Source: an uncultured Candidatus Rokubacteria bacterium
Lineage (GTDB): Bacteria > Methylomirabilota > Methylomirabilia > Rokubacteriales > DASRDR01
NCBI GenBank assembly: GCA_963826115.1
Contig: CAWGVS010000006.1
Span: forward strand, 480,001 to 544,000
Length of the DNA stretch: 64,000 nucleotides
Reading direction: 5' to 3'
Shown: piece by piece, positions 1-64,000 of the stretch
Layout of the letters: the number at the start of each line of letters is the position of its first letter
Numbering within the stretch: position 1 is the first letter of the stretch
Program-made: the position numbers and the translations under genes
The notes under the pieces: model-generated
The model's input: only the letters and a program-made list of their open reading frames with translations
Told to the model about the DNA's origin: nothing
Databases searched by the model: none

Positions 1-545
1 ACTGCTCGAACAACTACGGACCGTTCCAGTACCCGGAGAAGCTCATCCCGCTGATGACCCTGAATGCCGCCGAGGGCCGCCCGCTGCCGCTCTACGGCGA
101 CGGCGGCAACGTGCGTGACTGGCTGCACGTCGAGGACCACTGCGCGGCACTCCTCCTGGTCCTGCGGAATGGCGTGCCGGGCGGTCGGTACAACGTGGGC
201 GCGAGCGACGAGCGGACGAACCTCGAGATCGTCGACGGGATCTGCGCGGCGCTGGAGTCCATCCGCCCGGCGGCCGGCAACCCCGCGCTGGCCGGTCGCG
301 GTGTCCCGCGCTACGCGGACCTCCGCACGTTCGTGCCCGACCGGCCCGGTCACGACCGCCGGTACGCGGTCGACGCGACGCGCCTCACGTCGGACCTGGG
401 CTGGCGTCCCGCCCACCGCTTCCAGGAGGGCCTCCACGCCACGGTCCGGTGGTACCTCGAGCACCGCGAGTGGTGCGACACGGTGCTGGCGGGCAAGTAC
501 ACGCGGGAGCGCCTGGGTCTGGGCGAGCAGGCCACGCCCCGCTGA
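1..545 (+). CDS. rfbB: dTDP-glucose 4,6-dehydratase, 5' end outside the window
   Basis: Frame is open from base 3 and reads CSNNYGPFQYPEKLIP..LYGDGGNVRDWLHVEDH..DRPGHDRRYAVD, the classic RmlB/RfbB C-terminal motifs. Confidence 0.93.
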   Translation, partial: CSNNYGPFQYPEKLIPLMTLNAAEGRPLPLYGDGGNVRDWLHVEDHCAALLLVLRNGVPGGRYNVGASDERTNLEIVDGICAALESIRPAAGNPALAGRGVPRYADLRTFVPDRPGHDRRYAVDATRLTSDLGWRPAHRFQEGLHATVRWYLEHREWCDTVLAGKYTRERLGLGEQATPR

Positions 546-640
546 GGGTCCTCGCCCGGGGACGGGCCGAGGCTCGTCTCTTTCTAACCGCGTTTCGAGC
601 CGCGAATCCCGCCCTCGGGGCCCGGTCCAGGCACGTTTTC

Positions 641-670
641 TTGACGGGAGGTATAACCGTGGTTTAACCT
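641..670 (+). promoter_or_regulatory. putative sigma-70 promoter of the IclR gene
   Basis: TTGACG (641-646), N18, TAACCT (665-670) in an AT-richer intergenic patch. Confidence 0.4.
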
Positions 671-693
671 AATTGCTCGACTCCTGTTTGGCT

Positions 694-1491
694 ATGAAGA
701 AAGCCAAGTCCGACTACCTGATCCAGTCAGTCAGCCGCGCGCTCGACATCCTCGAGGCGTTCACGCCCAACGAGGGGGAGCTCGGCGTCACGGAGCTCTC
801 GCGGCGCCTCAAGCTTCACAAGAACAACGTCTTCCGGCTGCTGGCCACGCTCGAGACCCGGGGCTACGTGGAGCAGGACCGGGAGAGCGGCAACTACCGT
901 CTCGGCATGAAGACCTTCGAGGTGGCGAACATCTTCACGCACCACCTCGGGCTCGTCCGCCAGGCCCGGCCCGTCCTCGAACAGCTGGCCCAGATGAGCG
1001 GCGAGGCGGCCTATCTCGGCGTGCTCGACGGCGCGTCGGTCGTCTGCGTCGACATGGTGGACACCGCCCAGCCCGTCCGCGTCGTGGCGCACCTCGGGCG
1101 CCGCCTGCCCGCGCACGCCTCGGCGCTCGGCAAGGCCCAGCTCGCGTACCGATCCCGCGAGGAGCGCGAGGAGATGTGGAAGCGCACGGCGCCCGCGAGC
1201 GCGACGGGGCGGACGATCGTCGACCCGTCACGGCTCGTCGAGGAGCTGGTGCGCGTGGCCGAGCGGGAGTGGGCGCTGGAGGACGAGGAGCTCGAGCCCG
1301 GCGTTCGCGGGCTGGCCGCCCCGATTCGCGACTACGCCCGCCGCGTCGTCGGCGCCATCGGCGTGCGCGGTCCCGCGTTCCGCCTGTCGCTCGAGCGCCT
1401 CGAGACCGAGCTCGCGCCGCGCGTTCGTGCCGCCGCCCGGGACGTGTCCAAGCGTCTCGGTTTCGCCGTCGTCACCACGAACGTCGATTGA
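694..1491 (+). CDS. IclR-family transcriptional regulator
   Basis: N-terminal IQSVSRALDILE..LGVTELS..VFRLLATLE HTH; C-terminal G.RLPAHASALGKA and DEELEPGVRGLAAPI IclR motifs. Confidence 0.93.
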   Translation: MKKAKSDYLIQSVSRALDILEAFTPNEGELGVTELSRRLKLHKNNVFRLLATLETRGYVEQDRESGNYRLGMKTFEVANIFTHHLGLVRQARPVLEQLAQMSGEAAYLGVLDGASVVCVDMVDTAQPVRVVAHLGRRLPAHASALGKAQLAYRSREEREEMWKRTAPASATGRTIVDPSRLVEELVRVAEREWALEDEELEPGVRGLAAPIRDYARRVVGAIGVRGPAFRLSLERLETELAPRVRAAARDVSKRLGFAVVTTNVD

Positions 1492-1522
1492 CCGTCGCGA
1501 CGTCGGGCGTGAGCGGGCGGCG

Positions 1523-3412
1523 GTGACGGGCCCCGCCCCCAGCGCCGCCCGCGACGATCGCCGCGCCTTCCTCCAGTCCCGCCGCCGCGCACTTCGTGCG
1601 AGCGGGAGCGCCGTGGCGGCGCTCGGCGTGCTGGCGGCGCTCTTCGTCGCCCCGAACCGTCTGGCGAGTGTCCAGGTGGGCGGCGTCGCGCTCGCGTGGT
1701 GGGTGGCCGGTGTCGCCGCGCTGGCGGGGCTGGTCGCGCTCGGTCGCGGCTTTCGCGAGACCGGGTTCCCGGCCGTGACGCCTCGGACGTCCCCGCTCGG
1801 GCCGCTGGCCCTGGCCGCGGTCTGGAGCTCGCCGGCCCTCTGGCTCGGGCTGCCGCCGCTCGTGCTGGCCGACGGCACCCGCGGACTCTGGGCGCCGGCG
1901 GTGGTCGTCGGCGGCGCCGTCGTCGCGCTCCTCCTCCTGGGCACGTCGTGGAGCCGCACGGGCGGACTCGGGGCGCCCGCGTCGGCGCTCGCGCGCGCTC
2001 GTTGGCCGTCCGCGCGGGGCTGCCACGCGCTCCTCGTCACGATCGAGCTCCTCGTGGCGGGCCTGTTCGTCTGGGCCCAGCTTGCGGCGGCGCGCGAGGT
2101 CGGAACGATGGCCGGCTGGCCCCGCCTGGCCACGGTCGGCGTGACCGGCCTGATCGTCGTGGCGCTCTGCCTGCCGGAGCTCTCGCGCCTGCGGCTGACC
2201 GGGCTGGGGGCCGGGCTGGCGCTCGCGGGGCTCGCCGCGCCGCTCGTGGTCATCGCGCTCGGCACCACGACAGCCTGGCCCTTCGTGTGGAACGCGGTCG
2301 CCTCGCGGGCCCGGATCGGGTTCGGCGAGGGTAGCCGCTGGACGGCCGAGGGCGGGGCGGTGCGGGGGCCGGCGCCGACGCTCGCGCTCCGGTTCGCCGA
2401 CGAGCAGCGGGTGACGTTCGGCGCGCGGGGCTCGGTCGTGATCGAGCCGCGCGAGGGCGGCCGCCTTCAGCGCGAGGTCGACCGGGGCGACGAGATCGCG
2501 TTCCACCCCGGGGACCGTCTCGTCCTGCCCGGCGGATTCCCCCTCCGATTCGAGGCCGGCCGGCGGGTCCCCGACGCGCCCGATTCCGGGCCCGACTGGG
2601 TGGAGCCGCCGTCCCGGCCTGCCGGCTGGCTCTGGCTGACCGTGTTCGGCGTGACAGGCGTCCTCGGCGCGCTCGGGCTGCCGACGGGCGCCGGGCTCGC
2701 GGGGACGGGCCGCCTGTCGCCGGCGTGGTGCGCGCGGCTCGCCGCGATCCTCGTGGCGGCGGGCGTGGCCCTCGCGGTGGGCTGGAGTCTCTACGCGGCG
2801 TGGCTGACGCCCGAGGTGTACGTCGGCGGCGTCGCCGGGGCCGAGGTCTACGCGCTTCCGGCCAGCTTGCCGCGCCCGACCGCCTCGGTCCTGACCTGGC
2901 TCGTCTTCGGCGGCCTCGCCCTGGGCAGCGTGGCCGCGGCACTGGGAAGCCTGCGGGGGCTGGTCGACGGGCCGCGCCCCGCGCCGGGCGGCTCGACGTG
3001 GGTGCTCGCCCCGGTGCTCGTGGCGATCGCCGGCGCCTTGGCGTGCCTCACGTCGGTGGGGCCCTGGCCGCTGCTCCTCGCGGCGCTTGGCCTTGCCGCG
3101 TCCGGGCTCGCGCCCGCCGCGGTGCTGGCCTGCTGGAGCGAGCGCGCCACCGCGCGCGGCACCGCGAGCGGGGCCGGCGCGGGCCTGGCGGCGTTCCTCC
3201 TCCTGGTCGCCGCCGGCGCCCTGAGCCCTGTGGAGCCGCCGGACGCCTGGGCGACCGTCGCCCTGGCGGCGCCGGCCGTCGTCGCCGTGCCGCTACACCT
3301 CCTGATCGTGTGGATCGCGAGGGCGCGCGCGGTGCCGTCGGCCCGGAGCCCGCTGCCCCCCGGCCTCGAGGGCTTCGGGGACGCGCTCCCGGCGCCGCCG
3401 CGGTCCGGCTGA
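1523..3412 (+). CDS. divergent sodium:solute symporter (SSS/ActP)-like membrane protein; start uncertain
   Basis: Many TM helices; [28 protein letters not shown] resembles the SSS C-terminal motif; soluble beta-rich insert in the middle. Confidence 0.55.
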
Positions 3413-3490
3413 GGACCCGCCCGGCCGGCCGTCGGAGCCCCGCGCGGTTGCGTTCGCCGGGAGCGTCGGCAAGAATGGATCGTCACCGCC

Positions 3491-6268
3491 ATGGCCAGTG
3501 ACCGCATCGTCATCCGCGGCGCGCGCGAGCACAACCTCAAGAACGTCGACCTCGAGATCCCCCGGGACCGGCTGGTCGTCGTCACGGGGCTGTCGGGCTC
3601 CGGCAAGTCCACGCTCGCGTTCGACACGATCTACGCCGAGGGGCAGCGCCGCTACGTCGAGAGCCTGTCCGCCTACGCCCGTCAGTTCCTGGAGCAGATG
3701 GAGAAGCCCGACGTCGACTCGATCGAGGGGCTCTCCCCGGCCATCTCGATCGAGCAGAAGACGACGTCGCGGAACCCGCGCTCGACGGTCGGCACCGTCA
3801 CCGAGATCTACGACTACCTGCGGGTCCTCTACGCCCGCGTCGGCACCCCGCACTGCCCGCAGTGCGGCCAGGTCATCGCCGCCCAGACCGTCCAGCAGAT
3901 GGTCGACCGCGTGCGCACCCTCCCCGTCGGCACCCGCATCGTCGTGCTCGCCCCCGTGGTGCGGGGGCGCAAGGGCGAGTACCGGAAGCTCCTCTTCGAC
4001 CTGCGCCGCCAGGGTTTCGGGCGCGTCCGGGTCAACGGGACGGTGCGGGACCTCGCGGAGGAGATCGAGCTCGACAAGAACAAGAAGCACACGATCGAGG
4101 TGGTCGTGGACCGGCTGGTCGTCCGTGACACCGGCGCGGCGCGGCTCGCCGACTCGCTCGAGACGTCGCTCCGGCTCGCGGAGGGCGTGGTGGTCGTCGA
4201 GGTGCCGGACGGCGCCCAGGCCTGGGTGTTCTCGGAGCGCCTCGCCTGCGTCCGTTGCGGCGTCTCCTTCCCCGAGGTCTCGCCGCGGATGTTCTCCTTC
4301 AACAACCCGTTCGGCGCGTGTCCCGCTTGCGGGGGCCTGGGGACCCGTCTCGAGCTCGATCCGGACCTCGTCGTGCCCGACCCGCGGAAGTCGCTGGCCA
4401 AGGGGGCGCTCGCGCCCTGGGCCGGCCGGGAGTCGGTGTACTTCCGGCAGACCTTGTCCGTCCTCGCGCGGAAGCGCCGCTTCAGCCTCGACACGCCCTG
4501 GAAGGACCTGTCGAAGGCGACGCGCGAGCTGATCCTCCGCGGCACCGGCGAGGACGGCGGCTTCGACGGCGTGCTCGGCGGCCTCGAGCGGCGTTACAAG
4601 GAGACCACCTCCGAGGACACGCGGCTCGAGATCGAGCGCTTCATGTCCGAGCGGCCGTGCCCCGCGTGCGGCGGCGGCCGGCTCCGGCCGGAGAGCCTCG
4701 CGGTCCGCGTGGGAGGGCGCGCGATCCACCAGGTGTGCGCGCTCACGATCAAGGAGGCGGGCGCCTTCTTCGATGCGCTCGCCCTCGGGGAGCGCGAGCA
4801 GGCCATCGCCCGGCGCGTCCTGAAGGAGATCCGCGAGCGGCTCGGCTTCCTCCAGAACGTGGGGCTCGAGTACCTCACACTCGACCGGTCGGCGGGCACG
4901 CTCTCGGGCGGCGAAGGCCAGCGGATCCGCCTGGCGACGCAGATCGGCTCGAGCCTGGTCGGCGTGCTCTACATCCTGGACGAGCCGTCGATCGGCCTCC
5001 ACCAGCGGGACAACCGGCGCCTCCTCGACACCCTCCTCCGGCTCCGGGACCTCGGCAACACCGTGCTGGTCGTCGAGCACGACGAGGAGACGATCCGGGC
5101 CGCCGACCACGTGATCGACCTCGGCCCCGGCGCCGGCGAGCTGGGCGGCTACGTCGTCGCCACCGGCACGCCCGAGGAGATCATGGCGGACCAGAAGTCC
5201 CTGACGGGGCGCTACCTGTCGGGCGAGCTGTCGATTCCCGTGCCCGCCGCGCGGCGCCCCGGGACCGGCAAGGGGCTCACCATCCACGGCGCCCGCGAGC
5301 ACAACCTGAAGGCGATGCCCGTGCGCATCCCGCTGGGAACCTTCACCTGCATCACGGGGGTGTCGGGCTCCGGGAAGTCGACGCTGGTCAACGACATCCT
5401 GTACCGGGCGCTGGCCCAGGTCTTCCACCGGGCCCAGGAGCGGCCGGGCGCGCACGATCGCATCGAGGGGCTCCAGCACCTCGACAAGGTCATCAACATC
5501 GACCAGTCGCCGATCGGCCGCACCCCTCGCTCGAACCCCGCGACCTACACGGGTGTGTTCGCCTTCATCCGGGCCCTGTTCGCCCGGACGGTCGACGCCC
5601 GCGCGCGGGGGTACGCGCCCGGGCGCTTCTCCTTCAACGTGAAGGGTGGCCGGTGCGAGGCGTGCCAGGGCGATGGGCTGGTGAAGATCGAGATGCACTT
5701 CCTGCCCGACGTGTACGTGACGTGCGAGGTCTGCAAGGCCAAGCGGTACAACCGCGAGACCCTCGAGATCCGCTACAAGGGCCGGAACATCGCCGAGGTC
5801 CTGGAGATGACGGTGCGGGAGGCGCTGACCTTCTTCGAGCCCGTGCCCCCCGTGCGCCAGAAGCTCCAGACCCTCCACGACGTCGGGCTCGACTACATCC
5901 GGCTCGGCCAGGCCGCGACCACGCTCTCCGGCGGCGAGGCGCAGCGCGTGAAGCTGTCGACCGAGCTCTCCCGACGCGCCACGGGCCGCACGCTCTACAT
6001 CCTGGACGAGCCCACCACCGGGCTCCACTTCGCCGACATCCAGCGCCTCCTCGACGTGCTGAACCAGCTGGTGGCGCAGGGGAACACCGTCGTGGTCATC
6101 GAGCACAACCTGGACGTCGTGAAGACCGCCGACCACATCGTCGATCTGGGGCCCGCGGGGGGCGAGGAGGGAGGCCGTGTCGTCGCCGCCGGCACCCCGG
6201 AGGAGCTGGCCGCCCAGGCGGGGGTGTCGTACACGGGCCGGTTCCTGGCGCACGTCCTGGGCGCGTGA
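3491..6268 (+). CDS. uvrA: excinuclease ABC subunit A
   Basis: [19 protein letters not shown] and GVSGSGKS Walker A motifs, CXXC zinc fingers, LSGGE signatures. Confidence 0.98.
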
Positions 6269-6275
6269 GACGCGC

Positions 6276-7196
6276 GTGAGACGACGGCTCCGTCTCGCGG
6301 CCGGGTGGGCCGCGGCCGCGCTGACCGCGCTCCTCCTGGCCGGCGCGGTGCCCGCGCGCGCGGCGTCGGATGTCGTGGAGGACGACGACGACGACGAGGT
6401 CCAGCTCCGCGAGGTCTACATCCCGCACCCGGAGTTCCAGACCTACTACGACCGCGACCAGCTCGCGGTGGAGGAGGTCACGCTCGTGCGGGTGCGACGC
6501 CAGGACCAGTCGGAGGCCCTGGTCGCGAAGGAGGACTCCGGCTGGGAGCACGTCGTCCTCGAGGGCTGGCGCCTCAGCTTCTACAACCAGGCGAAGCAGC
6601 CGCTCCGCCGGGGCCCGGGCCGGCACGTCGTCGTGCAGGACTGGTCGGGCGGCGCGCACTGCTGCTTCGACTACCACGTGCTCCACGTGCAGGGGACGCA
6701 GGTCCGCCGGGAGGGGACGATCCGGGCGGGGGACTGCAGCCTCCGTGCGGCGGACCTCGACCAGGACGGCGCGCTCGAGCTGATCGCCTGCGACGCGCGG
6801 TTCGCGTACGCGTTCGATCTCCCGTTCGCCGAGTCTCCGCTCGTGCCCGTCGTGTACACGTTTCGCGACCGCGCCTACGCGGCCGACAATCGCCGCTTCC
6901 CGCAGGTCTACCAGTTTCGCATCGCCCAGGAGCGGCGGCGGCTCCTGGAGGCGGAGCGCGCGAGCGACGCGCGCGGCGCCCGCCGCGCGGTCCTGAGCCT
7001 GCTCCTCCACGCGCTCTACGCGGGGCGCGTGACCGAGGCGTGGTGCGCGTTCGATCGCGCCTACCGCTGGGCCGACCGGGCGGACGTGCGCCAGGAGGTG
7101 ATTCGCCGCCTCCGCCTGGCGCCCGATCCGGAGGACGGCCGGCTCCCCCCGATCGACCTCGCCTACACGCTCGCGCCGCCCGGCCGCTGTCGCTGA
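6276..7196 (+). CDS. exported hypothetical protein (GGAHCC motif, DxDxDG Ca-binding-like loop)
   Basis: GTG just after the uvrA stop; RRR/hydrophobic/ARA signal peptide; acidic run; WSGGAHCC; ADLDQDGALE. Confidence 0.7.
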   Translation: MRRRLRLAAGWAAAALTALLLAGAVPARAASDVVEDDDDDEVQLREVYIPHPEFQTYYDRDQLAVEEVTLVRVRRQDQSEALVAKEDSGWEHVVLEGWRLSFYNQAKQPLRRGPGRHVVVQDWSGGAHCCFDYHVLHVQGTQVRREGTIRAGDCSLRAADLDQDGALELIACDARFAYAFDLPFAESPLVPVVYTFRDRAYAADNRRFPQVYQFRIAQERRRLLEAERASDARGARRAVLSLLLHALYAGRVTEAWCAFDRAYRWADRADVRQEVIRRLRLAPDPEDGRLPPIDLAYTLAPPGRCR

Positions 7197-7310
7197 GCCG
7201 CCGGACCGCCCCCCTGGGCGGCCTTGCGACGGCCGTGCTACGATTCGACCTCGACGCCTCGGATGGACCGGTTCGGCTGGCTCTAGCCCTGACGACTCCC
7301 GGGAGGCACG

Positions 7311-9407
7311 ATGACCATCGATATCGCGCGTATCCGTAACGTCGGCTTCGTCGGCCACGGCGGCGTCGGCAAGACGTCCCTGGTCGAGGCAATCCTGTTC
7401 CGGAACGGCATGACCGCCCGCCTGGGCCGTGTGGAAGACGGCACGGCCACCACCGACTTCGACCCCGAGGAGATCAAGCGCAAGATCTCCATCAACATCG
7501 GCGTCGCGCACTGCGACTACCGCGACCACCGGTTCAACTTCGTGGACATGCCGGGGTACGGCGACTTCATCGCGGAAGCGCGCGCCGGCCTTCGCGTCGT
7601 CGAGGGCGCGGTCCTGGTGGTGGACGCCGTCGCCGGCGTCGAGGTCCAGACGGAGAAGGTCTCGAAGTTCGCCCAGGAGTACGGGCTGCCGCGGCTGGTC
7701 TACATCAACAAGATGGACCGCGAGCGCGCCGACTTCACGCGCACGCTGGAGTCGATACAGCGACGGCTCAAGGGCCGATTCGTCCCGCTCCACGTGCCGA
7801 TCGGCCAGGAGGCCGCGTTCAAGGGGCTGGTGGACGTGCTCCGGATGAAGGGCTACGTCGTGGGCGACACACCGGGAAAGATCGAGGAGACCGCGATCCC
7901 GGCCGACCTCGCCGACACGGTGCAGGCGACGCGCGAGAAGCTCGTCGAGGCCGTGGCCGAGACCGACGACGACCTCCTGGCCCGCTACCTCGAGGAGGGG
8001 ACGCTCGACGAGGCCGTCGTGATCAAGGCGCTCCGCGCCGCGATCGGCGACGGGAAGCTCGTGCCCGTGATCCTCGGGTCCGCGACCAAGGCGATCGGCG
8101 TCCGCTCGTTGCTCGACATCGTCATCGACTCCTTCCCGTCGCCGGCCGACCGGCCGCCGATCGAGGGGACCGACCCCCGGACGAAGGAGACGGTGACCCG
8201 GGCCCCCAGTCCGAAGGAGCCCTTCTCCGCGCTGGTGTTCAAGACCCTGACCGATCCCCACGTCGGCAAGCTGACGCTGTTCCGGGTCTTCTCGGGCACC
8301 GTCACCGGCAACTCCCAGGTCTACAATCCGGCCCGCGAGGCCCGCGAGCGGGTGGGGCAGGTGGCGCTGCTCCAGGGCCGGGAGCACAAGGCGGTCGACG
8401 TCCTCGGCCCCGGCGAGATCGGTGTGGTGCTGAAGCTCCGGGAGACGCTCACCGGCGACACGCTGTGCGCCGAGAACGCCCCGGTGATCCTGTCCCGGAT
8501 CCAGTTCCCGGAGCCCGCGATCTCGTTCGCGCTCCAGCCCAAGGCGAAGGGGGACGAGGACAAGATCTCGAACGCGCTCGCGCGGCTCGCGGAGGAGGAC
8601 CCCACCCTCCGCTACCACTACGACGCCGAGACCAAGCAGCTCCTGATCTCGGGCGTCGGCCAGCAGCACATCGAGGTGACGCTGGAGCGGATGAAGCGGA
8701 AGTTCAACGCCGAGGTCGTCCTCCTGCCGCCGCGGATCCCCTACAAGGAGACCGTGAAGGGGCGGGCGCAGGTCCAGGGCCGGCACAAGAAGCAGACCGG
8801 CGGCCGGGGCCAGTTCGGCGACTGCTGGATCGAGATCGAGCCGCTCGGGCGCGGCGCGGGGCTCGAGTTCGTCGACAAGATCTTCGGCGGGTCGATCCCC
8901 CGGAACTTCATCCCCTCGGTCGAGAAGGGCGTGCGCGCGCGCCTCGAGCGCGGCGTGATCGCCGGCTACCAGGTCGTGGACGTGCGCGTGACCTTGTACG
9001 ACGGCTCGTACCACTCGGTCGACTCCTCGGACATCGCCTTCCAGCTCGCCGGGCAGGTCGCGGCCGAGAAGGCCGTGCTCGAGGCGCGGCCGAGCCTCCT
9101 CGAGCCGGTCATGGACGTCGAGGTGACCGCGCCCTCCGCCATCGCGGGCGACGTGATCGGGGACCTCAACAGCCGCCGGGGGAAGATCGCGGGGATGGAG
9201 CCGGGGGACGAGAACAGCGTGGTTCGCGCCCAGGTCCCGATGGCGGAGATGCTCAACTACGAGCCGCACCTCCGCTCGATGTCGGGCGGCCGGGGCAGCT
9301 ACTCGATGGAGTTCTCCCACTACGAGGAGCTGCCCGGGATGCTGGCCGAGAAGGTGATCGCCGAGGCGAAGAAGGAGCGGGAGGCGCGCGCGGCCGAGAA
9401 GCACTGA
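7311..9407 (+). CDS. fusA: elongation factor G, stand-alone EF-G2-type paralogue
   Basis: GHGGVGKT, DMPG, NKMD, KKQTGGRGQFG, DGSYHSVDSS; switch I reads RKISI rather than RGITI; GGAGG SD; not in an str operon. Confidence 0.92.
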   Translation: MTIDIARIRNVGFVGHGGVGKTSLVEAILFRNGMTARLGRVEDGTATTDFDPEEIKRKISINIGVAHCDYRDHRFNFVDMPGYGDFIAEARAGLRVVEGAVLVVDAVAGVEVQTEKVSKFAQEYGLPRLVYINKMDRERADFTRTLESIQRRLKGRFVPLHVPIGQEAAFKGLVDVLRMKGYVVGDTPGKIEETAIPADLADTVQATREKLVEAVAETDDDLLARYLEEGTLDEAVVIKALRAAIGDGKLVPVILGSATKAIGVRSLLDIVIDSFPSPADRPPIEGTDPRTKETVTRAPSPKEPFSALVFKTLTDPHVGKLTLFRVFSGTVTGNSQVYNPAREARERVGQVALLQGREHKAVDVLGPGEIGVVLKLRETLTGDTLCAENAPVILSRIQFPEPAISFALQPKAKGDEDKISNALARLAEEDPTLRYHYDAETKQLLISGVGQQHIEVTLERMKRKFNAEVVLLPPRIPYKETVKGRAQVQGRHKKQTGGRGQFGDCWIEIEPLGRGAGLEFVDKIFGGSIPRNFIPSVEKGVRARLERGVIAGYQVVDVRVTLYDGSYHSVDSSDIAFQLAGQVAAEKAVLEARPSLLEPVMDVEVTAPSAIAGDVIGDLNSRRGKIAGMEPGDENSVVRAQVPMAEMLNYEPHLRSMSGGRGSYSMEFSHYEELPGMLAEKVIAEAKKEREARAAEKH

Positions 9408-9495
9408 GCCGGCGGCCCCCGCCCCCGCACGCCCCCGGGGGCGCGCCCCGCGAACCGTGCGCGCGCCGGCGCCGTCCCCTGCGGGGCGGCCCGGC

Positions 9496-9918
9496 TCAGA
9501 CGTGGGCCTGCGCCGGTCCGATGATCGCCTCGACCTTGGCGAGGAGGTCGCCGACGGAGACGGGCTTCGCGAGCTGTCCCACGATGTTGAGGCCCGAGTC
9601 GCCCGCGAGGTCCGGCCCCTCCTCGAGGTGCGCCGAGACGATGACCACCGGGATCGTGTGCCAGCGCGGGTTGGCGCGGACGTTCTCCAGGAAGTCCCAC
9701 CCCGACGCGCGCGGCATCCGGAGGTCGAGCAGGATCAGGTCCGGGAAGAGATCGCGGATGAGGTCTCCCGCCGCCAGCCCGTCCTCCGATCCGATCGCGC
9801 GGTAGCCCGCCTCCTCCAGCACCTCGATCCAGAGCGCGCGCAGGCGCGCGTTGTCGTCGACGACGAGCACCCACTTGCGCGGCTTCACCTTGGACGAGGC
9901 ACTCCCCGGAGCGGTCAT
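9496..9918 (-). CDS. single-domain response regulator (CheY-like receiver)
   Basis: VLVVDD, PDLILLDLRMP, VIVSA and KP motifs; ATG 9918 chosen from the promoter position. Confidence 0.9.
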   Translation of the reverse strand: MTAPGSASSKVKPRKWVLVVDDNARLRALWIEVLEEAGYRAIGSEDGLAAGDLIRDLFPDLILLDLRMPRASGWDFLENVRANPRWHTIPVVIVSAHLEEGPDLAGDSGLNIVGQLAKPVSVGDLLAKVEAIIGPAQAHV

Positions 9919-9925
9919 CGAACAC

Positions 9926-9955
9926 ACGGTACGCAGGCCCCTGGCGCGTTGTCAA
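9926..9955 (-). promoter_or_regulatory. sigma-70 promoter, probably giving a leaderless mRNA for the response regulator
   Basis: Minus strand TTGACA-N18-TACCGT, 7 nt before ATG 9918. Confidence 0.55.
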
Positions 9956-10072
9956 AAAGTTCGACTGCGCCGTCGCCGGGCGTCCCGGGCGGCCGCCAGC
10001 GCAGCAATTCGTAGGAGGCCGCCGTGGCCGCGGGGCTATACTGCGCTCACGGGCAGCCGACCCGGGGGAGCC

Positions 10073-11713
10073 ATGTACCTCTCACATTTCGGTCTGCGCG
10101 AGCCCCCGTTCTCGATCACGCCGGACCCGCGCTTCCTCTACATGAGCGCGCGGCACCGCGAGGCGCTGGCGCATCTGGTCTACGGCGTGGGCGAGCGCGG
10201 CGGCTTCGTCCAGCTGACCGGCGAGGTGGGAACCGGCAAGACCAGCGTTTGCCGGTGCCTGCTGGAGCAGCTCCCCGCCCACGTCGACCTGGCGCTCGTC
10301 CTGAACCCGCGCGTGACTCCGGTCGAGCTCCTGGCCAGCGTGTGCGACGAGCTCCGCATCGCGTATCCCGCCGGCCCGACCGGCTCGAAGGACCTCGTGG
10401 ATCGGCTCCACCGGCATCTCCTCGAGGCGCATACCGCCGGCCGCCGGACGGTCCTCATCATCGACGAGGCCCAGAATCTCTCGCCCGAGGTACTGGAGGA
10501 GGTCCGCCTCCTCACGAACCTCGAGACCACCCGGGACAAGCTTCTCCAGGTGATCCTGATCGGCCAGCCGGAGCTGGCCGCCATCCTGGACCAGCCGAAG
10601 CTCCGACAGCTTGCCCAGCGCATCACCGCGCGCTACCACCTCGAGCCGCTCTCCCGGTCGGAGACCCGCGCGTATGTCCGCCACCGGCTGGCCGTGGCGG
10701 GCCGCGGCCGGGCAGTCTTCACCGAGCCCGGCCTCCGGACCCTGCACCGGCGCTCGCGCGGCATCCCCCGTCTCATCAACGCCATCGCCGACCGGGCGCT
10801 CCTCGGCGCGTACACGCGAGAGCAGTCCCGCGTGAACGCGGCGACCGTGCGACGGGCCGCGGCCGAGGTGCTGGGTGAGCCGCACCGCTCGTGGCGGCGC
10901 TGGACGTGGCGGGCCGCCGCCGTCGCGCTCGTCGCCGCGACCGGCGGCTTCGGGCTCGTGCTGCTGGCGCCGGGCGAGGTCGCGCGGGAGGAGGCCGGGC
11001 GAGCGGGCGCGTCGCCGGGCCCGTCGCTGACCGCAGGCCCTGCGGGGCCGGGCGGAGCATCCGCGGTGGCGCCCGCCGAGCGCTCGGCATCCCCTCGGCT
11101 CGCGGACGTCCTGCGTGACCCGGCGCTCCCGGCCACGAAGGGCGACGCGCTGACCGTGCTGCTGGCGCTCTGGGGCGTCCCCGCCGCGGGCGGCCTGCCG
11201 GACTGCGACACGCCACCGGCCGCGACGCTCGAGTGCCTGGCGTCCGTCGGGACGTGGCCGAAGCTCCGCCGGCTCGACCTGCCCGCGGCGCTCGAGCTCG
11301 TGGGGCCCGAGGGCGAGCGCCGCTACGGCGTGCTCACGGCGCTCACGCCGTCCGCGGCGACGCTCCGCTTCGGCGACCGCATCGTCACGGCGGAGCTGAC
11401 CGAGGTGGAGCCGTTCTGGGACGGGAGCTTCGTCGTCCTCTGGCGCCCGCCGCCGGGCACGCTCCCGCTCCGGCGGGGCGCCACCGGTCCGGCGGCCGAC
11501 TGGCTCCGCCGGCGGATGGTGCGGGGCGACGGCGCCGTCCCAGTGACCGAGCGCGGCCGGCCCTACGACCAGGGCCTGGTCGAGCGAGTGGTCGCGTTCC
11601 AGCGGGCCCGCTCGCTCGAGCCGGACGGCGTGGTGGGAGGTGAGACCGCGATCCTCCTCCGCCGCGTGGAGTGGGGCGCCGGCGTGCCGCGGCTTTCCGC
11701 GGGGATCCGGTAG
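10073..11713 (+). CDS. exeA: ExeA/GspA-family AAA ATPase with TM segment and C-terminal peptidoglycan-binding domain
   Basis: MYLSHFGLREPPFSITPDP, GEVGTGKT, IIDEAQNL, LIGQPEL; C-terminal FQRARSLEPDGVVG. Confidence 0.9.
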   Translation: MYLSHFGLREPPFSITPDPRFLYMSARHREALAHLVYGVGERGGFVQLTGEVGTGKTSVCRCLLEQLPAHVDLALVLNPRVTPVELLASVCDELRIAYPAGPTGSKDLVDRLHRHLLEAHTAGRRTVLIIDEAQNLSPEVLEEVRLLTNLETTRDKLLQVILIGQPELAAILDQPKLRQLAQRITARYHLEPLSRSETRAYVRHRLAVAGRGRAVFTEPGLRTLHRRSRGIPRLINAIADRALLGAYTREQSRVNAATVRRAAAEVLGEPHRSWRRWTWRAAAVALVAATGGFGLVLLAPGEVAREEAGRAGASPGPSLTAGPAGPGGASAVAPAERSASPRLADVLRDPALPATKGDALTVLLALWGVPAAGGLPDCDTPPAATLECLASVGTWPKLRRLDLPAALELVGPEGERRYGVLTALTPSAATLRFGDRIVTAELTEVEPFWDGSFVVLWRPPPGTLPLRRGATGPAADWLRRRMVRGDGAVPVTERGRPYDQGLVERVVAFQRARSLEPDGVVGGETAILLRRVEWGAGVPRLSAGIR

Positions 11714-11725
11714 GGGCGGCCGCGC

Positions 11726-12622
11726 ATGTCGTACATCCTCGACGCCCTCCGGAAGGCGGAGCGCGATCGTCAGGTACGGCGCGTGCCGACGCTGGCCACG
11801 GCGCACGGGAACGCGGAGCTCGGGCGATGGCCGCAGTGGGTCTGGGCGGCGGCGCTGGGCGGCGCGCTCGCCGTCGGCGCGGTCCTCCTCGTGAGCATGC
11901 TCGGGTCCGGCCGGTCGGTCCCGGTGGCCGTGGCGCCGGCCCCGCCTCCGCCGATCGCGACCGCCCCGGCCGCTCCGAGCCCGAGCGCCGAGCCTGCGAC
12001 CCCGGCCCCGCCCGCGGTCGAGCGCGCGCCGGCGCCTGCGCCGGTCCCGGCGGTCGAGCGCCCACCCGGTCGCGCATCCACCGTGCCGCGCGTCGCGACC
12101 AGCCCGCCACGCGTGGCGCCCGTCGAGCCCCGCGCCGCGCCCGTCGAGCCGTCCGCGCCTGCGTCGTCGCCCGCGCGCACCGCCGACGCTCGCCGCGCGC
12201 CACCGCGGCCCGACGCCCCCGCCGTGTCGGCGCCCGGGCCCGGAACGGCCCCGGCTCCGGCGACTGCGCCGCGCGCCACCGGCCCCGACGCCATTCCGTC
12301 GGCCCGGGCGACCGAAGTTCCGGCCGCGCCGCCGCCGGCCGCGTTGGCGAGCGCGCCGCCGGTCGAGGCCACGTCCGGCGGCGGAGGGCTCGCGCCCGCG
12401 TCGGCCACGGCGCGCCTGACGCTCGACGTGCTCGTGTACTCGGACGTGCCCGCGGAGCGGCTCGTCTTCATCAACGGGCGCAAGTACGTCGAGGGACAGG
12501 CGGTCACCGAGGACGCCGTCGTCGAGCAGATCACGGCCGACGGCGCCATTCTGCGCCAGGGAGACCGGCGGCTCATCCTGCGCCCGAAGCTCAACCCGTA
12601 CGCCCGTCCGGGCTCGCCTTGA
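11726..12622 (+). CDS. exeB: ExeB/GspB-family protein
   Basis: MSYILDALRKAE N-terminus, TM helix, Pro/Ala-rich linker, VYSD..RLVFING..EG C-terminal domain; follows exeA. Confidence 0.85.
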   Translation: MSYILDALRKAERDRQVRRVPTLATAHGNAELGRWPQWVWAAALGGALAVGAVLLVSMLGSGRSVPVAVAPAPPPPIATAPAAPSPSAEPATPAPPAVERAPAPAPVPAVERPPGRASTVPRVATSPPRVAPVEPRAAPVEPSAPASSPARTADARRAPPRPDAPAVSAPGPGTAPAPATAPRATGPDAIPSARATEVPAAPPPAALASAPPVEATSGGGGLAPASATARLTLDVLVYSDVPAERLVFINGRKYVEGQAVTEDAVVEQITADGAILRQGDRRLILRPKLNPYARPGSP

Positions 12623-12743
12623 CACGATCGGCGTCCCTCTGGGACAGTGGCTAGGCCGCGCCGGCGGCAGGCGGGCACGGGCCGAGCGCCCCCCGGGGTC
12701 GGCCCGCGACCGAGGCCAACGAGGGCCGGGATCGGAATCGACC

Positions 12744-13742
12744 ATGAACTTCCATCGCCGCGCGATCCGCATCGTCCACGCCTCCCTCGGCCTCGTATCG
12801 AACACGCGCGAGCTCCTGACCCGCTCGGAGTACTTCACGGACCGCGTCCCCCAGTCGCTCCTGACCGACTACCACCGCGTCGACGACGTGCCGTGGGACG
12901 GGACGCCGTCGGGCGTCGATGCGGAGATCCGCATCGTCGACACGCCGGGCCTCGCGCCGGCGATCGCGCTCGAGCCGGACCGCGTCCTCGCGGTCGGTGA
13001 CTGGACGGCGCTGGAGGCCGCCAACTCCGACCGGCGGTACTCCCTCTTCGGGAACCTGGGGTTCGTCTTCCGCTACGTCATCCACGTCCTGGAGCGACAT
13101 CACGACACGTGGTCGTTCCACGCGAGCGCCATGGTGGACGACAAGGGCGACCTCTGGCTCATCCCCGGGAGCGCGGGGGCGGGCAAGACGGTGTTCCTGC
13201 TGGAGGGCCTCGCGCGCGGGTGGACCATCTTCTCGACCGAGATGACTCACGTGCGCCTGACCCCCGGGGGGTACGAGTTCTACAAGGGCTCGCTCTTCGA
13301 CAACATCCGGCTCGGCACGCTGCTCTACGACTTCCCCGGCGTGGTGGAGCGGCTCGGCGTCGTCGTGCCGCCGTCGCCGGATCCCTGGGGGGCGAAGATC
13401 GCGCTCGACCTCGGGCACGTGCAGACGCCGACGGACGTCCTGGTGAGCCCGTCCGTCCGGATCGTGAGCCCGAAGGTGGAGTCGGGCCGGGACCGGGCGG
13501 TCGTCACGCGGATCGAGCGCCGCGAGAAGCTGGTCAAGCTCCTCTTCGACAACGCCACCGAGAAGCACGGCGGCACCGTGCTGCTGTACGATCGGCTCCC
13601 GGTGCCGTCGCTCGACACGCCCGCGCTCATGGCGCGGCGCCTCGACGCCATGCGCGGGCTGGTGGAGCGCGCCACGATCAAGAGCGCCCGGAGCACCCTC
13701 TGCGGGGCTCGGAACTGCATGGAGGGTCTTCTGGATGATTGA
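12744..13742 (+). CDS. hypothetical HPr kinase/PEPCK-like P-loop protein
   Basis: SFHASAM..GSAGAGKT..GWTIFSTE matches the H-x-S / Walker A / acidic layout of the HPrK-PEPCK superfamily. Confidence 0.6.
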   Translation: MNFHRRAIRIVHASLGLVSNTRELLTRSEYFTDRVPQSLLTDYHRVDDVPWDGTPSGVDAEIRIVDTPGLAPAIALEPDRVLAVGDWTALEAANSDRRYSLFGNLGFVFRYVIHVLERHHDTWSFHASAMVDDKGDLWLIPGSAGAGKTVFLLEGLARGWTIFSTEMTHVRLTPGGYEFYKGSLFDNIRLGTLLYDFPGVVERLGVVVPPSPDPWGAKIALDLGHVQTPTDVLVSPSVRIVSPKVESGRDRAVVTRIERREKLVKLLFDNATEKHGGTVLLYDRLPVPSLDTPALMARRLDAMRGLVERATIKSARSTLCGARNCMEGLLDD

Positions 13743-14589
13743 TCGCGACCGGGCCGCGCGGCCCGCCTGGGACGGCGTCATCGAGATGCCGGTCCGGGAC
13801 CGGCTCCGGAAGCCGCGCGAGAGCGGCTGGACGATGGTCATCGACAAGGGACTCGGTCTGAACGCGATCGACGACCTGATGCAGGTGGCGGCTCCCGTCA
13901 TCGACGTGCTGAAGCTCACCTTCGGGACGTCGGCGTTCTTCGGCCACGACGTCCTCAAGGAGAAGGTGCGGACCGTCACCGCCCACGGCGTCTACTGCAT
14001 GCCGGGCGGGACCTTCCAGGAGGTCGCCGTCTGGCAGGGCGCGCTGGATCGCTACCTCGACCGCGCCCGCGAGCTCGGCTTCAACGCGATCGAGGTCTCC
14101 GACGGCACGATCGAGATGGACGCCCGGACGCGGGCCGAGGCGATCGAGAAGGCCGTGAAGGCCGGGTTCCGCGTCCTGTCGGAGGTCGGCAAGAAGGACC
14201 CCGCCGACGCCCAGCCGATGGCGGCGCTCGCCGAGACCGTCCACGCCGACCTCGACGCGGGCGCGTTCATGGTGATCATGGAGGCGCGCGAGGCCGGCAA
14301 GGGTGTGGGCATCTACGACGCCTCCGGTCTTCCGAAGGAGGCCGAGATCGACGCGTTCCTGAAGGGCGTGCGCGATCCCGGCAAGATCCTGTGGGAGGCG
14401 CCGCTCGGCCCGCAGCAGCGGTACCTCGTCCTCCGGTTCGGGCCCAACGTGAGCCTGGGCAACGTGGCTCCCGAGGACATCCTCGCGCTCGAGGCGCTCC
14501 GCTGCGGTCTGCGGGGGGACACGCTCAAGCGCGCGTGGCTGGCCGACCGCACCTTCAGCGCGCGCCCCGCGCCCGAGACCCGGGCGTGA
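13735..14589 (+). CDS. comA: phosphosulfolactate synthase (ComA family)
   Basis: KPRESGWTMVIDKG, KLTFGTS, PGGT, IEVSDG, SEVGKK, MEARE, LWEAP, GPNVSLGNV, LEALRCGLRGDT. Confidence 0.9.
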   Translation: MIDRDRAARPAWDGVIEMPVRDRLRKPRESGWTMVIDKGLGLNAIDDLMQVAAPVIDVLKLTFGTSAFFGHDVLKEKVRTVTAHGVYCMPGGTFQEVAVWQGALDRYLDRARELGFNAIEVSDGTIEMDARTRAEAIEKAVKAGFRVLSEVGKKDPADAQPMAALAETVHADLDAGAFMVIMEAREAGKGVGIYDASGLPKEAEIDAFLKGVRDPGKILWEAPLGPQQRYLVLRFGPNVSLGNVAPEDILALEALRCGLRGDTLKRAWLADRTFSARPAPETRA

Positions 14590-15401
14590 CGGAGATCACG
14601 GTTCTCGACGCGGTCACCCGGGTGGCGCTCGGGCTCGCGGTCGGGACGTTCGGGACGCTGATCGGCGCCGGCGGCGGATTCATCCTGGTGCCGCTGCTGC
14701 TGCTCGGCTACAACTTCCCGCCGGCGGACGCGGTCGGGACGTCACTGAGCCTGGTGTTCCTGAACGCGCTGTCGGGGAGCGCCGCCTATCTTCGCCAGCG
14801 CCGGGTCGACCTCGCCCTCGGATGGCGCTTCGCGGTGGCGACGCTGCCGGGCGCGGTGGGTGGCGCCTACGTCACACGATCCCTGTCCTCGCACACGTTC
14901 GGTCAGGCCTTCGGGGTCCTACTCATCGGCGTGGCGGTGCTGCTCTTCTTCGGGCGCACCGCGGGGCCGTCGCGGCGAGCGGGCGCACGCCAGATCGTGG
15001 ACGCCAGCGGAGAAACCCACCACTACCGCGTCGACGTCTGGAAGGGCGTCGTGGTGAGCCTCCTGGTGGGCGTGATCTCGAGCATCTTCGGGATCGGCGG
15101 CGGCATCATCCACGTCCCGTTCCTGATCGTGGTCCTTGGCCTGCCGGTCCACGTGGCGACGGCGACCTCCCATTTCGTGCTCAGCATCTCGGCCTTCGCC
15201 GGCGCGCTCACGTTTCTGACGCTGGGCCACGTGCATCTGCCCACCGTGGGCCTGATGGGGGCGGGGATCCTCCTGGGGGCGCAACTGGGCGCGCGGATGT
15301 CGATCGGCACAAGCGCCGGGATGATCCGCCGCATCCTGGCCGGCTCGCTGGCCTTGGTGGGCGCCCGGATGGTCGTGATGGGCGGAGGGTTCCTGCCATG
15401 A
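14586..15401 (+). CDS. TauE/SafE-family sulfite/sulfur-compound exporter
   Basis: Duplicated GTLIGAGGG / SSIFGIGGG motifs, A.GTS and A.ATS; GTG overlaps the comA stop. Confidence 0.88.
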   Translation: MTEITVLDAVTRVALGLAVGTFGTLIGAGGGFILVPLLLLGYNFPPADAVGTSLSLVFLNALSGSAAYLRQRRVDLALGWRFAVATLPGAVGGAYVTRSLSSHTFGQAFGVLLIGVAVLLFFGRTAGPSRRAGARQIVDASGETHHYRVDVWKGVVVSLLVGVISSIFGIGGGIIHVPFLIVVLGLPVHVATATSHFVLSISAFAGALTFLTLGHVHLPTVGLMGAGILLGAQLGARMSIGTSAGMIRRILAGSLALVGARMVVMGGGFLP

Positions 15402-15451
15402 CGCGCGGGCGGCCCCGGCCGGACCTCGCGGCTCCCTGGAGGGATTGACGC

Positions 15452-16969
15452 GTGCGCTACGGCTTCGTGATCGACCAGACGCGGTGCATCGGCTGCCACG
15501 CGTGCACCGTGGCGTGCAAGGAGGAGAACGGCGTTCCGCTCGGGACGTTCCGGACGTGGGTGAAGTACGTCGAGAAGGGCGAGTTCCCGAACACCCGCCG
15601 GCACTTCGCCGTCCTCCGCTGCAACCACTGCGACAACGCGCCGTGCGTGACGATCTGTCCCACGGTGGCGCTCTACCGGCGGCCGGACGGGATCGTCGAT
15701 TTCGACCGCGACCGCTGCATCGGCTGCAAGTCGTGCATGCAGGCCTGCCCGTACGACGCCCTCTACATCGACCCCGACACCCACACCGCCGCCAAGTGCC
15801 ACTTCTGCGCCCATCGGGTGGAGCGCGGGCTCGAGCCCGCGTGCGTGATCGTCTGCCCCGAGCGGGCGATCCTCGCCGGGGACCTCGACGACGCGGACAG
15901 CGAGGTGTCGCGGGTGATCGCCCGCGAGCACGTGAGCGTGCGGAAGCCGGAGCAGGGGACGCGTCCGAAGCTCTTCTACGTCGGGGCCGACCAGGCCACC
16001 CTGGTGCCCACGCTCCAGGACGCGCCCCGGGCGACCATGTGGGGCCAGCGCGCGAGCGAGCCCGTCTCGCTGGTCGCGCTCGCCGGCGGATGGCAGCCGG
16101 ACGGGCCGGCGGGGCGGACCGCCAAGCCCGTCGAGACCCTGGGCCGCACGGTGTACGACGTGTCGCACGAGACCAGACCCTGGGGGTGGCGCGTCGGGGC
16201 GTACCTCTGGACGAAGGCGGTCGCCGCCGGCGCCGCGCTCGCCGCCGCGGCCGGCGTGCTCGGCGGGGGGAGCGCCGCCGAGCTGGGCCTTTCGCTCGTC
16301 GCGCTCCTGTTCCTCCTGCTCACCGGAGGCCTGCTGATCGTCGACCTGAAGCGCCCCGACCGGTTCCACTACCTGCTCCTCCGGTCGAACCCGCGCTCCT
16401 GGCTCGTTCTCGGCGCCTGGATCCTGCTCGCGTTCGGCGCGGCGCTCGGCCTCTGGATCCCGGCGGCCATCGCCGGCAGCGACGCGATACTCGGTGTCCT
16501 CGCGGTGCCCCTCCTGCTCCTGGCGCTCGCCGCCGCGGGGTACAGCGCGTTCCTCTTCGCCCAGGCGGAGGGGCGGGACTTCTGGCAGAGCCCGCTGGTG
16601 CTGCCGCATCTCCTGGCGGGCGCCGCGACCGCGGGCGCGGCCGTGAGCCTCATGGTGACGCCGCCGTCGGCGACCGCGCGGAGCGTCCTCCTGGTGGGTC
16701 TCGGGGTGAACGTGTTCCTCGTCCTCGCCGAGTGCTACACGCCGCACGGGAACGCGGACTCGCGGGCCGCCGCAAGGTTCATCACCCGGGGCCCCCTGAG
16801 CCGGGTCTTCTGGGTCGGGGTGATCGCCGCCGGCTCGGTGCTGCCCGCGCTGCTCGTGATCCCGGCCTCCGGCGCCACCAGCGTCCTGGCCGGCGCCCTG
16901 GCTCTCGTCGGCCTCTACCTCTGGGAACACTGCTGGGTGCGGGCGGGACAGGCCGTCCCGCTCAGCTGA
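15452..16969 (+). CDS. 4Fe-4S dicluster protein (NrfC/PsrB-like) fused to an NrfD/PsrC-like membrane anchor
   Basis: CIGCHAC..C, CNHCDNAPC..CP, CIGCKSC..CP, KCHFC..PAC..CP; then WGWRV..Y, DLKRPDRF, SWLVLG and about 8 TMs. Confidence 0.9.
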   Translation: MRYGFVIDQTRCIGCHACTVACKEENGVPLGTFRTWVKYVEKGEFPNTRRHFAVLRCNHCDNAPCVTICPTVALYRRPDGIVDFDRDRCIGCKSCMQACPYDALYIDPDTHTAAKCHFCAHRVERGLEPACVIVCPERAILAGDLDDADSEVSRVIAREHVSVRKPEQGTRPKLFYVGADQATLVPTLQDAPRATMWGQRASEPVSLVALAGGWQPDGPAGRTAKPVETLGRTVYDVSHETRPWGWRVGAYLWTKAVAAGAALAAAAGVLGGGSAAELGLSLVALLFLLLTGGLLIVDLKRPDRFHYLLLRSNPRSWLVLGAWILLAFGAALGLWIPAAIAGSDAILGVLAVPLLLLALAAAGYSAFLFAQAEGRDFWQSPLVLPHLLAGAATAGAAVSLMVTPPSATARSVLLVGLGVNVFLVLAECYTPHGNADSRAAARFITRGPLSRVFWVGVIAAGSVLPALLVIPASGATSVLAGALALVGLYLWEHCWVRAGQAVPLS

Positions 16970-16979
16970 AGGGCGAACG

Positions 16980-19811
16980 ATGCCGAAATCACCCTCGATC
17001 GAGCCGCTCCATCCGGCGGCGCAGAACCTGACGGCGCCGCCGGGCGGCCTCGCGAGCTACCCGCCGGTCGAGCGCTGGGACGACTGGACGGAGTACGACC
17101 CGAAGGCTTGGCCGAAGCGGGTCGAGCGCCGCTACCAGCTCGTCCCCACCATCTGCTTCAACTGCGAGGCCGGTTGCGGGCTTCTTGCGTACGTGGACAA
17201 GGACCATCTCGGGATCCAGAAGTTCGAGGGGAACCCCGAGCACCCGGGGAGCCGCGGTCGCAACTGCGCGAAGGGTCCGGCGACCCTGAACCAGATCGAG
17301 GACCCGGAGCGCATCCGCTACCCGATGAGGCGCGTGGGACCTCGGGGCGGGGGGCAGTGGGAGCGCGTCAGCTGGGATCAGGCGCTCGACGACCTCGCCG
17401 CGCGCATCCGGAAAGCGCTCGTCGAGGGCCGGCGCAACGAGGTCATGTACCACGTCGGGCGGCCCGGCCACGAGCTCGTGTACCACCAGCGGATCATGCA
17501 CGCGTGGGGGATCGACGGGCACAACTCGCACACCAACGTGTGCTCCGCGTCCGCGCGCGCCGGCTACGCGTTCTGGAGCGGCCTCGACCGGCCGTCCCCG
17601 GACCACGCCAACGCCCGGTTCATCCTGCTCCTGTCCTCGCACCTCGAGACCGGCCACTACTTCAACCCGCACGCGCAGCGGATCATCGAGGGCAAGAAGC
17701 GGGGCGCCAAGATCTGCGCGATCGACACCCGGCTCAGCAACACGGCGTCGATGGCCGACTGGTGGCTCTCTCCGTGGCCGGGGACCGAGGCCGCGCTGCT
17801 CCTCGCGATGTGCCAGCTCATCATCCAGGAGCGCCTCTACGACCGCGAGTTCCTGCGCCGCTGGGTGAACTGGGCGGAGTACCTCCGCGAGGAGCATCCC
17901 GACAAGCCCCAGACCTTCGAGACCTTCGAGGCGATCCTCCCGACGCTCTACGCCGAGTTCACCCCCGCGTTCGCGGAGAAGGAGTCGGGCGTCCCGGCCG
18001 CCACCATCGAGGAGGTGGCGCGGGAGGCCGCGCGGGCCGGCTCGGCCCTCGCGACCCACGTGTGGCGGAACGCGGCGGCGGGGAACCTCGGCGGCTGGCA
18101 GGTGGCGCGGGCGCTCCAGCTCCTGGTCGTCCTCGCCGGTGCCGTGGCCACCCCCGGCGGGACGGCGCCCTCGTTCTACAACAAGGCGATCCCGGCGCCG
18201 CCGCTCATGCCGCCGCCGGCCAAGGTCTGGAGCGAGCTCCTCTACCCGCCGGAGTACCCGCTGGCGTTCTTCGAGATGAGCTTCCTGCTCCCGCATCTGC
18301 TGAAGGAGGGGCGCGGCCGCCTCGACACGTACTTCACGCGCGTCTACAACCCGGTCTGGACGAACCCGGACGGCTTCTCGTGGATCGAGATGCTGACCGA
18401 CGAGGCCAAGATCGGCCTCCACGCCTGCCTCACCCCGATCTGGAGCGAGACCGCGTGGTTCTCCGACTACGTCCTCCCGATGGGTCACGCCTCCGAGCGG
18501 CACGACCTGATGAGCCAGGAGACGCACGCCGCGCGGTGGATCGGCTTCCGCCAGCCCGTGCTCAGGGTCGCCCTCGAGAGCCGGGGCCAGCGCTTCGCGA
18601 CCACCTGGGAGGCGCACGCCGCCGCGGGCCTGGGCGAGGTGTGGGAGGAGGACGAGTTCTGGATCGAGCTCTCGTGGCGGATCGACCCGGACGGGTCGCT
18701 CGGGATCCGGAAGTGGTTCGAGTCGCCGTACCGGCCGGGCGAGAAGCTCACGGTCGACGACTTCTACGGCTGGATGTTCGAGCGCTCGGTACCCGGGCTG
18801 CCGGCGGCCGCCGCGAAGGAGGGCCTGACGCCGCTCGCCTACATGCGGAAGCGCGGCGCGTTCCTGATCGAGGACGGCGTGTACCGCACCCACGAGACCA
18901 CGCTCGCGCCGGCCGCGCTCGAGGGCGGCGCGGTGGATCCGGCCACCGGGATCATCACCAAGGGCGGGGCCGCCGTCGGCGTCGAGGTCGACGGGCGCCC
19001 GTACGTCGGGTTCCCGACGCCCTCGCGGAAGCTCGAGTTCTTCTCGAAGACGCTGAGGGACTGGAAGTGGCCCGAGTACGCGCTGCCGGCCTACATCCGG
19101 AGCCACGTGCACTGGTCGACGATGGACCGCCAGAAGGACGAGTTCCTGCTCCTGCCGACGTTCCGCCTGCCGACCCTGATCCACACGCGCTCCGGCAACG
19201 CGAAGTGGCTCTACGAGATCTCCCACTCGAATCCGCTCTGGCTCCACCCGAAGGACGCCGCGCGACTCGGCGTCGCGACGAACGACCTCCTGAAGGTCCA
19301 CACCGAGATCGGGTGGTTCGTGGACAAGGTCTGGGTGACCGAGTCGATCCGGCCCGGGATCGTCGCGTGCTCCCACCACCTCGGACGCTGGCGCCTCGGC
19401 GAGGATCAGGGCGGGGAGCGCTGGTCGACGGCGCTCGTGCGCCTCGAGCGGCCCGGGCCCGGCCAGTGGCGGATGCGGCAGGTCCACGGGATCCGCCCGT
19501 TCAAGAGCGAGGATCCCGATTCCGAGCGCGTGTTCTGGGAGGACGCCGGCGTCCACCAGAACCTCACGTTCAGCGTCCAGCCGGATCCCGTGAGCGGGCA
19601 ACAGTGCTGGCACCAGAAGGTCCGGCTGGAGCGGCCCGGCTCGGACGACCGCTACGGCGACGTCTTCGTGGACACGGGGAAGGCGCACGAGGTGTACCGC
19701 CGCTGGCTCGCGATGGCGCGGCCGGCCCCCGGCCCCGGGAACCTCCGCCGGCCGCTGTGGCTCCCGCGCGCCTACAAGCCCGATCCCTCCACCTACCGCA
19801 TGGAGGCGTGA
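16980..19811 (+). CDS. molybdopterin (bis-MGD) oxidoreductase catalytic subunit with no Tat signal
   Basis: CFNCEAGC..NCAKG Fe-S motif, RIRYPMRRVG.RG.GQWERVSWDQA, HTNVCS, DYVLP, TPSRKLEF, LWLHP.DA. Confidence 0.9.
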   Translation: MPKSPSIEPLHPAAQNLTAPPGGLASYPPVERWDDWTEYDPKAWPKRVERRYQLVPTICFNCEAGCGLLAYVDKDHLGIQKFEGNPEHPGSRGRNCAKGPATLNQIEDPERIRYPMRRVGPRGGGQWERVSWDQALDDLAARIRKALVEGRRNEVMYHVGRPGHELVYHQRIMHAWGIDGHNSHTNVCSASARAGYAFWSGLDRPSPDHANARFILLLSSHLETGHYFNPHAQRIIEGKKRGAKICAIDTRLSNTASMADWWLSPWPGTEAALLLAMCQLIIQERLYDREFLRRWVNWAEYLREEHPDKPQTFETFEAILPTLYAEFTPAFAEKESGVPAATIEEVAREAARAGSALATHVWRNAAAGNLGGWQVARALQLLVVLAGAVATPGGTAPSFYNKAIPAPPLMPPPAKVWSELLYPPEYPLAFFEMSFLLPHLLKEGRGRLDTYFTRVYNPVWTNPDGFSWIEMLTDEAKIGLHACLTPIWSETAWFSDYVLPMGHASERHDLMSQETHAARWIGFRQPVLRVALESRGQRFATTWEAHAAAGLGEVWEEDEFWIELSWRIDPDGSLGIRKWFESPYRPGEKLTVDDFYGWMFERSVPGLPAAAAKEGLTPLAYMRKRGAFLIEDGVYRTHETTLAPAALEGGAVDPATGIITKGGAAVGVEVDGRPYVGFPTPSRKLEFFSKTLRDWKWPEYALPAYIRSHVHWSTMDRQKDEFLLLPTFRLPTLIHTRSGNAKWLYEISHSNPLWLHPKDAARLGVATNDLLKVHTEIGWFVDKVWVTESIRPGIVACSHHLGRWRLGEDQGGERWSTALVRLERPGPGQWRMRQVHGIRPFKSEDPDSERVFWEDAGVHQNLTFSVQPDPVSGQQCWHQKVRLERPGSDDRYGDVFVDTGKAHEVYRRWLAMARPAPGPGNLRRPLWLPRAYKPDPSTYRMEA

Positions 19812-21074
19812 CGCTCGGCTCGAGCCTGACGGCCGTCACGCTCGCGCGGACGCCGCTCGTGCGCGGCGCGGCCTGGCTCGTGCTCGCCGCGCAGGGAACC
19901 GGGTTCTTCCTCCAGATGTACGCCCGCATGCAGCGGGTGACGGGGAACGATCTCGGCGCCCGCCTCGCGTCCGCGCGCATCCTGGTGGAGGGCGGGAATC
20001 CCTACGCCCTCACGCTGCCCCAGGGGCACGGCCCCTATCCGCTCACGATCGACGTCCTCGTCATTCCCCTGACCTGGATTCCTCTCGGGCTCGCCCAGAG
20101 CCTCTGGTTCGCGCTGAGCGTCGCCGCGCTCGTGGGGACGCTGCTCGTCCTCGACGGCCTCTGGCGAGAGGCGCGGCGAGGGGAGGCCGACCCGGTCCTC
20201 GCCGTGCCCTTCGAGGTCCGCCTGGCGCTCCTCACGCTCGCCCTGTTCATCCCGCTCCAGAACCACCTCCGCTACGGCCAGGTGAACCTCCTCCTGCTGT
20301 GCCTCTCGACCGTCTTCCTGGCATTCCACCTCCGCGGGCGGCGGTGTGCCGCGGCGGCCTCGCTCGGCGGGGCCATCGCCCTCAAGCTCACGCCGGCGGT
20401 CTTTCTCGTCTACCTCGGCCGCGGACGGTGGTACCGGACGGCCGTGGGCGCGATCGGCTGGACCCTGCTCCTGGCCGTCGCGGTACCGGCGCTCGTCTCG
20501 CCGCGGGTGCTCGAGTGGTACCGCGACGGGTGGCTGCCCGAGGTGGCCGGCCTCACCGCGGGGCCCGTCGAGTACGAGTGGCGCACCCGGTTCACCCTCG
20601 CGGCCCTCCTGGCGGAGAGGTGGCCGCCGATCGCGGCGCTGCCCGGTCTCCGCCACCTGGCCGCGGCGGCCGTGCTTCTCCCGATCCTGTGGATCCAGCC
20701 CCGCCTGGCGCGCGACACCGCGCGGGACGCTGCTCCTCTTCGCGCTCTACGTGACGGCGATGCCGCTCGTCTCGCCCGTGAGCGAGACGCATCACCTGGC
20801 GGTGCTGGCGGCGCCCCTGTGGATCTGGCTCCTGGCGGCGGGCGCGCCGCCCCGCATGCCGCTCCTCGACGGCGCCGGGGCGGTCGCGGTCCTGGGCGCG
20901 CTCTGGCTCGGCATCGCGCTGGCCGGCCCAGCCGCAGGCCGGCGCGGGTCGCCCTTCGAAGGGGCGGCCCTGCTGGTTCTATACGGCGTTCTGCTGGTCC
21001 GGAGCCTTCGCGTGTCGGCCGTCCGGCTTGACACCCCCGGCGCCCTCGGCGACGCTCGATTCGAGAGGACCTGA
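19808..21074 (+). pseudogene. GT87 (DUF2029)-like membrane glycosyltransferase with a 1-nt frameshift near 20717
   Basis: First frame has GGNPY, YP, GQVNLL, AIALKLTP; second frame continues LLLFALY..SPVSETHH and ends in TGA overlapping the next ATG. Confidence 0.7.
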
Positions 21075-22819
21075 TGGCCACGAAGACGCTGCGCGTGGAG
21101 ACGGTCGCCCAGGCCTACCTCGAGCTCCTGCGGGAGCGCGGGATCGACTGCTTCTTCGCCAATGCCGGGACCGACTTCGCCTCCATCGTGGACGCGTTCG
21201 CGCGCTTCCAGACCGAGGGGAAGACCGCGCCGCGCCCGATCGCGGTGCCCCACGAGTTCGTCGCGGTGTCGATGGCCCACGGCTACTACCTGGTGACCGG
21301 GCGACTGCAGGCGGTGATGGTGCACGTCACCGTCGGGACGGCGAACGGCGTGGGGGCGATCATCAATGCTTCGCGGACACAGGTGCCCGTCCTCTTCACG
21401 GCAGGGCGGACGCCCATCACGGAAGAGGCGGGGCTCACCGGCGCGCGGGACACGCACATCCACTGGGCCCAGGAGTCCTTCGACCAGGCGGGGATGCTCC
21501 GGGAGTACGTCAAGTGGGACTACGAGCTGCGCCAGCCCGCCCAGCTCGAGGCGGTGGTCGACCGCGCGCTCGAGCTCGCGATGGCGGAGCCGCGCGGCCC
21601 CGTCTATCTCACGCTGCCCCGCGAGGTGCTGGCCCAGCCGCTCGGCGAGCTGACCATCTCGTCGCCGGCGCGCCGCCACGTGGAGAGCCGGCGGTACCCC
21701 GACCCCGCGCGCATCGAGGAGGCGGCGGAACGGCTCGCCCGCGCCCGCCACCCCTTGATCGTCACGGCCGAGGCCGGCCGCGCGCGGGCGGCCGTGGACG
21801 GCCTGGTCGCGCTCGCCGACGCGGGCGCCATCCCGGTGCTCGAGTCGAGCCCTGTCTACGTGAACTTCCCGGCGGACCACCCGTGCCACGCCGGCTGGGT
21901 CTTCGGGAGCCAGGACTACTCGGGGATCGCCGAGGCCGACGTCGTGCTGGTCGTCGACTGCGACGTGCCGTGGTTCCCGTCGCGGACGCGGCCCGCCGAC
22001 GACGCCACCGTGATCCAGCTCGCGGCCGACCCGTTCTACTCGCGGTATCCCATGCGCTCCTACCCGTGCGACGTTCCCGTGGCGGCGGAGCCCGCCGCGG
22101 CGCTGCCGCTCCTGGCGGAGGCGGTCCGCCGGCGCGTCGACCCGGCCGGCGTGGCGGCCCGGCGCGCGAGGCTCGCGGCGGCGCACCGGGAGCAGCGCGA
22201 GGCCTGGGCCCGCGCTGCGGCGGCGGAGGCGAGCCTCACGCCCATCGGCTTCCAGTGGGCGTCCCGGTGCGTCGGCGAGGTGCTCGGCGCCGACTCCATC
22301 GTCGTCAACGAGTACCCGCTCGACGTCCGGCACGCGCCGCCGTCGGGGCCCGGGACCTGCTTCGGGTCGCCCCACTCCGGCGGACTCGGCTGGGCGCTGG
22401 GCGCGGCGCTCGGGGCGAAGCTCGGCGCGCCGGAGAAGACCGTGATCGCCACGGTGGGCGACGGGGCCTACATCTTCGGCGCGCCGACCGCGGCGCACCT
22501 CGCGTCCCAGCTCCACAAGCTCCCGTTCCTGACCGTGATCTTCAACAACGCGTCGTGGGAAGCCGTCGAGCGCGCCACCCGCTCGGTGCACCCCGACGGC
22601 TGGGCGGCGACGACCGCGGCGTTCCCCCTGACCGGGCTCTCGGCCAGCGCCCGCTACGAGGAGATCGCGCGGAGCTTCGGTGGCCACGGCGAGCGGGTGG
22701 AAGATCCCGCCGAGCTGCCCGGGGCCCTGCGCCGCGCGCTCCGCGTCGTCCGCGAGGAAGGCCGCCAGGCCGTCCTGAACGTGATCTGCCGGCGCCAGCC
22801 CGGCTCGCCCAAGGGCTAG
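21074..22819 (+). CDS. thiamine diphosphate-dependent enzyme (acetolactate synthase-like superfamily)
   Basis: FANAGTDF, PHEFVA..MAHGY, GPVYLTLP, GDG..NN ThDP-binding motif. Confidence 0.9.
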   Translation: MATKTLRVETVAQAYLELLRERGIDCFFANAGTDFASIVDAFARFQTEGKTAPRPIAVPHEFVAVSMAHGYYLVTGRLQAVMVHVTVGTANGVGAIINASRTQVPVLFTAGRTPITEEAGLTGARDTHIHWAQESFDQAGMLREYVKWDYELRQPAQLEAVVDRALELAMAEPRGPVYLTLPREVLAQPLGELTISSPARRHVESRRYPDPARIEEAAERLARARHPLIVTAEAGRARAAVDGLVALADAGAIPVLESSPVYVNFPADHPCHAGWVFGSQDYSGIAEADVVLVVDCDVPWFPSRTRPADDATVIQLAADPFYSRYPMRSYPCDVPVAAEPAAALPLLAEAVRRRVDPAGVAARRARLAAAHREQREAWARAAAAEASLTPIGFQWASRCVGEVLGADSIVVNEYPLDVRHAPPSGPGTCFGSPHSGGLGWALGAALGAKLGAPEKTVIATVGDGAYIFGAPTAAHLASQLHKLPFLTVIFNNASWEAVERATRSVHPDGWAATTAAFPLTGLSASARYEEIARSFGGHGERVEDPAELPGALRRALRVVREEGRQAVLNVICRRQPGSPKG

Positions 22820-22896
22820 GCGGCTCCGGCCGGCGGGCGCCGACCCGGCGGCGCGGGGAATTGGCGGGGCGCCCGTCGGGCCCGATAATGCGGGCC

Positions 22897-25800
22897 ATGG
22901 ACACGGAGCTCGCCGCCGCCCCCACGCTCACCCTCGACGACCGCTACCTCCGTGAGGAGGGGCACGTCTACCTCTCCGGCATGCACGCCCTCGTCCGTCT
23001 GCCAATCGACCAGAGCCGGCGGGACCGCCGGGCCGGGCTCCGCATCGGCACGTTCATCAGCGGCTTCCCGGGCTCGCCGCTCGGCGGCTACGACCTCGCG
23101 CTCCGCCAGGCCCGCGCGATCCTCGAGCCGCACGACGTCCGCCACGTGCCGGGCGCGAACGAGGAGCTTGCCGCCACCGCGCTCTCCGGCACCCAGATGC
23201 TCGACCGCTACCCGCACTCCCGCTACGACGGGGTCGTGGGCCTCTGGTACGGGAAGGGGCCCGGGGTCGACCGGAGCGGGGACGCGCTCAAGCACGGCAA
23301 CTTCGCGGGGACGAGCCGGCACGGCGCGGTCGTGGTCCTGTCCGGCGACGACCACGAGGCCAAGAGCTCCACGATGCCGTATCAGGACGACTACGCCTTC
23401 GTGGGGCACGGGATGCCGATCCTCTATCCGGCCACGACGGGGGAGTTCCTCACGCTCGGGCTCCACGCGATCGCGCTCTCGCGCTTCTCGGGCTGCTGGG
23501 TGGCGATGAAGCTCGTGGGCCAGCTCGCCGACGGCGGCGAGACCGTGCGCGTGTCGCCCGACGAGCCGGGCATCGTGACGCCGGAGCTCCTCCTCGACGG
23601 GAAGCCCTTCCGGAAGTCGACGGACTTCACGTTCTTCCCCGGCCTCAACATCGAGACCGAGCGCCAGCTCTACTACGAGCGCCACCGGGCCGTGCTCGCC
23701 TACGCGCGCGCGAACAGCCTCACCCGGTCGGAGGTCGGCGCCCGCGGCGACCGGGTCGGCCTGGTGACGGCGGGGAAGTCGTACGGCGACCTCCGTCAGG
23801 CGCTGGTCGACCTCGGCCTCGACGACGGCGCGCTCCGCCGCCTCGGCGTGCGCCTCCTCCGGGTGGGGCTGATCTACCCGCTGGATCCCGAGGCGATCCG
23901 CGGGTTCGCCCGTGGCCTCGAGGAGATCGTGGTGGTGGAGGAGAAGCGGGGGTTCCTCGAGGCGCAGGTGAAGGAAGCGCTCGCGGGGCTCGGACAGAGC
24001 GTCCGGGTGCTGGGCAAGAGCGACGAGGCCGGCGCGCCGCTGTTTCCGATCCAGGGCGGGATGGACTCCGACGCAGTGGCCGAGCGGCTCGGTCCCCGTC
24101 TCCTCGTCCTCGCCGCGCGCCAACCCGATCTCGGGGCCGGGATCCGCCGGCGGCTCGAGGCGATCCGGGCGCTCCGCGCGCGTCCCCACGAGGCGCACCC
24201 GGGGCGGACGCCGAACTACTGCTCCGGGTGTCCCCACAACGTCGGCACGCGGCTCCTGCCCGGCGAGCTGGCGTGGGGGAGTCCCGGCTGCCACTCGTTC
24301 GCGTCGATCATCGAGCAGCCCGAGCGGCACATCGTGTCCATGACCCAGCTGGGGGGCGAGGGCCTCCCGTGGATCGGGCTCGAGCCGTACACCGACCGGC
24401 CGCACATCGTCCAGAACGTCGGGGACGGGTCGCTCTTCCACTCGTCGTTCCTGAACATCCGGTTCTGCGTGGCGGCCGGCGCCAACATGACCTTCAAGAT
24501 CCTCTACAACGGGTTCGTCGCGAACACCGGCGCCCAGGAGATGGTCGGCGGGAAGCCCGTGCCCGAGCTCACGCGGATGCTGGAGCTGGAGGGTGTGCGG
24601 ACGACGGTGGTCCTGACCAAGGACCCCGACGTGTACCGGGGCACCGGCCTCGCCGGCAACGCACGGGTCGAGCCCGTCGAACGTCAGGACGAGGTGCTGC
24701 GCGAGCTCGCCGCGACCCGGGGCGTGACCGTGCTCATCCACGACGGGATCTGCGCCAACGAGCGCCGGCGCCGGCAGAAGCGGGGGCTGCTGCCGGTGGC
24801 GAGCCGCTTCGTCGTGATCAACGAGGAGGTCTGCGAGGGCTGCGGGCACTGCGGCGCCCTGACGAACTGCATGTCGCTCCACCGCGTCGAGACGGAGCTC
24901 GGCCCCAAGACGCGGGTCCACGCCTCGTCCTGCAACCAGGACCTCTCGTGCCTCGGCGGCGACTGCCCGTCGTTCGTGACCGTCGACACCGAACCGGGGA
25001 CGGGCTACCGGCGGCCATCTCCACCCGAGCTCTCCGCCGACACGGTGCCGGAGCCGGCCGCGCGCGTCGGGCTCGATCGGCCGTACCACGTCTATCTCCC
25101 GGGGGTCGGGGGGACGGGCGTGATCACCATGAACGCGCTCCTCAGCTGGGCCGCGCTGATCGACGGCGTGCACGCCTCGAGCTATGACCAGACGGGCGCG
25201 GCTCAGAAGTGGGGGCCGGTGCTGTCGAGCCTGATCCTTGCCGCGCCGGACCAGACGGTGGCCGCGAACAAGGTGGGGCTCGGACAGGCCGACCTCTACC
25301 TGGCGCTCGACCTCCTGGCGGCGGGGACCCGCGCCAACCTCGACCGCTGCGACCCCGCGCGGACGGTGGCGGTCCTGAACGCGTCGGTGCTGCCGAGCGG
25401 CGAGATGGTGCGCGACGTGACGTTCACGCCGCCGGTCGACGCGATCCGCGCCCAGATCGAGCGCGTCACGCGGCCTGGCGCCGCCGTCTCCGTGGATGCG
25501 CGCCGGCTGTCGGAGACGCTATTCGGCGACTACATGGCGACCAACATGCTGGTCCTCGGGGTCGCCTACCAGGCCGGGCTCCTACCGCTCACGCGGGCCG
25601 CCATCGAGGAGGCCGTGCGCCTGAACGGCGTCGCGGTGGCGCAGAATCTCCAGGCCTTCCGCTACGGCCGGCTCTGGGTGGCCGATCCGGACCGAGTCCG
25701 GGCGCTCGTCGACCCGCCGGCGCGGACGTTCGAGACGGAGCGGGCCGCGACCCTCGAGCGGCTCGGCGGCCGCGACGCGAGCGCCTACGTGTCGCTCCTG

Positions 25801-26442
25801 GACCGCTGCGCGCACCTCGACCCCGAGGCGCGGCGGATGCTCGCCTACCGCGTCGGCGAGCTGGTCGACTACCAGGACGCCGGCTACGCCGCGCCCTACG
25901 TGGAGTTCGTCCTCGAGGTGGCGGCGCGCGAGGCGGCGCTCTCGCCCGGCCGGACCGAGGTGACGCACGCTGTCGTCCGCCACCTCTACAAGCTCATGGC
26001 GTACAAGGACGAGTACGAGGTGGCGCGCCTCCACCTGAAAGCGGCGTTCGCCGCGGGGACGCGCGGGCTCTTCGCCGCGCCGCGCCGGCTCTCCTGGCAC
26101 CTCCACCCGCCGCTGCTCCGCGCGCTCGGGCTCAAGCGGAAGCTGCGCCTCGGGCCGTGGTTCCGGCACGCGCTCCGGGCGCTCCGCGCGCTGCGGCGCC
26201 TCCGGGGAACCCGATACGACCCCTTCGGCTACGCGCGCGTCCGAAGGGAGGAGCGGCGGCTCGTGCCCTGGTACCGCGGCCTGGTGATGGACGCGCTCCA
26301 GGCGGGCGACGCGGACGCCCACGCGACCGCTCTCGAGCTGGCGCGCCTGCCGGAAGCGATCCGCGGCTACGAGGACATCAAGCTCCGCGCCATCGCCGAG
26401 GCGGAGGCCCGGGCCGCCGCGCTCACCGGCGCCCCGCGCTGA
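22897..26442 (+). CDS. indolepyruvate:ferredoxin oxidoreductase family, fused single-chain form
   Basis: ISGFPGSPLGG, NEELAA, WYGKGPGVDRSGD, CSGCPHN, GDG, CEGCGHC, GVGGTG, YKLMAYKDEYEVARL, IRGYEDIK. Confidence 0.92.
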   Translation: MDTELAAAPTLTLDDRYLREEGHVYLSGMHALVRLPIDQSRRDRRAGLRIGTFISGFPGSPLGGYDLALRQARAILEPHDVRHVPGANEELAATALSGTQMLDRYPHSRYDGVVGLWYGKGPGVDRSGDALKHGNFAGTSRHGAVVVLSGDDHEAKSSTMPYQDDYAFVGHGMPILYPATTGEFLTLGLHAIALSRFSGCWVAMKLVGQLADGGETVRVSPDEPGIVTPELLLDGKPFRKSTDFTFFPGLNIETERQLYYERHRAVLAYARANSLTRSEVGARGDRVGLVTAGKSYGDLRQALVDLGLDDGALRRLGVRLLRVGLIYPLDPEAIRGFARGLEEIVVVEEKRGFLEAQVKEALAGLGQSVRVLGKSDEAGAPLFPIQGGMDSDAVAERLGPRLLVLAARQPDLGAGIRRRLEAIRALRARPHEAHPGRTPNYCSGCPHNVGTRLLPGELAWGSPGCHSFASIIEQPERHIVSMTQLGGEGLPWIGLEPYTDRPHIVQNVGDGSLFHSSFLNIRFCVAAGANMTFKILYNGFVANTGAQEMVGGKPVPELTRMLELEGVRTTVVLTKDPDVYRGTGLAGNARVEPVERQDEVLRELAATRGVTVLIHDGICANERRRRQKRGLLPVASRFVVINEEVCEGCGHCGALTNCMSLHRVETELGPKTRVHASSCNQDLSCLGGDCPSFVTVDTEPGTGYRRPSPPELSADTVPEPAARVGLDRPYHVYLPGVGGTGVITMNALLSWAALIDGVHASSYDQTGAAQKWGPVLSSLILAAPDQTVAANKVGLGQADLYLALDLLAAGTRANLDRCDPARTVAVLNASVLPSGEMVRDVTFTPPVDAIRAQIERVTRPGAAVSVDARRLSETLFGDYMATNMLVLGVAYQAGLLPLTRAAIEEAVRLNGVAVAQNLQAFRYGRLWVADPDRVRALVDPPARTFETERAATLERLGGRDASAYVSLLDRCAHLDPEARRMLAYRVGELVDYQDAGYAAPYVEFVLEVAAREAALSPGRTEVTHAVVRHLYKLMAYKDEYEVARLHLKAAFAAGTRGLFAAPRRLSWHLHPPLLRALGLKRKLRLGPWFRHALRALRALRRLRGTRYDPFGYARVRREERRLVPWYRGLVMDALQAGDADAHATALELARLPEAIRGYEDIKLRAIAEAEARAAALTGAPR

Positions 26443-28627
26443 CCGTCGCGCCGGCGCGCGCGGTGGGCGCTCCGCGGGCCGATGGCCCCTCGCAGGGGGC
26501 GCCGGGGGACTCCAGCGCCCCGGAGGGGGCCGCGCGGACCAGCGCCAGCCCATCCACCCAGAGCGTCCCGGCGCCCGTCGAGCGGATCCGCGCCTCGATC
26601 TCGCGGCCGTCCTCCGGCGTGACCGTGAGCACGAAGTCCCGGTACTCGGCGGGATCGAGCGCGCCCGGCTCGAGCGGGCGCTCGGCCAGCACACGCGTGC
26701 CCTGGTCGGCGACGATCTCGATCGAGCCTGGCGAGCGACCGCGGCTGGGGGCGTCGCCCCGCAGGCGGGCGACCAGCTCGTGCGGGCGAGGGCAGCCGGC
26801 GACGTACCATCCGTAGACCACGAAGCCGGCCTGCCCGCTCGGTGCCCGCACGGCGCGGCCCTGGCGGCTCCTCACGTCGCCGCGGACGGTTCCCACCTGG
26901 CGCAGCAGGCTGACGGCGTCCCGCACGTCGCCCAGAATCCAGCGGGCCAGCGAGCGGTTCGCGGCCCGGTCGCCGCCCCGTCGGAAGAGCGCGATGTCCT
27001 CCGTGTAGGAGACCACGGCGTACGGGCTGTCCGTGAGGAGGTGCGCGAGCTCGGGGGACGGGCGGGGGCGGTCGATCAGAAGGAAGGGGTCGCTCAGAGG
27101 AACGTTCCAGTTGGTGCACCAGAGGTCCGGCGAGCCGCCCACCGACCGCAGCGACACGTATTCCCACGTGCATCCCGGGCGCCGCCCGACGTAACGGTGG
27201 GTCGAGAGGTGGTGGCTGCCGGCGAGTGATGCCGTTCGCGGCACCGCGCCGAGCGTGGCCCAGAGCGCGCGACTGTGCGGGGTGGGCCAGTAGTCCGACC
27301 ACGTGAAGGAGCGGGTGAGCGGGGAGTACCCGAGCATCGCGTGCAGCGCGAGCGCCGTCGCGGGCACCGCCAGCACGGCGGCCAGCCGGAACCGCGGGCC
27401 GGCCGCCAGGCGTCCGTCGAGGGCGCGCGCGCCGTCGATCGCCATCACCCCCGCGACGGCGATCGCCGGGTACGCGTGATGGTACGCGAGCATCGCGGGA
27501 TAGAGCGCGGTCATGAGCTGGGGGGCGAAGCCGAGGAGGAGCACCCAGGACGCGCCGGCCGCCAGGGGCAGGACGCCGAACGACGCGAGGAGTCCGAGGA
27601 TGGCGGGGATGGAGGACTCGAGGACGTGCGTCAGGACCCGACCGGGCGTGGCAGGATCCGCGAGCGCCGCGGAGAGAGACGGGCCGAGCCAGGTGTACAT
27701 GCGCCACGGCGGACGCGTCGCGTACACGACGGTGAACCCGGGCATCACGACCTTCAGGAGCACGACCATCCACACTCCCGAGAGAACCAGCGCCGTCCCC
27801 GCGAGTCTGCGCCAACCAACCGTCCACCATGCGTAGACGGCCAGTACCCCGGTGATGAATCCGGCGTCCTCCCGACTCATCGCGATCAGGATCAGGGCCA
27901 TGGCGAAGCCGACCGGCCGCTCCCGGTGCACGCAGATGGCGGCGGCCACGATGAGGAATGCCAGGAACGGCGCGTTGCCCAATTCTGCGGATAGGGCCCA
28001 ATCCTTACTCGGCACCAACAGGACCGCGGTGGTGATGGCCAGCGGCCACGGCCCGGGCCCGAGGCGCAGCGATGCCAGTCGATGAACGGCGGTGGCCATG
28101 ATTCCATATCCGGCGATCTGGATCAGTAGGAGCACGCGTGGATCCGGCCAGACCCTCCACGCCGGGAGCCACAGAAGCGTCTGGAGCGCCCAGTGGTGAG
28201 CCAGGTACGACTCGGTGAGCTTCGGATTCCCCTGAACCCAGTGGATGAACTGGCCGCGAAATGAGCCCTGGACGAGGTCGACGAAGAGCTTGAGGTCCGA
28301 GGAGTAGTGGCGGAACGTCAGGTAGCCGAGACAGGCCATCGCGACCTGAACCGCGAAGAAGACCGCCAGCAGCCCCGCGACCGCGCCGCGCCGCTCCCGG
28401 GCCGCGAGCCACCGCTCGACCCAGGCGCGTGGCGCCAGCCCGGCGAGCGCGCTCGCGGCGAGGAGGCCGATCAGCCACGGGAGCAGCGGGCCAGGGCGCT
28501 TCGGATCGAGAGGCACGAGGATCCACCCCACGGCGACCACGGAAGCCGCGGTGAGCGCGAGGCCGATCGTGCCGCCCGGGGCCGCGGACCACGTGGCCCG
28601 AGCGCGTGCTCCGAGAGACTGGGCCAT
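26423..28627 (-). CDS. DUF2079-like membrane protein (GT-C fold glycosyltransferase-like)
   Basis: Multi-TM; DL..F..., SYLAHH, LLLIQ and SRED motifs; soluble C-terminal domain. Confidence 0.65.
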   Translation of the reverse strand: MAQSLGARARATWSAAPGGTIGLALTAASVVAVGWILVPLDPKRPGPLLPWLIGLLAASALAGLAPRAWVERWLAARERRGAVAGLLAVFFAVQVAMACLGYLTFRHYSSDLKLFVDLVQGSFRGQFIHWVQGNPKLTESYLAHHWALQTLLWLPAWRVWPDPRVLLLIQIAGYGIMATAVHRLASLRLGPGPWPLAITTAVLLVPSKDWALSAELGNAPFLAFLIVAAAICVHRERPVGFAMALILIAMSREDAGFITGVLAVYAWWTVGWRRLAGTALVLSGVWMVVLLKVVMPGFTVVYATRPPWRMYTWLGPSLSAALADPATPGRVLTHVLESSIPAILGLLASFGVLPLAAGASWVLLLGFAPQLMTALYPAMLAYHHAYPAIAVAGVMAIDGARALDGRLAAGPRFRLAAVLAVPATALALHAMLGYSPLTRSFTWSDYWPTPHSRALWATLGAVPRTASLAGSHHLSTHRYVGRRPGCTWEYVSLRSVGGSPDLWCTNWNVPLSDPFLLIDRPRPSPELAHLLTDSPYAVVSYTEDIALFRRGGDRAANRSLARWILGDVRDAVSLLRQVGTVRGDVRSRQGRAVRAPSGQAGFVVYGWYVAGCPRPHELVARLRGDAPSRGRSPGSIEIVADQGTRVLAERPLEPGALDPAEYRDFVLTVTPEDGREIEARIRSTGAGTLWVDGLALVRAAPSGALESPGAPCEGPSARGAPTARAGATVSAGRR

Positions 28628-28720
28628 GGGTTGCCGCCGAGTCTAGCAGACGGCCGACGCGCGCTGAAGCGATCGCCGGCCTCCGCGAGTGTTCACGCGG
28701 GTTTACGCGGTCTCTCGGTC

Positions 28721-28749
28721 TTGACACTCTGCGTCGAGGGCAGTAGCAT
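28721..28749 (+). promoter_or_regulatory. sigma-70 promoter of the TCA cluster
   Basis: TTGACA-N17-TAGCAT. Confidence 0.65.
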
Positions 28750-28815
28750 GAGGGCGCGGTCGAGAGCGCCTCCAGTCCACCAGGGCGGGAGGCGATTACT
28801 TTGGGGAGCCCTGCC

Positions 28816-31059
28816 ATGATCGACGCGATCCGCGCCCTCTACGCCTCGATGCCGGAGCGCCTCACCCGGGCCCGCCGCGAGTGGAACCGGCCGCTCACCC
28901 TCAGCGAGAAGATCCTGGTGGGCCACGTCCACGACTGGAGCGCCCAGACCTGGGAGCGGGGCAAGGCCACGCTCCGGCTCCGGGTCGATCGGGTTGCGAT
29001 GCAGGACGCGACGGGGCAGATGGCCCTCCTCCAGTTCATGCAGGCGGGCAAGGCTCGGGTCGCGGTGCCCTCCACGATGCACTGCGACCATCTGATCCGC
29101 GCCCAGACGGGCGCCTCCGACGACATGCGCCGCGCCGTCACGGAGAACAACGAGGTCTACGAGTTCCTCCACTCGGCCTCGAAGAAGTACGGCATCGGGT
29201 TCTGGAAGCCGGGGGCGGGGATCATCCACCAGGTGGTCCTCGAGAACTACGCGTTCCCGGGCGGTCTCATGATCGGCGCCGACTCGCACACGCCGAACGG
29301 CGGGGGTCTCGGCATGCTGGCCATCGGGGTCGGCGGCGTGGACTGCGGCGAGGTCATGGCGGGCCTCCCGTGGGAGGTGCTCCACCCGAAGGTCATCGGC
29401 GTGCACCTCACCGGCAAGCTGTCGGGATGGACCTCGCCGAAGGACGTCATCACCTCCCTCTGCGGCATCCTCACCGTGAAGGGCGGGACGAACAAGATCG
29501 TCGAGTACTTCGGCCCGGGCGCCGAGTCCATCAGCGCGACGGGCAAGGGCACGATCTGCAACATGGGGGCGGAGCTCGGCGCCACCACGTCGGTCTTCCC
29601 CTTCGACGAGCGGATGGCCGTGTACCTCGAGGCGACGGACCGGAGCGACATCGCCCGCCTCGCCGCCGACCACCGCGCGCTCCTGGTGCCCGATCCGGAG
29701 GTTCTCCGCAACCCGAAGGACTACTACGACGAGATCGTCGAGATCGACCTCTCGACGCTCCAGCCCCACATCGTGGGCCCCCACTCGCCGGACCGCGACC
29801 GGCCGGTGTCGAATCTCGCCGCCGAGGTCAAGGCCAACAACTGGCCGGCCGGCATCAAGGCCGCCCTGATCGGCTCGTGCACCAACTCCTCGTACGAGGA
29901 CATGCGGCGCGCCGCGCACGTCGCGATGCAGGGGATCAAGGCCGGCCTCAAGGCGCGGACGCCGTTCCTCATCACGCCGGGGTCCGAGCGCATCCACCAG
30001 ACGATCAAGCGCGACGGGATCATGGCCACCTTCGAGCGGATGGGCGGGACCGTCCTGGCGAACGCGTGCGGCCCCTGCATCGGCCAGTGGAAGCGGTCCG
30101 ACGTCGGCAAGGACGAGGCGAACACCATCGTCTCCTCCTTCAACCGCAACTTCCCCGGGCGGAACGACGGCAGCCAGGCGACGCTCTCGTTCCTCGCGAG
30201 CCCGGAGATCGTGACCGCGCTGGCGTTCGCCGGCACCCTCGAGTTCGACCCGGTCCACGGGACCCTCACGACGCCCGACGGGAAGGCCTTCCGCTTCACC
30301 CCGCCGGAAGGCGAGGAGCTCCCGCGGGAGGGCTTCGCCCGGGGCGAGGAGGGCTACGAGGCGCCCGCGGCGGACGGTGGGGCCGTGCAGGTGATCGTGC
30401 GGCCGGACAGCGAGCGGCTCCAGCTCCTCCAGCCCTTCCCGCGGTGGGACGGCCAGGACTTCGACCGCCTGCCGATCCTCGTCAAGACGAAGGGCAAGAC
30501 CACGACCGACCACATCTCCCCGGCGGGCGCGTGGCTCCGCTTCCGGGGCCACCTCGACAGGATCAGCGACAACATGTTCCTGGGCGCGCTGAATGCCTTC
30601 ACCGGGGAGACCGGGAAGGGCACGAACGTGCTGACCGGCGAGACCGGCGTGACGCTCACGAAGATCGCGCGGGACTGGAAGGCCAAGGGCGCCCCGTGGG
30701 TCGTGGTCGGCGACGAGAACTACGGCGAGGGATCGAGCCGGGAGCACGCGGCCATGTCGCCTCGCTACCTCGGGGCGCGGATGGTGCTGGTCAAGAGCTT
30801 CGCCCGCATCCACGAGACGAACCTGAAGAAGCAGGGGATCCTGCCCCTGACGTTCGCGAACCCCAAGGACTACGACCTGTTCGAGCAGGCGGACCGCGTG
30901 AGCGTGGTGGGCCTCCAGGCCCTCGCGCCAGGCCGGCCCGTCGAGGTCCGGATCCACAAGCCGGACAGCCGGACCGTCACGATCCAGACCCGCCACAGCC
31001 TGACCGAGGAGCACATCGGCTGGTTCCGCGCCGGATCGGCGCTGAACGCGCTCTCGTAG
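28816..31059 (+). CDS. acn: aconitate hydratase (mitochondrial-like type)
   Basis: RPLTLSEKIL, DRVAMQDATGQMA, HCDH, DSHT, IGSCTNSSYED, NACGPCIG, TTDHISPAG, NYGEGSSREHAA. Confidence 0.95.
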   Translation: MIDAIRALYASMPERLTRARREWNRPLTLSEKILVGHVHDWSAQTWERGKATLRLRVDRVAMQDATGQMALLQFMQAGKARVAVPSTMHCDHLIRAQTGASDDMRRAVTENNEVYEFLHSASKKYGIGFWKPGAGIIHQVVLENYAFPGGLMIGADSHTPNGGGLGMLAIGVGGVDCGEVMAGLPWEVLHPKVIGVHLTGKLSGWTSPKDVITSLCGILTVKGGTNKIVEYFGPGAESISATGKGTICNMGAELGATTSVFPFDERMAVYLEATDRSDIARLAADHRALLVPDPEVLRNPKDYYDEIVEIDLSTLQPHIVGPHSPDRDRPVSNLAAEVKANNWPAGIKAALIGSCTNSSYEDMRRAAHVAMQGIKAGLKARTPFLITPGSERIHQTIKRDGIMATFERMGGTVLANACGPCIGQWKRSDVGKDEANTIVSSFNRNFPGRNDGSQATLSFLASPEIVTALAFAGTLEFDPVHGTLTTPDGKAFRFTPPEGEELPREGFARGEEGYEAPAADGGAVQVIVRPDSERLQLLQPFPRWDGQDFDRLPILVKTKGKTTTDHISPAGAWLRFRGHLDRISDNMFLGALNAFTGETGKGTNVLTGETGVTLTKIARDWKAKGAPWVVVGDENYGEGSSREHAAMSPRYLGARMVLVKSFARIHETNLKKQGILPLTFANPKDYDLFEQADRVSVVGLQALAPGRPVEVRIHKPDSRTVTIQTRHSLTEEHIGWFRAGSALNALS

Positions 31060-31119
31060 GCTCGTCGGGGCGGCCCCTACCCGGACGGTGCGGGCAGCCC
31101 CGTGCCCTGAGGAGGCAGC

Positions 31120-33373
<2,254 letters not shown>

Positions 33374-33383
33374 GAGGCGCGCC

Positions 33384-34235
33384 GTGGCGGCATCCGGTCA
33401 TCAGGCGCAGTCGGCGGCCGTGGAGGCCGCGGGGATCACCGCCCGTCGCCTCCCGGCGGGGCGGGGGATCCGCATCGAGGGCCCGACCCGGTGGGACCAG
33501 TGGTGGATCGAGCCGGCGCTGGTCGTGCTGGTCCTCGGAGCCTTCATCGTGTACTCGACGTGGGCCGCCTTCCAGAACGCCCACTACTACGCGGCGCCGT
33601 ACCTGTCGCCCTTCTACTCGCCGTGCCTCTCGACGGACTGCCAGCACGTCACCGTGCCGCTCTTCGGCAAGCTGCCGGCGCTCCCGATCATCGGCGTCGT
33701 GTCCCCGGCGTTCCTGATCCTGTGGGGACCGGGCCTGTTCCGCCTGACCTGCTACTACTACCGCAAGGCCTACTACCGCTCCTTCTGGGCCGCGCCGCCG
33801 GCGTGCGCGGTGGGCGACATCCGCCCGACCTACACGGGGGAGACCCGCTTCCCGCTGATCTTCCAGAACCTCCACCGCTACATGTTCTACGTGGCGGTGC
33901 TGTTCATCGTGGTGCTCGCCTACGACGCGCTCCTCGCGTTCCGGTTCCCGGGCGGGCGGTTCGGGATCGGCGTCGGCACCCTCGTGATGTGCCTGAACGT
34001 CGTCTTCCTCGCCGGCTACACCTTCTCGTGCCACAGCTGCCGGCACCTGTGCGGCGGCGCGGTGAACCAGTTCTCGAAGGCGCCGACCCGCTATGCCCTG
34101 TGGAAGTACGTCACCCGGCTGAACGAGCGACACCCGACCTTCGCGTGGCTGTCACTGTTCAGCGTCGGGCTGACGGACCTCTACATCCGGCTGGTGTCGA
34201 TGGGGGTCATCCGGGACCTCCGCATCGTCTTCTGA
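33384..34235 (+). CDS. succinate dehydrogenase membrane anchor, actinobacterial Sdh1 (type F)-like
   Basis: YLSPFYSPC, FRLTCYYYRKAYYRSF, QNLHRY, SCHSCRHLCGG, LN..H..FAW; sits directly before sdhA/sdhB. Confidence 0.8.
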   Translation: MAASGHQAQSAAVEAAGITARRLPAGRGIRIEGPTRWDQWWIEPALVVLVLGAFIVYSTWAAFQNAHYYAAPYLSPFYSPCLSTDCQHVTVPLFGKLPALPIIGVVSPAFLILWGPGLFRLTCYYYRKAYYRSFWAAPPACAVGDIRPTYTGETRFPLIFQNLHRYMFYVAVLFIVVLAYDALLAFRFPGGRFGIGVGTLVMCLNVVFLAGYTFSCHSCRHLCGGAVNQFSKAPTRYALWKYVTRLNERHPTFAWLSLFSVGLTDLYIRLVSMGVIRDLRIVF

Positions 34236-34290
34236 CAGGGGCCACAGGCCGAAGGCCGTCCAATCAACAGTCAGGAGTGAGGGGAGCCCA

Positions 34291-36099
34291 GTGAGCGCGC
34301 TGACGCAGCACGAGGTCCACGAGTACGACGTCGTCGTGATCGGCGCCGGCGGGGCCGGCCTCCGCGCCGCGATCGAGGCCGCCTCCCAGGGCGCGCGCGC
34401 CGCCATCGTCTGCAAGTCGCTGCTCGGGAAGGCGCACACGGTCATGGCCGAGGGCGGTATCGCCGCCGCGCTCCGCAACGTGTGGCCGGAGGACAGCTGG
34501 CAGGTCCACTTCCGGGACACCATGCGCGGCGGCAAGATGCTGAACCACTGGCGGATGGCGCAGCTCCACGCCCAGGAGGCGCCGGACCGCGTCCTCGAGC
34601 TCGAGCGCTGGGGCGCCCTGTTCGATCGGACCAAGGACGGCCGGATCCTCCAGCGGGACTTCGGCGGCCACCGCTACGCGCGGCTCGCGCACGTCGGGGA
34701 CCGGACCGGCCTCGAGATGATCCGGACGCTCCAGCAGCACGCCGTGCACCTCGGCATCGACGTGTTCATGGAGTGCACCGTCAACCGGCTCCTCAAGGAC
34801 GGCGAGCGCGTGACGGGGGCGGTCGCGTACTGGCGCCAGAGCGGGAAGTTCATCGTGTTCAAGGCGCCGGCGGTCGTGCTCGCCACCGGAGGCATCGGCA
34901 AGTCGTACTCGATCACGTCGAACTCCTGGGAGTACACCGGGGACGGCCACGCGATGGCGCTCCACGCGGGCGCCGACCTCATCGACATGGAGTTCGTCCA
35001 GTTCCACCCGACCGGCATGGTCTGGCCCAAGAGCGTGGCCGGGATCCTGGTCACGGAGGGCGTCCGGGGCGACGGCGGGACGCTCCGGAACAGCAAGGGC
35101 GAGCGCTTCATGTTCCGCTACATCCCGGACTTCTTCAAGGCGGAGACGGCGGACAACGAGGCCGAGGCCGACCGGTGGTACGAGGACAAGAAGAACAACC
35201 GGCGGACCCCGGACCTCCTCCCGCGCGACGAGGTGGCCCGCGCCATCAACGCCGAGGTCAAGGCGGGCCGCGGCAGCCCCCGCGGCGGCGTCTTCCTCGA
35301 CATCTCCACGCGCCGCTCGCCCGACTACATCCGGCGCCGCCTGCCCTCGATGTACCACCAGTTCAAGGAGCTGGCGGGCGTCGACATCACGAAGGAGCCG
35401 ATGGAGGTCGGTCCGACCTGCCACTACGTGATGGGCGGCGTCCGCGTCGATCCCGACACGACGGCGGCGGTCGGGCTTTCGGGGCTCTTCGCGGCCGGCG
35501 AGGTTGCCGGCGGCATGCACGGCTCGAACCGGCTGGGCGGGAACTCGCTCTCGGACCTGCTCGTCTTCGGCCGGCGGGCCGGCCACTACGCCGCCGAGCA
35601 CGCGCGGGCCGCCAAGGGGACGCTGGCCCTCGATGGCCGCCAGGTCGAGGCCGCGGTGCGGGACGTGATGGCGCCCGTCGAGCGGACGGGCGGCGAGAAC
35701 CCCTACGAGATCCAGAAGGACCTTCAGGAGCTCATGCAGCGCCTGGTCGGCATCATCCGGACCGAGTCGGAGCTGAAGGAGGCGGTGGTGCAGATCGGTC
35801 GCCTCGAGGAGCGCGCGGCGCGGGTCGGCGTGCACGGCAGCCTCACCTACAATCCCGGCTGGCACCTGGCCCTCGATCTCCAGCACCTCCTCGCGGTCTC
35901 CGGCGCCATCGCGCTGGCCGCGCTCGAGCGGAAGGAGAGCCGTGGCGGCCACACGCGCGACGACTACCCGGGCCCGGATCCCCACTTCGGCAAGGTCAAC
36001 GTGGTCGTGCGGATGCGGGACGGGCAGCTCCAGGTGACCCAGGAGCCGCTTCCCGGGATGCCCTCCGAGCTCGCCACGCTGTTCGAGGAGAAGAAATGA
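34291..36099 (+). CDS. sdhA: succinate dehydrogenase/fumarate reductase flavoprotein
   Basis: GAGGAG, AHTVMAEGG, QFHPTG, TEGVRG, HYVMGG, HGSNRLGGNSL, ESRGGH. Confidence 0.95.
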   Translation: MSALTQHEVHEYDVVVIGAGGAGLRAAIEAASQGARAAIVCKSLLGKAHTVMAEGGIAAALRNVWPEDSWQVHFRDTMRGGKMLNHWRMAQLHAQEAPDRVLELERWGALFDRTKDGRILQRDFGGHRYARLAHVGDRTGLEMIRTLQQHAVHLGIDVFMECTVNRLLKDGERVTGAVAYWRQSGKFIVFKAPAVVLATGGIGKSYSITSNSWEYTGDGHAMALHAGADLIDMEFVQFHPTGMVWPKSVAGILVTEGVRGDGGTLRNSKGERFMFRYIPDFFKAETADNEAEADRWYEDKKNNRRTPDLLPRDEVARAINAEVKAGRGSPRGGVFLDISTRRSPDYIRRRLPSMYHQFKELAGVDITKEPMEVGPTCHYVMGGVRVDPDTTAAVGLSGLFAAGEVAGGMHGSNRLGGNSLSDLLVFGRRAGHYAAEHARAAKGTLALDGRQVEAAVRDVMAPVERTGGENPYEIQKDLQELMQRLVGIIRTESELKEAVVQIGRLEERAARVGVHGSLTYNPGWHLALDLQHLLAVSGAIALAALERKESRGGHTRDDYPGPDPHFGKVNVVVRMRDGQLQVTQEPLPGMPSELATLFEEKK

Positions 36100-36860
36100 C
36101 GACGGCCGCGCGCCCCACGCGAGAGGTCTCGATGCACGTCTTCCGCGGCGACGCGGAGGGCGGGGAGTTCCGCGAGTACCGGGTCCCGGTCGAGGAGGGC
36201 CTGGTCGTCCTCGACGTCATCCACCGCATCCAGGGCACCCAGGCCAACGACCTGGCCGTCCGCTGGAACTGCAAGGCCGGCAAGTGCGGGTCCTGCAGCG
36301 CCGAGGTGAACGGCAAGCCGCGGCTCATGTGCATGACCCGGATGGAGATCTTCCCGGAGGGGGAGCCCATCACGGTGGCGCCGCTCAAGACGTTCCCGCT
36401 GGTCAAGGACCTGGTCACCGACGTGTCGTTCAACTACGAGGCGGCGAAGCAGATCCCGGCGTTCCGGCCGCGGCCGCCCGAGGCGGACGGCACCTACCGG
36501 ATGATGCAGGAGGACATCGACCGCGGGCAGGAGTTCCGGAAGTGCATCGAGTGCTTCCTCTGCCAGAACGTTTGCCACGTGATCCGGGACCACGAGGAGA
36601 ACAAGCCGCAGTTCTTCGGGCCTCGCTTCTTCGTGCGCCTGGCCGAGCTCGACATGCACCCGCTCGACACGGTCGACCGCCGGGAGCTCGTCCGGGCGCG
36701 CGGGGGCATCGGCCTCTGCAACATCACGAAGTGCTGCACCGAGGTCTGCCCCGAGCACATCAAGATCACGGACAACGCGATCATTCCGCTGAAGGAGCGC
36801 GTGGTCGACGACCACTACGACCCCGTGATGTGGGTCCTCCGGAAACTGGGCGGCAAGTAG
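36096..36860 (+). CDS. sdhB: succinate dehydrogenase iron-sulfur subunit
   Basis: CKAGKCGSC, CIECFLCQNVC, CNITKCCTEVCP; ATG overlaps the sdhA stop. Confidence 0.94.
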   Translation: MTTAARPTREVSMHVFRGDAEGGEFREYRVPVEEGLVVLDVIHRIQGTQANDLAVRWNCKAGKCGSCSAEVNGKPRLMCMTRMEIFPEGEPITVAPLKTFPLVKDLVTDVSFNYEAAKQIPAFRPRPPEADGTYRMMQEDIDRGQEFRKCIECFLCQNVCHVIRDHEENKPQFFGPRFFVRLAELDMHPLDTVDRRELVRARGGIGLCNITKCCTEVCPEHIKITDNAIIPLKERVVDDHYDPVMWVLRKLGGK

Positions 36861-36900
36861 GCCCCCGGCGCTCGCGGGTCACCGCGCCCCGACCCCCCTC

Positions 36901-38070
36901 ATGAAGATCCACGAGTACCAGGCGAAGGACATCCTCCGGGAGTTCGGCGTGCCCGTGCCGCGCGGCGAGGTCGCCGCCACCGCGGCCGAGGCCCGCGCGA
37001 TTGCCGAGCGCCTGGGCGGCCGCGTCGTCGTGAAGGCCCAGGTCCACGCGGGCGGTCGGGGAAAGGCCGGCGGCGTGAAGGTCGCCGACGACCCGACGGG
37101 CGCCGAGGCGGCCGCCCGGCAGATCCTCGGGATGCGGCTCCGCACGCCCCAGACGCCGCCCGAGGGCATCACCGTCCTGAAGGTCCTGGTGGAGGAAGCC
37201 TCCGCGATCGCGCAGGAGCTGTACCTGGCCGTCACGCTCGACCGGGGCCGAGGCGGCCACGTGGTCATGGCGAGCCAGGCCGGCGGCATGGACATCGAGG
37301 AGGTCGCGGCCTCTCATCCCGAGCGGATCGTCCGCGAGTGGGCGGATCCCGCGCTCGGGCTCCAGGGGTTCCAGGCGCGCGCGCTCGCCTTCGGTCTCGG
37401 CCTGTCCGGGGACCAACTCAAAGCGGGCGTGGGCCTGATCCAGGGGCTCTTCCGCGCATACCTCGCCAAGGACTGCTCGCTCGCCGAGATCAACCCGCTG
37501 GTCGTCACGCGCGACGGCCGGGTGCTCGCCCTCGACGCCAAGCTCAATTTCGACGACAACGCGCTCTTCCGGCACCCGGAGGTGGCGGCCCTCCGCGACG
37601 CCAACGAGGAGGATCCGCTCGACGTCGAGGCCTCGAAGCACGGGCTCAACTACATCAAGCTCGACGGCAACGTCGGCTGCATGGTCAACGGGGCCGGGCT
37701 CGCGATGGCGACAATGGACATCGTGAAGCTGGCCGGCGGGGCGCCCGCGAACTTCCTCGACGTCGGGGGCGGAGCGTCGCCCGAGCAGATCGAGAGCGCG
37801 TTCCGGATCCTATCCTCGGATGGGAGCGTCAAGGCGGTGTTCATCAACGTGTTCGGCGGGATCCTCCGCTGCGACCGCCTGGCCGCGGGGCTGATCGCCG
37901 CCGTGCAGAAGCTCGGGGTCCGGATGCCCATCGTCGTCCGCATGGAAGGCACCAACGTCGAGCTCGGCCGGAAGATGCTCGCCGAGTCCGGCCTCAACTT
38001 CACGACGGCGGCCGACATGGGCGACGGCGCCGACAAGGCCGTCGCCCTCGCCGCCGGGCCCCGCCCATGA
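36901..38070 (+). CDS. sucC: succinyl-CoA synthetase beta subunit
   Basis: MKIHEYQAK, KAQVHAGGRGKAGGV, EINPL, NGAGLAMAT, NFLDVGG. Confidence 0.97.
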   Translation: MKIHEYQAKDILREFGVPVPRGEVAATAAEARAIAERLGGRVVVKAQVHAGGRGKAGGVKVADDPTGAEAAARQILGMRLRTPQTPPEGITVLKVLVEEASAIAQELYLAVTLDRGRGGHVVMASQAGGMDIEEVAASHPERIVREWADPALGLQGFQARALAFGLGLSGDQLKAGVGLIQGLFRAYLAKDCSLAEINPLVVTRDGRVLALDAKLNFDDNALFRHPEVAALRDANEEDPLDVEASKHGLNYIKLDGNVGCMVNGAGLAMATMDIVKLAGGAPANFLDVGGGASPEQIESAFRILSSDGSVKAVFINVFGGILRCDRLAAGLIAAVQKLGVRMPIVVRMEGTNVELGRKMLAESGLNFTTAADMGDGADKAVALAAGPRP

Positions 38071-38168
38071 ATCAAAATCGGGGTCAGGCCTTATTTTGAT
38101 TTCGGCTGGCTCGGCCGACGCTCTGCCTCGGAAAGCGTCAAAGTTAGGGCCTGACCCCGGAGTTTGAT
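38071..38168. repeat. about 100-bp REP/REPIN- or MITE-like inverted-repeat element
   Basis: CGGGGTCAGGCC (38079-38090) and GGCCTGACCCCG (38148-38159) form a perfect 12-bp IR inside about 30-bp imperfect, AT-richer arms. Confidence 0.7.
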
Positions 38169-38174
38169 GAGCGC

Positions 38175-39053
38175 ATGAGCGTGCTGGTGGGGCGGGAGAC
38201 GCGGGTGGTGGTCCAGGGGATCACCGGCAAGGAGGGCACGTTCCACGCGCTCCGCTGCAAGGAGTACGGCACGCAGGTCGTGGGCGGCGTGACGCCGGGG
38301 AAGGGCGGCACGGTCCACGAGGGGTTTCCGGTGTGGAACACCGTCGCGGACGCCGTGCGGGAGGCGGGCGCCGACTGCGCCCTGATCTTCGTGCCGCCCC
38401 CGGCCGCCGCCGACGCGATCATGGAGGCGACCGCGGCCGGCGTGCCCCTGGTCGTGTGCATCACCGAGGGCATCCCGGTGGGCGACATGGTCCGGGTGAA
38501 GGCGTTCCTGGCCGGCCGCCCGACGCGGCTCCTCGGCCCGAACTGCCCGGGCCTGATCACCCCCGGCCAGGCCAAGATCGGCATCATGCCGGGCCACATC
38601 CACAAGGAGGGCGGGGTCGGCGTGGTGTCGCGGAGCGGCACGCTGACCTACGAGGTCGTTCACCAGCTGACCCAGCGCGGCCTCGGCCAGTCCACGTGCG
38701 TCGGGATCGGCGGCGACCCCGTGAACGGCACGAGCTTCGTCGACGTGCTCCGTCTCTTCCAGGACGATCCCGGGACCGAGGCCATCATGCTGATCGGCGA
38801 GATCGGGGGCACCGCGGAGGAAGAGGCGGCGGCCTTCGTCCGGGCCCACGTCCGGAAGCCCGTCGTCGGCTTCATCTGTGGCCAGACCGCGCCCCCGGGG
38901 CGCCGGATGGGCCACGCCGGCGCCATCATTTCCGGTGGCAAGGGCACCGCCGCCGAGAAGATGCGCGCGATGGAAGCGGCCGGCATCACGACCGTGAAGA
39001 GCCCCGCCGACATGGGCGCCACCGTCGCCCGCGTGCTCGGGCGCGGGCGCTGA
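38175..39053 (+). CDS. sucD: succinyl-CoA synthetase alpha subunit
   Basis: [36 protein letters not shown] phospho-His motif. Confidence 0.97.
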
Positions 39054-39081
39054 ACCGCTAGCCCAGGGAGAGAGGCGACTG

Positions 39082-39507
39082 ATGGCGCTCGAGCGCACCC
39101 TCACCATCATCAAGCCGGACGCGGTCCAGAAGGGCGTCGCCGGCCGGGTGATCGCCAAGATCGAGGAGGCGGGCTTCCGGATCCTGGCCGCCAAGCTCGT
39201 CCACCTGACGCCGGCCCAGGCCGGGGGGTTCTACATCGTCCACAAGGACCGGCCCTTCTTCCGGAGCCTGGCCGACTTCATGACGTCCGGACCGTGCATT
39301 CCCATGGTCCTCGAGGCCGACCACGCCATCCAGCGCCTCCGGGACCTGATGGGCGCGACGGACCCGGCGAAGGCCGCGCCCGGCACGATCCGGCGCGAGT
39401 TCGCGTCCTCGATCGAGGCGAACGTCATCCACGGCTCGGACTCGCCGCAGTCGGCCGCGTTCGAGATCCCGTACTTCTTCCCGGCGCTGGAGATCCATGC
39501 GCGCTAG
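39082..39507 (+). CDS. ndk: nucleoside diphosphate kinase
   Basis: [30 protein letters not shown]. Confidence 0.97.
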
Positions 39508-40507
39508 CGGTCGGCGCGCCGGCCGGCTCGCCCTCGTCGCGGCCGTCGTGATCCTGCTGGCATGGATCCCGGGGCCGGCGGGGGCGCAGGGCAAGAAGGT
39601 CAAGGTCGGTGTCCTCAAGCTGAGCTCGTCGGCGCCGATCTTCCTGGGCGTGGAGCGGGGGACATTCCGGGAGTTCGGCATCGAGCCCGAGCTCGTCTAC
39701 TTCCAGGCCGCCCAGCCGGTGGCGGTGGCGATCGCGGCGGGCGAGATCGAGGTGGGGGCCACGGGCCTCACCGCGGGCCTCTACAACGTCGTCGCCGGCG
39801 GCGAGAAGCTCTGGGTCGTCGCCGACAAGGGCCGCGAGTGGCCCGGGTACCCGCTGACGGCTTTAGTGGTCCAGAAGGACGGGCCCGTTCGATCGGTCCG
39901 CGACCTCAAGGGCCGGAAGGTCGGCATCACCCAGCTCGGGTCGACGTTCCACTACATGCTGGGCAACCTCCTCGAGCAGGAGGGGCTCTCGCTCGGGGAC
40001 GTGGAGCCGGCTCCGCTCCGCACGCTCGGCGCGATGGCCGAGGCGCTCCAGGCGCGCCGGGTCGACGCGATCCTGATCCCGCAGCCGTTTGCCGGCACCG
40101 CGGTCGAGAGCGGCTCCGGGCGGATCCTGTTCTGGGTGGGGGACAAGCTGCCCTACCAGGTCGCGGCGATCTTCTACTCGAAGGCCTTCGCCCAGGACCG
40201 CGAGCGGGCCGTCGCGTTCATGAAGGGGTACGTGAAGGCGGCGCGCCTCTTCTACGACGCGACATCCTCGAAGAAGGGCGGCTGGGAGGAGGTCGTCCAG
40301 GTGACGGCCCGCTACACGGGCGCCACGCCCGAGGTCATCCGGGTCGGGTTCCCGTACCAGGACCGGGACGGCCGGCTGGACGTGGCCGACATCGGCCGCC
40401 AGCTCGCGTGGTACCACAAGGCCGGCATGGTCACCGCGCCGCTCCAGGCGGGCGATCTCGTGGACACGTCGTTCCTCGAGGAGGCCCTGCGCGCGCTCCC
40501 CCGCTGA
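39497..40507 (+). CDS. NitT/TauT (SsuA/NMT1-like) ABC substrate-binding protein
   Basis: Signal peptide, [23 protein letters not shown]; no cognate permease nearby. Confidence 0.82.
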
Positions 40508-40532
40508 TCGCGGCCGGACGACGCGCAAGGCC

Positions 40533-42035
40533 ATGTTCAAGAAGCTCCTGATCGCCAACCGCGGCGAGATCGCGGTGCGCGTGATACGCGCGTGCCGGGA
40601 CGCCGGGATCCGCACCGTGGCCGTCTTCTCGGAGGCGGATCGGGACGCGCTCCACGTCCGGCTCGCCGACGAGGCGCTGCCGATCGGCCCGCCCGCGGCC
40701 GCCGAGAGCTACCTCGTGATCGATCGTCTGGTCGACGCGGCGCGCCGGAGCGGCGCGGAGGCGGTCCATCCGGGCTACGGGTTTCTGGCCGAGAACGCCC
40801 GCTTCGCCGAGGCGTGCCGCGCGGCCGGTCTCGTGTTCGTGGGGCCCCCCCCGGCGGCGATCGCGCGCATGGGCGACAAGACCGCGGCGCGCCGGGCCGC
40901 GCAGGAGGCGGGGGTGCCGGTCGTGCCCGGCACGCCGGATCCGGTCGCCTCCGACGCGGAGGCGCGCCGGGCGGCGGCGGACCTGGGTTTCCCGGTGATG
41001 ATCAAGGCGGCCCGGGGCGGGGGCGGGAAGGGCATGCGGCTCGTCGCGCACCCCGGGGAGCTCGGGTCGGCGCTCCGGCTGGCGCGCTCGGAGGCGACCG
41101 CGGCGTTCGGGGACGGCGCGGTCTACCTCGAGAAGGCGATCGTCGAGCCCCGCCACGTCGAGATCCAGGTCCTCGCCGACGCGCACGGCGCGGTCGTCTC
41201 TCTGGGCGAGCGGGAGTGCTCGATCCAGCGGCGGCACCAGAAGCTGATCGAGGAGTCGCCGTCGCCGGCCGTCGGCGTGGCCCTCCGCGCGGAGATGGGC
41301 GCGGCCGCCTGCCGGCTCCTGGCGGCGGCGGGCTACCAGAACGCCGGGACGGTCGAGTTCCTCGTCGACGCCGACGGGCGCTTCTACTTCCTCGAGGTCA
41401 ACACCCGGCTCCAGGTCGAGCATCCGGTGACCGAGCTGGTGACGGGGATCGATCTCGTCCGGGAGCAGCTCCGGCTGGCCGCGGGCGAGCCGCTCGGCTA
41501 CGGCCAGGACGCCATCGCGCCGCGCGGCTCGGCGATCGAGTGCCGGATCTCGGCGGAGGATCCCGACGCGGGATTCGTCCCGTCCCCGGGACGCATCGCG
41601 ACGTGGCGGCCGCCCGCCGGGCCGTGGGTGCGCGTCGACGCGGGCGTCTACGAGGGCGCCGAGGTGCCACTCCACTACGATCCGCTGATGGCGAAGCTCA
41701 TCGTGTGGGGCGGGGACCGCGCCGACGCGATCCGGCGGATGCGCCGCGCGCTCGACGAGTTCGGCGTCGCCGGAGTCCGGACCACCATCCCGTTCCACCG
41801 GGCCGTGATGCGCGATCCGGACTTTCTCGCCGGCCGCCTGTCGACGGGGTTCGTCGCGCGGGCCTTCGGGGACGGCCGCGGCCTCGCCGCGCCGTCGCCA
41901 GAGCGCGCCCGGGCGGCCGCGGTGGCGGCCGCGCTCCGGACGCGGGCCCGCGTGCCCGAGGCCGCGCCCCCTCCGCCCGCGCCGTCACGCTGGGCGATGG
42001 CCGGCCGGCCTGGTCCCGGCGCGCCCCGGCGATGA
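40533..42035 (+). CDS. accC: biotin carboxylase subunit of an acyl-CoA carboxylase
   Basis: KLLIANRGEIAVR, HPGYGFLAEN, GGGGKGMR, RECSIQRRHQK, EVNTRLQVEH. Confidence 0.93.
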   Translation: MFKKLLIANRGEIAVRVIRACRDAGIRTVAVFSEADRDALHVRLADEALPIGPPAAAESYLVIDRLVDAARRSGAEAVHPGYGFLAENARFAEACRAAGLVFVGPPPAAIARMGDKTAARRAAQEAGVPVVPGTPDPVASDAEARRAAADLGFPVMIKAARGGGGKGMRLVAHPGELGSALRLARSEATAAFGDGAVYLEKAIVEPRHVEIQVLADAHGAVVSLGERECSIQRRHQKLIEESPSPAVGVALRAEMGAAACRLLAAAGYQNAGTVEFLVDADGRFYFLEVNTRLQVEHPVTELVTGIDLVREQLRLAAGEPLGYGQDAIAPRGSAIECRISAEDPDAGFVPSPGRIATWRPPAGPWVRVDAGVYEGAEVPLHYDPLMAKLIVWGGDRADAIRRMRRALDEFGVAGVRTTIPFHRAVMRDPDFLAGRLSTGFVARAFGDGRGLAAPSPERARAAAVAAALRTRARVPEAAPPPPAPSRWAMAGRPGPGAPRR

Positions 42036-42553
42036 CGGGCGCCGGCCGCGGCCGGTCGCGGCTCGCCGTGCGGGTCGGCGGCACGACCTTCCTCGTCGAG
42101 GTGGACGACCTCCCGGGGGGCGGCGTGGAGGTGCGCGTCGACGGGCAGCCCGTCCGGATCGACGCCCGGCTCCCGGCTTCCGGTCCGGGCTCCCTCCTGC
42201 TGGACGGGGTTTCGTACCTCGTCGAGGGAGGGAACGGGCTCGGGGAGACGGACGTGGTGGTGGACGGCGAGGTGCTGCGCGTCCAGGTCGAGGATCTCGC
42301 CACCCGCCGTCCCGGTGCCGCAGCCGCGGCCGCAGCCGCCGGCCGGCGCCTGATCGCCCCGATGCCCGGGAAGGTCGTCGCGGTGCTGGTCGAGGTGGGG
42401 CAGTCGGTGGAGCGCGGCGCGGGGCTCGTCGTCCTCGAGGCGATGAAGATGGAGAACGAGTTCCGGGCGACCGGGCCGGGCGTGGTCAAGGAGGTCCTGG
42501 TCGCGCCGGGGCAGGCGGTGAACGCCGGGGACCTCCTCGTGGTGATCGGCTGA
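42032..42553 (+). CDS. biotin carboxyl carrier protein
   Basis: APMPGKV..LEAMKMENE biotinylation motif; ATG overlaps the accC stop. Confidence 0.9.
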   Translation: MTGAGRGRSRLAVRVGGTTFLVEVDDLPGGGVEVRVDGQPVRIDARLPASGPGSLLLDGVSYLVEGGNGLGETDVVVDGEVLRVQVEDLATRRPGAAAAAAAAGRRLIAPMPGKVVAVLVEVGQSVERGAGLVVLEAMKMENEFRATGPGVVKEVLVAPGQAVNAGDLLVVIG

Positions 42554-42568
42554 TCCCGGGGGGTTCGC

Positions 42569-42598
42569 TTGACCCCCGCGGGGCGCCCAGCATAATAT
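42569..42598 (+). promoter_or_regulatory. putative sigma-70 promoter of the peptide ABC cluster
   Basis: TTGACC followed after 16-18 nt by CATAAT/TAATAT. Confidence 0.55.
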
Positions 42599-42699
42599 CT
42601 GGCCACGTCCGAGGAGCCTTTCCGCGCGCTGTCGACCGGCCCGCCAGCGTGAAGCGCGTGGAATCACAGCGAATTCCGAGAATCGGGAGGACAGTCAGC

Positions 42700-44496
42700 A
42701 TGGAGGAGCGGGAGCTTCGGCACTGGATCGATCGGGTGAAGGACGGCACCATCACCCGTCGTAACTTTACCCGGATGATGGTCGGGCTCGGCCTGACGGC
42801 GCCGCTGGCCGCGCAGATGCTCGCCTCGGCCGGCGTGGCGCAGGCGCAGACGAAGTCGTCCTTCACGCCGACGAAGCGGGGCGGCGGCGGCACCGTGAAG
42901 GTGCTGTGGTGGCAGTCACCGACCCTCCTGAACCCGCACTTCGCGAACGGCACCAAGGACCAGGACGGCTCCCGGATCTTCTACGAGCCGCTCGCGTCCT
43001 TCGATCCCGACGGGAACCTCGCGGTGAACCTGGCGGCCGAGATCCCCACGGTCCAGAACGGCGGCATCGCCAAGGACGGGACCTCGATCACGTGGAAGCT
43101 GAAGCGCGGCGTCCAGTGGCACGACGGGAAGCCCTTCACGGCCGACGACGTCGTGTTCAACTGGGAGTACGCGACGGATCCCGCGACGGCGGCGGTGACC
43201 TCCGGCGCCTTCCCGAACGTGACGAAGGTCGAGAAGGTCGACGCCAACACGGTCAAGGTCACCTTCAACAAGCCCCAGCCGTTTCCCTACACGGCCCTCT
43301 GCGGGCCGACCGGCCAGATCATCCCGAAGCACGTCTTCGAGCAGTTCAAGGGCGCGACCTCCCGCGAGGCGCCGGCGAACCTCAAGCCCGTGGGCACGGG
43401 CGCGTACAAGTACGTCGACTTCAAGCCGGGTGACATGGTCCGGGCGGAGGCGAACCCGAACTACCACGTGCCGAACCGGCCGTTCTTCGATGCCATCGAG
43501 CTGAAGGGCGGCGGTGACGCGGCGTCGGCGGCGCGGGCGGTCATCCAGACCGGCGAGTACGACTACGCCTGGAACATGCAGGTCGAGGACGACATCCTGA
43601 AGCGCCTGGAGCAGGGCGGCAAGGGACGCGTCAACATCTCCCTCGCCGGCGACATCGAGCACATCCAGCTCAACACCACGGATCCCTGGACCGAGGTGGA
43701 CGGGGAGCGCTCGAGCGCGAAGACGAAGCACCCGTTCCTGTCGGACCCCGCCGTCCGCCAGGCGCTCGCCCTCCTGGTCGACCGGGGCTCGGTGCAGGAG
43801 CAGCTCTACGGTCGCCAGGGCCAGGCGACGTCCAACTTCCTGAACGCCCCGTCCAAGTTCAGCTCCAAGAACAACAAGTGGGAGCTGAACGTCGACAAGG
43901 CGAACCAGATCCTGGAGGCTGCGGGCTGGAAGAAGGGCGCGGACGGCATCCGCGCCAAGGACGGCAAGAAGCTCAAGATGGTGTACCAGACCTCGATCAA
44001 CGCCGTCCGCCAGAAGACGCAGGCGATCGTGAAGCAGGCCGCGGCCAAGGCGGGGATCGAGATCGAGATCAAGTCCGTGGTGGCGTCGGTGTTCTTCGCG
44101 TCCGACCCCGCGAACTGGGACACGTACCCCCACTTCGCGACGGACCTCCAGATGTACACGACGACGATGACGCATCCCGATCCGCAGCGGCTCATGGACC
44201 AGTTCACCTCCTGGGAGGTGTCGTCCAAGGAGAACAAGTGGCTCGGGCGCAACCCGACGCGGTGGCGCAACGCGGATTACGACGCCGCCTTCAAGGCGAG
44301 CGAGGCGGAGATGGACGCCGTGAAGCGCGCGGCCCTGTTCATCCGGATGAACGACCTGGTCATCCAGAACCAGGTCGTGATCCCGGTGATCTGGCGCGCC
44401 AAGGTGTCCGCGATCTCGAACCAGCTGAAGGACACCGACATCAGCGCGTGGGACTCGGACCTGGCCAACCTGGCCTTCTGGCGCCGGGAGGCGTAG
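42700..44496 (+). CDS. peptide/nickel ABC substrate-binding protein (family 5), paralogue 1
   Basis: TRRNF Tat-like signal, WHDGKPFTADDV, PVGTG.Y; GGGAGG SD. Confidence 0.9.
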   Translation: MEERELRHWIDRVKDGTITRRNFTRMMVGLGLTAPLAAQMLASAGVAQAQTKSSFTPTKRGGGGTVKVLWWQSPTLLNPHFANGTKDQDGSRIFYEPLASFDPDGNLAVNLAAEIPTVQNGGIAKDGTSITWKLKRGVQWHDGKPFTADDVVFNWEYATDPATAAVTSGAFPNVTKVEKVDANTVKVTFNKPQPFPYTALCGPTGQIIPKHVFEQFKGATSREAPANLKPVGTGAYKYVDFKPGDMVRAEANPNYHVPNRPFFDAIELKGGGDAASAARAVIQTGEYDYAWNMQVEDDILKRLEQGGKGRVNISLAGDIEHIQLNTTDPWTEVDGERSSAKTKHPFLSDPAVRQALALLVDRGSVQEQLYGRQGQATSNFLNAPSKFSSKNNKWELNVDKANQILEAAGWKKGADGIRAKDGKKLKMVYQTSINAVRQKTQAIVKQAAAKAGIEIEIKSVVASVFFASDPANWDTYPHFATDLQMYTTTMTHPDPQRLMDQFTSWEVSSKENKWLGRNPTRWRNADYDAAFKASEAEMDAVKRAALFIRMNDLVIQNQVVIPVIWRAKVSAISNQLKDTDISAWDSDLANLAFWRREA

Positions 44497-44658
44497 GCCA
44501 TACGGGGGCCTGGCCCGGCACCCCGCCGCGGCCAGGCCCCCGAGACGTCGTTCGGAAGGAGCTGTCCCAGTCGCACGGGTGGGACGCTCGGGTCACCATG
44601 GGCGTGCCGTCCCACCCATTCACGTGAACGTCGGCGGCACGCGACGGGAGGGGGAGCC

Positions 44659-46455
44659 ATGGATGAGCGCGAGCTGAGGCACTTGATCCGGCGAGTGAAG
44701 GCGGGGACGCTGACCCGCCGGCAGTTCACGCGGACCATGGTGGGCCTGGGTCTCACGGCCCCGCTGGCCGCGCAGATGCTGGCGGCGTCCGGCGTCGCCC
44801 ACGCCCAGGCGAAGCCGGCGTTCAACCCGACCAAGCGGGGCGGCGGCGGCCCCGTGAAGACCCTGTGGTGGCAGGCCCCGGTGCTCCTGAACCCGCACCT
44901 CTCGCCGGGGACGAAGGACGTCGACGCCTCCCGCATCTTCTACGAGCCCCTCTGCTCGTTCGACCCCGACGGGAACCTGCTCCCGGTGCTCGCGGCCGAG
45001 GTGCCGACCGTCCAGAACGGAGGGATCTCGAAGGACGGCACGTCGGTGACGTGGCGGCTCAAGAAGGACGTCGCCTGGCACGACGGGAAGCCGTTCACGG
45101 CCGACGACCTCGTCTTCAACTGGGAGTATGCCGCCGACCCCGCGTCGGCCGCGGTCACCTCGGGCGCCTACAAGGACATCGCCCGGATCGACAAGCTGGA
45201 CAGCCTCACCGCCAAGATCACGTTCAGCCGGCCGGCGCCGTTCCCGTTCGAGCCGTTCTGCGGGCCCACCGGCCAGGTCATGCCGAGGCACGTCTTCGAG
45301 CCGTTCAAGGGCGCGAAGTCCCGCGAGGCGCCGGGGAACCTCAAGCCGGTTGGCACCGGGCCCTACCGGATCGTCGACTTCAAGCCGGGGGACACGGTCC
45401 GGGCCGAGCTGAACCCGAACTACCACGTGGCGAACCGGCCGTTCTTCGACACCCTCGAGATGAAGGGCGGGGGCGACGCCGCCTCGGCGGCGCGGGCGGT
45501 CATCCAGACCGGCGAGTACGACTATGCCTGGAACATGCAGGTCGAGGACGACATCCTGCTCCGCCTCGAGCAGGGCGGTCGCGGGAAGGTCGAGATCGTC
45601 TACGGCGGCAACATCGAGTACATCGGGGTCAACTTCTCCGACCCCAACACCGAGGTGGACGGGGAGTGGTCGAGCCCGAAGTCGAAGCACCCGTTCTTCT
45701 CCGACCCTGCGGTGCGGCAGGCCCTGAACCTCCTGGTTGACCGGTCGGCGGTCCAGGAGCAGATCTACGGTCGTCAGGGCCGGACGAGCGCGAACTTTCT
45801 GAACGCGCCGTCCAAGTTCCGCTCGGGCAACATGAAGTGGGAGTTCAACGTCGACAAGGCCAACGCGCTCCTCGAGCAGGCGGGGTGGAAGCGGGGCGCC
45901 GACGGCATCCGGGCCAAGGAGGGCAAGCGCCTCAAGGTGGTGTTCCAGACGTCCACCAACGCGCCGCGCCAGAAGACGCAGGCGATCATCAAGCAGGCCG
46001 CCGCCAAGGCGGGGATCGAGGTCGAGATCAAGGCGGTCGTCGCGTCGGTCTTCTTCGGGTCGGATCCGGCGAACTGGGACACCTTCCCGCACTTCAAGGC
46101 CGACATCCAGATGTACACGACGACGATGACGCACCCCGACCCGCAGCGGTTCATGAACCAGTTCCTGTCCGACGAGGTGTCCTCGAAGGCCAACAAATGG
46201 TCGGGCCGCAACCCCACGCGATGGACCAACGAGGAGTACGATCGGACCTACAAGGCCGCCGAGAGCGAGATGGACCCGGTGAAGCGGGCCGCCCTGTTCG
46301 TCCGGATGAACGATCTGTTGATCCAGAACGTGGTCGTGATCCCGGTGCTCTGGCGCGCGCGGGTGGCGGCCGTGTCGAACAAGGTCCGGAACACCGAGCA
46401 GAGCCCGTGGGAGTCCGACTTCTGGAATCACGCGAACTGGTACCGGGAGGCGTAG
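44659..46455 (+). CDS. peptide/nickel ABC substrate-binding protein (family 5), paralogue 2
   Basis: TRRQF signal and the same SBP family 5 motifs. Confidence 0.9.
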   Translation: MDERELRHLIRRVKAGTLTRRQFTRTMVGLGLTAPLAAQMLAASGVAHAQAKPAFNPTKRGGGGPVKTLWWQAPVLLNPHLSPGTKDVDASRIFYEPLCSFDPDGNLLPVLAAEVPTVQNGGISKDGTSVTWRLKKDVAWHDGKPFTADDLVFNWEYAADPASAAVTSGAYKDIARIDKLDSLTAKITFSRPAPFPFEPFCGPTGQVMPRHVFEPFKGAKSREAPGNLKPVGTGPYRIVDFKPGDTVRAELNPNYHVANRPFFDTLEMKGGGDAASAARAVIQTGEYDYAWNMQVEDDILLRLEQGGRGKVEIVYGGNIEYIGVNFSDPNTEVDGEWSSPKSKHPFFSDPAVRQALNLLVDRSAVQEQIYGRQGRTSANFLNAPSKFRSGNMKWEFNVDKANALLEQAGWKRGADGIRAKEGKRLKVVFQTSTNAPRQKTQAIIKQAAAKAGIEVEIKAVVASVFFGSDPANWDTFPHFKADIQMYTTTMTHPDPQRFMNQFLSDEVSSKANKWSGRNPTRWTNEEYDRTYKAAESEMDPVKRAALFVRMNDLLIQNVVVIPVLWRARVAAVSNKVRNTEQSPWESDFWNHANWYREA

Positions 46456-46559
46456 CGAGCGGCCCCGTTCCGGGGCGGACGCCGGGCCGCGACTCGCGGC
46501 CGACCGGCAGGATACCCGGGGAGCCCGGTGGCGGGCTCCCGGAATCGGGAGGCATGACC

Positions 46560-48356
46560 ATGGATGAGCGCGACCTTCGGGCGTGGATCGGCCGGGTCAA
46601 GGACGGCACCGTCAGCCGTCGTGAGTTCACGCGGCTCATGGCGGGTGTCGGGCTGACCGCGCCGATGGCCGCCCAGCTCCTGGCGAGCGCGGGGATTCCC
46701 CGGCCGGCGGCGGCCCAGGCGAAGTTCACCCCGACCAAGCGGGGCGGGGGCGGCGAGCTGAAGACCCTCTGGTGGCAGGCGGTGAGCATCCTGAACTGCC
46801 ACCTCGCGGTCGGCGTGAAGGACAACGACGGCTCGCGACTGTTCGGCGAGCCGCTGGCGGCGTTCGATCCCGACGGCAACCTGGTCCCGGTCCTCGCGGC
46901 CGAGGTCCCGACCCTCGAGAACGGCGGCGTGGCCAAGGACGGCCTCTCCGTCACCTGGAAGCTCAAGCGGAACGTCCAGTGGCACGACGGGAAGCCGTTC
47001 ACCGCCGACGACGTGGTGTTCACCTGGGAGTTTGCCGCCGATCCGGCGACCGCCGCGACGACGGCCGGCAACTACAAGGACATCCAGCGGATCGACAAGA
47101 TCGACAGCCACACGGTCAAGATCGGGTTCAAGAACCCGACGCCGTTCTGGGCGATCTCCTTCTGCGGCCCGACGGGTCTCCTCATCCCCAAGCACGTGTT
47201 CGAGCCGTTCAAGGGCGCCAAGTCCCGGGAGGCGCCGGCCAACATGAAACCGGTCGGGACCGGCCCGTATCGCTACGCGGACTTCAAGGCCAACGACGTC
47301 GTCCGGGCCGAGCTCAACCCGAACTACCACGTGCCCAACTGGCCGTTCTTCGATCGGGTCGAGGTGAAGGGCGGCGGGGACGCGACCTCGGCGGCGCGCG
47401 CGGTCATCCAGACCGGGGAGTACGACTTCGCCTGGAACCTCCAGGTCGAGGACGACATCCTGAAGCGGATGGAGCAGGGCGGGAAGGGCCGCGTGGACTT
47501 CACCGTCTCCGGCAACATCGAGCACGTGAACGTGAACCAGACCGACCCGTGGACCGAGGTCGACGGCGAGCGCTCCAGTCCGAAGACGAAGCATCCGCTG
47601 CTCTCGGACCCGGCCGTCCGCCAGGCGCTGTCCCTCGTGATCGACCGCGGGTCCATGCAGGAGCAGCTCTACGGGCGGGCGGGCCAGGCGACCGCGAACT
47701 ACGTCAACGCCCCGAGCCGCTTCCAGTCGAAGAACATGAAGTGGGAGTTCAACGTCGACAAGGCCAACACCCTGCTGGATCAGGCGGGTTGGAAGCGCGG
47801 CGCCGACGGGATCCGGGTGAAGGACGGCAAGCGCCTGAAGCTCCTCCTCCAGACGTCGATCAACCCGCTCCGCCAGAAGGAGCAGGCGATCATCAAGCAG
47901 GGCGCAAGCAAGGCGGGGATGGACATGGAGCTGAAGACGGTGGTCGCGTCCGTCTTCTTCGGATCGGACGAGGCCAACCCGGACAACATCGGCCACTTCA
48001 GCGCCGACCTGCAGATGTACGCGTGGCAGTTCGACGTCGATCCGTACCCCTCCATGCGCGTCTTCCCGTCGTGGGAGGTCGCGACCAAGGAGAACAAGTT
48101 CTCGGGGCGCAACACGACGCGCTGGCACAACGAGGAGTTCGACCGTCTCTACAAGGCGGCCGAGACCGAGATGGACCCGGTGAAGCGGGCGGCCCACTTC
48201 ATCCGGATGAACGACCTCGTCGTGCAGAACATGGTCGTCATCCCGCTCGTCTGGCGGAACTGGGTGTCGGGGGTCGGGAACAAGCTGAAGGGCACCGAGA
48301 TCAGCGGCTGGGACTCGAGTTTCTGGAACCTGGCGCGCTGGTACCGGGAGGCGTAG
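46560..48356 (+). CDS. peptide/nickel ABC substrate-binding protein (family 5), paralogue 3
   Basis: MDERDLR..SRREF signal aligns with paralogues 1 and 2; alternative ATG at 46554. Confidence 0.9.
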   Translation: MDERDLRAWIGRVKDGTVSRREFTRLMAGVGLTAPMAAQLLASAGIPRPAAAQAKFTPTKRGGGGELKTLWWQAVSILNCHLAVGVKDNDGSRLFGEPLAAFDPDGNLVPVLAAEVPTLENGGVAKDGLSVTWKLKRNVQWHDGKPFTADDVVFTWEFAADPATAATTAGNYKDIQRIDKIDSHTVKIGFKNPTPFWAISFCGPTGLLIPKHVFEPFKGAKSREAPANMKPVGTGPYRYADFKANDVVRAELNPNYHVPNWPFFDRVEVKGGGDATSAARAVIQTGEYDFAWNLQVEDDILKRMEQGGKGRVDFTVSGNIEHVNVNQTDPWTEVDGERSSPKTKHPLLSDPAVRQALSLVIDRGSMQEQLYGRAGQATANYVNAPSRFQSKNMKWEFNVDKANTLLDQAGWKRGADGIRVKDGKRLKLLLQTSINPLRQKEQAIIKQGASKAGMDMELKTVVASVFFGSDEANPDNIGHFSADLQMYAWQFDVDPYPSMRVFPSWEVATKENKFSGRNTTRWHNEEFDRLYKAAETEMDPVKRAAHFIRMNDLVVQNMVVIPLVWRNWVSGVGNKLKGTEISGWDSSFWNLARWYREA

Positions 48357-48448
48357 CCCCCGGCCGGTCGCTCCGGGAGAACATGCCAGGACGAAGGTCG
48401 GTCGGCGCGAGCGACGGCTGAGGCGCGGGAGGCGACCGCCTAGTTCCG

Positions 48449-49408
48449 ATGGGCACGTACGTCCTCCGGCGGATCCTCACCGCGGTCCCGGTGCTCCTCG
48501 GGATCAGCCTCGTGCTGTTCACGATCCTCGCGCTGGCGCCGGGCGATCCCTTCGGCGAGCTCGCGACCAACCCCAACGTCCCGCCCGAGGTGCGGATGAA
48601 CCTCCGCAAGCAGTTCGGGCTCGACGACCCCATCGCGGTCCGGTACGGCAAGTGGTTCACCCAGATGGTCCAGGGGAACTGGGGCTTCTCGTTCGTGAGC
48701 CGGGTGGACGTCGACGTCCTGATCCGCCAGCGCCTGCCGACCACGCTGTTCGTGCTGGGCTCCGCGCAGGTGCTGGCTCTCCTGATCGCCCTGCCCGTGG
48801 GGATCCTCTCCGCCCGGCGCCCCTACTCGTTCTTCGACCAGATAGCCACGACGCTCGCGTTCATCGGGTTCTCCCTGCCGACCTTCTTCACCGGGCTGCT
48901 GTTCATCCTCCTGTTCAGCCTTTACCTGGACTGGCTGCCATTCATCTACCGGGCGGACATCCAGGCGACCGGATTCCACTGGCTCTGGGAGAACCTGAAA
49001 CAGGGCGTCATGCCGATCACGGTCCTCGGCCTGTTCCAGGGCGCGCAGCTGACGCGGTTCGTCCGGGCGTCGGTGCTGGACGTGGTCCAGCTCGACTACA
49101 TCCGGACGGCCCGATCCAAGGGGCTGGCCGAGCGCATCACGCTGATGAAGCACGGCGTCCGTAACGCGCTGATTCCGGTCGTGACGCTGCTCGCCATCCA
49201 GGTGCCCCAGATCTTCACCGGCGCCGTCGTGACGGAGCAGATCTTCCGGGTGCCCGGAATCGGCTCGCTCCTGATCAGCTCGATCCTGTCCAACGACACG
49301 CCGGTGATCATGGGGGTGACCTTCGTCTTCGCGGCGCTCGTGCTGGTCTTCGGATTGATCGCCGACATGCTCTACGGCTGGCTGGATCCGCGGATCTCGT
49401 TCCGGTGA
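48449..49408 (+). CDS. peptide ABC permease (OppB/DppB-like)
   Basis: APGDP, GLDDP, DYIRTARSKGL, RNALIP, LDPRI. Confidence 0.93.
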   Translation: MGTYVLRRILTAVPVLLGISLVLFTILALAPGDPFGELATNPNVPPEVRMNLRKQFGLDDPIAVRYGKWFTQMVQGNWGFSFVSRVDVDVLIRQRLPTTLFVLGSAQVLALLIALPVGILSARRPYSFFDQIATTLAFIGFSLPTFFTGLLFILLFSLYLDWLPFIYRADIQATGFHWLWENLKQGVMPITVLGLFQGAQLTRFVRASVLDVVQLDYIRTARSKGLAERITLMKHGVRNALIPVVTLLAIQVPQIFTGAVVTEQIFRVPGIGSLLISSILSNDTPVIMGVTFVFAALVLVFGLIADMLYGWLDPRISFR

Positions 49409-49412
49409 GGTC

Positions 49413-50357
49413 GTGATGGCGGCGAACGGCGCGACTTCAGAGGCGGTGGCGGGCCGGCTCGTGCGTGTTCGCGCCCGGAAGTCCGACTCGCTGTGGGTGG
49501 AGGCCGCGCGCCGATTCCGGCGGCACCGTCTGGCGATGGTGGGAGTCCTGATCCTCGCCGTCATGGTCGCGGCGGTGCTGGTCGGCCCGATCGTGTACCG
49601 GGTGCCGATCGACGAGATCGATTTCAAAGCCAAGCTGAAGGCGCCGTTGTGGGCCCATCCGTTCGGGACCGACGATCTCGGTCAGGACCTCCTCGCCCGG
49701 ATGCTCTACGGCGGGCGGATCTCGCTGTCCGTCGGCGTCGTCGCGATGCTCATCGGGGTCTGCGTGGGCACCGCGGTGGGGTCTATTTCCGGGCAGCTCG
49801 GCGGCTTCGTGGACAGCGCGCTGATGCGTGTGACCGACCTCTTCCTGGCGCTCCCGCAGCTGCCGATCTTCCTGCTGGTCGTTTACCTGTTCCGCGACAC
49901 CGCGAGGCGGTTTCTGGGCGTGGAGATGGGGGCCTTCGTTCTCATCGTCGCGGTGATCGGCTTCCTGCGCTGGATGCCGGTCGCCCGTCTGGTCCGGGCG
50001 CAGTTCCTGTCGCTCCGCGAGAAGGAGTTCGTCGAGGCGGCCCGGGCCCTCGGGGTGCCGACGGGCAGGCAGATCGTTCGCCACGTCCTGCCGAACGCCC
50101 TCGGGCCCGTGATCGTGGCCGGGTCGCTGGAGGTGGCGGCCGCGATCATTCTCGAGTCGACGCTCTCCTTCCTCGGCCTGGGCTTCCCGCCGGACATCCC
50201 GACGTGGGGGCGGATCCTCTTCGACGCGAAGGACAACCTCGACTTCGCGCCGCACTGGGCGATCTTCCCGGGCACGGCGATCTTCCTGGCCGTCCTGTCG
50301 ATCAACTTCATCGGTGATGGCCTGCGGGACGCCCTCGACCCGCGGAAGGTCTTCTGA
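49413..50357 (+). CDS. peptide ABC permease (OppC/DppC-like)
   Basis: HPFGTDDLGQD, GGRISL, EFVEAARALG EAA loop, GDGLRDALDP. Confidence 0.93.
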   Translation: MMAANGATSEAVAGRLVRVRARKSDSLWVEAARRFRRHRLAMVGVLILAVMVAAVLVGPIVYRVPIDEIDFKAKLKAPLWAHPFGTDDLGQDLLARMLYGGRISLSVGVVAMLIGVCVGTAVGSISGQLGGFVDSALMRVTDLFLALPQLPIFLLVVYLFRDTARRFLGVEMGAFVLIVAVIGFLRWMPVARLVRAQFLSLREKEFVEAARALGVPTGRQIVRHVLPNALGPVIVAGSLEVAAAIILESTLSFLGLGFPPDIPTWGRILFDAKDNLDFAPHWAIFPGTAIFLAVLSINFIGDGLRDALDPRKVF

Positions 50358-50513
50358 GCGGCCGTTGGCGCTGACGGTTGACGCACCGGGCCGGGGGCGA
50401 GGCGCCCCGACCTCATCGAGGTGACGGCCTCCGCGACGCGCTCGACGCGCGGAAGGCGCTGCAGGCGGCCGCTCGCTGACTCCAGCGCGTGATCGAGCCT
50501 CAGCCCGGCCCTC

Positions 50514-50738
50514 TCGATCGAAGGAGTAGCCCACGAAGACCAGGCTGTCGGGGACGCCTCCGGCGTGCGCGACACGTAGCGGGCCTGGCCTCGCTCGAGG
50601 TTCTGCCAGAGGGCATCGCACTCTTCGACCGCCCCGCACCGTGGGCGGCGGGGCTCCGAAGTACCTCGACACCTCCTCGTCGGTGAGGGGCGCCGCGCGG
50701 CGCATTGCCGGCGCCGCGCTCGCGCGCTCGATGTCGAC
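50514..50738 (-). pseudogene. 5'-truncated, doubly frameshifted gene remnant ending GYSFD
   Basis: Reconstructs as VDIERASAAP..LTDEEVSRYFGAPPPTVR / AVEECDALWQNLERGQARYV / AHAGGVPDSLVFVGYSFD by switching frame twice; no start codon or SD. Confidence 0.45.
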
Positions 50739-50770
50739 TCGATGCGGGGCAGGAGGCGACCGCGGGGCGG

Positions 50771-50971
50771 TCAGGTCGCCGGCAGGTCGAGCCGGATGCC
50801 GGCTCTCCGCGGTAGGAGCGCCGCCTCACGCCGACGGTTCTCGATCACCCGCACCCGCGGATCGTGCCGGAACATCGCCTCGAGCTCCGCGAGGAGCCGG
50901 CCGTCACCCCGGGCGACGACCAGGATCCAGGGGTTCTCCGCCCGCGCGCTCGCGGCCATCGACTCGGCCAC
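50771..50971 (-). CDS. small hypothetical protein (66 aa)
   Basis: WILVVARGD..LLAELEAMFRHDPRVRVIENRR looks like real coding sequence; begins 6 nt after the previous stop. Confidence 0.6.
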   Translation of the reverse strand: MAESMAASARAENPWILVVARGDGRLLAELEAMFRHDPRVRVIENRRREAALLPRRAGIRLDLPAT

Positions 50972-50977
50972 GGCTCG

Positions 50978-51484
50978 TCACGCCGATCCGGCGGCGCTCG
51001 TCGGCGCGCCGTCACGCCGCACCCCGAGACGCCCGACGACGGCGGCCACGTGGCGGCGCGTGTCGGCGCCGTCCTGCTCGAGCTGAACGAGGCCGATGCA
51101 CTCCTCCACGATGTCGCGGTCCCCGAGATCGGCAAAGGCCTCCGCGATGCGCATGATGCCCTCGAACGAGTTCTCCTGGCACGCGCGGTAGAGGGCGGCG
51201 AAGTAGGCGCGCCGCGCTTCCGGTTCCGCGGACGGGCGCGCGCCGACGGCGCCGCCGATCCGGAGGCAGGCCTGCCCCGCGGCGATCAGGCCTTCCCAGC
51301 TCGAGCTCGCGATCGCGGCCGTGTGCGCGCTCTCCCAGGCGTTCCGCGCGCGGTCCACGTCGTGCTGCCCGAGAGCCCGGTCGACGCTCCGGAGGTACCC
51401 GCGCCACGACGCGGGAAGGTCCGCGCCCCGCTCCGAGCTCACCTCGAGCTCCGACACCTGGCCGGCGGCCTGCCCCGCGGCCAC
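50978..51484 (-). CDS. hypothetical all-helical protein, paralogue of 51484..52005, no signal peptide
   Basis: GTG overlaps the upstream TAG; shares W..VD.AL, WEG, IG, AR.AY, S.EG and LGD with its neighbour. Confidence 0.7.
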   Translation of the reverse strand: MAAGQAAGQVSELEVSSERGADLPASWRGYLRSVDRALGQHDVDRARNAWESAHTAAIASSSWEGLIAAGQACLRIGGAVGARPSAEPEARRAYFAALYRACQENSFEGIMRIAEAFADLGDRDIVEECIGLVQLEQDGADTRRHVAAVVGRLGVRRDGAPTSAAGSA

Positions 51485-52005
51485 TACCGGAGCTCCCCGA
51501 CCGGGAGCGTGTCGCTGAGGCGCGCGCGGAACGTGCGGATGTCGGCCTGCGCCTCGGGGTCGCCCGCGGCCAGCCGCTCGGCGACGCGGAGCCCGAGCCC
51601 CACCATCTGCGTGTCTCCGAGGAGCGCGTACCCCTCGGTCGCCTTCAGGATGCCCTCGACCGACGCCTGCTGGCGGGCGCGGAAGAACGCCTTCTGATAC
51701 GCCTCGCGGGCCTTGCCCTCGAACGAGCGCCGGAGGCCCGTGGCCTCGCCGATCCGGCGGTAGAGATCGCCGGCGCAGACCATGCCGTCCCAGCGGGTCG
51801 TGCCGAGGGCGAGCGTGTAGGCGTCGTTGGCCGCGCGCAGGGCCGCGCTGTACTCCTTCCGCGCGAGCGCCTTGTCGACCTGCTGGATGGCCGGCGCCCA
51901 CGGATTGTCGGCGATGCCCACGGCGCCGGCCGTCCCGGCCAACGCGACCCCCAGCATGACGACCGAAGCGACCACACCCGCTCGAAGGTACCGTGCCTTA
52001 GTCAT
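51484..52005 (-). CDS. exported hypothetical all-helical (TPR-like) protein
   Basis: GGAGG SD, signal peptide ending AGA, helical domain paralogous to the next gene. Confidence 0.78.
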   Translation of the reverse strand: MTKARYLRAGVVASVVMLGVALAGTAGAVGIADNPWAPAIQQVDKALARKEYSAALRAANDAYTLALGTTRWDGMVCAGDLYRRIGEATGLRRSFEGKAREAYQKAFFRARQQASVEGILKATEGYALLGDTQMVGLGLRVAERLAAGDPEAQADIRTFRARLSDTLPVGELR

Positions 52006-52058
52006 TGCCTTGCGTCCTCCTGTCCTGGTTCACCACCTGTGCAACCGCTTGGATACAT

Positions 52059-52075
52059 CGCAACCGATGTGCCAG
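52059..52075 (-). promoter_or_regulatory. sigma-54 (-24/-12) promoter
   Basis: Minus strand CTGGCAC-ATCGG-TTGCG matches TGGCAC-N5-TTGC, about 55 nt upstream of ATG 52005. Confidence 0.85.
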
Positions 52076-52112
52076 AGTGAAACTCAATAGAAACAACTAG
52101 TTATGGATATAC

Positions 52113-52176
52113 GACTACTGGTGGTTGTCAGTGGTGGTGGTGTAATCTTGACCACCAACCCGGGCGAGGGCAGGAT
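52113..52176 (+). promoter_or_regulatory. putative enhancer (GGTGGT/ACCACC repeats) overlapping the sigma-70 promoter of the activator
   Basis: TGGTGGT repeats with an inverted ACCACCA; TTGACC (52148)-N17-CAGGAT (52171), 9 nt before ATG 52186. Confidence 0.5.
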
Positions 52177-52185
52177 GGGCGCGCC

Positions 52186-55100
52186 ATGACCCTCCTGCCC
52201 GAGATGGTGGGGGAGAGCCCGGGAATCGCGGCCATCCGAGACCGGATCGCCCGACTCGTGGCTCGGGCGTCGGACGTCCGGCGCCTGCCCCCTGTCCTGA
52301 TCCAGGGCGAGACCGGCAGCGGCAAGGGGCTGGTGGCGCGCGCGCTCCACCGCGCCGGGCCCCGGTCGGGCGGGCCCTTCGTCGACGTCAACTGCGCGGC
52401 GATTCCCGAGACGCTGCTCGAGGCGGAGATGTTCGGCTTCGAGCGGGGCGCCTTCACGGACGCCCGCCAGGCGAAGCGCGGCCTGTTCCAGACCGCGCAC
52501 CGCGGGACGCTCTTCCTCGACGAGATCGGGCTCCTGCCCGACGGGCTTCAGGCGAAGCTTCTCACGGTGCTCGAGGAGCGGACGGTCCGGCGCCTCGGTG
52601 CGACGCAGAGCGAGCCGGTCGACGTGTGGATCATTGCCGCGACCAACCTCGATCTCCTGGCCGCGACGCGGGCCGGCCGGTTCCGTGAGGACCTCTACCA
52701 CCGACTGGCCGTGCTGACGCTGGCCCTGCCTCCGCTCCGGGAGCGTCAGCAGGACGTCGTCCTCCTTGCCGAGCACTTCCTGGCGCGCGCGTGCGCCGAC
52801 TACGGCCTGTCGCCCAAGACCCTCGCGCCCGATGCCCGGGCGGCGCTCGTCTCCTACCGGTGGCCTGGCAACGTCCGGGAGCTGATCAACACCATGGAGC
52901 GGGTCACGCTGCTGGCCGAGGCGTCAGTCGTGACCGCCGATCTCCTGGGGCTCTCCGACGGCGGTCCGGCCGCCGCGGGTCCCGTGGCGGTGTCGCCCCC
53001 ACCCCCACCCGCGCCCGCGTCGCTGGCGGCCGTGGTGGACGGGGCCGAGCGGGCCCACCTCCAGGAGGCGCTCGAGGCGACCAGCTGGAACGTCACGCGC
53101 GCCGCCGCGCGCCTTGGGATCTCCCGGAACACCATCCGGTACCGCATGGAGAAGCACGGGCTCCGCCACGGGGCGCCCGCGCCGCCGCGCCGGACCCGGC
53201 AGCCCGCGCCCGCGCCGTCGGCGCCCGTGGTGCCCGCCCCGTCCGTCGAGACGGCCGCGCGGACCGGCATCCGGTGGGAGCGCCGGCACCTTGCGATTCT
53301 CCTCGCTCGGCTGGCCTCCGACCCCGACGCGGGCCCGCTCGACACGGGCCGCGTCATCGAAGCGCTCGTCGAGAAGGCCCGGTCCTTCGGGGGTCGCGTC
53401 GACGAGCTGGGTGCCAGCGGCTTCGTCGCCCTGTTCGGCCTCGAGCCGATCGAGGATCCCGTGCGGCGCGCCGCGCTGGCCGCTCTCGCCATGCAGCGCG
53501 CTGCCGGCCGGACGTCGGACGGCGGGCCGGCTCCCGTCCTCCGGTTCGGCGTCGACCGGGGCTCCTTCCTGATCGGCCGCCTGTCCGACGCCTCGCTGGT
53601 CGACGCGGAGGACAAGCGCACGGCGCTGAGTGCCATGGGGGCGCTCGTCGAGAGTGCCGAGCCCGGCACGGTCGTCGTCAGCGCCGCAGGCGCGTCGCTC
53701 CTCGCCCGTGGCTTCGACCTCGCGCCGCTCGGCGCCGCGGCGGGGCGGCGGGCCGCGTTCCGGCTCGGGGGGCTCGAGCGCGCGGAGGCGGCGAGCGGCC
53801 GCCGCACGCGCTTCGTCGGGCGCGATCACGAGCTCGAGCTCCTCCGTGGGCGCCTCGCCGCCGCGGTGCGCGGCCAGGGTCAGGTGGTGGCGATCGCGGG
53901 AGACGCTGGCATCGGCAAGTCCCGGCTCGTCGGCGAGCTCCGCCGCGACCTGACCGGCGACGGCATCCTCTGCCTCGAAGGGCACTGCCTGCCCTACGCG
54001 ACGCCCATCCCGTGCCTGCCGCTGGTCGAGCTCCTGCGCGCCGCGTGCGCCATCGTCGAGACCGACGGACCCGAGGGCGTCCGCGACAAGCTACGGGCGA
54101 GCCTCGACCGCGCCGGCATGGACGCGATCGCCTCGGCCCCGTACCTGCTCCATCTCCTCGACCCCGGCGAGGGCGGGGAGGCGCTGGCGCGCCTCAGCCC
54201 CGACGTCGTGAAGGCGAGGACGTTCGAGACCCTGCGGGAGCTCAGCCGGCGGCTCGCCGGCCGGACGCCGCTCGTGATCGTGGTGGAGGACCTTCACTGG
54301 GTCGACCGGACGTCGGAGGAATACCTCGGGACGCTGGTCGACGTCGTCGCCGGGGCTCGCATCCTCCTCGTCACCACGCACCGGCCGGGGTACCGGCCGC
54401 CGTGGATGGACCGGTCCTACGCGACCCAGGTCGCGCTTCAGCCGCTGTCGCCGCACGAGAGCCAGAGCCTGGTCCGCGACGTGATCGGCCCGGCCGACGT
54501 CGACGAGCCCACGGTCGAGATGATCGTGTCCAAGGCGGAGGGGAACCCGTTCTTCGCCGAGGAGCTGGCGCGGGCCGTTACCGAAGGGGGCCGCCCCACG
54601 CCCGGGTCGCCGGTCCCCGACACCGTCGAGGGCGTCCTGATGGCGCGCATCGACCGCCTCGCCGCCGAGGACAAGCGGGTTCTCCAGGCCGCGGCGGTCA
54701 TCGGGCGGACGCTGCCCTTCCTCCTGCTCCAGGCGATCCTGGAGCCGGCCGACGAGGCGCTCCGCGAGCGGCTCGCGCGGCTCCAGGGCGCCGAGTTCCT
54801 CTACGAGACCCGCGCGGCCTCGGAGCTCGAGTACACGTTCAAGCATGCCCTCACGCACGAGGTGGCGTACGCGAGTCTCCTGCCCGCCCAGCGGCGGGCG
54901 CTTCACGCCCGCATCGTCGACGTGCTCGAGAGCTGGCAGCGGGAGGGGCGGGAGGAGCTCGTCGAGCGTCTCGCGCACCACGCCATCCAGGCCGAGGCCT
55001 GGGAGAAGGCCGTCGACTACGCGCGGCGCGCCGGGCGGCAGGCGCTCACCCGGTCCGCGCACCGGGATGCGGCGGCATGGTTCGACCAGGCGCTGTCAGC

Positions 55101-56289
55101 GGTGAGCCATCTGCCCGAGCGCCGCGAGCGCCTCGAGCAAGCGATCGACCTCCAGTTCGACCTGCGGAACGCCCTCTGGCCCCTGGCCGAGTTCCGCCGG
55201 GTCTTCGAGTGCCTCAAGCGGGCCGAGCAGCTGGCCACGACCCTGGGCGACCAGAAGCGGCTCGCGATGACGTTCGCGCTCCTGACGCCGATGTTCTCGA
55301 CGCAGGAGGAGCAGGCCAAGGGGATCGAGTACGGCCGGCGGGCGCTGGACCTCGGCGTCGCGCTCGGCGACACCACGGTGCAGGTGGTCGCGACCCTCTA
55401 CCTGGCCATGGCGTACCTGACGCTGGGCAACTACTCGCGGGCCACGAAGTTCGCGCGGAAGAACGTGGCGCTCCTCCAGGGGAACGTGCGGCTCGAGCAG
55501 TTCGGGCCGCACGGCCTGCACGCCGAGCCGGCCATCCTGCCGCGGGCCCTGCTCCTCTGGAGCTTCGGGGAGCTGGGCGCGTTCGCCGAGGCGCAGCCGG
55601 TCCTGGAGGAGAGCCTGCGCATCGCCGAAACCATCGACCATCCGTGGTCCCAGACCTTCCTGGCGCTCGGGGAGGGCATCCTGCGCGTGCGCCAGGGTGA
55701 TCTGCCGCGGGCGGTCCGGACGCTCGAGCGCAGCCTCGCCCTCTGCCGCCAGTGGCAGCTCGCGGCGCTGTTCGAGGTGATCACCGGGCATCTCGGCCAC
55801 GCGTACACGCTGGCGGGGCGCACCGGTGAGGCGATCCCCCTCCTGGAGGAGGGCCTGGCGGAGCGCCGGCACTGGCTCGAGCCGTTCCCGCTGCTCGCGC
55901 TGGCGGAGGCCTACCTGCGCGTGGGGCGGACGCGCGAGGCGAGCCAGACGGCCGAGCGGGCGCTCGGTCTCGCCCGCCAGCGCGGCCAGCGCGGGCACGA
56001 GGCGTGGCTGCGCTGGCTTCTCGGCGAGATCGCGCGGCTGGACCCCGCGGGGTCAGCGGCCGACGTCGAGGCGCACTACGGGCAGGCGCTCGACCTGGCG
56101 ACGGAGCTCGACATGCGCCCGCTCGCCGCCCACTGCCACCTGGGTCTCGGCCAGTGGCACCGCCAGCGCGGCGACGCGGCCCGGGAGCAGGAGCACATGA
56201 CGACGGCCCGGTCGCTCTACCGGGAGATGGGCATGACGCTCTGGCTTGCCAAGGTCGAGGCCGAGCAGCCGGCCGTGTCGGGCGCCTAG
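52186..56289 (+). CDS. sigma-54 activator (AAA+, Fis-HTH) fused to degenerate class III cyclase-like, STAND ATPase and TPR domains
   Basis: GETGSGK, GAFTDA, LFLDEI, FREDLYHRL, WPGNVREL, HTH; then FVGR..EL, GDAGIGKS, VVEDLHW, GNPFF, FKHAL and helical repeats. Confidence 0.88.
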   Translation: MTLLPEMVGESPGIAAIRDRIARLVARASDVRRLPPVLIQGETGSGKGLVARALHRAGPRSGGPFVDVNCAAIPETLLEAEMFGFERGAFTDARQAKRGLFQTAHRGTLFLDEIGLLPDGLQAKLLTVLEERTVRRLGATQSEPVDVWIIAATNLDLLAATRAGRFREDLYHRLAVLTLALPPLRERQQDVVLLAEHFLARACADYGLSPKTLAPDARAALVSYRWPGNVRELINTMERVTLLAEASVVTADLLGLSDGGPAAAGPVAVSPPPPPAPASLAAVVDGAERAHLQEALEATSWNVTRAAARLGISRNTIRYRMEKHGLRHGAPAPPRRTRQPAPAPSAPVVPAPSVETAARTGIRWERRHLAILLARLASDPDAGPLDTGRVIEALVEKARSFGGRVDELGASGFVALFGLEPIEDPVRRAALAALAMQRAAGRTSDGGPAPVLRFGVDRGSFLIGRLSDASLVDAEDKRTALSAMGALVESAEPGTVVVSAAGASLLARGFDLAPLGAAAGRRAAFRLGGLERAEAASGRRTRFVGRDHELELLRGRLAAAVRGQGQVVAIAGDAGIGKSRLVGELRRDLTGDGILCLEGHCLPYATPIPCLPLVELLRAACAIVETDGPEGVRDKLRASLDRAGMDAIASAPYLLHLLDPGEGGEALARLSPDVVKARTFETLRELSRRLAGRTPLVIVVEDLHWVDRTSEEYLGTLVDVVAGARILLVTTHRPGYRPPWMDRSYATQVALQPLSPHESQSLVRDVIGPADVDEPTVEMIVSKAEGNPFFAEELARAVTEGGRPTPGSPVPDTVEGVLMARIDRLAAEDKRVLQAAAVIGRTLPFLLLQAILEPADEALRERLARLQGAEFLYETRAASELEYTFKHALTHEVAYASLLPAQRRALHARIVDVLESWQREGREELVERLAHHAIQAEAWEKAVDYARRAGRQALTRSAHRDAAAWFDQALSAVSHLPERRERLEQAIDLQFDLRNALWPLAEFRRVFECLKRAEQLATTLGDQKRLAMTFALLTPMFSTQEEQAKGIEYGRRALDLGVALGDTTVQVVATLYLAMAYLTLGNYSRATKFARKNVALLQGNVRLEQFGPHGLHAEPAILPRALLLWSFGELGAFAEAQPVLEESLRIAETIDHPWSQTFLALGEGILRVRQGDLPRAVRTLERSLALCRQWQLAALFEVITGHLGHAYTLAGRTGEAIPLLEEGLAERRHWLEPFPLLALAEAYLRVGRTREASQTAERALGLARQRGQRGHEAWLRWLLGEIARLDPAGSAADVEAHYGQALDLATELDMRPLAAHCHLGLGQWHRQRGDAAREQEHMTTARSLYREMGMTLWLAKVEAEQPAVSGA

Positions 56290-56296
56290 CGCCCGC

Positions 56297-56842
56297 TCAG
56301 GGATTCGCGCCGAGGAGCGCCAGGAGCAGCTGGCGCGCGGCCGGCTGGGCCCAGTCCTTGGCCCCCACGGAGCGGGCGACGAGCCGCCCGCTCCGGTCCA
56401 CCACGTAGACGGTCGGCGGTCCCCACACGCCGTAGAGCCGCCCGGCCACGTCGCCGGTCCGGTCGAGCAGGACCGGGGCGACGTAGTCCCGCTCCTGCGC
56501 GACCTTCGCCACGTGGGCCGCATCCTCGCGGAAGTTGACGAGCAGCACCTCGAGACCACGGCCCCGGAGCTCCGTGTAGAGCCGGTTGAGGGGAGGCAAC
56601 TCCTCCCGGCAGTCCGGTCACCACGTCGCCCAGAAGAAGAGCAGGACGACCTTGCCCTTGAGCTCGCCGAGGGTCCAGGTCCGCCCGGTCAGATCGGGGA
56701 GGCTGAACGCCGGCGCGGGCTTCGGCGGCTCGTAGGCCTGGAAGTCCATGGCGGTCAGGTCGGGGCCCGCGGCGTGCGCCGTGCCGGTGACGCAGACGAG
56801 CAGGAGCGCGCCGACGACGGCCGCGCCGCGGCGGCGGCTCAC
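56297..56842 (-). CDS. exported TlpA/ResA-like redoxin, probable selenoprotein (UxxC)
   Basis: FFWATW-TGA-PDC-REELP is continuous in one frame (UGA at 56618-56620); cis-Pro WGPPT; SECIS-like hairpin. Confidence 0.87.
56591..56607 (-). promoter_or_regulatory. SECIS-like hairpin of the TlpA-like gene
   Basis: GGGAGG-AGUUG-CCUCCC starts 10 nt after the in-frame UGA. Confidence 0.65.
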
Positions 56843-57390
56843 GACGCCCCGCTCTCGCGAACGGCCTTGAGCACGTCCTCGGGCTCGAGGAGGTCCAGGG
56901 GGTTGTCCTGGATCTTCAGGTAGCGGACGACGCCCGCCCGGTCGATGACGAAGTACGCGCGCTTCGCGTAGCGATAGATGGGGCTCTTCTCGTCCGTGAC
57001 CATCGCGCCGTACGCGGGCAGCATCGTCCGCCGCTGGTCCGAGAGGAGCGGGTGCTTGATGCCCTGCTGCTTCTGGAAGGCGTCGAGGGCGGAGACGAAG
57101 TCCACGCTGATCCCGATCAGCTGCGCGTTCAGGGCCTGGAAGTCGGCCAGCCGGGCGTCCAGCCCGGTGATCTCCTTGATTCAGGGGCCGTTGAACGCGC
57201 CGATGAACGTGTAGAGCACGATCGGCCCCTTGCCGAGCAGGTCCGCGAGCTTGACCTGCTTGCCGCCCGGGGCGTTGAGGGTGAAGTCGGGGGCCTTGTC
57301 TCCGACGTCGAGCGCCTGCGCGGGGCCGGCGAGCGCCAGGACGGCGAGAACGGTGAGCGAGACCGCGAGTGCGACACCGCGTCGGAGCAT
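56839..57390 (-). CDS. exported peroxiredoxin (AhpC/TSA, BCP-like), probable selenoprotein
   Basis: VGDKAPDFTL..VLYTFIGAFNGP-TGA-IKE..GISVD..LLSD..RAYFVID is continuous in one frame (UGA at 57181-57183); AGGAGG SD; no Cys anywhere in the protein. Confidence 0.87.
57151..57167 (-). promoter_or_regulatory. SECIS-like hairpin of the peroxiredoxin gene
   Basis: CCGGGC-UGGAC-GCCCGG starts 13 nt after the in-frame UGA. Confidence 0.65.
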
Positions 57391-57503
57391 GGCGACCTCC
57401 TCCTGGTCCAGGGAATACCGAACCCGGGACGCGTGTCGTCGTCGAGGGCTCCTGCCGGAGAGAACGCCACCCGGGAGGTCCAGGGTTCCCGGGCGCTCCC
57501 GGC

Positions 57504-60224
57504 TCACTCCAGACATTCTAGCTCCGTGATGGTCCAGGGGTCTCGGAGGGGTCCGGCCGGGCTCACGCGCAGGTAGCGGAGGCTCACTGGGCCGAACGCG
57601 GCGGCCCACCGGGGCCCGCCGTTCCGCAGGAGCTCGGAGCCGGTCCAGAAGAGCGCGCCGGACCAGGTCAGCGGCTCGATGGCGGTCCACGTCGTCCCGT
57701 CGAGGGAGCCCGCGAGCCGGAGGGCGCGGCCGGGGAGCCCGGGGCGGATCTCCACGCCACGCAGCGCGCGAGGCCGTCCGAGATCCACCGTGAGCGCGTG
57801 CTCGGGCCCTCCGGGGCCGCGCGTGGCCCACGGCGTCGCGCGGTTCCCGTCGATGGCCCGCCCCGCCAGCTCCGGGTTCTCGCTGGCCGTCGCCCGCCAT
57901 CCGGCCTTGTCGAGGCGACGCGGGGGTGGCGTCGGCGTGAGCACCAGGAGGCGGTAGGGACCCGCGACGGCCTCCCGCACGGTCACCGGCTGGCCCTCGA
58001 GCGCCGCGCGCACCGCCACGGGGTCGGCGTCGGCGCCGAGGAGGATACCGGTACCTGGCTCGATGTGGAGCGGAACCAGCTCCGTCGGATCGGGGTCGGT
58101 GCGCGACGAGTCGCTCACGTTGATGTTCGCTTCTTGCGCGGCGATGGCGCCCCGCGACTCGACGCGCACCCACGCGGAGAGCCAGTGGCTCGCGTAGACG
58201 AAGTCGATGCCCTCGCGCCGGAGGGCGGCGGTGATCTCGCCGGGCGCGGGCACCGGGGGCCGGGGCCCGCCGGGCCCGTACACGGAGAGCTCCCGCGCCG
58301 ACCAGATGTGGTATCGCACCGCCGCGGTCTGGACGATCCGCACGTGCCGCGCGCGAACGGGGGCGAAGATGGCCTGCACGCGCCCGCGCCGGACCTTGAG
58401 GAACGGATGATGCTCGGAGAAAAAGAGCGGGCCCCAGTATCCGGACACGGTGACGACCGTGTCCCACCGCTGACCGTCCATCGACACCTCGACGCGGAAG
58501 CCGCCCGGCAGGTCCTGCCAGTCGATCGCGAGGAGGTCCACGCGGGCGACGAGCTCGGGCGCGCCCAGGTCGACCTCGAGCCACTGGTCCGGCATCAGCT
58601 CGAGGGCCGTGGTCCACGACGACGCGGCGTCCCCGTCGAGGAGGTCCGCGGCCCGGTCGGAGCGGTGGCTGGCCCGGATCGTCCAGCGCTCGCGCGGGAG
58701 CGGCACGAACGTCGTGCTGAAGCGCGGCGAGAGCTCGAGGACGTGAAGCTCGCCCAGCACGGTCTCCCGGAAGTCGACACCGAGCCCCTGGAGAGTGTCA
58801 CGCAGCGGGCGCACCTCCGTCGGGGCCGCGATGATCGGCGGGTTCACCGCGGCGTCGACGAGCCGTCCGTGGTCCACGATCTGCTCCCGCCAGAGATCGG
58901 CGATCACGACTCGCCCGCCAGTCAGGTACGTCATGCCGTAGGCCGAGAGGTGAAACGCCCCGGCCAGATAGGCGCCCCGGACGCCGCGGTCCTCGAGCCA
59001 GTGGAGCACGGGGTCGAACCGACGGGTGAGGGTCGTCCACCGGGGCGCTCCCGGGTCCGTGGTGAGCACGCTGTCCTGCCAGTTTGGCCACGCGTTGAGC
59101 GCGAGCAGCGCGGCCAGCGCGGCGCCGGCGGCGAGCGGTCGCCGACGCCGGAGTCGGTCGAGGCCCTCGCCCATCCAGCAGGGAAGGACGGAGTACAGCG
59201 GGAGCAGGTAGTAGTGGTCGATCGCGCGCTTCGAGCCGAGGACGAGTCCGAGGTTCGTGATGGCGACGATCCACAGGACGACCTGCCCGCGCCCGATCGA
59301 CCCTCGCCCTCCGACGAGCCACGCGAGCTGGGCGCGGTGCCGGACCGCGGCCCCCACGACCGCGGCGATCCAGAGGGGCACCGCGATCGCGAGGAACGCG
59401 ACGATCCAGGCCCGCCCCGCCGGTAGATGCAGGCCGAGGAGGCGGGGGAGAAAGTCTCCCACGACCGCCGCCAGCCGGTCGCCGAACGGCGCCGGGGTGA
59501 CACCGCCCGCCTGGTGCAGGGCAAACTTCGCCGACGGGAAGTTCCTCGTTTCGTACAGCCATTGCGGGACGCCGCCGAGGAGGAGCCCGCCGGCGAACCA
59601 GGCGATGCGCCATCGCCACACGAGGCCGGTCCGGAGCGCCAGGATCCCGAACGGCGCGAGGTAGACCACGATCAGCGGATTCAGCCACCAGCCGAGCCCG
59701 GCGAGCAGACCGAGCCCGAGGAGCGCCCGGGGCCGGCCCGGATCGGCGACGAAGATCGTGTGGGTCGCCAGGATGCAGAGGTTGCCCACGGCCAGTGCTG
59801 CGGGGTGGTTGGGGGTCGCCGTGAAGCTCCACTGGGCGAGGAACAGCGGTGGGACCGCGAGCACCGCGAGACCGAGGAGCGCGGCGGGCCGTTCGAGGAA
59901 GCGGCGCAGGACCAGCCAGCCGGTCCAGAGAATGAAGAGGCCGATGAAATACGCGAACCAGTCGAGCGCCCGCGGGGCTGGGCCGACCATCTCGAACCAC
60001 GCGGCCAAGGGATAGGCCGAGGCCGCGCCCCAATACTCCGGACCGGCGACGTTCGCCGGGAAGTGGCCGCCGAGGATCCGGAGGGCGGGCATCGCGACCA
60101 TGCTCTCGTCCCAGTGGAACGGCCAGTGGAAGGGCGCGACGAACCGGAGCGCCCGGACGCAGGCCCCGACCACGAGCAGGCCGGGGACGAGAAGCCGCAC
60201 CACTCGGTCGCCCCCGGATCTCAT
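57504..60224 (-). CDS. GT-C (PMT/ArnT-like) membrane glycosyltransferase with two discoidin/F5-8 type C-like domains
   Basis: WDE motif after the first TM, many TMs; AS..A.DG..SW..WLEVDLG and AIDGN..W..LTVDLG domains. Confidence 0.75.
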   Translation of the reverse strand: MRSGGDRVVRLLVPGLLVVGACVRALRFVAPFHWPFHWDESMVAMPALRILGGHFPANVAGPEYWGAASAYPLAAWFEMVGPAPRALDWFAYFIGLFILWTGWLVLRRFLERPAALLGLAVLAVPPLFLAQWSFTATPNHPAALAVGNLCILATHTIFVADPGRPRALLGLGLLAGLGWWLNPLIVVYLAPFGILALRTGLVWRWRIAWFAGGLLLGGVPQWLYETRNFPSAKFALHQAGGVTPAPFGDRLAAVVGDFLPRLLGLHLPAGRAWIVAFLAIAVPLWIAAVVGAAVRHRAQLAWLVGGRGSIGRGQVVLWIVAITNLGLVLGSKRAIDHYYLLPLYSVLPCWMGEGLDRLRRRRPLAAGAALAALLALNAWPNWQDSVLTTDPGAPRWTTLTRRFDPVLHWLEDRGVRGAYLAGAFHLSAYGMTYLTGGRVVIADLWREQIVDHGRLVDAAVNPPIIAAPTEVRPLRDTLQGLGVDFRETVLGELHVLELSPRFSTTFVPLPRERWTIRASHRSDRAADLLDGDAASSWTTALELMPDQWLEVDLGAPELVARVDLLAIDWQDLPGGFRVEVSMDGQRWDTVVTVSGYWGPLFFSEHHPFLKVRRGRVQAIFAPVRARHVRIVQTAAVRYHIWSARELSVYGPGGPRPPVPAPGEITAALRREGIDFVYASHWLSAWVRVESRGAIAAQEANINVSDSSRTDPDPTELVPLHIEPGTGILLGADADPVAVRAALEGQPVTVREAVAGPYRLLVLTPTPPPRRLDKAGWRATASENPELAGRAIDGNRATPWATRGPGGPEHALTVDLGRPRALRGVEIRPGLPGRALRLAGSLDGTTWTAIEPLTWSGALFWTGSELLRNGGPRWAAAFGPVSLRYLRVSPAGPLRDPWTITELECLE

Positions 60225-60467
60225 GCGCCGGGCATCATGCGGCCGGCCGCCGATCAGGATGGTCGCCGTCGCCCGTCAGAGGATCTTCCGCCGCCTGGTC
60301 ATCGGTCGGGCGACCCCCAAGGGCGCGCGGGGACGGGTCAGCATTCTCTCGGCATGTCGGCGTGTCGGGCGTCGGACCGGGTACACGGTATCACACGGCG
60401 CCGCACGCGGCCGCCCGCGGCCGCCCGTCCGACCACGTATGCTGTGGGCGCGCAGGAGGGATGGCCG

Positions 60468-60845
60468 ATGCCCCACGGGAACACGATCACGCTCGAGCCG
60501 TACCGCGGCCACTGGCCGCCGGACGACCCCGACGCCGGCTTCCGGCAGCTGGTCGCCGAGTACTCCGCGATCGACCCGCTGCCGACCCTCGCGGAGCTCG
60601 GCCGCCGGAAGGGCATCCCGCTTGGCGCGCTCGTCGCCTTCGTCCTGGCGCGGTATGCCGCCTCGGGCAGCGAGGCGCTCCTCTACACCGGGCCGGTCGT
60701 GGTCCGTCAGATGGCGGAGATGGTCGAGAAGGCGGAGGCGGCGGGCACCGACGCCGCGCGGCTCGAGGCGTACCGCGGGCTCGCCGCGATCGTGTCGTGG
60801 CTCCGCGTCCCGCTGGAGGACCCCGCGTGGCGGCCCGGAGCGTGA
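60468..60845 (+). CDS. hypothetical protein (DUF6027-like)
   Basis: AGGAGG SD; DPLPTL, GIPLGAL..VLARY, GSEALL, AGTDAARL.AY and SWLRVPL, recalled from memory as DUF6027. Confidence 0.6.
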   Translation: MPHGNTITLEPYRGHWPPDDPDAGFRQLVAEYSAIDPLPTLAELGRRKGIPLGALVAFVLARYAASGSEALLYTGPVVVRQMAEMVEKAEAAGTDAARLEAYRGLAAIVSWLRVPLEDPAWRPGA

Positions 60846-60913
60846 GCCGTCCGGCGCGCGAGCCCGGCGCGCGGGTTGCGCCCGGCGGGACCGGATACTA
60901 GGATACGGCCGCG

Positions 60914-63010
60914 ATGGAGAGCCGCCACCAGGACGAGGCGCTGCGCGGGCTCGATCTCGTCGACCAGCTCGTGCAGGTCTCGCGATGGGTCGGCGCCGAG
61001 ACCTCGCTCGCGGTGTGGGGCGGAGGCAACACGTCGGTCAAGCTCACGGAGCCCGACCTCCTCGGCCGGCCCGTGCGGGTCCTGAGGGTCAAGGGGAGCG
61101 GCTCGGACCTCAAGAGCGTGACCCGACGGGACTTTCCCGGCGTGCGCCTGCCCGAGGTGCTGGCGCTCCTCGACCGCGACGACATGGGCGACCAGGAGAT
61201 GGTCGACTACCTCGCGCGCTGCCTCCAGGAGCCGGGCTCCCCCCGGCCGTCGATCGAGACGCTCCTCCACGGCTTCCTCGACGCGGAGGCCGTCATCCAC
61301 ACCCACGCGGACGCGATCGTCGGTCTGACGAACACGGAGCGCGGCCAGGACGTCGTCCAGGACCTCTTCGGGAAGGACGTCGTCTGGGTGCCGTACCGCC
61401 GGCCCGGGTTCCGGCTGTCGAAGGACGTCTGGGCGGCCATCCGCGCGCATCCCGAGACGCGGGCCATCGTGCTCGAGAAGCATGGGCTCAGCACGTGGGC
61501 GCGGACGCTCAAGGACGCGTACATGGCCACGATCGAGCTGGTGACGCGTGCCGAGGAGCGTCTCCGCGATGCCGCGCGGGCCCGGCGGGCCTTCGGGCCG
61601 CCCACCGTGGCCGCGCCCGACGCGGAGACCCGCCGGCGCGTCGCCCGCGAGGTGGCGCCGGCGCTCCGAGGCATGCTCGGCCGCGATCGGCGCGTGGTGC
61701 TCCGCTTCGACGACGGGGACGCCGTCCGCGAGCTGGCCAGCGCGCCCGAGGCGCCGCGGCTCGCCCAGGTCGGCCCCGCGACGCCCGATCACACGATCTA
61801 CTCGAAGCGCGTGCCCTGTTACGTGCCGCTCGCCGATCCCGGGTCGCCGGCGGCGGTGATCGACGCGCTCCGCGCCGCGGTCGCGCGCTTCGTCCAGGAG
61901 TACACGGCCTACTTCGAGGCTCACCGGCACGGCGAGCTGATGAAGCCCGGCGCCGGCGGACCGGCGGCGCCCCCGACGCTGACGGACCCGTATCCGCGCG
62001 TCGTGCTCCTCCCCGGCCTCGGCATGTTCACGAGCGGGAAGGACGCGCGCACGGCGGGGATCGTCGCCGACATCTACCACCACACGGCCGGGGTCATGCG
62101 GGCGGCGTCGGCGCTCGGCACGTACACCTCGCTGTCGGCGCAGGACGCGTTCAACGTCGAGTTCTGGCCGCTCGAGCTCTACAAGCTCCAGATGGCGCCG
62201 CCCGAGAAGGAGCTGGCGCGGCGAGTCGCGCTGGTCACCGGGGCCGCCAGCGGGATCGGGCGCGCGGTGGCGCGGCGGCTCGCCCGCGAGGGCGCCCACG
62301 TCGTCGTGACCGACGTCGACGAGGCGGGCGCCCGCCGGGTCGCCGACGAGGCCGCGGCGGAGGCCGGGCCGGCGCGCCCGCTCGGCGTCCGGATGGACGT
62401 GACCTCGGAGGCCTCGGTGGAGGCGGCCGTGGCGGCGGCGGTCGACGCGTATGGCGGACTCGACATCGTCGTCTCGAACGCCGGCATCGCCCACGGTGCG
62501 GCGATCGACCGCATGGCGCTGGCCGACTGGGAGCGGAGCTTCGCGGTCAACGCCACGGGCCACTTCCTCGTGGCGCGGGCGGCGCTCCGGGTGATGAAGA
62601 CCCAGGGGCTGGGCGGCAGCTTCGTGTTCGTCGCCACGAAAAACGTGATGTCTCCAGGGAAGGACTTCGCGGCCTACAGCGCGTCGAAGGCCGCCGAGGC
62701 GCAGCTCGCCAAGGTGGCGGCGCTCGAGGGCGGCCCGCACGGGATCCGCGTCAACATCGTCAACCCGGACGCCGTCTTCCGGGACTCGGGCCTCTGGTCG
62801 CCCGAGGTGCGCCACGAGCGGGCGCGCGCCCAGGGCATCGCCGTCGACGAGATCGAGGACTTCTACCGGAAGCGCAACCTCCTCGGTGTCTCCGTCCTCC
62901 CGGAGGACGTCGCCGAGGCGGTCCTGTTCCTGGCGTCCGACCGGTCCGCCAAGACGACCGGCTGCACGCTGACCGTCGACGGCGGCGTTCGCGACGCGTT
63001 CCCCCGGTAG
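60914..63010 (+). CDS. rhaD: bifunctional rhamnulose-1-phosphate aldolase / short-chain dehydrogenase
   Basis: GGGNTSVK, VKGSGSDL, PSIETLLH, HTHAD, TPDH; SDR domain TGAASGIG, NAG, YSASK. Confidence 0.87.
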   Translation: MESRHQDEALRGLDLVDQLVQVSRWVGAETSLAVWGGGNTSVKLTEPDLLGRPVRVLRVKGSGSDLKSVTRRDFPGVRLPEVLALLDRDDMGDQEMVDYLARCLQEPGSPRPSIETLLHGFLDAEAVIHTHADAIVGLTNTERGQDVVQDLFGKDVVWVPYRRPGFRLSKDVWAAIRAHPETRAIVLEKHGLSTWARTLKDAYMATIELVTRAEERLRDAARARRAFGPPTVAAPDAETRRRVAREVAPALRGMLGRDRRVVLRFDDGDAVRELASAPEAPRLAQVGPATPDHTIYSKRVPCYVPLADPGSPAAVIDALRAAVARFVQEYTAYFEAHRHGELMKPGAGGPAAPPTLTDPYPRVVLLPGLGMFTSGKDARTAGIVADIYHHTAGVMRAASALGTYTSLSAQDAFNVEFWPLELYKLQMAPPEKELARRVALVTGAASGIGRAVARRLAREGAHVVVTDVDEAGARRVADEAAAEAGPARPLGVRMDVTSEASVEAAVAAAVDAYGGLDIVVSNAGIAHGAAIDRMALADWERSFAVNATGHFLVARAALRVMKTQGLGGSFVFVATKNVMSPGKDFAAYSASKAAEAQLAKVAALEGGPHGIRVNIVNPDAVFRDSGLWSPEVRHERARAQGIAVDEIEDFYRKRNLLGVSVLPEDVAEAVLFLASDRSAKTTGCTLTVDGGVRDAFPR

Positions 63011-63063
63011 CGCGCAAGCTCTCTGAGAGACGTAAATGCTCGTTAAAGTTACTCGATTACCTG

Positions 63064-63106
63064 TTGGTTTGACCTAACATGTACAGTATTATGTGAATGT
63101 ACGTTT
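63064..63106 (+). promoter_or_regulatory. toxin-antitoxin promoter/operator
   Basis: AT-rich; TTGGTT-N17-TATTAT; TGTACA (63080-63085) and TGTACG (63098-63103) palindromic cores. Confidence 0.55.
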
Positions 63107-63147
63107 ATGAGGTCCAGAGAGCGGAACACTAAGGACGAGGAAAGCCC

Positions 63148-63396
63148 ATGACGACTCTGAACGCGGTCAGACTTCGGGCGACGCTGGCCGAAACCCTCAA
63201 CCAGGTTGCCTATGCCCATGAACGGGTCATCGTCGAGAAGCACGGCAAGCCCGTCGCCGCGCTGGTACCGATCGAGGATCTGAAGACGCTCGAGGCCCTC
63301 GAGGACCGGATCGACCTGGAAGCTGCGCGCGAAGCGCTCGCGGCACCTGTCGCTCGCCGACCCTGGGCGGAGGTCAAGGCCGAGCTCGGTCTGTAG
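63148..63396 (+). CDS. Phd/YefM-family antitoxin
   Basis: LRATLAETLNQV..ERVIVEKHGKPVAALVP; ends W.EVKAELGL. Confidence 0.9.
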   Translation: MTTLNAVRLRATLAETLNQVAYAHERVIVEKHGKPVAALVPIEDLKTLEALEDRIDLEAAREALAAPVARRPWAEVKAELGL

Positions 63397-63425
63397 GCCA
63401 ACGCCAACGCGATCAACTCCACGGC

Positions 63426-63683
63426 ATGCCGTACGCTGTCGAGATCACGGATGCGGCTGCGAGGGTGCTCGGCTCCATCGGCAAGAAGCAGCAGCGTCAG
63501 GTCGCGGCGCGGATCGATGGTCTGGCTGAGAACCCCCGCCCGCGTGGCTGCCAGAAGCTCCAGGGCGCCGACGATCTCTATCGCGTCCGGTCCGGTGACT
63601 ACCGGATCATCTACCAGATCGCCGACGAGCGACTCCGGGTGCTCGTGATCCGAATCGGGCATCGCCGAGAGGTCTATCGCTGA
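63426..63683 (+). CDS. RelE/StbE-family toxin
   Basis: NPRP.G..KLQG..YRVRSGDYRIIY.I..V.RIGHRREVY. Confidence 0.92.
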   Translation: MPYAVEITDAAARVLGSIGKKQQRQVAARIDGLAENPRPRGCQKLQGADDLYRVRSGDYRIIYQIADERLRVLVIRIGHRREVYR

Positions 63684-64000
63684 TGTCGATCCGCTTCGGG
63701 GTGGAGCTCCAGCACCGCGCGGAGCTCCTCGCGCCGACCGCGACGCGGGCGGAGGCGCTCGGGTTCGACTCGGTGTGGATCGGGGACCACGTCGCGATCC
63801 ACCGGCCGACCTTCGACGCGCTGGCGGCCCTGAGCTATCTCGCGGCCGTGACCCGCCGCGTGCGGATCGGCCCCTGCGTCTACCTGCTCCCCCTCCGGCA
63901 TCCCGCGGTGGCCGCGAAGCTGGTTGCGTCGCTCGACGTCCTCTCGGGCGGCCGCGTGATCTTCGGGGTCGGCGTGGGTGGCGAGTTCCCGAAGGAGTTC
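63683..64000 (+). CDS. LLM-class flavin-dependent oxidoreductase, 3' end outside the window
   Basis: AEALGFDSVWIGDH, LAAVTRRVRIG, PLRHP..AK..ASLDVLSGGR..GVGVG; absent from the ORF track because it has no stop in the window. Confidence 0.88.
   Translation, partial: MSIRFGVELQHRAELLAPTATRAEALGFDSVWIGDHVAIHRPTFDALAALSYLAAVTRRVRIGPCVYLLPLRHPAVAAKLVASLDVLSGGRVIFGVGVGGEFPKEF

Follow-up and report, generated by a model that had tools for sequence, protein, structure and literature searches.

A two-gene operon lies on the minus strand of the DNA analysed here (the window, 64,000 nucleotides of a soil Rokubacteria/Methylomirabilota genome), and runs from position 57390 to 56297, with all features described below on the same strand. 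Its first gene (56839..57390; ATG start at 57390, TGA stop at 56841-56839) encodes a 183-aa AhpC/TSA protein of the BCP/PrxQ-like type, predicted to be an exported 1-Sec peroxiredoxin-like protein, and is preceded by a Shine-Dalgarno-like AGGAGGAGG (57396..57404, read from the sequence), the 3' end of which is 5 nt upstream of the ATG. The second gene (56297..56842; GTG start at 56842, TGA stop at 56299-56297) encodes a 181-aa TlpA/ResA-like thioredoxin-fold protein, likewise predicted to be exported, and its start codon sits on the stop codon of the first gene in the GTGA overlap (56839..56842) that the original prediction had described. ORF calling with translation table 11 splits the region into fragments of 74, 100 and 88 and a merged upstream frame, but translation bears out the earlier claim that each gene is continuous through one in-frame UGA. 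In gene 1 this codon (57181..57183) occupies the peroxidatic position (AFNGP-U-IKE, U70) and in gene 2 (56618..56620) the first position of a UxxC motif (WATW-U-PDC, U75). A scan of positions 56150-57650 recovered no sigma-70 promoter and a single terminator-like site, which falls within gene 2 and of which about 0.3 would be expected by chance.

To judge how these codons are read we compared the operon with 66 related loci, all of which keep TGA at both sites and show uninterrupted protein conservation across both codons at 52-85% identity. Among the aligned orthologues TGA is present at U70 in 61 of 61 and at U75 in 59 of 59. A sample of 201 genomes of the phylum likewise contains an in-frame TGA in 132 of 133 peroxiredoxin matches, the lone exception covering residues 80-182 only, and in 123 of 125 TlpA-like matches; related genomes are not independent, and these counts, like the p-values given below, are descriptive only. 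In PDB homologues the catalytic Cys aligns with both U positions, and the Cys-bearing orthologues that the original prediction suggested looking for do exist: among 80 loci at greater distance the U70 column has TGC or TGT in 52 and TGA in 28, and in one genome (G018) a paralogue of the TlpA-like gene has Cys and reads WATWCSPC. Gene 1 itself terminates on TGA in 64 of the 66 loci, so that TGA is otherwise a stop. That TGA has persisted down to 52% protein identity, when a single substitution would turn it into a Cys codon, is an argument that Sec itself is selected for.

The source genome encodes the complete selA/selB/selC/selD set, which was the first check proposed for the locus. The selA (576 bits) and selB (348 bits) genes cluster with the tRNA-Sec gene (76.9 bits) on contig 8, and selD (393 bits) has an in-frame TGA of its own and is thus Sec-containing; all four exceed their curated cut-offs, and ARAGORN calls a tRNA-SeC with the anticodon tca. 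The same TGA, rather than TGC or TGT, is found in independent metagenome contigs: DNA contigs that match without any difference extend across the gene 2 UGA and the gene junction, and no alternative base at 56618-56620 is reported in the metagenome contigs aligned there. Contigs from the RNA libraries of two studies span the gene 1 UGA, with 0 differences over 151 nt and 6 differences over 219 nt respectively, contaminating DNA being possible in both. The share of sampled words recovered stayed below one half in every sequencing run, the best value being 0.48; habitat labels of runs with small shares were left aside, and parts of the window uncovered by the RNA runs carry no information. Sec machinery, TGA in contigs and Cys or Sec in orthologues are thus all in place, and together with the covarying hairpins described below they strongly support the core of the original prediction, namely that each of the two hidden genes is a bacterial selenoprotein gene in which an in-frame UGA at the catalytic Cys position would be read as Sec.

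Each UGA is followed by a SECIS-like hairpin, CCGGGC-UGGAC-GCCCGG in gene 1 (57151..57167, 13 nt 3' of the UGA) and GGGAGG-AGUUG-CCUCCC in gene 2 (56591..56607, 10 nt 3' of the UGA). The distances of 10-13 nt, the 6-bp stems and the 5-nt loops are as originally claimed, but the description of both stems as GC needs correction for gene 2, where five G-C pairs are accompanied by one A-U pair. Folded as single sequences, the 60-nt stretches 3' of the two UGAs gave z-scores of -0.63 (gene 1) and -0.26 (gene 2), no better than chance in GC-rich DNA; as such scores are uninformative in DNA of this composition, we used comparative analysis instead, and it lifts both hairpins above chance. For gene 2 all 378 of 378 cells are paired over 63 sequences (100%), as against 62-79% in slid controls. 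Two of its pairs vary with pairing maintained, pair 22/34 occurring as GU (23), GC (22), AU (17) and UA (1), four pair types in all, and pair 23/33 as AU (60), GC (2) and CG (1), three types. Codon usage is correspondingly narrow, with Leu82 encoded by TTG or TTA in 59/59 orthologues and Pro83 by CCT in 56/59, and synonymous codon entropy is 0.42 at the hairpin and 1.13 elsewhere (p 2e-5). The equivalent values for gene 1 are 0.61 and 0.91 (p 0.016). Its hairpin is kept within the genus, including one compensatory variant (CUGGGC/GCCCAG, locus L035), and in other genera a longer two-helix hairpin is found instead, which is 87% paired over 62 sequences, with slid controls at 31-55%; the RNAalifold consensus of 20 gene 1 sequences mixed these two architectures, which we separated by eye before testing the second. 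Both hairpins are therefore conserved as RNA, with compensatory changes and suppressed synonymous variation. In each mRNA the hairpin would recruit SelB and tRNA-Sec, such that the UGA is read as Sec, and the terminal UGA of gene 1, which lacks such a hairpin, would cause termination.

Profile searches with the gene 1 product recovered Pfam PF00578 at 104.7 bits (cut-off 26) and Redoxin at 72.7 bits, and its best PDB relatives are the archaeal BCP peroxiredoxins 2ywn (E 4e-20) and 2cx3 (E 9e-20), the peroxidatic Cys of which aligns to U70 (AFTQVCTKE in 2ywn). None of the 61 orthologues departs from U70, Glu73 or the catalytic Arg144. The full P-x-x-x-T/S-x-x-C motif is not retained and reads I-x-x-x-N-x-x-U: at the Pro position (-7) the orthologues have Ile in 59 of 61, Val in 1, Gly in 1 and Pro in none, and at the Thr position (-3), which is Asn in the source genome, they have Thr in 47 and depart from it in 14 (Asn 9, Ala 2, Ser 2, Glu 1). 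Cys homologues in other phyla retain P...T..C. The NCBIfam scores lie far under the equivalog cut-offs, both for bcp (52.9 vs 140 bits) and for the named Sec-peroxiredoxin families PrxU (NF040737, 42 vs 270 bits) and Prx-SUH (NF045827, 38.8 vs 298 bits). The protein has no Cys codon, as had been claimed, and on these comparisons it is classed as a BCP/PrxQ-like peroxiredoxin-fold protein with the predicted Sec70 as its sole redox residue. Its N-terminus (MLRR, a hydrophobic core and AQA/L) has the pattern of a signal peptide comprising residues 1-26 (57313..57390, ...PAQA/LDVG, by inspection); by eye, the 61 aligned orthologues share this pattern, and cytoplasmic PDB homologues align from residue 27 onward.

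The gene 2 product matches AhpC-TSA (90.8 bits), Redoxin (76.9 bits) and Thioredoxin_8 (44.8 bits) in Pfam, and its best PDB relative is 3kcm (E 6e-28), in which WCPPC aligns to WUPDC, followed by structures of ResA, DsbE and TlpA. All 59 orthologues contain W-[AT]-T-W-U-x-x-C-R, and P143 of GPPT, which we take to be the cis-Pro of the thioredoxin fold, is conserved in the same 59/59. The scores remain under the equivalog cut-offs of ResA (91.1 vs 170 bits), TlpA (67 vs 230 bits) and DsbE (59.4 vs 123 bits), and the protein is accordingly assigned, from its sequence relationships, to the TlpA/ResA/CcmG-like group at the superfamily level only. A predicted signal peptide or signal anchor covers residues 1-24 (56771..56842, ...TAHA/AGPD, by inspection), with a basic n-region (MSRRR), a hydrophobic core and AHA/A that are, by eye, conserved in 59 aligned orthologues, and cytoplasmic PDB homologues align from residue 41 onward. 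Both N-termini thus agree with the signal peptides originally proposed, which makes export of the two proteins plausible. We also considered gene 2 as a lipoprotein with Cys17 in LLLVCVTG, and rejected it, the -1 residue being Val and the Cys being missing from the orthologues.

The junction of the two genes is itself conserved: the overlap is 4 nt in 57 of the 66 related loci and 1 nt in 4, the other 5 (3 + 2) being loci without a reliable start assignment, and the GTGA arrangement predicts that the two genes are translationally coupled. A comparison of coordinates by hand placed a TlpA-type match directly downstream of 98 of the 133 peroxiredoxin matches, and the 201 genomes divide into 106 with both genes, 5 with the peroxiredoxin only, 11 with the TlpA-like gene only and 79 with neither. 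The association is also found with other combinations of catalytic residues. The source genome contains a second pair, in which a Sec-peroxiredoxin goes with a Cys-TlpA, three loci (L058-L060) have a Sec-peroxiredoxin with an upstream Cys-TlpA, and one (L122) has an all-Cys pair. In one subclade (e.g. G021, G028, G035, G074) the Sec-peroxiredoxin stands alone, with the Sec-TlpA of G021 on another contig, and physical linkage is consequently not obligatory. The source genome further encodes a CcdA-like ORF of 246 aa with two Cys-bearing motifs, unlinked to the operon, which scores 62.3 bits and is the only one to exceed the PF02683 cut-off.

A comparable set of proteins operates in the envelope of Caulobacter crescentus, where, according to Cho et al. 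(2012, mBio, PMC3322552), TlpA reduces the periplasmic peroxiredoxin PprX with electrons from ScsB/DsbD. The present locus shares with that pathway a predicted exported BCP/PrxQ-type peroxiredoxin, a TlpA-type partner that is likewise predicted to be exported and, in CcdA, a DsbD-family transporter in the genome. It differs in that both catalytic nucleophiles are predicted to be Sec here and are Cys there, and in that the present pair is known from its sequence. Whereas PprX has two distant Cys, the gene 1 peroxiredoxin has no resolving residue; it also lacks the Pro of PxxxTxxC and, in the source genome, the Thr, which Cho et al. describe as absolutely conserved. Here the two reading frames overlap within an operon, in contrast to the Caulobacter genes, which bear the distant locus numbers CC1673 and CC2210. 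With respect to its single catalytic chalcogen and the lack of a resolving Cys, the gene 1 product resembles AhpE of Mycobacterium tuberculosis (PDB 1xvw, 4x0x and others; E ~1e-10), though AhpE is cytoplasmic, Cys-based and more distant in sequence than the archaeal BCPs. A peroxiredoxin of this type, whether 1-Cys or 1-Sec, has no resolving Cys, and hence an external reductant must recycle it.

On balance we lean towards reading the locus as a translationally coupled operon of two exported selenoproteins that act as a peroxide relay, in which the TlpA-like protein would re-reduce the 1-Sec peroxiredoxin. After Sec-dependent export, peroxide would be reduced by Sec70, giving a selenenic acid, which Sec75 of the TlpA-like partner would attack to form a transient Se-Se link. 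Cys78 would then resolve this link, leaving an intramolecular selenenylsulfide and releasing the reduced peroxiredoxin, and the single CcdA would re-reduce the TlpA-like protein with electrons from cytoplasmic thioredoxin. Peroxidase activity, direct partnership of the two proteins and this intermediate chemistry are plausible, as is the supply of the relay by CcdA, for which translational coupling, the recurrence of the peroxiredoxin-TlpA module and the precedent of the Caulobacter ScsB-TlpA-PprX pathway argue. More tentatively, the pair may constitute an obligately selenium-based two-component envelope peroxidase that turns over through an intermolecular Sec70-Sec75 diselenide, Sec having freed the peroxiredoxin from the near-universal PxxxT activation motif; we regard this stronger version as doubtful.

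A possible but, in our estimate, unlikely alternative is that both are genuine exported selenoproteins that are merely co-expressed, the TlpA-like protein performing the customary TlpA/ResA/CcmG work of maturing cytochrome c or copper centres and of reducing envelope disulfides in general, and the peroxiredoxin-fold protein having diverged to another substrate, for example envelope proteins that have been sulfenylated or selenylated, or else metal(loid) species. Such a reading is suggested by the loss of the PxxxT part of the motif, by scores far below every equivalog cut-off for both proteins, by the unlinked genes of one subclade and by several further TlpA-like paralogues in the source genome, some with TGA. 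There is also a parallel in PrxL, a peroxiredoxin-like envelope protein without the conserved residues for which Cho et al. (PMC3322552) report no detectable peroxidase activity. Yet the peroxidatic position, Glu73 and Arg144 are all invariant, the 4-nt overlap is kept in most loci, and Sec/Sec, Sec/Cys and Cys/Cys versions of the module occur independently. A Sec nucleophile, moreover, requires less activation than Cys, and so the loss of Pro and Thr need not abolish peroxidase activity. A much less probable alternative is that the UGAs are translated, though never or only sometimes as Sec, with Cys being inserted through the Sec pathway under scarce selenium or some residue by near-cognate read-through, such that the working proteins would be thiol enzymes. 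The identity of the inserted residue is indeed a deduction from sequence, selenium supply in soil varies, and Cys relatives clearly function elsewhere (the 52 of 80 distant loci and the G018 paralogue); against this stand the complete selABCD set with its Sec-containing selD, the conservation of the SECIS hairpins at canonical distance and the persistence of TGA despite the one-base route to Cys. That the TGAs are true stops, leaving four gene fragments or pseudogenes, or are sequencing errors, is hardly credible, for although table 11 calls fragments and 111 of the 120 relatives listed from the protein database are C-terminal fragments of 102-113 aa, the TGA lies exactly at the catalytic residue and recurs in independent metagenome contigs, N-terminal fragments without read-through would miss the whole fold, and the unbroken conservation in 66/66 loci already refutes this reading as far as such data can.

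Both components of the favoured relay are of known kinds, peroxiredoxins (PF00578, TxxU) and TlpA-like proteins being already present in catalogues of prokaryotic selenoproteins (PMC13188914 Table 1; PMC2398784 Table 2). Like the catalogued Sec-peroxiredoxins and PrxU (NF040737), gene 1 encodes an AhpC/TSA fold with a peroxidatic Sec followed by T/I-K-E, and TxxU occurs in 47/61 of its orthologues; it differs in its predicted signal peptide, in Ile for Pro and, in the source genome, Asn for Thr, and in that, as a rule, another selenoprotein gene is coupled to it. Gene 2, compared by description rather than with reference sequences, resembles the catalogued TlpA-like selenoproteins in a TlpA/ResA-like fold matching PF00578/PF08534 with Sec first in UxxC, and is distinguished as the downstream partner of a Sec-peroxiredoxin. 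The phylum Methylomirabilota is known to be selenoprotein-rich; the review PMC13188914 attributes to Deng et al. 2026 (Cell Rep) a prediction of 63 selenoproteins in one Methylomirabilota MAG. Our search of the literature on Rokubacteria/Methylomirabilota selenoproteins and on Sec TlpA-peroxiredoxins, with most subscription journals outside its scope, found no paper on this operon, and the two genes may already be listed in Haft & Tolstoy 2025 or Deng et al. 2026, or in the supplementary material of either. The pair is real and represents a selenium version of a system already known, and, its components being of known kinds, the advance is incremental.

Public annotation cuts this family into fragments, and some gene calls on short contigs translate the TGA as Trp or Gly; the family is consequently under-counted in inventories of the selenoproteome and of antioxidant genes in soil metagenomes. 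If the relay is real, soil Rokubacteria/Methylomirabilota would possess two dedicated enzymes, both selenium-based, for protecting the cell envelope from peroxides, and an uncultured phylum that is abundant in soil would depend on selenium supply for its fitness. The relay would also make it possible to study Se-Se and Se-S exchange chemistry, and the relaxation of peroxiredoxin active-site constraints by Sec, in a naturally occurring system, and, should turnover indeed proceed through a diselenide and Sec have made the PxxxT motif dispensable, the pair would be a case from nature in which Sec has rewired how a peroxiredoxin's catalytic site is built.

Under translation table 11 this region breaks into ORF fragments, as originally noted, and two continuous minus-strand genes are recovered when one internal TGA in each is read as selenocysteine (Sec). 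Gene 1, encoding an AhpC/TSA peroxiredoxin-like protein (Prx) of 183 residues, runs from an ATG at 57390 to a TGA stop at 56841-56839, with its internal TGA at 57183-57181 (U70, in the context FIGAFNGP-U-IKEITG); translation of the window finds in it just this one internal TGA and no Cys codon. The sequence AGGAGGAGG, read from the same strand, lies 5 nt ahead of the ATG. Gene 2, encoding a TlpA/ResA-like protein of 181 residues, extends from a GTG at 56842, situated within the GTGA that terminates gene 1, to a TGA stop at 56299-56297, with its internal TGA at 56620-56618 (U75, FFWATW-U-PDCREE). The observation of two overlapping genes, each continuous through one in-frame TGA, is confirmed, with both frames, both TGAs and the GTGA overlap located. 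We regard the selenoprotein reading of both genes as highly probable, being as secure as sequence analysis allows, and export of the proteins as likely. Convergent with the pair is a plus-strand gene (52186-56289) for a 1367-aa fusion protein in which a sigma-54 activator AAA+ module with HTH_8 is followed by AAA_16 and lastly by TPR repeats; it ends 8 nt from the gene 2 stop, and its TAG stop falls in the loop of a palindrome, GGGCGC-CTA-GCGCCC (56280-56294). Upstream of gene 1 on the same strand, across a 113-nt gap, lies a gene (57504-60224) whose product is a membrane protein of 906 aa; its N-terminus resembles PMT_2 glycosyltransferases, and it contains two F5/8 type C (discoidin) domains.

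Six-frame searches assign the genome to Methylomirabilota/Rokubacteria. TGA occupies both aligned positions in 66 of 66 pair-bearing loci, which were gathered in three retrievals (20 + 6 + 40) that reached a few genomes twice and leave 61 to 63 distinct sequences after duplicate removal; identity to the window proteins falls between 52% and 85%, both before and after the TGA. Across an evenly drawn phylum sample of 201 genomes, a threshold of E<=1e-35 gives 133 gene 1 matches, spread over 111 genomes; 132 of these matches have the in-frame TGA, the lone exception (in genome G015) spanning residues 80-182 only and falling short of U70. For gene 2 a threshold of E<=1e-40 gives 125 matches from 117 genomes, with TGA in 123; of the other two, the one in G018 reads WATWCSPC and the one in G085 is presumably likewise a Cys form or a paralogue. 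These tallies take in three unpublished genomes (G038, G119, G080), none of which is used in the alignments. The Cys-bearing homologues anticipated at the Sec position were found at the U70 column: among 80 more distant loci, 52 have TGC/TGT (Ignavibacteria, Bacteroidota, Verrucomicrobiota, Bathyarchaeia and others; AFTGVCTKE) and 28 have TGA (Rokubacteria, Binatia and Acidobacteriota/Terriglobia). Acidobacteriota/Terriglobia MAGs (loci L062-L064, L067, L079, L087, L095, L126) carry a separate Sec-peroxiredoxin branch with AFTGG-U-TKE; often the same strand also encodes, within a few hundred bases, another Sec-Prx paralogue (AFTPG-U-TKE or ASTPG-U-AxE).

The possibility that the TGAs are misread TGC or TGT codons finds no support in the aligned metagenome contigs, which carry TGA and show no alternative base at either site. 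Two DNA contigs cross the gene 2 TGA and the gene junction with 0 differences, and RNA-library contigs from two studies, which are not proof of transcription, cross the gene 1 TGA, one of them identical over 151 nt and the other showing 6 differences over 219 nt. Public records of the gene family are C-terminal fragments of 102-113 aa in 111 of the 120 matches listed. The few full-length entries, from short contigs, show W (three), G (one) or a true Cys (one) at the U column; the W or G entries (proteins P0003, P0004, P0007, P0008) derive from metagenomes. Such residues would be consistent with the use of an alternative code (TGA as Trp or Gly) when the genes were called, an annotation artefact. 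TGA also serves as an ordinary stop: it terminates gene 1 in 64 of the 66 related loci, and of the window's 101 stop-to-stop frames with at least 300 codons it closes 71.

The Sec machinery on which this prediction depends is complete in the 6.24-Mb genome, where selA, selB, tRNA-Sec and selD all score above curated cut-offs. The first three (576, 348 and 76.9 bits) cluster on contig 8 (81424-86039), and ARAGORN reports a tRNA-SeC with anticodon tca. The selD gene (contig 5, 561687-562604; locus L011; 393 bits) has an in-frame TGA at HGAG-U-ACK followed 15 nt downstream by a strong hairpin, and is itself a predicted selenoprotein gene. One in-frame TGA each is present in further TlpA-like or Prx-like paralogues (contig 2, 160630-161097; contig 11, 52733-53149; contig 5, 2072477-2072914, 917349-917855 and 868954-869397; contig 6, 242054-242401); hence the genome seems to be rich in thioredoxin-fold selenoproteins.

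Hairpins had been described 10-13 nt 3' of each UGA, and both are present on the minus strand: CCGGGC-UGGAC-GCCCGG in gene 1 (57167-57151, 13 nt past the UGA) and GGGAGG-AGUUG-CCUCCC in gene 2 (56607-56591, 10 nt past it). Single-sequence folds are no better than those of shuffled sequence (z -0.63 for gene 1 and -0.26 for gene 2). Since related genomes are non-independent, the following pairing and entropy figures are descriptive only: across 63 distinct sequences the gene 2 hairpin pairs in 378 of 378 cells, against 62-79% with a slid 3' arm, and includes varied pairs at 22/34 (G-U 23, G-C 22, A-U 17, U-A 1) and 23/33 (A-U 60, G-C 2, C-G 1); mean synonymous-codon entropy is 0.42 over the 11 columns past the UGA versus 1.13 over the 89 others (Mann-Whitney p 2e-5); the corresponding gene 1 values are 0.61 versus 0.91 (p 0.016). 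The first four bases of the gene 2 loop, AGUU(G/A), are invariant, Leu82 is encoded by TTG/TTA in 59 of 59 sequences whereas neighboring Leu codons are CTC/CTG, and Pro83 is CCT in 56 of 59. This codon-level pattern is evidence for constraint on the RNA. In gene 1 the SECIS architecture switches between genera: the short hairpin is kept in the window's genus, with one compensatory variant, CUGGGC/GCCCAG (L035), and other genera have a longer two-helix hairpin sited further downstream, which is 87% paired versus 31-55% when slid and contains G-C/C-G swaps.

In profile searches the gene 1 protein matched AhpC/TSA (104.7 bits) and Redoxin, and its closest solved structures are the archaeal BCP-type peroxiredoxins 2ywn (E 4e-20) and 2cx3 (E 9e-20). 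The alignment begins at residue 27, past a signal-peptide-like extension, and places U70 over the peroxidatic Cys of both (AFTQVCTKE, AFSPVCTKE). The gene 2 protein matched AhpC/TSA, Redoxin and Thioredoxin_8; the thioredoxin-family protein 3kcm is its best structural match (E 6e-28, WCPPC over WUPDC), followed by DsbE, ResA and TlpA structures. Neither protein reached an NCBIfam equivalog cut-off, including those of the selenoprotein models PrxU, Prx-SUH and WAxxUGC. The Prx motif reads I-x-x-x-N-x-x-U in the window; among 61 orthologues the Pro position is Ile in 59 and the Thr position is T in 47, N in 9, A in 2, S in 2 and E in 1, with U70, E73 and R144 invariant. The mature region lacks Cys in 61 of 61 Prx orthologues and lacks Cys outside UxxC in 59 of 59 TlpA-like orthologues, so any resolving step must be supplied by a partner.

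The proposed relay, in which the UxxC protein re-reduces a 1-Sec peroxiredoxin, can be considered in light of gene linkage. The two genes overlap by 4 nt in 57 of 66 loci and by 1 nt in 4; a gene-2-type match lies directly downstream of 98 of the 133 gene 1 matches (coordinates compared by hand); and both genes occur in 106 of the 201 genomes, gene 1 alone in 5, gene 2 alone in 11 and neither in 79. Comparable modules recur: a second pair in the same genome (contig 5, 1679025-1680076; positions 1501-2552 of locus L046) has a signal-peptide-bearing Sec Prx-like gene (AAFAPT-U-VAN) that shares a GTGA overlap with a TlpA-like gene of the Cys type (WATWCPPC), three loci (L058-L060) have a Sec-Prx with a Cys TlpA-like gene upstream, and a deltaproteobacterial MAG (L122) has an all-Cys pair. 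The genome encodes one CcdA, carrying both Cys-bearing motifs; CcdA is the usual electron source of TlpA/ResA-type proteins. The conserved overlap, recurring module and CcdA speak for a functional pair, as does the Cys-based TlpA-PprX precedent of Caulobacter described below. In one subclade (e.g. G021, G028, G035, G074; loci L172-L176) Sec-Prx is a solo gene, with the Sec-TlpA orthologue on another contig in G021, implying that the operon was split, or assembled later, during the evolution of the phylum. This subclade and the degenerate Prx motif tell against the relay reading or limit it. Peroxidase function of the gene 1 protein is probable, and direct reduction of Prx by its TlpA-like partner is somewhat favored.

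The pair is built from known selenoprotein families and is no surprise to specialists. A 2026 review (PMC13188914) lists Prx (PF00578, TxxU), Prx-like thiol:disulfide oxidoreductase (PF00578, UxxC) and Thiol:disulfide interchange protein (UxxC) among prokaryotic selenoprotein families, selenoprotein operons such as Prx + SelW-like and Prx-like + AhpD-like, and a MAG of Methylomirabilota for which 63 selenoprotein genes were predicted (Deng et al. 2026, as cited in PMC13188914). In the GOS study, Prx and the UxxC family 'Prx-like 1' are abundant among Sec families, and adjacent selenoprotein pairs are only sporadic (PMC2398784). A literature search of incomplete coverage found no published description of this particular operon. 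Caulobacter has an exported peroxiredoxin of the BCP/PrxQ type, PprX, which TlpA reduces using electrons that come from ScsB or DsbD (PMC3322552). Set beside this ScsB/DsbD-TlpA-PprX pathway, the pair is the selenium version of an envelope redox system already known; it is of use for annotation and makes a good target for biochemistry.
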